Assembly: GCA_964510585.1 (NCBI GenBank)
Contig: CAZECW010000113.1
Location: 1-32,000, forward strand
Reading direction: 5' to 3'
Length of the DNA: 32,000 bases
DNA from: an uncultured archaeon
GTDB taxonomy: Archaea; Asgardarchaeota; Jordiarchaeia; Jordiarchaeales; Jordiarchaeaceae
A program made the position numbers and the translations under genes. This document shows, one piece after another, positions 1 to 32,000 of the stretch. How positions within the stretch are numbered: position 1 is the stretch's first letter; each line of letters begins with the position of its first letter. Below the pieces are notes generated by a model. It did no database searches. It was not told where the DNA came from and worked only from the letters and a program-made list of their open reading frames with translations.

Positions 1-135
1 TGCGTCTTGTTTAGCCTCTTAAGCCCAAGCCAAACCCTTCAGCTACCAACAACTATTTATATACCATACTTTCAAATAAACTTTCTGGCGATTCATCCCC
101 ACGACTAAAGTCGGGGGCTTTCTCGCCAAGGTTTT
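1..135 (-). mobile_element. Left end of an IS200/IS605-family (IS608-like, possibly IS1341-type) element; the rest lies beyond window position 1
   Basis: The minus strand reads TTAC|AAAACCTTGGCGAG-AAAG-CCCC-CGAC-TTTA-GTCG-T-GGGG. This is a TTAC target tetranucleotide (136-139), an AAAG guide and a subterminal hairpin with a bulged T (97-117), the same layout as the IS608 left end. No transposase or tnpB ORF is visible inside the window. Confidence 0.75.
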
Positions 136-258
136 GTAATAAGCTCTACAACACTACTTCTTGACCCCCTGGGAATTCTACTATTAACTTTTATACTCGG
201 TATTCAAGGTTTAACCATTGGTGGAATCCAACTACAGAAGATTGGTAAAACAATCTAG
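136..258 (+). pseudogene. Possible 3' remnant of a membrane-protein gene interrupted by the IS
   Basis: An open frame starts exactly at the IS junction (VISSTTLLLDPLGILLLTFILGIQGLTIGGIQLQKIGKTI*). It has a hydrophobic segment and no start codon. Confidence 0.3.
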
Positions 259-646
259 AGAGAAAAGCAGATTTCTGCATTTCTGGCAACAAGTGTCTTC
301 CATAAGGCTTATCTGAAAAATCTAACAAAATGGTGAACTTTATGGTCGAAGGAGATTTGCATCTTAAGTTTTCTTCTGATTCAATTCAGCCAGCAAGTGA
401 CTTATGGAACACCAAGAAGAATGAAAAAAGTACACCACCTGACATTCTGTCTTTTACCAAACTTACTTGCCTTATTCTTTAAATGTTGACAAGGGTAGTC
501 AAATGCATAACATGTTCTACAATTTCCTTGTCGTTTGGGGTAACACCTTCCCCTCTTTTATAATGTATTTATCGTCGTGTTTAGGGTGCACATGCCCTTT
601 ATCATTAATGTTGGACTAAGTGCTCTGTTCACAGGTCACTCGATTT

Positions 647-1711
647 TTAGAGGTATTGTTTTTTTAGGTTTTGGATTTCTTCTGTTACGTTTTTTACTAT
701 TTGGGGAATTTTTTCTGGTTGGGGGATTTTGTCATAGTATTTTATTTCTGTGCCTAGTATTGTTGAGATGACTGCTGCGATGCTTAGGGGTAGGGCTAGG
801 AGGCTGTATCCTCCTTCCAGTATGAAGGTGGCTTTTCCTTTGCACACTTCTTTTGCTAACTGGAGGATTATTCGGGTTAGTTGGGCGTAATCTTCTGCCT
901 GTAGATTCATGTTTCCAACAGGATCGCTGTAATGTGTGTCAAAGCCGAAAGAAACCAATAACATTTCTGGTTTGTAGTCTCGGATTATTTCGGGAAAGAT
1001 TTGTTCGAAGGCCCAGAGGTAGGCGTTTCCCCACGTTCCCAGGGGCAGTGGCACATTAATATTGTATCCCTTTCCCTCTCCGCTACCTATTTCCTCCAGC
1101 CAGCCTCTTTCTATTGTTTCCATACCGTACTCGTGGAAGGATAAGCAGAAAACAGTGGGGTCGGAATAGAATATTTGGGACGTCCCATCACAAGCATGTG
1201 CATCAACATCCAATATTAGGACGCGTTTAACTCTTTTCTTTTCCTGAAGCCATTTGACCGCCACAGCGCAGTTATTAAAGTAGCACATTCCCTCCGAGTG
1301 CCCTATTCCAGCATGATGTCCCGGTGGACGGATGAGAGCGAAGGCTGTCTCCACCTCTCCCTCACAAACCTGCTGCACCGCCAGAATGGCTCCGCCAGCC
1401 GACAAGCAGGCAGCCTTAAAAGTATCCTTAACCACAAAACTGGAGGATCCAACTTCACCGTATCCCAGTACCGATAATTCGCTAACCACATCAAAGAGGT
1501 AGGGACTATGTATACGCACTATATCTTCTCTTGTTGCAGGTTTGCACTCAAAAATTTTCAGGTTTGGGTTCTTCAGTAGACCAGAGTTTTTTAGGTATTC
1601 ACGGGTAAGCTTTATGCGGCTCGGATTCTCGAACGCTTCTATCCACGGCCTGGTAACCTCGGGAACATGCATCTCCTCAAAGGCCCTATGGGAAACCAAT
1701 CCTAACTTCAT
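647..1711 (-). CDS. Histone deacetylase family protein (class II-like Zn-dependent amidohydrolase)
   Basis: Motifs RPPGHHA, GMCYFNN, LDVDAHACDGT, GFDTHYSDP and LEGGY are present, so the catalytic His-His, Zn ligands and Tyr are intact. Confidence 0.93.
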   Translation of the reverse strand: MKLGLVSHRAFEEMHVPEVTRPWIEAFENPSRIKLTREYLKNSGLLKNPNLKIFECKPATREDIVRIHSPYLFDVVSELSVLGYGEVGSSSFVVKDTFKAACLSAGGAILAVQQVCEGEVETAFALIRPPGHHAGIGHSEGMCYFNNCAVAVKWLQEKKRVKRVLILDVDAHACDGTSQIFYSDPTVFCLSFHEYGMETIERGWLEEIGSGEGKGYNINVPLPLGTWGNAYLWAFEQIFPEIIRDYKPEMLLVSFGFDTHYSDPVGNMNLQAEDYAQLTRIILQLAKEVCKGKATFILEGGYSLLALPLSIAAVISTILGTEIKYYDKIPQPEKIPQIVKNVTEEIQNLKKQYL

Positions 1712-1833
1712 AATTATTCCCCTGCCGCCGAAACAAAAGTATAAAAGAGGTTCAGAATTTATCAGCTTTCTCCACTAAAAAATTTTTTGAAATCATAAAA
1801 AAGAGAATTGAAAAGGTCTAATGCTACTGGTTT

Positions 1834-2334
1834 TTAGGTGGTAGCTTTTATTTTGTTTATGAGAGTGTTCAGCCACTCGTTTATCGCTATGTCTGCCGCC
1901 ACTTCCCCAGTTTTTATTTTTTCTAGCACCCCGTCCAGAATTGAGGTTTGCCCCTTTATGATTTTGCCCCTTAGCAACCGTTCTCTGTCCCCGCCGTCCA
2001 AGTCTAACAGGTAAAAATCGTGGAGAGCAGAAATTCTTCCCCGAAGGTTTATTGCTGCCAGCCTCGCAAAATGCTCATCGCTTAGAACAACAACTACGGC
2101 GGTTTTTTCCGTCACCCTCATCAAGAAACTGTTCCTGTTATGTATGCTGTCCCCCTCATGCATTTCTGAAATGGGAAACTTGGTATAGTAGTCAAGGCAC
2201 TCTTTGGGAACGTCTCCCTTCAAACCGATAACGGAGTTGTTAATGTCTAGTATTGCCACACCCTTAGAACTCCAGTTCCCCTTATTCCTCTCCACATCTT
2301 CCAACAGTTTTTCCACAAGCTGGCTTCGCAACAT
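1834..2334 (-). CDS. Hypothetical protein with a roadblock/profilin-like fold and a C-terminal helical tail
   Basis: 166-aa ORF with a helix-beta-beta-helix-beta-beta-beta-helix pattern. It shares motifs with 11553..11933 (GVAILDINNSVI vs GLALITVGGNVI; LMRVTEKTAVVV vs IIRVSEKMVLAI). The fold call is an inference. Confidence 0.6.
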   Translation of the reverse strand: MLRSQLVEKLLEDVERNKGNWSSKGVAILDINNSVIGLKGDVPKECLDYYTKFPISEMHEGDSIHNRNSFLMRVTEKTAVVVVLSDEHFARLAAINLRGRISALHDFYLLDLDGGDRERLLRGKIIKGQTSILDGVLEKIKTGEVAADIAINEWLNTLINKIKATT

Positions 2335-2430
2335 AAAAATTCTTCCACTCCGCGAATATACGATGCATAAGTTTCATAAGTGAAGGACAACATATTTTCC
2401 TAATGTTATCTTAAAAACCCCACAATTTTT

Positions 2431-2447
2431 ACACAAAGTTTAATATA
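2431..2447 (+). promoter_or_regulatory. BRE/TATA promoter of tRNA-Arg(GCG)
   Basis: ACACAAAG-TTTAATATA ends about 28 nt upstream of the tRNA 5' end. Confidence 0.6.
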
Positions 2448-2474
2448 TTTCAATCCTAATACGATTAACAAGGT

Positions 2475-2618
2475 GGGGCTCTGGCCTAGTCAGGATATAC
2501 AGGCACCTGAAAGGGCGCAGAACCACAATTAACTGGCGCGTTAGCCTGCGGAGCCTGTGATCGCGGGAAATCCATCTATACGGTGGATTCGCGATTTCAA
2601 ATCCCGTGAGCCCCGCCA
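2475..2618 (+). tRNA. tRNA-Arg(GCG) with three non-canonical introns (about 20/21: 2497-2511; 29/30: 2521-2543; 53/54: 2568-2595); CCA encoded
   Basis: After removing the introns the cloverleaf is complete: acceptor GGGGCTC/GAGCCCC, D-stem GCCT/GGGC, anticodon stem CAGGC/GCCTG, loop CT-GCG-GA, T-arm GCGGG-TTCAAAT-CCCGT, then G73-CCA (78 nt mature). Each intron has a 4-bp central helix (CAGG/CCTG, GCGC/GCGT, CGCG/CGCG) flanked by 3-nt bulges. Confidence 0.9.
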
Positions 2619-2620
2619 AA

Positions 2621-2634
2621 GCCTCCCCCTTTTT
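2621..2634 (+). terminator. Pyrimidine/U-tract terminator candidate after the tRNA
   Basis: GCCTCCCCCTTTTT follows the CCA immediately, and the same core occurs after tpiA. Confidence 0.4.
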
Positions 2635-2719
2635 AAATGCGTTGCAGAAGGGTCACTGGTTTTAACCAGAGGGTGGGTACCATATTTAATTCCATGAAAG
2701 TAGGGAAAGATTTTTCTGC

Positions 2720-4615
2720 TTACATTTTTGAGGGGACTTGTATTCCTAGTATGTTTAGGGCGTTTTCTAGTGTTTGTTTTGCTGCGTATACTAGGGCGAG
2801 TCGAGCTTTTTTTGTTTCTTCGTCTTGTGCTGTGAGGACTGGTTGGGATTCGTAGAATTTGCTGAATTTTAGAGCGAGTTGATAGGTGTATTCTGCTAGT
2901 AGGTGGGGTTTTAGTTGTTCGGTTGCTGTTTTTACTATTTGTGGGAACAGGAATATGTGTTGTATTATGGTTTTTTCTTTTTCGTCGCCTAGTTTTTCGG
3001 GTTTTATTTTTGGTGTGGGTTTTTTGTCAGCTTTTTCCAGTATGCTGCGGGCTCTGACTACTGCATATTGTATGTATGGTCCTGTTTCTCCGTCAAAGTT
3101 TGTTACCTTGTCGAAGTCGAATATTATGGTTTGCTCGGTGCTGAATTTTATCAGCCAGAATCTTACTGCCCCTACCGCTATTATTTCGGCCAGTTCCCTC
3201 TTTTCAAGTTCAGGAAGGTCGGGCAGGTTTTTGCTCACTTGTAGGTATGCTCGGATGAATGTTTGGTTAATTACCGCATCTGCGTGATATCCCACCCAGT
3301 TGCCTTCTCTTCCCGAAAATCTCTCGCCGGCTAGTTTTACGTGTTTGTAGGAGAGGTGAATGGAGTTTTCAGCTTCCTCCCTGTAACCTAGGAGTTTGAT
3401 GCTGGATTTGAGGGCTTGCTGCAGGTATTCCTGCTCGTATCCTATTACGTTGATTACCTTTTTTGCCTTGGCAAATTCGTTGCTGTCTTTGCTTAGGGTG
3501 GGGGCGGTGGTCCACAGTATTTGTTTGTTAAACTGGGTGTTCCAGGGGCGGTACTTCATTTTTGTTTCTAGTTTTCCAAATTTCCATAACTGGTAGGCTA
3601 TGTCATGGGCTATGTAGGTTGGCACTCCAGTAGAGCGTATTATTACTTTGTCTGGGTTTTTCTTGTCTTTGAATTCTTCCAGTCTGCTGAACTTTGCCAC
3701 GAAGCAGCCTTTATATTCGCCCTCTGTTTCCCATACGAAGTTTTCGGATTTCTCGAGTTTTTTGAGGGTCTCTTCCCATATCTTTGACCTAGCAATGTCG
3801 CTCTCCCAAACCAATAGATTGTATGCTATGTTTGCTCTGGTTGTTGTTTCTAGGTTTGATTCAACGCACATTTCCGAGAGGTGTCTGCTGAAGTCAGCGA
3901 TTTCATTGTTTCCAATTTCCATGCTGCGCATCACTTCGTCTACTTCTTTTTCCAGTTCTGGTTTTTCTTTCAGGAGTTGGGCGGCCTTTGCGTATATGAG
4001 TCCATACCAGAAGTCTAGTTTGGTGTCTTTCTCTCTTGGAACTTCCAGGTGTATGTTGTTAAGGAAAGCCCAGACCAATACGCCGACCTGCCTTCCCAAA
4101 TCGTCAATGAAGTTCTGGACTTCAACATTCCACCCGCAGTTCCTGTATAGGTTTGCAACCACATCGCCCAAGACCGCGTTCCTTAAGTGGCCGATGTGTA
4201 GGGGTTTGGTGGGGTTAACAGCAGTATGTTCAACTAAGACCTTTTCCCCCTTCCCAAGCTGTAGTTTGCCGTAGTTTTCTCCCTCTGTAAAAACTTTGTT
4301 TATTATTATCTTTGTGAGTTCTAAATCGTCGAAGTAAAAGTTAACGTAGCCTGGGGGTGCAGCCTCTATTCTTCCAACGAGAGGTAGTTTTGTTACCTTC
4401 AGTTTTTCCGCCAGCTGCTGGGCGGTTTCTATGGGCTTACTTTTGAGGCTTTTTGAAATGCGGAAAGCAATTGTAGATGATAGGTTTCCCAGTTTGGGAT
4501 CTGGAGGTTGACTTATGCTTGAGGCAATTTCTTTTTTGGAAATATCCTTTACTCCCAATGATACAAGGCTATCATACGTAGCATCGACGATTTTTTCTAT
4601 CACTTCTGTGAGCAT
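2720..4615 (-). CDS. argS: Arginine--tRNA ligase (ArgRS)
   Basis: HIGH motif in NPTKPLHIGHLRN, N-terminal Add1 domain (PPDPKLG, PGYVNF), C-terminal DALR region (ETGPYIQYAVVRARSIL, ARLALV). The start is placed at ATG 4615 (MLTEVI); the ORF track extends to 4684. Confidence 0.97.
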   Translation of the reverse strand: MLTEVIEKIVDATYDSLVSLGVKDISKKEIASSISQPPDPKLGNLSSTIAFRISKSLKSKPIETAQQLAEKLKVTKLPLVGRIEAAPPGYVNFYFDDLELTKIIINKVFTEGENYGKLQLGKGEKVLVEHTAVNPTKPLHIGHLRNAVLGDVVANLYRNCGWNVEVQNFIDDLGRQVGVLVWAFLNNIHLEVPREKDTKLDFWYGLIYAKAAQLLKEKPELEKEVDEVMRSMEIGNNEIADFSRHLSEMCVESNLETTTRANIAYNLLVWESDIARSKIWEETLKKLEKSENFVWETEGEYKGCFVAKFSRLEEFKDKKNPDKVIIRSTGVPTYIAHDIAYQLWKFGKLETKMKYRPWNTQFNKQILWTTAPTLSKDSNEFAKAKKVINVIGYEQEYLQQALKSSIKLLGYREEAENSIHLSYKHVKLAGERFSGREGNWVGYHADAVINQTFIRAYLQVSKNLPDLPELEKRELAEIIAVGAVRFWLIKFSTEQTIIFDFDKVTNFDGETGPYIQYAVVRARSILEKADKKPTPKIKPEKLGDEKEKTIIQHIFLFPQIVKTATEQLKPHLLAEYTYQLALKFSKFYESQPVLTAQDEETKKARLALVYAAKQTLENALNILGIQVPSKM

Positions 4616-4718
4616 AAAATCTACCCACTTCAAACATCCAATAATCATGTTAATTAGTTTTCGAGACCGAAAACATTCAATCATGTTTTTATAAATTCTT
4701 CCGAGATGGAGAGGAAAG

Positions 4719-4841
4719 CGGGCCTGAAGGGAGTTTCAACATAGTCCAGAGGGAATACATTTTTGAACCCTTGGTATCCGGCTGACTCCATCTTTTAAAA
4801 GACGCCGGAGGCCGGCGTCTTATCCGCTAGACCACAGGCCC
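4719..4841 (-). tRNA. tRNA-Arg(CCG) with two introns (canonical 37/38: 4784-4804; T-loop 59/60: 4733-4761); CCA not encoded
   Basis: The minus strand gives acceptor GGGCCTG/CAGGCCC, D-stem GTCT/AGAC, anticodon stem CCGGC/GCCGG, loop CT-CCG-G|A and T-arm AAGGG-TTCAAA|T-CCCTT. BHB central helices are CTCC/GGAG and TTCA/TGAA, each with 3-nt bulges and an intronic stem. Confidence 0.92.
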
Positions 4842-4912
4842 GCGTTTTTTTTGTTTTTTCAAGTATTGTATGACTTGATTTGTGATTTTTAGATATTTTG
4901 GTTACTTTTGGG

Positions 4913-5428
4913 TTAGTTTGGTTGAATCCACCATGCTTGTCTTTTTCCCTTGTCTTTGGTGCGCTTAAACTGGATAATTCTCTTTCCGAATTTTTCTTCT
5001 GTTCTTCTTGCTATGCCTTTAATTCTTGTGAGGATTTGTCTCCGCTTTAGGCTGGTTACTGATTCTAGTTCTTTTGTGGTGACGCCTCCAGACTCTATGA
5101 GGTGGTTGATTATTAGTTTGTCTGTTTCATCGTTGCAAATGTGGTTTAGGAGCTGTTTTAGGTCTTCTTTGTAGAATTCGTTGTGGATGTTTGGTTCTTT
5201 CCTTTTTGTTACTCTTTCCAGTTTTATGATTCTGGATTTGAGTTGTTCTATTTCTTCCTTCAAATCTGTCTCTTCACTATTGGGTGTTTGCCTCAGTTTT
5301 TCTATTATTGCCTCCTTAACAAATTTGGAGCGTTTACCTCTCTCAATTTTTCTATTTAATTCCTCCAATAATTCTTTGGGAATTTTCACAGTTAATACCA
5401 CGGTTTTGCCTATATGGGTTCCCTCCAT
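4913..5428 (-). CDS. Putative DNA-binding regulator: N-terminal ribbon-helix-helix (CopG-like), coiled coil, C-terminal winged helix
   Basis: VVLTVKIPKELLEELNR...RSKFVKEAIIEKL matches the RHH pattern. LKEEIEQLKSRIIKLE is a heptad segment. GVTTKELESVTSLKRRQILTRIKGI followed by a beta-hairpin looks wHTH-like. ATG 5428 is preferred over 5446. Confidence 0.7.
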   Translation of the reverse strand: MEGTHIGKTVVLTVKIPKELLEELNRKIERGKRSKFVKEAIIEKLRQTPNSEETDLKEEIEQLKSRIIKLERVTKRKEPNIHNEFYKEDLKQLLNHICNDETDKLIINHLIESGGVTTKELESVTSLKRRQILTRIKGIARRTEEKFGKRIIQFKRTKDKGKRQAWWIQPN

Positions 5429-5548
5429 CAAAATTAAGCCGCACAAGTTGAGTCGATTAGGAGGTCTTTAACCATAGACTTGGACCCTTCTGCCCTGTTT
5501 TTATTTTACTATAGGTGTCTCTAACTGGTTATTTTTTTGTGGTATTAT

Positions 5549-5564
5549 ATTTTAAACCTTTTTT
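5549..5564 (-). promoter_or_regulatory. BRE/TATA candidate upstream of the RHH gene
   Basis: The minus strand reads AAAAAAGG-TTTAAAAT in the divergent intergenic region. Confidence 0.4.
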
Positions 5565-5721
5565 ATTGGAATGTTATTTTGGCTCGGAGTGTTTACCCAC
5601 ATTTTTTGCTTGTTGGTTGCATTTTTAGTGAAAATCTTTGAAGGTTAGCCGTAAGGTTTTTGAACGTTATTTACAGTTTATCTGTTGGTTAAGAATAAAC
5701 TTCGGTGTTTCGGTGACAGCC

Positions 5722-6852
5722 ATGAGGGTTTACTCCACTCGTTTTGATAAGGCTAAGAGAATACTTGTAAGCGAAGAGGTGGATGCGCTACTATTATTGA
5801 ATCCTAAAAACATTTACTACCTTACCGGTTTTTGTAGTCATTCGTGGGATACTCCAAGCGCAGTCATATTTTCGGGAGAAAATGATGTTACACTCACTGT
5901 TTCACGCATAGAATTGGATAAGGCGGCTGAGAGTTCGTGGATTAATGATGTTCGATGCTATTATCCCTTCCCCCTCAAGATAGATGATAAAAACGAGAGG
6001 GTGGACAGCATTATTGATTCGATAGGCGCAATTATTGATGAGAAGGGTCTTAGTGAGAAAGTAATTGGTATTGAACTTTCCCAGCTCCCGGTTCTCGCAT
6101 TTGAGAGTCTAAAGAAAAAACTGCCTAAGGTGGGTTTTAAAGATGTCTCCAAAAATATTTGGGAAATGAGAATGTACAAGGACATTACTGAAGTAGAAAA
6201 TATTCAAAAGGCCATAGAAATTGCCGAGAAGGGTTTAAGAACTGCGATAGAAATTATCAGCCCTGGAACAACAGAGATACAAGTTGCTGTAGAAGTGGAG
6301 AGTGCCCTACGCAGGGCGGGTTCACAGAGAGCCCACTCCGAGAGCGTGGTGGTATCGGGAGCTAAATCCGCTTATCCCTATGCAATCGCGGGAAACAAAA
6401 AGATTGAAGAAAATGAGTTAGTACTCATAAATGTATCAGCCTCCTATAATGAATACTGCGCAAACGTTACAAGAACCATATTCACGGGTAGCCCCCACAA
6501 AAAACACAAAGAAATATTCGAAGCCGTAAAACAAGCTCTTAATAACGCGTTGCAATACGCTAAACCGGATGTTCCCCTAGGTCAACTGGATGCGGTTGCC
6601 AGAAGAGCAATAAAGGAAAAGGGTTATGAACCATTCTTCATACATCCCATCGGGCACGGAATAGGTTTGGAGCAGCGTGAGCCCCCCATAGTCTCATTAA
6701 ACAACTCGGAGAAAATAAAGGAAGGACTAATTCTAAACCTTGAACCAGCGATTTACATACCAGAGTTCGGTGGAGTAAGAATTGAAGACACCATACTAAT
6801 AACGGAGGAGGGCAGTCAGGTCTTAAACAAGCTTCCAGTAGAGACAATGTAA
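5722..6852 (+). CDS. M24 (Xaa-Pro aminopeptidase/creatinase-fold) protein with a degenerate metal site
   Basis: Creatinase-N-like start (LLLLNPKNIYYLTGF) and pita-bread motifs (VTRT, HPIGHGIGL, NLEPAIY, GVRIEDTILIT). Both Asp metal ligands read as Asn. The start is placed at ATG 5722; the ORF track extends to 5638. Confidence 0.9.
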   Translation: MRVYSTRFDKAKRILVSEEVDALLLLNPKNIYYLTGFCSHSWDTPSAVIFSGENDVTLTVSRIELDKAAESSWINDVRCYYPFPLKIDDKNERVDSIIDSIGAIIDEKGLSEKVIGIELSQLPVLAFESLKKKLPKVGFKDVSKNIWEMRMYKDITEVENIQKAIEIAEKGLRTAIEIISPGTTEIQVAVEVESALRRAGSQRAHSESVVVSGAKSAYPYAIAGNKKIEENELVLINVSASYNEYCANVTRTIFTGSPHKKHKEIFEAVKQALNNALQYAKPDVPLGQLDAVARRAIKEKGYEPFFIHPIGHGIGLEQREPPIVSLNNSEKIKEGLILNLEPAIYIPEFGGVRIEDTILITEEGSQVLNKLPVETM

Positions 6853-6943
6853 ATTTTTCTCTCAATTGAATGCGAATGTAAAACTTAAAAGCCCAAAAAT
6901 TCTATCATTTCTTTATTTTTTAGGGGTTTAAAGGGGATGGGTA

Positions 6944-7867
6944 ATGAACATTAAACCAGTTTGTATCCTTTGCCTTCTTACTCGCGGTTACAGGGAAATA
7001 CAATACTCTACAAATGACCCCGATGTTCAGTTAAAGGCAATGAGGGAAGTATTACAGGTAATTAACAGAATAATAAATGAGCAGAATCACCCCATGCACC
7101 TAGTCCCAGCTTACACTGGCACATACAGAGACCGCACAATAAAAAAGGTAACTGGTTGTCCAGATCCCTACCAAAAGGAGAAGGTAAAATCCAACAGAGT
7201 AGCATTAGAGCTGCGCTCTGACCTTGAAAAAATCATTGATGGAGAAGACGATGCCTATAAGAGGTTTAGAACCGCATGCATCGCGGCTATTGTGGGAAAC
7301 ATAATAGAGTTTGATGTTTTAGGGCACCAATTTAACTTGGAAGAAATATCCAAACTTATAGAAAAGGCGGAGGAAGAATTAGCCATCGACGACATACCAG
7401 CATTATTTGAAAAGATTAAACCGGGAATAAGAGTATTGTATCTGACGGACAATGCTGGCGAAATAGCGTTAGATGTTCTGCTTGTAAGGGAGTTAAAAAA
7501 GCTTGGAGCGGACGTTACTGTGGGGGTTAAAGAGAAGCCAGTTTTGAATGACGCCACCCTCGAAGATGCTAAAGCAGTAGGCATGATGGAGACAGCCGAC
7601 CGCGTAATAACCATAGGCACAGACAGCGTGGGTTTAATACTAAATGAGTGTTCAGAGCTCTTCCTAGACTTCTACAATAATTCTCACTTGATAATAGCCA
7701 AGGGAATGGGCTACTTTGAAACAATGACCGGACATAATGTGAAACACCCCATGGACATCTTTTTCTTGTTGAGAACAAAATGTGACCCAGTAGCCACTAG
7801 CCTAGGAGTTGAGCGGGACAAAAATGTGGCAAAACATTTTCCCGCAAACACAACAATAGAGTGCTGA
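6944..7867 (+). CDS. DUF89/ARMT1-like damage-control phosphatase
   Basis: N-terminal CxxC, DPYQKEK, GNIIEF, LYLTDNAGE, AKGMGYFE and LRTKC motifs. Confidence 0.88.
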   Translation: MNIKPVCILCLLTRGYREIQYSTNDPDVQLKAMREVLQVINRIINEQNHPMHLVPAYTGTYRDRTIKKVTGCPDPYQKEKVKSNRVALELRSDLEKIIDGEDDAYKRFRTACIAAIVGNIIEFDVLGHQFNLEEISKLIEKAEEELAIDDIPALFEKIKPGIRVLYLTDNAGEIALDVLLVRELKKLGADVTVGVKEKPVLNDATLEDAKAVGMMETADRVITIGTDSVGLILNECSELFLDFYNNSHLIIAKGMGYFETMTGHNVKHPMDIFFLLRTKCDPVATSLGVERDKNVAKHFPANTTIEC

Positions 7868-7903
7868 ACCCAAAAAAACTATAAGTTAATAGTATCAGAA
7901 TAA

Positions 7904-8617
<714 letters not shown>

Positions 8618-8627
8618 AACACCAAAA

Positions 8628-8655
8628 CCAAAAAAGGCCTCCCCCTCCTTTTTGG
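8628..8655 (+). terminator. Hairpin/U-tract terminator candidate after tpiA
   Basis: CCAAAAAAGG-CCTCCCCCT-CCTTTTTGG imperfect inverted repeat with a T5 tract. Confidence 0.4.
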
Positions 8656-8726
8656 AAGATTGTATAAGCGTTTTTAAAAAGGGTCAACTGATATCCTTAT
8701 GATAATTAGTATCACAAAAACATGGG

Positions 8727-9767
8727 ATGGTACAAAAATTGTTGGGAATAAGCGGATACGGAGTTTATATTCCCTTACACCGATTAAAACTTAAGGAAAT
8801 CGCAACCGCTTGGAAAGAGAACACCCAGCCCTCCGGAGAAAAGGCTGTAGCCTACTTTGATGAAAACGTATTGACACTAGCCTACAACGCTTGTAGAAAC
8901 GCTATAAAACACGCAGCCATAAAACCTAGCAACATAAACGCATTATATCTGGGAACAGTATCCAGCCCCTACATCGAAGCATCTTTGGCTGCTCCCCTAG
9001 CAAACGCCCTGGGCCTGCCGGAAAACGCTGAAGCAAGAGACTTTGGCGCCTCAACCAGAGCAGGTACAGACGCGTTGCAAGCGGGCTTGGACGCCATAAA
9101 ATCAGAAAGACTTGAAAACGTTTTAGTTGTAGGAAGCGACATCCTTGTGGGAGCGCCGGGAACCAGTTTTGAATACACAGCTGGTTCCGGAGCAGCTGCC
9201 TGCATACTAAGCTGCAACGGCGTAATAGCCGAGTACGAGGCCAGCTTTTTTTATACAACCGGCTTCGCCGATAAATGGAGAAATGTTGAGTCAAGATACC
9301 CCCTATTTGGAGATACGGGATTCATAAGAAAATATGGATACGTGGAACATGTGGTAAAGGCTGCAAGGGGACTCTTCGAAAAACTGGGGGACACAGCGCA
9401 AAGCTTCAACCACGTTATACTCCAACAACAAGAGAGCAGACTGATATCCGAAGCCTCAAAAAGCCTAGGATTCACACCAGAACAGCTCAAAGCCGGCATG
9501 ACTCTGGAAAACTTTGGTGACACGGGTTCAGCATCCATCCTCATAGGATTATCCGCAATTCTAGACCAAGCGGAACCAGGACAAAGAATACTAGTCGTTT
9601 CCTACGGCTCCGGTTCCAGCGCAGCCCTCAGCTTTAAAGTAAACAAAAAAATACAGGACAAACGCAAAAACTCAACTCCAGTTAGAAGTTTCAAGGAAAA
9701 CAAAGAATATATAGACTACTTCACCCACCTCAGGCAGAACAAAATAATACTCCGAACAGAACAATAA
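8727..9767 (+). CDS. HMG-CoA synthase-like protein, apparently non-catalytic (PhlA-like)
   Basis: GYGVYIP, EKAVAYFDE, GSGAAA, GDTGSAS and VVSYGSGS are thiolase-fold HMGCS motifs. The catalytic Glu, Cys and His positions read Val, Thr and Gln. Confidence 0.85.
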   Translation: MVQKLLGISGYGVYIPLHRLKLKEIATAWKENTQPSGEKAVAYFDENVLTLAYNACRNAIKHAAIKPSNINALYLGTVSSPYIEASLAAPLANALGLPENAEARDFGASTRAGTDALQAGLDAIKSERLENVLVVGSDILVGAPGTSFEYTAGSGAAACILSCNGVIAEYEASFFYTTGFADKWRNVESRYPLFGDTGFIRKYGYVEHVVKAARGLFEKLGDTAQSFNHVILQQQESRLISEASKSLGFTPEQLKAGMTLENFGDTGSASILIGLSAILDQAEPGQRILVVSYGSGSSAALSFKVNKKIQDKRKNSTPVRSFKENKEYIDYFTHLRQNKIILRTEQ

Positions 9768-9776
9768 AATTGGGAG

Positions 9777-10193
9777 ATGACTAATATGATAACACCCCCA
9801 TTATGGAGAGATTATAGACAAAACAATAGAATGGAAGCCTACAAATGCAAAAACTGCGGATACGTAAGCTACCCCGAAAAAAGAAAAGTATGCCCCAAGT
9901 GTAAAAGGGCCCCCTCAGAATTCGAAACAATCACACTAGGGCCCAGAGGCAAAATACTAACGTACACCATAGCGTACACACTACCAGCAGAATTTGAACC
10001 ACCAATACCCCTGGCAATAGTAGAAATGGATGGAGGAGGAAGAATATACGCCATGGTATCAGAATGCAAACCCGACCAAATAAAAATCGGAATGGAAGTG
10101 GAACTAGACTACCGAGAAATATTCCAAGAAGATGGATACCACGTACAATCATTCAAAGTAAAACCAGTAAAAAAAGGAGAAGAACCAAAATGA
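9777..10193 (+). CDS. DUF35 family Zn-ribbon/OB-fold protein
   Basis: CKNCG-x10-CPKC, then GKILTYT, PLAIVEMDGG and KIGMEVEL. It lies between the HMGCS-like gene and the thiolase. Confidence 0.92.
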   Translation: MTNMITPPLWRDYRQNNRMEAYKCKNCGYVSYPEKRKVCPKCKRAPSEFETITLGPRGKILTYTIAYTLPAEFEPPIPLAIVEMDGGGRIYAMVSECKPDQIKIGMEVELDYREIFQEDGYHVQSFKVKPVKKGEEPK

Positions 10194-11338
10194 AAAACAA
10201 AGTCGCAGTAGTGGGAGCAGGAATAATAGACTTCGGAGTACTATACGACAAAAGCCCGGACATGATGATGGAAGAAGCCTACATAAAAGCACTACAAAGC
10301 GTAGACAACGGAATACAACCCCAAGAAATACAAGCAGCCTGGCTGGGAACACTCAGAGGAAGATTCACAGGAGTAACACTAGCCCACCCCACAGGACTAT
10401 TCAAAAAACCAGTATCAAGAGTAGAAAACGCCTGCGCCACAGGCAACGACGCATTCCGCCACGCATGCTTCGCCATAGCCGCAGGAGTATACGACACCGC
10501 ACTGGTGATAGGATACGAGAAAATGCATGACGAAAAAGGAGGACTGATAAAACTAGCAGCAATCAAAGACGTCTGGATGAGAAGAGCAAGAACCATGCCC
10601 TCCTTCTTCGCATTAAGGGCCACACGCCACATGCACCTCTACGGATCCAAAAAAGAGGACTTTGCACTAGTAGCCGTAAAAAACCGCCACAACGGCGCAC
10701 TGTACCCCCACGCCCACTTCAAAAAAGAAGTAACGCTAGAACAAGTAATGAACGCCCCGATAATATCATGGCCCCTCGGACTATTTGATTGCTGCCCAAC
10801 AACAGACGGCGCCGCAGCAGTCATACTCTGTAAAGCCGAAATAGCAAAGAAATACACCGACACCCCAGTCTACGTTGCAGGAAGCGGACTATCAGTAGAC
10901 AGCTGGACTCTGGGAGAAGACGAGTCACTAGTGGGCTTCCCAGCAAGCAAAGAAGCCAGCAGACAAGCCTACAAAATGGCGGGCCTCCAACCCAAAGACA
11001 TCGACGTGGGAGAAATACACGACTGCTTCTCAGTCACAGAAATCCTCAACTACGAAGACCTCGGCTTCTGCGAAAAAGGTCAAGGACACAAACTAATCCA
11101 AGAAGGAGTAACAGCACTAGACGGAGAAAAACCCATGAACCCCAGCGGCGGACTCCTAGCAAAAGGGCATCCCATAGGCGCCACAGGAGTAGCCCAAATC
11201 GCAGAAATCTTCGAACAACTAAGAGGCCAAGCAGGCAAAATACAAATCGCCGACGCACAAATCGGTTTAACCCATAATATTGGTGTCGGAAGAGACAATA
11301 CTGGCTCAGTTAGTTGTGTGCATATTTTGACTCGCTGA
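10190..11338 (+). CDS. SCP2-type thiolase (acetyl-CoA acyltransferase family)
   Basis: VENACATG (catalytic Cys), TDGAAA, EIHDCF, NPSGGLLAKGHPIGATG and THNIG. The ATG at 10190 overlaps the DUF35 stop (ATGA). Confidence 0.95.
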   Translation: MKNKVAVVGAGIIDFGVLYDKSPDMMMEEAYIKALQSVDNGIQPQEIQAAWLGTLRGRFTGVTLAHPTGLFKKPVSRVENACATGNDAFRHACFAIAAGVYDTALVIGYEKMHDEKGGLIKLAAIKDVWMRRARTMPSFFALRATRHMHLYGSKKEDFALVAVKNRHNGALYPHAHFKKEVTLEQVMNAPIISWPLGLFDCCPTTDGAAAVILCKAEIAKKYTDTPVYVAGSGLSVDSWTLGEDESLVGFPASKEASRQAYKMAGLQPKDIDVGEIHDCFSVTEILNYEDLGFCEKGQGHKLIQEGVTALDGEKPMNPSGGLLAKGHPIGATGVAQIAEIFEQLRGQAGKIQIADAQIGLTHNIGVGRDNTGSVSCVHILTR

Positions 11339-11473
11339 TTACAAAACTGTTGCCAACAAAGTATATTTTCATACTCTATCTGAAACGCTTCTTGCATATG
11401 TTGGTTTGGCGCTTTGTGGGTTCATTTTCTTTTTTGGTTTTTTCTCTGGAAGGGTTTAGTGTGTTGTGGAAAG

Positions 11474-11488
11474 CATAATGTTTAATAT
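11474..11488 (+). promoter_or_regulatory. TATA candidate upstream of the roadblock-like gene
   Basis: TTTAATAT at 11481-11488 is the same octamer as in the tRNA promoter. Confidence 0.35.
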
Positions 11489-11552
11489 TAGCTTTTATGA
11501 ATTTTAGTATTAATTTTTAAGGGTAATGGGATAGATTGTTTTCGGTGAACCT

Positions 11553-11933
11553 ATGTCGCGAGATAGTGAAGTTAGCAAGCTTGTTAGTACTATTAGGGAT
11601 GAGTTTAGAATTCTTGGGGCGGTTACCGCTAGAGGGCTTGCTTTAATTACTGTTGGTGGTAATGTTATCTTCTCAGATATGAGCCCAGAAATTAAAGAGC
11701 GTTTAAATGTTTTTATTCCAAGCCTTCCAGCCCTGGGTGTGGGCTCTAACATAACTGTGAATATTGGGGACAGGTTTCTTTTGATTATACGTGTTTCCGA
11801 GAAGATGGTTCTAGCTATTTTTACTGATCAAAGGATTGGTGTGGTGTTAACGAGAGCAACCACTATAATGAAAAAGTACGGAGAACAATTCGACAAAATA
11901 GCTGAGATGTATGAAGGCAAATCAACAAATTGA
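11553..11933 (+). CDS. Roadblock/profilin-like small protein
   Basis: 126-aa ORF with a helix-beta-beta-helix-beta-beta-beta-helix pattern; paralog of 1834..2334. The fold call is an inference. Confidence 0.65.
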   Translation: MSRDSEVSKLVSTIRDEFRILGAVTARGLALITVGGNVIFSDMSPEIKERLNVFIPSLPALGVGSNITVNIGDRFLLIIRVSEKMVLAIFTDQRIGVVLTRATTIMKKYGEQFDKIAEMYEGKSTN

Positions 11934-12318
11934 TTAATACCCTCTAACCTTTTCACAAAAACGCTGCCATAAAGAACAAAACTTTCTCGGAGCGACAAAA
12001 ACAACATTACCGCAAGTCATTTGTGTGTGATAACAACTTTTGATTTGGCCAAGTGTATTTACCACTGCGGTCGAAATAAGTATTTCAAGCTCCCAGTTTT
12101 CACAAATTATTATTTGTGTGGGACTTGGTAATTTACCATTTGTAGTTTTTAATCCGGCCTTTATAAGAGCTATCATTCCAGGCTCAGAGATGTCCTTGTT
12201 TTTATAAGGAAAGGATTTTTAAGGGTTAGACGTTTAATAGTTGGTGGTCGGTATGCTGGGAGATAAGTGTTTTTTGCATTTAGTTGATCGTTGGACGTAT
12301 ATTCCAAGTGAGGAGAAA

Positions 12319-12837
12319 GTGATTAAGCCTAGTTTGACTTGCGCCGCCTTTTTGCTAATTAGTTCTATAGGGATCATTTTGAGTCTCTATCTTCCCTGGA
12401 GTGTAAGCATAATGCCATTGGGTCTTGGACTACCGCTTTATGGGGGGCCTTTCAAGATTTTGTCAGGTTTCGCGACATTTACAAGCCCAGTCCTATTCCC
12501 TGAAACTGATGCGGCTGGAATACTTATTGTACTGGGATATCTCTCATGTTCGACGCTTCTTTTCGTCGTCGAATTAGCTTCTCTAATGCGGCGTCCTCCA
12601 AATCTTGCCCTAGGTATGCTCTCTCTTTTTGTCCTATTCACTTTAATAATTGTTACGAGTTTAGTTGTCTTCAACCTTACTGGAATTTATATTTTAGAAA
12701 TCATCACAGAAAGGGAATTCGTATATGTATATACGTTTGCTTCTATTCTGTGGCCCGGCCCCATTTCCATGTTTGCTTGCTCTATTCTTTTGGCACCATC
12801 CAGTGGAATGCTTCTAAAAAGAGCCCTTTTTACGTAA
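12319..12837 (+). CDS. Hypothetical membrane protein (about 4 TM)
   Basis: Four hydrophobic segments and an LYLPW motif after the first. GTG 12319 follows an SD-like GAGGAG; the ORF track start is 12241. Confidence 0.7.
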   Translation: MIKPSLTCAAFLLISSIGIILSLYLPWSVSIMPLGLGLPLYGGPFKILSGFATFTSPVLFPETDAAGILIVLGYLSCSTLLFVVELASLMRRPPNLALGMLSLFVLFTLIIVTSLVVFNLTGIYILEIITEREFVYVYTFASILWPGPISMFACSILLAPSSGMLLKRALFT

Positions 12838-12983
12838 AATGTCTTGTAAAAATAAAGAAAAAGAATTAGGGCATTTTTAGGATACTTTACACTTCGTTAA
12901 GTGTGAAGTTAAAATCAGGTCAGAATTAGGTTTCAAATTAACGCTTCAAAACTAGAAAAAAGGGGAAATATTTAGTGATGATT

Positions 12984-13928
12984 TTAAACTTCGAGGTCCA
13001 TTTTCAGTTTTCGGACGATTTCTTTGTATCTGTTTCTTATGGTGACTTCAGTTACGTGCGCCACTTCTGCTATTTCTCTTTGCGCCCTTCTTTCACCCGC
13101 CAGAATTCCGGCTATGTATAGGGCGGCCGCTGCTAGCCCTGTGGGGTCTTTCCCACCGGTAATTCCTATTTCGCTTGCTTTTTCGATAACTTCCAATGCT
13201 CGTTTCTGGCTTTCTCCTGACATACTTAGCTCGTTTGCAAATCTTGAGATGAAGTCTGTAGCGGTTGGTCTGGGGATTTTAAGATCTAATCCGCGGAGTA
13301 TGAGTCTTACACAGTGTGCTAATTCTTTCCTGTTTACTCGCGCTACACTCTCTACTTCGTCTAGGGGGCGTGGGATTTTGTGAAGTCTACATGCAAGGTA
13401 TACTGCGGCTGCAACCATTGACTCTATGGATCTTCCTCTTACCAGGCCTTTTTCTAGAGCTTTTCGGTATACTACTGCCGCACTTTCACGGATATCTCTT
13501 GGAATGCCGATTTGACTCGCGATTCGGTTAAGTTCGGGCATAGCTTGAGCAAGGTTTCTTGCTATTGAGCTGTGTACTCGGGTTCTTATCTGCCATTTTC
13601 GCAGCCGGTAGATCTGGGCTCTCCTTTTTGGTGAAAGCTTTCTGCCATAAGCGTCCCTATCACTTCTGCTGATTGTGGTGCTAAGGCCCTTATCTGGCAT
13701 TCTGTAGGTCATTGGGGAACCAACTCTACTCCGATCTCTCTTTTCTTCTGCTGTGAATGCCCGCCATTCTGGTCCACTGTCTATCATTAAATCGCTAATT
13801 ATTATTCCGCAGTCACCACAGATGGTGTCTCCTCTAGCGTAGTCTCTAAGAATTCTCCTGCTTCCACACTCGGGACACTGGACAATCTCTTTGTTTGATG
13901 AGTCTTCATTTCCTTCGGTTTTTGACAA
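12984..13928 (-). CDS. tfb: Transcription initiation factor IIB
   Basis: CPEC...CGDC Zn ribbon, B-reader GPEWRAF, SRVGSP, two cyclin repeats and VTEVTIRNRYKEI. Confidence 0.98.
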   Translation of the reverse strand: MSKTEGNEDSSNKEIVQCPECGSRRILRDYARGDTICGDCGIIISDLMIDSGPEWRAFTAEEKRDRSRVGSPMTYRMPDKGLSTTISRSDRDAYGRKLSPKRRAQIYRLRKWQIRTRVHSSIARNLAQAMPELNRIASQIGIPRDIRESAAVVYRKALEKGLVRGRSIESMVAAAVYLACRLHKIPRPLDEVESVARVNRKELAHCVRLILRGLDLKIPRPTATDFISRFANELSMSGESQKRALEVIEKASEIGITGGKDPTGLAAAALYIAGILAGERRAQREIAEVAHVTEVTIRNRYKEIVRKLKMDLEV

Positions 13929-14355
13929 GTATTTTCACCTCAAATTATAATGTTTATAGTAAAGTGTACCGAGGATGTATGTGAATTTGTATCATAAACA
14001 TCGGAGATGGACAATAAGTAACTTTGAACTGGGTTTTTGTTTTACTCATCCTTCGGTACTTTATACTCTTTTTTGGATAAATCTTCAACCTTTTAATCTT
14101 TCTAGGTTTTTCCTAATTTTTTATTCTTCTATTTATTTAGTGGACGGGGGGATTTTTGATTTAATAGGTTGGGTTTTTAAGTTTTTTGTATTTATATGTT
14201 TTTCGGTATTTCCCCCGCACACTTTAATATGCCACTTTTCTCCTTATAAATTTTATGGTAAATGCATCCTACATTTTGTTGATTTTTGAAAAATTCTCAA
14301 AAATTTTACCCTATTTTTATAACATTTCTATGAGAGTATATTAAAAATTGTAAAT

Positions 14356-14760
14356 CTATAAGCTTATCACACTAATATTTACGTTAGTGACGCCCTCAAT
14401 TTTTGAGACTTGCAGTTTTAAATCCTCAGTTTTTACCGATAATTTATCCTTCTCGATGTAACCCTCATAGAAACACTGTTTTCCCTTTCGGCAGAGACCC
14501 GTAGTGTGGAGAAACTCGATTTTATCTCTTACAATAATTAACCCTAAATCCCTAAGAAATCTCTGAGAAAGTTTGTCGATCTCCACAGAGAGCTTAATTA
14601 TTTCACGAGAAGTAGTAGGGATTAGACGAATCTCACCATTGGATCTTGATAGTATCATTATGGCATAGGGTTTACCGATTATCTCCAAAAATTTTTTTGG
14701 TAAGGGTATGCCTGCCTCTCTGAGCTCCACAATCTCCGCTAGGGTGAGTTCATCCGACAT
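14356..14760 (-). CDS. Hypothetical protein: AbrB-like N-terminus plus ACT-like C-terminus
   Basis: GIPLPKKFLE...IMILSRSNGEIRLIP resembles a swapped hairpin. The C-terminal beta-alpha-beta-beta-alpha-beta unit ends in VSKIEGVTNVNISVI, typical of ACT domains. Confidence 0.6.
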   Translation of the reverse strand: MSDELTLAEIVELREAGIPLPKKFLEIIGKPYAIMILSRSNGEIRLIPTTSREIIKLSVEIDKLSQRFLRDLGLIIVRDKIEFLHTTGLCRKGKQCFYEGYIEKDKLSVKTEDLKLQVSKIEGVTNVNISVISL

Positions 14761-14957
14761 TATTAGAACCCTTCATACCTCTCTTAAAACTACTTCTAAA
14801 TATTTATCTTTTCACATTTTTAACCTTTCGTGAATTAACATGATATTCTTCGGGAGAGTTAATGCGAGTCTCCTACTGAATGATAAGAAGTAGAGGGATA
14901 TAGTTTATACCTTTGATTTTTTGGGGCAACTATCAAAAAAGTAGGAGGTAAAAATCT

Positions 14958-15305
14958 TCACTCCATTTCGTCTCTGATAATTTCTATCACGGTTCTAAAT
15001 TTCACTGCGTCTGGAAGGGCGCCAATAACTTTCAGGTCTCCACTCATGTAGGCGGATGTGGCGTCAATATCGCCTGTTAACATGCCTAACATTGTCTCAT
15101 AGTTTGCTTCCATAGTTAAGTCTGGATTGTCATGTGTGCCCTCTGATACCTTGAGTTTGCCATCTTTTATTGTGATGTAAAAGGGTTTTACACCTTCTCC
15201 TTGGAATTGGAAGACTCGCTCCCATCCTTCCAGTTCTGCTGCTACGTCTTCACTCTTGGCAGCTACCTCTTCCATTTTTTTAAGGTGGGTCATAATTTCA
15301 GACAT
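14958..15305 (-). CDS. SCP2 sterol/lipid-binding domain protein
   Basis: FYITIKDGKLKVSEG, PDLTMEA and LTGDIDATSAYMSGDLKVIG match the SCP2 pattern. Confidence 0.92.
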   Translation of the reverse strand: MSEIMTHLKKMEEVAAKSEDVAAELEGWERVFQFQGEGVKPFYITIKDGKLKVSEGTHDNPDLTMEANYETMLGMLTGDIDATSAYMSGDLKVIGALPDAVKFRTVIEIIRDEME

Positions 15306-15507
15306 TTTAAATTCCTCCCTTTGAGGCTAGATTACATGATTTTTTATTTGGATGATTTATTTAAACTTTTCTTATAAATTATATTCTGCAATAAATGGTA
15401 ATATTAATAAATTTTTATATTATATTAATTAAAAATATTATTTATTTTGAAAATTAATTTAATTTATTTTTCTATTCTATTAAAAATCTCTGAAGAAAAT
15501 ATTTTAC

Positions 15508-15523
15508 CACAAAAGTTTAATAT
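15508..15523 (+). promoter_or_regulatory. BRE/TATA candidate for the MaoC pair
   Basis: CACAAAAG-TTTAATAT is nearly identical to the tRNA-Arg(GCG) promoter and lies in an AT-rich divergent intergenic region. Confidence 0.45.
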
Positions 15524-15619
15524 TTAAAGCCAAGAAAATAGTAGACAGTCACAAAAAGTCAGGTTACCCTAAGCTTCACAAAAACGGTCAGTGCAATTAT
15601 TTTTTGGAGGTAGAAAGTT

Positions 15620-16063
15620 TTGAGCGAATCAAAATATGAGAAGTATATTGGAATGAAATTAGAACCCGTGGTTTTTGAGGTAACTGGAGACAGAATCAGA
15701 CAGTACGCCAAAGCAACCGATGATCCAAATCCCGAATTCCATTTGGAAGAGGACAGCAAACTGTTAACACCCCTCTCGTTTACCTCGGTTTATTGGATTT
15801 CTGCAATACCAAATTTTTTGAAAAAGGTTATGGAAGAGGGAATAATTAAAGATCTATCTAGGTTGTTACACGGTGGACAAAAATACGAGTTTCTTAAACC
15901 TGTAAAACCGGGAGATAAACTGGAACTGTATGTTGAAATAAAAAATATTTACGTAAAAAATAACATGCTCTTCATAGAATTTAATCTACCTGTTAAAAAC
16001 CAAAATAAAGAAATGGTATCAAATTTAACCACCACATTCATAATAAGGCCCGGAGGATTTTAA
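15620..16063 (+). CDS. MaoC-like hotdog dehydratase, N-terminal-type (HadA-like) subunit
   Basis: IRQYAKATDDPNP and LLHGGQKYEFLKPVKPGDKL; TTG start. Confidence 0.88.
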   Translation: MSESKYEKYIGMKLEPVVFEVTGDRIRQYAKATDDPNPEFHLEEDSKLLTPLSFTSVYWISAIPNFLKKVMEEGIIKDLSRLLHGGQKYEFLKPVKPGDKLELYVEIKNIYVKNNMLFIEFNLPVKNQNKEMVSNLTTTFIIRPGGF

Positions 16064-16080
16064 AAAAGGAGGAATGAAAA

Positions 16081-16668
16081 ATGGTTAGTTTCAAAGAAAT
16101 AGAGGTAGGATTCGAAATACCCACCTACATTAAAGGACCAATAAAAAGAGAACAGTTGGTAGAGTATGCTAAGGCTTCAGGTGATGGGAACCCCATCCAT
16201 ACAAATGAGCAGATTGCAGTTATGGCTGGCTTAAAGGGAGTCATAGCACACGGACTTCTAGATATGGCCTACATGATTCAGGCCATTGTAAATTGGCTCG
16301 GCAAAGACGGCGAACTTAAGAGTATAGATGTCCAATTTAGAGGTATGGTTAGGCCCGGAGACATGGTGCACTCCAAAGCTAAGGTTACCAAAAAGTACGA
16401 AGAGAATGGTAAAAAATTCTTGGATCTAGAAATATGGCAGGAAGCATTAACACCCATTGCCACAATAAGTTCCTCCCTAACAATTGATAAAATAGAGCCA
16501 CCACCAGATGGGACCTTGAAACTATACGAAGCCGCCTACAGAGGCTGGTTAAAAGATGGACAAAACATCGTTCTCGAGCAAAAAAAGGCAGACAACAAAA
16601 TAGAGTACACCTTCTATGGAAAACAGAACTCAATTATAGGAACAGCAAAAGTAGAACTCTTCAAATAG
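16081..16668 (+). CDS. MaoC family dehydratase/(R)-hydratase (HadB-like) with an insertion near the C-terminus
   Basis: Hydratase-2 motif YAKASGDGNPIH...GVIAHGLL, plus VQFRGMVRPGD. Confidence 0.92.
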   Translation: MVSFKEIEVGFEIPTYIKGPIKREQLVEYAKASGDGNPIHTNEQIAVMAGLKGVIAHGLLDMAYMIQAIVNWLGKDGELKSIDVQFRGMVRPGDMVHSKAKVTKKYEENGKKFLDLEIWQEALTPIATISSSLTIDKIEPPPDGTLKLYEAAYRGWLKDGQNIVLEQKKADNKIEYTFYGKQNSIIGTAKVELFK

Positions 16669-16861
16669 AGTCTACAACCTATTTCCATTTTACAAGAAAT
16701 TTAAACCCAAAAAATCTCCATTCTGACCTTCCCTAAATTTGGTTGTTGCTTAAAGTAGAAGGCATTCATAAGTCCATTAAATTTTATAATCTTATCTGGT
16801 CCTTTTTGTTTACCCTTCCCAGTGTTGCGGCTTGAAATTCTGAAGTTTCTATTTCTAGAAT

Positions 16862-17596
16862 TTATTTGTTCGTGGTGTTTAATGCTTCTGAAGCCCCTTC
16901 TATCATGGATTCGTTTCGTGCTTGAGTAGACTCTTGGATTTTACTAATTTCTTCTTGTTCTTCTAGTTCTTTGAGTCTGCTTACTTTAAACACCTCTTCT
17001 ATTATTGGTTCGATTTTCGCCTGCATTTCTGCGACGTTGCCTTTCCAGTTTTTAAACAACTCTGCGCATTCTTCCTCGATTCTTTTTAGGCACGTTTTCA
17101 ACTTTTTCTTTACGCTCCGCGACTCATAGTTCATCATTGCTACCACAGTCACGTGCTCCCCTACCTCTGCCAGCATCCTAGATGTTGTTCCTTTCTCCTC
17201 TTCGAAAATTAAGCCGCGAACGCCCTTTTTGCCCAGTTCCACCGAAAAGTTGGATATTGCTGTTGTAAAACCCGCTAAGAGGTCAGCGTTAAACTCGTTT
17301 GATTTTAGGAGGCTTTTCTCATAGAGAGCTAAACCAGCGTTGTCCCTAACAAATAGGTATTTGACATTATTTAGGTCTTCCAATTCTTCTAAGTCTTCGG
17401 GTAGGGGTTGCTCAAATCCACACCTAATGCAAAATTTTGTGCTGAGAGCGAGTTGCTTTCCGCATATGATACAGAATTTGGTTTTGGGAGCCTCTTCGCC
17501 GCACCTTGGGCAGTAATTGTCACTAATTTCCATTTCTGTTCCACAATGGTAACAGTATTTGTATCGCTTATTTTCCCGCATTTCATTTTTCTCCAC
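16862..17596 (-). CDS. Double zinc ribbon fused to a longin-like domain
   Basis: CYHC-x10-CPRC and CIIC-x10-CIRC, followed by YLFVRDNAGLALY...DLLAGFTTAISNFSVEL...FKNWKGNV, a longin-like pattern recalled from Asgard proteins. Confidence 0.75.
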   Translation of the reverse strand: MEKNEMRENKRYKYCYHCGTEMEISDNYCPRCGEEAPKTKFCIICGKQLALSTKFCIRCGFEQPLPEDLEELEDLNNVKYLFVRDNAGLALYEKSLLKSNEFNADLLAGFTTAISNFSVELGKKGVRGLIFEEEKGTTSRMLAEVGEHVTVVAMMNYESRSVKKKLKTCLKRIEEECAELFKNWKGNVAEMQAKIEPIIEEVFKVSRLKELEEQEEISKIQESTQARNESMIEGASEALNTTNK

Positions 17597-17664
17597 TTAA
17601 AACCGCTAACCCTAATACTAAATTATTTAAAATACACTATAAGGATTTCTAATGGTGCCAAGTT

Positions 17665-27856: not shown

Positions 27857-29271
27857 TACTTATGGATAGCACACGTTTCAAACTGTCATTAAGAATCGTC
27901 GCTACGGTATCTTTCTTGAGCTCCCTACTGGTGGTTCTGACAAATGTTTGGTCCCATGTCCTCAGAGAAGTTCGCTTCTACGATGGAAGCTCCAACACTT
28001 GGTACACATTCTACAAAATTTTTGAAGTTTGGAGTCCCAACAATTTTGGAATTTTTGTGGGAGACCTCTGGCGACTAATAGACTTCATTTTCACAATTAT
28101 GGTAAGGGAACTCGATAAGGCTGCGGGGCAGATTTTCCTGCCGCCGCTGGCTCAGCTGTCCTCCAACTTTTACGAAAACATTTTGGTACTGGAATTTTTC
28201 GCAGAGCTTTTCACCTCTAAAATTTGGTTTTATCCCTATCCTCTAAGCCTTCTCCTCTCCTCCGTTCAGATGGAATATTTGATTTGGCCAAACCTTTGGA
28301 CCATTGTTTTGGGCGATTTAGCTATAACTACTTTATGGTCATTATACTATTTCCTGTTCCCATTACTTCTTCTTGTAGCCCTTATTACCGGCGTTGTGTT
28401 TATCTGGAAGATAAAGATGAAATATCTGGTTTCTTCATTTATTTGTTTGCAGTCAACTTTAGCACTGGCAGCCCTAACCCAAATGGTGAATATTGGGTTG
28501 GCCAGTAATACCCTATTCTTCAGCTCCACCTCCTTCTTTATCCAGATATTGTATGGGGGAGTTACTGGAGCTGCTATCTCATTTTTAACTTCGCCTCTTT
28601 TCTTTTCGGCGCTTGTATCCTATCTTTATGTGGAGATCGGCTTTCAAGTTATTTACATGGATGAGGTTACTTCCCCGGCCCTTGAGAGAAGAAAAATGAT
28701 TGAAGAGCAGTTAAAAGTTGTGGAAGAAATAGCTTTAGCACCAGAAGAGTTGGCTACAGATGGGGGAAAAGAAGCCTCAAAAATTCCATCCACGCTTAGT
28801 GAAGAAGCTATCAAATTTCTAAGAAGTATTATCGAAATGAAGATTTTTAGAAAGAAAAAGGTAGAAAAAGAAGCAGTGCACGACATAAGGAGGCTCCAAG
28901 CATATGTGGAAAAGATTTACACGGAAATACCTGGGGCAAGAGAAACGTTGACCGCAGTAGCAGCCTCTCCGGGGTTCGGTAAGGTAGCCCGCTCAGCTAT
29001 TGTGGGCACTTTACTCCGCGTTGGAGGAGTGATTCTTTTCTCCTTCATGTGTTTCATGGTGCTCCTAGCCCTAAAACAGTTTGGAGTGCCCTTAAGTATT
29101 ATTGAAAGTATCGAGGTCTCCCAACCCGAGGCAGTCCTAGTTTTACTATTACCGATAGCCTTCTCCTTCCCGATGGCTGCATTCATTATAGGCTTTGTCA
29201 AAGAGTACGGAAAAAAGCAGACGAGGAAGGAGGAGAAATCGAAAGAAAAGAAGGAAAAGAAAAAAGGATAA
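27853..29271 (+). CDS. Hypothetical multi-pass membrane protein with a charged helical cytoplasmic segment
   Basis: About 7-9 hydrophobic segments, a charged helical region at aa ~275-370 and a lysine-rich tail. A GTGA overlap with the DUF58 stop implies translational coupling. Confidence 0.8.
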   Translation: MILMDSTRFKLSLRIVATVSFLSSLLVVLTNVWSHVLREVRFYDGSSNTWYTFYKIFEVWSPNNFGIFVGDLWRLIDFIFTIMVRELDKAAGQIFLPPLAQLSSNFYENILVLEFFAELFTSKIWFYPYPLSLLLSSVQMEYLIWPNLWTIVLGDLAITTLWSLYYFLFPLLLLVALITGVVFIWKIKMKYLVSSFICLQSTLALAALTQMVNIGLASNTLFFSSTSFFIQILYGGVTGAAISFLTSPLFFSALVSYLYVEIGFQVIYMDEVTSPALERRKMIEEQLKVVEEIALAPEELATDGGKEASKIPSTLSEEAIKFLRSIIEMKIFRKKKVEKEAVHDIRRLQAYVEKIYTEIPGARETLTAVAASPGFGKVARSAIVGTLLRVGGVILFSFMCFMVLLALKQFGVPLSIIESIEVSQPEAVLVLLLPIAFSFPMAAFIIGFVKEYGKKQTRKEEKSKEKKEKKKG

Positions 29272-29272
29272 C

Positions 29273-29845
29273 CTAAATATATTGGGACTGACCTGACCTT
29301 ATTTTTTCGTATCTCTCTCTGAGTAGGGAAGATAAGTTCTCGCTTTCCTTTCTTGTTTCCAAGACCTTCTTATTAAATAATTCTGAACTCTTTTTAAGAT
29401 CCTTCTCAGCAATATCTGCCAGGTCAGAGTTGTCGCTAACTTTCAAGTAGTTTTTAATATTTTTTTGAAGCTCACCAAGTAGCTCCCTCTGAGACCTAAC
29501 AATGGAAATAAACTTTGAAGTCATAGTTTGAACACGGTTTTTCACCATTTCTAAACTAATTAAGTCCGTTAATATTCTTTCAAAATTGAACAGGTGTTCG
29601 TCGGTGTCAAATATGCAGTCCAGTGCCTTTTCTCCGTTTTTTAATTTCTCACCATTTGTACTGGATGTTATAATGGAGGACAATGCTTCTGAGAGTCTTG
29701 CGACCTCAGAGTCGTACTTCTGTCGGGTGTCATTAAATTCTAGAATGATTCTGTTCATATCCTTAATTAGGGACTCACTTCTCAAAGGTTTCACCTCACT
29801 CAAAAATTCAAAACTAGAAATCCTCGTTTTAAGCGACACGTCCAC
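29273..29845 (-). CDS. Hypothetical all-helical coiled-coil protein
   Basis: 190-aa ORF rich in L/E/K/S with a heptad pattern; convergent with the MoxR cluster. Confidence 0.75.
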   Translation of the reverse strand: MDVSLKTRISSFEFLSEVKPLRSESLIKDMNRIILEFNDTRQKYDSEVARLSEALSSIITSSTNGEKLKNGEKALDCIFDTDEHLFNFERILTDLISLEMVKNRVQTMTSKFISIVRSQRELLGELQKNIKNYLKVSDNSDLADIAEKDLKKSSELFNKKVLETRKESENLSSLLRERYEKIRSGQSQYI

Positions 29846-30086
29846 CTCAACTCTTATCTGATGAGAAATATATTAATACTCTATAAAAAACTTAGCGGTG
29901 AAATTTGGGCCAAATAGACACTTAGCCCCTACTCCCCAAAGAGGGTGGGAAATAAATATATGCTGATTTAAAAAGTGTTAAGGCACATCGAAAACCTCAA
30001 AAATGAAGCGCTCACCGCTTAAACTATAAAAAAATAGTTATTGTTTCATAGGAATAATTCAGGTTACTTAAAAAAGGGGAATTCAA

Positions 30087-31553
30087 ATGGTTTTGGAAAT
30101 CCAAAAAGCCGCTGAGGAAATAGCACAAAAAATAGGAGAGGAAAAAGTTTCTACAGAGAAATTCCACAGAATAGCCTACAGCAGAGATTGGTCACCCAGA
30201 AATGCAAAAGAAGCCCAACTACCAGATGTAGTCGTAGTACCCTCAACCACAGAGGAAGTAGCAGAAGTAGTAAAAATCGCATACAAGTACAGGATTCCAA
30301 TAGTCCCCTTCGCAGGAGGAACAGGAATGGGGGGAGGTGTTTCACCAATAAAAGGCGGCATAACTGTTGATACCAAAGGCCTCAACAAAATTTTGGAAAT
30401 AGACAAGGAGAACTTAACCGTAACTACACAGGTGGGAATAACAATTCTAGCGCTAAACCAGGAACTTGAAAAACACGGCTTGTGGTGGCCCCATGACCCT
30501 GAAAGCAAACCCGCCTCAACGGTAGGAGCCGCCATATCCTGTGATAACGACAGCACCTTCGGAATAAAATACGGTAAACTTGGAGACTACCTCCTCAACG
30601 CAGTACTCGTAACAGGAACTGGAGAAATCTTAAGATTGGGGCACCGAAAAGCACTATGCACTTCCTCAGGATACAAACTACACTGGCTACTAATCGGGGC
30701 AGAAGGCACACTGGGAATCGTCACAGAAGCTACACTGAAAGTCTTCCCAAAACCCCAAACTAGAAAAGTGGAAGCAGTGGTCTTCAAATCCATATCCGAA
30801 GCAATAAACGGCTTAAAAAGGCTCCTCCAGGCAGGCCTAAGCATAGAAAGCGCACATATAAACTGTAAAAGACGCCTAGGATTCTACACCCACGCCTACC
30901 GAGAAAAATACAAGAGGGAACCAGACATCCCAGAGTGGGCCGAAGCATTGCTATTTGTTTCATTCAACGGAGACGAAGAAGTAGTAAAGTTCTCACACGA
31001 GTACGCCCTAAAAATACTAGAAGAATTCGGGGGACAAAAGGTGAAAGAGAAGGAAATAATCGACGGATGGTGGACAAGTAAACACACGCTCAAATTTGAA
31101 CCCTTCAAACAAAAATGGCCCGACTCCCAGAGAAAGAAAAAGTTTGGAGCCGCAGACCTGGGCATACCCATAGGAAGAATAGAAGAAGCATACCAAAAAT
31201 TCCTAAAAATAGCAGAAAAAAACAAAATGGAAGTCTTGGGAATGTGCGTATACAACGAGAGACCCAACCGCATAAGTCCCAGCATAAGCTTCGCAGTCTT
31301 CGTGGACGACACCGATCCCGACGAAGTGAAGCGCTTCTACAAATACGTTGAAGAAATGAGTAAAATGGCCGTTGACCTAGAAGGAACAATGAGCACCTAC
31401 ATAGGAGACGGAGACCGACTGGGAGGCTTCAACAAATACGAGCACGGCGAAGCACTAAAATACATGAAAAAAATCAAAGAGGTATTCGACCCCCAAAACA
31501 TAATGAACCCCGGTAAAAAATTCGAATCCTGCTGGATAGAACTAGGAAAGTAG
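30087..31553 (+). CDS. FAD-linked oxidoreductase of the GlcD/D-lactate dehydrogenase (PCMH) family with a divergent active site
   Basis: PDVVVVPSTTEEV, PFAGGTGMGGG, HDPES, IGAEGTLGIVTEATL and IMNPGK. Confidence 0.92.
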   Translation: MVLEIQKAAEEIAQKIGEEKVSTEKFHRIAYSRDWSPRNAKEAQLPDVVVVPSTTEEVAEVVKIAYKYRIPIVPFAGGTGMGGGVSPIKGGITVDTKGLNKILEIDKENLTVTTQVGITILALNQELEKHGLWWPHDPESKPASTVGAAISCDNDSTFGIKYGKLGDYLLNAVLVTGTGEILRLGHRKALCTSSGYKLHWLLIGAEGTLGIVTEATLKVFPKPQTRKVEAVVFKSISEAINGLKRLLQAGLSIESAHINCKRRLGFYTHAYREKYKREPDIPEWAEALLFVSFNGDEEVVKFSHEYALKILEEFGGQKVKEKEIIDGWWTSKHTLKFEPFKQKWPDSQRKKKFGAADLGIPIGRIEEAYQKFLKIAEKNKMEVLGMCVYNERPNRISPSISFAVFVDDTDPDEVKRFYKYVEEMSKMAVDLEGTMSTYIGDGDRLGGFNKYEHGEALKYMKKIKEVFDPQNIMNPGKKFESCWIELGK

Positions 31554-31601
31554 CATAATGCGAGGAGGAATTAATCAAAATTAAAAGATGGTGGATTGAC
31601 G

Positions 31602-32000
31602 ATGCGTATAGAAGAGTATGAGGAGGATATATATACCTGTAATCGCACCCGCTGCGGATTTTGTAGAAACGAGTGCCCCGTATATCAGGAGAAGGGGTTC
31701 GAATCCTACTCTTGCCGTGGAAAAATGCTCATAGCCAGAGGACTGCTTGAAGGCGTCTTGGAACCCAGTAGGGAGCTTCTAGACTGCGTAAACCTGTGTG
31801 CAACCTGTAACTATTGTGGCTCACGCTGCGCATTAAGGAATGTGGAAATCATTGAGGCTCTCAGAGCGGATCTGGTGGAAGCAGGCTTCAGAGACCAGTA
31901 TCATGAGAGGGGAATAGAGGAGATTAAGAGGAACGGCAACCCTTACCTTAAACCTAGAAATGAGAGGGAAACTTGGGCTAAGGATATCCCATTCTCAAAA
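31602..32000 (+). CDS. GlcF/HdrD-like (Fe-S)-binding protein, 5' part only (runs off the window; missing from the ORF track)
   Basis: Manual translation gives MRIEEYEEDIYTCNRTRCGFCRNECPVY...RGKMLIARGLLEG...CATCNYCGSRC..., with two 4Fe-4S Cys clusters and no stop before 32000. Confidence 0.9.
   Translation, partial: MRIEEYEEDIYTCNRTRCGFCRNECPVYQEKGFESYSCRGKMLIARGLLEGVLEPSRELLDCVNLCATCNYCGSRCALRNVEIIEALRADLVEAGFRDQYHERGIEEIKRNGNPYLKPRNERETWAKDIPFSK

What the first reader, a model, noticed from the sequence alone, without database searches (positions are those of the whole stretch)
2475..4841. argS is physically bracketed by two cognate tRNA-Arg genes
tRNA-Arg(CCG) lies co-oriented about 100 nt upstream of the argS start. 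tRNA-Arg(GCG) lies convergently about 100 nt past its stop. Both are hidden by introns. A synthetase flanked on both sides by its own substrates suggests a co-regulated arginine-decoding module. For example, argS mRNA could be released by RNase P, tRNase Z or EndA processing of a tRNA-argS transcript, tying ArgRS expression to tRNA maturation.
Basis: partly seen in the sequence, partly recalled or inferred. Interest (0 to 1): 0.75.

Follow-up and report, generated by a model that had tools for sequence, protein, structure and literature searches.

The report
argS flanked by two tRNA-Arg genes
In this Asgard (Freyarchaeia) archaeon the gene for the enzyme that loads arginine onto tRNA really does sit between two intron-riddled arginine tRNA genes, and the layout is kept across related families and recurs elsewhere; but there is no evidence that the three genes are made as one transcript, and a control shows that non-matching tRNA-synthetase neighbours can be just as conserved.

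Summary
Observation confirmed. argS (2720-4615, minus) lies 104 nt after a co-oriented tRNA-Arg(CCG) gene (4841-4719, two introns) and 101 nt before a convergent tRNA-Arg(GCG) gene (2475-2618, three introns). ARAGORN and Rfam miss both genes. In-silico splicing gives perfect cloverleafs, all five introns fit the strict bulge-helix-bulge (BHB) rule, and exons are conserved while introns diverge.

The genome is a Freyarchaeia MAG. The bracket is present in all 6 genomes of the genus. In the sister family the GCG gene is inverted. A third family has CCG plus TCG.

Of 33 tRNAs found within 800 nt of argS in 105 archaeal loci, 32 are tRNA-Arg. An ArgRS tree needs at least 3-4 changes to explain the linkage. 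This scan had already noted argS among tRNA-Arg genes in Undinarchaeota, on other DNA.

The co-transcription and processing idea is not supported. A conserved TATA-like box separates tRNA(CCG) from argS, orientations differ between lineages, and no RNA data exist.

Cautions: valS keeps a non-cognate tRNA-Ala neighbour across five families. The flanking protein genes are also syntenic within the clade. The two tRNAs read only about 23% of arginine codons. Multi-intron tRNAs in this group are already published; the argS linkage was not found in the literature searched. Moderate interest.

The parts
2436..2449 (+). BRE/TATA-like box (AAAGTTTAATATAT) about 30 nt upstream of the tRNA-Arg(GCG) 5' end; inferred own promoter
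   Evidence: Read; an A/T-rich box at the same place is kept in all six genomes of the genus. Function inferred, not shown.
2475..2618 (+). tRNA-Arg(GCG) gene with three BHB introns and encoded CCA. Exons 2475-2496, 2512-2520, 2544-2567, 2596-2615, then CCA 2616-2618. Introns 2497-2511 (15 nt, D-loop about 20/21), 2521-2543 (23 nt, 29/30), 2568-2595 (28 nt, 53/54).
   Evidence: Spliced product is a perfect cloverleaf called Arg(gcg) by ARAGORN. Recovered by the strict-BHB finder. Exons match the genome only here. Exons conserved and introns variable in 6 genomes. A 17-nt alternative for intron 1 exists, but the 15-nt version gives the same D-arm as the uninterrupted homologue in L011.
2630..2634 (+). 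T5 tract 12 nt after the CCA end; candidate archaeal terminator of the tRNA-Arg(GCG) gene
   Evidence: Sequence read; inference from the known oligo-T termination of archaeal RNA polymerase (own knowledge).
2720..4615 (-). argS, arginine--tRNA ligase, 631 aa from the conserved ATG at 4615
   Evidence: NCBIfam NF002447 592 bits, cut-off 460. The ATG at 4615 (ATGCTC) is conserved in the genus, while the upstream ATG at 4684 is not. Orthologues found in 39 of 41 relatives.
4686..4695 (-). TATA-like box (TTTATAAAAA) between tRNA-Arg(CCG) and argS, about 76 nt upstream of the argS ATG; inferred argS promoter
   Evidence: Read. Nearly invariant in L001-L004, and kept as GATAAAA[A/G]C in L005/L006 although the rest of the spacer has diverged. 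A/T-rich boxes sit just after the tRNA in L007-L010. Function inferred.
4719..4841 (-). tRNA-Arg(CCG) gene with two BHB introns and no encoded CCA. Exons 4841-4805, 4783-4762, 4732-4719. Introns 4804-4784 (21 nt, canonical 37/38) and 4761-4733 (29 nt, T-loop 59/60).
   Evidence: Exons nearly invariant and both introns divergent, with compensatory changes in the intron hairpin, across six genomes.
4885..4899 (-). Conserved A/T-rich box (AAAATATCTAAAAAT) about 45-60 nt upstream of the tRNA-Arg(CCG) 5' end; candidate promoter of the tRNA gene
   Evidence: Read; conserved in all six genomes of the genus. Function inferred.
4913..5446 (-). Upstream co-oriented 177-aa gene that travels with the tRNA(CCG)-argS block: weak ribbon-helix-helix match plus a helix-turn-helix-like C-terminus
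   Evidence: Pfam RHH_1 18.4 bits, below the 20.5 cut-off. tblastx hits at the same relative position in families f1, f2 and f13. Atlas: uncharacterised archaeal family.

Best explanation
This is a real, inherited gene neighbourhood, most likely made of three separate transcription units. argS lies between two single-copy, intron-interrupted genes for its own substrates: tRNA-Arg(CCG) upstream on the same strand and tRNA-Arg(GCG) downstream, convergent.

Inferred workings, not shown. Each tRNA gene is transcribed from its own A/T-rich promoter. The precursors are cut at five strict bulge-helix-bulge motifs by the archaeal splicing endonuclease and re-joined. Their ends are trimmed by RNase P and tRNase Z, and CCA is added to the CCG species only. 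argS is transcribed from its own TATA-like box about 76 nt upstream of its ATG, possibly with some read-through from the tRNA(CCG) gene, because only short T tracts lie between them.

The block (small DNA-binding-like gene, tRNA-CCG, argS, second tRNA-Arg) goes back at least to the common ancestor of three Asgard families. Cognate tRNA-Arg/argS linkage also occurs in other archaeal lineages with different anticodons and orientations. I therefore think proximity itself is weakly selected, through shared local regulation, dosage or co-inheritance of a matched enzyme-substrate pair, rather than a shared transcript.
For: - Both tRNAs are real.
- All five introns obey the strict BHB rule (4-bp helix, two 3-nt bulges, cut after the second bulge base).
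- Exons are conserved and introns divergent across the genus.
- Bracket present in 6 of 6 genomes of the genus. In sister family f2, tRNA-CCG is upstream in 4 of 4, and tRNA-GCG is downstream on the argS strand in 3 of 3 with sequence available. In family f13, CCG is upstream and TCG downstream in 3 of 3.
- Other lineages: f12 has TCG divergent upstream in 12 of 12; L017 has GCG upstream and CCG downstream; a Thermoproteota MAG (L092) has GCG downstream.
- 32 of 33 tRNAs within 800 nt of argS in 105 archaeal loci are Arg.
- The ArgRS tree needs 4 changes (3 forced by well-supported branches) against a mean of 23 in label shuffles.
- If such events were random with respect to amino acid, 4 of 5 cognate has P = 6e-4, and 3 of 4 has P = 5e-3.
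- In this genome none of 20 other synthetase genes has a cognate tRNA within about 450 nt.
- Separate promoters are suggested by conserved A/T boxes before each gene.
Against: - No transcript data, so promoters, terminators and read-through are all inferred.
- Conservation alone is weak evidence. valS keeps a non-cognate tRNA-Ala(CGC) neighbour in at least five Asgard families, and thrS has a tRNA-Arg(GCG) neighbour in Odin genomes.
- Within the Frey/Jord/f13 clade the flanking protein genes are syntenic too, so that clade counts as one event.
- The 'independent' events could instead be differential loss from one old tRNA-Arg cluster beside argS. The ArgRS tree is a quick LG+G4 gene tree with long branches, not a species tree.
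- The two tRNAs serve minor codons only: CGG 5.9%, CGC+CGU 16.9%.
- My finder misses tRNAs with long variable arms (Leu, Ser), non-strict BHB introns or more than one mismatch. In the intron-rich clade its fast version found about 60% of the genes visible by alignment, so 'none found' in other lineages is soft.
Confidence: 0.5

Rival explanations
1. Frozen accident. One ancient chance juxtaposition of a tRNA-Arg gene, later duplicated locally into isoacceptors, with argS has simply been retained by slow gene-order decay. There is no functional coupling.
For: - The non-cognate valS/tRNA-Ala(CGC) adjacency is conserved across five families, and thrS/tRNA-Arg in Odin.
- Flanking protein genes are conserved along with the block in f1, f2 and f13.
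- In L011 the two flanking tRNA-Arg genes are near-identical and differ at anticodon position 34, as expected from local duplication.
- Many lineages with the same ArgRS type lack the linkage (27 Thor-type f7 rows, plus Odin, f18, f20, f21, f23, f25).
Against: - 32 of 33 tRNAs next to argS are cognate.
- At least 3 changes are forced on the ArgRS tree, with different anticodons and orientations in each group.
- The downstream tRNA was inverted between sister families yet stayed adjacent.
- A Thermoproteota case exists, and earlier unchecked notes of this scan report the same in Undinarchaeota.
Confidence: 0.3
2. tRNA-Arg(CCG) and argS form one primary transcript, and RNase P, tRNase Z and EndA processing of the tRNA releases the argS mRNA, tying ArgRS expression to tRNA maturation.
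For: - Same strand and only 104 nt apart in the genus, 57-87 nt in family f2.
- No T tract of 5 or more between the tRNA and argS in this genome (longest T3-T4), so read-through is possible.
- In f2 the downstream tRNA(GCG) is also on the argS strand, 66-81 nt after the stop.
Against: - A conserved TATA-like box lies between the tRNA and argS.
- T4-T6 tracts follow the tRNA in f2.
- Spacing grows to 255-780 nt in f13. The tRNA is divergent in f12, and convergent in this genus (GCG) and in L017.
- No transcript evidence of any kind.
Confidence: 0.15
3. Co-transfer cassette. argS and a matched tRNA-Arg move together by horizontal transfer, as tRNA-Pyl and PylRS do, and the adjacency is a relic of acquisition.
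For: Asgard genomes carry two ArgRS types: 73 of 161 sampled genomes have this type at E <= 1e-60. On the ArgRS tree, Hadarchaeota/Thermococcus and Micrarchaeota sequences nest among the Asgard ones, which suggests transfers.
Against: The tRNA genes carry lineage-typical introns, and within the clade they are orthologous in sequence and position. The non-Asgard relatives on the tree lack an adjacent tRNA-Arg. No mobile-element genes were seen in the flanks I looked at.
Confidence: 0.07

Closest known systems
Multi-intron tRNA genes of Freyarchaeia/Atabeyarchaeia (Valentin-Alvarado et al. 2024, PMC11291895) and the Asgard tRNA-intron census preprint (bioRxiv 10.64898/2026.10.13.758758)
   Same: Same organism group and same phenomenon. 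The 2024 paper reports that 92-95% of tRNA genes carry introns, often at non-canonical positions, and that over half have several. The two genes here, with introns at 20/21, 29/30, 37/38, 53/54 and 59/60, are typical examples.
   Different: Neither text mentions synthetase genes or argS: 0 occurrences of 'synthetase' and 'argS' in the preprint, and no relevant passage in the 2024 paper. The linkage to argS is the new part.
pylT-pylS (tRNA-Pyl gene next to the pyrrolysyl-tRNA synthetase gene); own knowledge, not checked here
   Same: A synthetase gene lies directly beside the gene for its own tRNA, conserved across lineages.
   Different: pylTS is a dedicated, horizontally mobile orthogonal pair for a 22nd amino acid and is co-transcribed with pylBCD. 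Here a canonical housekeeping synthetase sits with two of its several isoacceptors, with probable separate promoters and variable orientation.
Bacterial tRNA-mRNA operons such as E. coli thrU-tyrU-glyT-thrT-tufB; own knowledge, not checked here
   Same: A tRNA gene lies just upstream of, and co-oriented with, a translation-factor gene.
   Different: In tufB the tRNAs are not cognate to anything and co-transcription is experimentally shown. Here co-transcription is untested, and a conserved TATA-like box lies between the genes.
argS flanked by four tRNA-Arg isoacceptors in Undinarchaeota
   Same: Same enzyme and same cognate tRNAs, several hidden by introns, with conservation across a clade.
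   Different: Different phylum (DPANN). There all four isoacceptors are reported to cluster with argS, on one strand in at least one of the notes (e1-2772123). Here only the two minor-codon isoacceptors are present, one of them convergent.

Membership tests
Archaeal intron-containing tRNA gene (BHB introns) | Removing the intervening sequences yields a canonical cloverleaf with conserved U8, G18G19, U33, T-loop and a 7-bp acceptor stem | tested here: met
   ARAGORN on the spliced sequences returns Arg(ccg) of 74 nt and Arg(gcg) of 78 nt including CCA, with no stem mismatches. The finder's solutions have 0 mismatches.
Archaeal intron-containing tRNA gene (BHB introns) | Each exon-intron junction lies in a bulge-helix-bulge motif (4-bp helix between two 3-nt bulges) | tested here: met
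   All five introns are accepted by the strict rule coded in the finder, as type I geometry. The same solutions come from the rewritten finder.
Archaeal intron-containing tRNA gene (BHB introns) | Orthologues conserve the exons while the introns diverge or come and go | tested here: met
   Alignments of six genomes. L005 has a fourth intron. L007 has four introns at partly different sites.
Archaeal intron-containing tRNA gene (BHB introns) | The precursor is transcribed and spliced in vivo | not testable with these tools
   No run on record as RNA holds the stretch; the runs laid were contigs that still contain the introns.
tRNA-Arg identity | Anticodon NCG with C35 and G36, plus A20 in the D-loop (ArgRS identity elements; own knowledge) | tested here: met
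   The anticodon loops read CUCCGGA and CUGCGGA. The D-loops AGCGGAUA and AGUCAGGAUA carry A directly after G18G19 (mature sequences).
Arginine--tRNA ligase (NCBIfam NF002447 / TIGR00456) | Whole-protein score above the curated cut-off | tested here: met
   592.3 bits against 460, and 421.1 against 261.65.
tRNA-mRNA co-transcription unit (tufB-operon type) | Same strand, with no promoter or terminator between the tRNA and the downstream ORF | tested here: inconclusive
   Same strand and 104 nt apart, with only T3-T4 tracts. But a TATA-like box conserved in the genus lies at 4695-4686.
tRNA-mRNA co-transcription unit (tufB-operon type) | Co-orientation is kept wherever the linkage is kept | tested here: not met
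   The linked tRNA is convergent (this genus, GCG; L017, CCG), divergent (f12, TCG, 12 of 12) or co-oriented (f2, f13).
tRNA-mRNA co-transcription unit (tufB-operon type) | Transcripts span the tRNA-ORF junction | not testable with these tools
   No RNA holder listed.
Conserved cognate synthetase-tRNA gene neighbourhood | Adjacency is kept in relatives beyond the genus | tested here: met
   Families f1, f2 and f13, 13 of 13 rows.
Conserved cognate synthetase-tRNA gene neighbourhood | Recurrence in separate lineages, and enrichment of cognate over non-cognate tRNAs | tested here: met
   32 of 33 neighbouring tRNAs are Arg, and at least 3-4 changes are needed on the ArgRS tree. Caveat: this is a gene tree, and an ancestral cluster followed by losses is not excluded.
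Conserved cognate synthetase-tRNA gene neighbourhood | Conservation exceeds what non-cognate tRNA/synthetase pairs show | tested here: not met
   valS/tRNA-Ala(CGC) is conserved in at least 5 families, and thrS/tRNA-Arg(GCG) in Odin genomes.

The most novel reading that the evidence does not exclude
Keeping argS beside tRNA-Arg genes is a recurrent, selected trait of archaea: three Asgard groups, a Thermoproteota MAG and, per earlier notes of this scan, Undinarchaeota. It might reflect a peculiarity of ArgRS, which needs bound tRNA even to activate arginine (own knowledge). One possible mechanism is feedback in which ArgRS binds the nascent pre-tRNA on a read-through tRNA(CCG)-argS transcript and sets its own synthesis, an archaeal counterpart of the tRNA-mimic operators of bacterial thrS.
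Probability: 0.15. Interest if true: 0.8.

Novelty: new variant of a known kind. Interest (0 to 1): 0.5.

Why it matters
Synthetase genes of the 20 standard amino acids are not generally known to be linked to the genes of their own tRNAs; the textbook case is the special pylT-pylS pair. A housekeeping synthetase that repeatedly ends up beside its own tRNA genes in several archaeal lineages, including relatives of the eukaryotic ancestor, would point to an unrecognised constraint on how enzyme and substrate supply are coordinated, or co-inherited, in archaea.

There is also a practical point. Standard tools either miss these genes or give them the wrong identity. ARAGORN called the homologous genes Ile, Val, Ser, Trp or SeC, so such neighbourhoods are invisible in routine annotation. 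The control result, a conserved but non-cognate valS/tRNA-Ala pair, warns against reading function from conserved adjacency alone.

Tried and rejected
- ARAGORN with default and intron options, and Rfam at gathering and at E <= 10: no tRNA in the unspliced sequence. At a lowered ARAGORN threshold the GCG gene was miscalled Ile(gat).
- Expression: no RNA holder listed for window 2400-4950. The four runs laid, two of them labelled metatranscriptomic but probably DNA, are contigs that still contain the introns and come mostly from a 90-95% identical relative. They say nothing about transcripts, starts, ends or splicing.
- The sigma-70 promoter and intrinsic-terminator scan is not applicable to an archaeon and was not used.
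- The first versions of my finder were too slow or too permissive. A genome-wide tRNA census of the 3.8-Mb genome was not feasible in the time available, so the number of tRNA-Arg genes (assumed 5 of about 46) and the location of the AGA/AGG tRNAs are not established. Only contig C113 was scanned whole.
- Literature searches for argS/tRNA-Arg or cognate tRNA-synthetase gene linkage returned nothing relevant. Subscription journals are not covered.
That f13 is Atabeyarchaeia and f2 Jordarchaeaceae is my guess only.
- The Atlas look-up of the upstream 177-aa gene gave only uncharacterised archaeal clusters.
- L040's tRNA-Pro(CGG), whose anticodon is the reverse complement of CCG, was considered as a possible mis-stranded tRNA-Arg. 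It was rejected because the finder accepts it only on the strand that reads Pro.
Full report
**1. What is there**

The window comes from a 3.78-Mb, 217-contig genome. Its ArgRS is 82% identical to that of the complete chromosome CP147778.1, 'Candidatus Freyarchaeota archaeon SRVP19_Freyarchaeia-1', so this is an Asgard archaeon of the Freyarchaeia group. DNA runs that hold the stretch are hot-spring metagenomes.

The minus-strand ORF 2720-4684 is arginine--tRNA ligase: NCBIfam NF002447 at 592 bits against a cut-off of 460. Alignment of six genomes of the genus shows that the conserved start is the ATG at 4615. The ATG at 4684 is not conserved.

**2. The two tRNA genes**

ARAGORN and Rfam see nothing in the raw sequence. 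By eye, both flanks contain acceptor, D, anticodon and T elements interrupted by extra sequence.

- Removing two segments upstream (21 and 29 nt) and three downstream (15, 23 and 28 nt) gives perfect cloverleafs, which ARAGORN calls tRNA-Arg(CCG) and tRNA-Arg(GCG).
- Deleting every possible single segment from the upstream region gave 60 tRNA calls out of 5423 variants, all Arg(CCG).
- I then wrote a finder that allows a jump only where a strict archaeal bulge-helix-bulge (BHB) motif exists: a 4-bp helix flanked by two 3-nt bulges, cut after the second bulge base. It also demands the cloverleaf and the invariant bases, and every solution is validated with ARAGORN.
- The finder recovers both genes with exactly those introns. 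On the whole 64-kb contig, both strands, it calls these two genes and nothing else. That run serves as a false-positive control.
- Both genes are single copy.
- Across the genus the exons are nearly invariant while the introns diverge, with compensatory changes in the intron hairpins. This independently supports the exon-intron boundaries.

Intron positions are 37/38 and 59/60 in the CCG gene, and about 20/21, 29/30 and 53/54 in the GCG gene. The coordinates match the finding: 4841-4719 (minus strand) and 2475-2618 (plus strand). The gaps to argS are 104 nt and 101 nt.

Heavily interrupted tRNA genes in Freyarchaeia are already published: 92-95% of tRNA genes have introns and over half have several (PMC11291895). 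There is also a 2026 preprint census of Asgard tRNA introns. That part of the finding is known biology.

**3. Conservation of the bracket**

I fetched argS loci from 40 relatives, 80 named genomes and 40 further Asgard genomes.

| Group | Arrangement | Genomes |
|---|---|---|
| Own genus (f1) | CCG upstream, same strand, 104-122 nt; GCG downstream, convergent, 16-108 nt | 6 of 6 |
| Sister family of the same order (f2) | CCG upstream, same strand; GCG downstream but on the argS strand, 66-81 nt past the stop, so inverted relative to this genus | 4 of 4; 3 of 3 with sequence |
| Family f13 | CCG upstream (255-780 nt) and TCG downstream (47 to about 1400 nt), both co-oriented | 3 of 3 |
| Family f12 | TCG upstream, divergent, 157-228 nt | 12 of 12 |
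| L017 (f10) | GCG upstream, same strand; CCG downstream, convergent; the mirror of the window | single locus |
| Thermoproteota MAG (L092) | GCG 57 nt downstream, same strand | single locus |

In L011 (f13) the two flanking tRNA genes are near-identical apart from anticodon position 34.

In total, 33 tRNAs were found within 800 nt of argS in 105 archaeal loci. Of these, 32 are tRNA-Arg, and the exception is a tRNA-Pro in a Micrarchaeota locus. None was found next to argS in 27 f7 (Thor-type) rows, in Odin, in f18, f20, f21, f23, f25 or f11, or in Hadarchaeota, Thermococcus or Thaumarchaeota loci.

On an ArgRS tree (IQ-TREE quick, LG+G4, 87 rows) the linkage needs four changes, three of them forced by well-supported branches. 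Label shuffles give a mean of 23.

An earlier look-up shows that this scan had already noted argS flanked by four tRNA-Arg genes across Undinarchaeota, on other DNA. I did not check those notes.

**4. Is the linkage specific to arginine, and does conservation mean function?**

In this genome I located 20 other synthetase genes through their Pfam catalytic domains and scanned about 450 nt on each side. None has a cognate tRNA neighbour. The only tRNA found is tRNA-Ala(CGC), next to valS.

As matched controls I ran the same ±800 nt scan on alaS, thrS and valS loci of the same relatives, 30 loci each:

- alaS has no tRNA neighbour.
- thrS has tRNA-Arg(GCG) upstream in three Odin genomes.
- valS has tRNA-Ala(CGC), sometimes with tRNA-Ile(GAU), next to it in at least five families.

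A non-cognate tRNA-synthetase adjacency can therefore be as widely conserved as the cognate one. Within the Frey/Jord/f13 clade the flanking protein genes are also syntenic, so that clade counts as a single inherited event.

What remains unusual for argS is the repeated cognate identity. If adjacency events were random with respect to amino acid (5 of about 46 tRNA genes assumed to be Arg), four cognate of five events has P = 6e-4, and the conservative three of four has P = 5e-3. This rests on a gene tree and on my count of events. One old tRNA-Arg cluster followed by differential loss would reduce the number of events.

**5. How it probably works**

Evidence against an obligatory tRNA-argS co-transcript:

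- A TATA-like box (TTTATAAAAA, 4695-4686) lies between tRNA(CCG) and argS and is conserved in the genus even where the rest of the spacer has diverged.
- A/T-rich boxes and T4-T6 tracts follow the tRNA in the sister family.
- The downstream tRNA is convergent here and has its own conserved BRE/TATA-like box (2436-2449) and a T5 tract (2630-2634).
- Orientation and spacing differ among lineages.

In favour of some read-through: only T3-T4 tracts separate tRNA(CCG) from argS in this genome.

No RNA data are available, so all of this is inference.

The two tRNAs read CGG (5.9% of arginine codons in ORFs of 300 aa or more) and CGC/CGU (16.9%). argS itself uses 5 CGC and no CGG. The tRNAs for the major AGA/AGG codons were not found on this contig. 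The locus is therefore not a complete arginine-decoding set.

**6. Verdict**

The claim of conserved synteny is confirmed, and the linkage extends to other lineages.

The mechanistic proposal, argS mRNA released by tRNA processing, is unsupported and rather disfavoured. My best reading is three separate transcription units in an inherited neighbourhood, with moderate statistical evidence that cognate proximity is favoured. A frozen accident remains a serious rival.

The intron-rich tRNAs are known. The argS/tRNA-Arg linkage was not found in the literature I could search.

**Limitations**

- The finder cannot see tRNAs with long variable arms or non-strict BHB introns. Its fast version found about 60% of the genes visible by alignment in the intron-rich clade.
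- The families are anonymous codes.
- The tree is an ArgRS gene tree with some long branches.

Noticed in passing
L214-L243 (valS loci); in the own genome, contig C140 about 34445-34541 (minus strand), next to valS at C140:34738-37191: A non-cognate tRNA-Ala(CGC) gene, sometimes followed by tRNA-Ile(GAU), lies within 58-460 nt of valS in at least five Asgard families (f1, f3, f8, f12, f13): upstream in the own genus and downstream co-oriented elsewhere; in one genus-mate (L219) the upstream neighbour is tRNA-Ala(UGC). In the own genome the same tRNA-Ala lies 4.4 kb from alaS on the same strand.
   Followed up: partly
L209, L211, L212 (thrS loci of the three Odin-type f3 genomes): tRNA-Arg(GCG) with two introns sits 393-582 nt upstream of thrS, co-oriented. 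In these genomes no tRNA-Arg was found next to argS.
   Followed up: no
L011:1091-1178 and L011:3368-3455 (family f13): The two tRNA-Arg genes flanking argS are direct repeats with near-identical mature sequences that differ at anticodon position 34 (CCG versus UCG), each with a 13-nt intron. This suggests recent duplication or gene conversion across argS, or an anticodon shift. ARAGORN miscalls them Trp and SeC.
   Followed up: partly
L005 (oriented with argS on +, 3412-3578) and L007 (oriented, about 3465-3615), orthologues of the window's tRNA-Arg(GCG): Intron number and position differ between orthologues. L005 has a fourth intron near the T-stem/acceptor junction. L007 has four introns (about 20/21, 29/30, 50/51, 60/61) against three in the window. 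This is direct evidence of intron turnover in one orthologous gene.
   Followed up: partly
window 4913-5446 (minus strand): The 177-aa protein upstream of tRNA(CCG) has a sub-threshold ribbon-helix-helix match, a coiled-coil-like middle and a helix-turn-helix-like C-terminus. It keeps its position next to the tRNA(CCG)-argS block in families f1, f2 and f13. It may be a regulator; its function is unknown.
   Followed up: partly
(phylum sample): Asgard genomes fall into two ArgRS types. 73 of 161 sampled genomes have this type at E <= 1e-60. The others (for example families f4, f5, f9, f14-f17) match it only weakly, at about 1e-30 and in pieces. On the ArgRS tree, Hadarchaeota/Thermococcus and Micrarchaeota sequences nest among the Asgard ones.
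   Followed up: no
window 647-1711 (minus strand) and 5638-6852 (plus strand): Neighbouring genes: a histone-deacetylase-family protein (Pfam PF00850, 272 bits), which keeps its place downstream of tRNA(GCG) in family f2, and an M24 Xaa-Pro peptidase homologue (PF00557 plus Creatinase_N).
   Followed up: no
records 6 and 18 laid on window 4761-4838: In two hot-spring metagenomes, another contig matches exon 1, intron 1 and exon 2 of the tRNA-Arg(CCG) gene (2-7 mismatches in 40-78 nt) but continues differently beyond 4761. This is probably a related strain or a paralogous tRNA gene with a different second intron.
   Followed up: no
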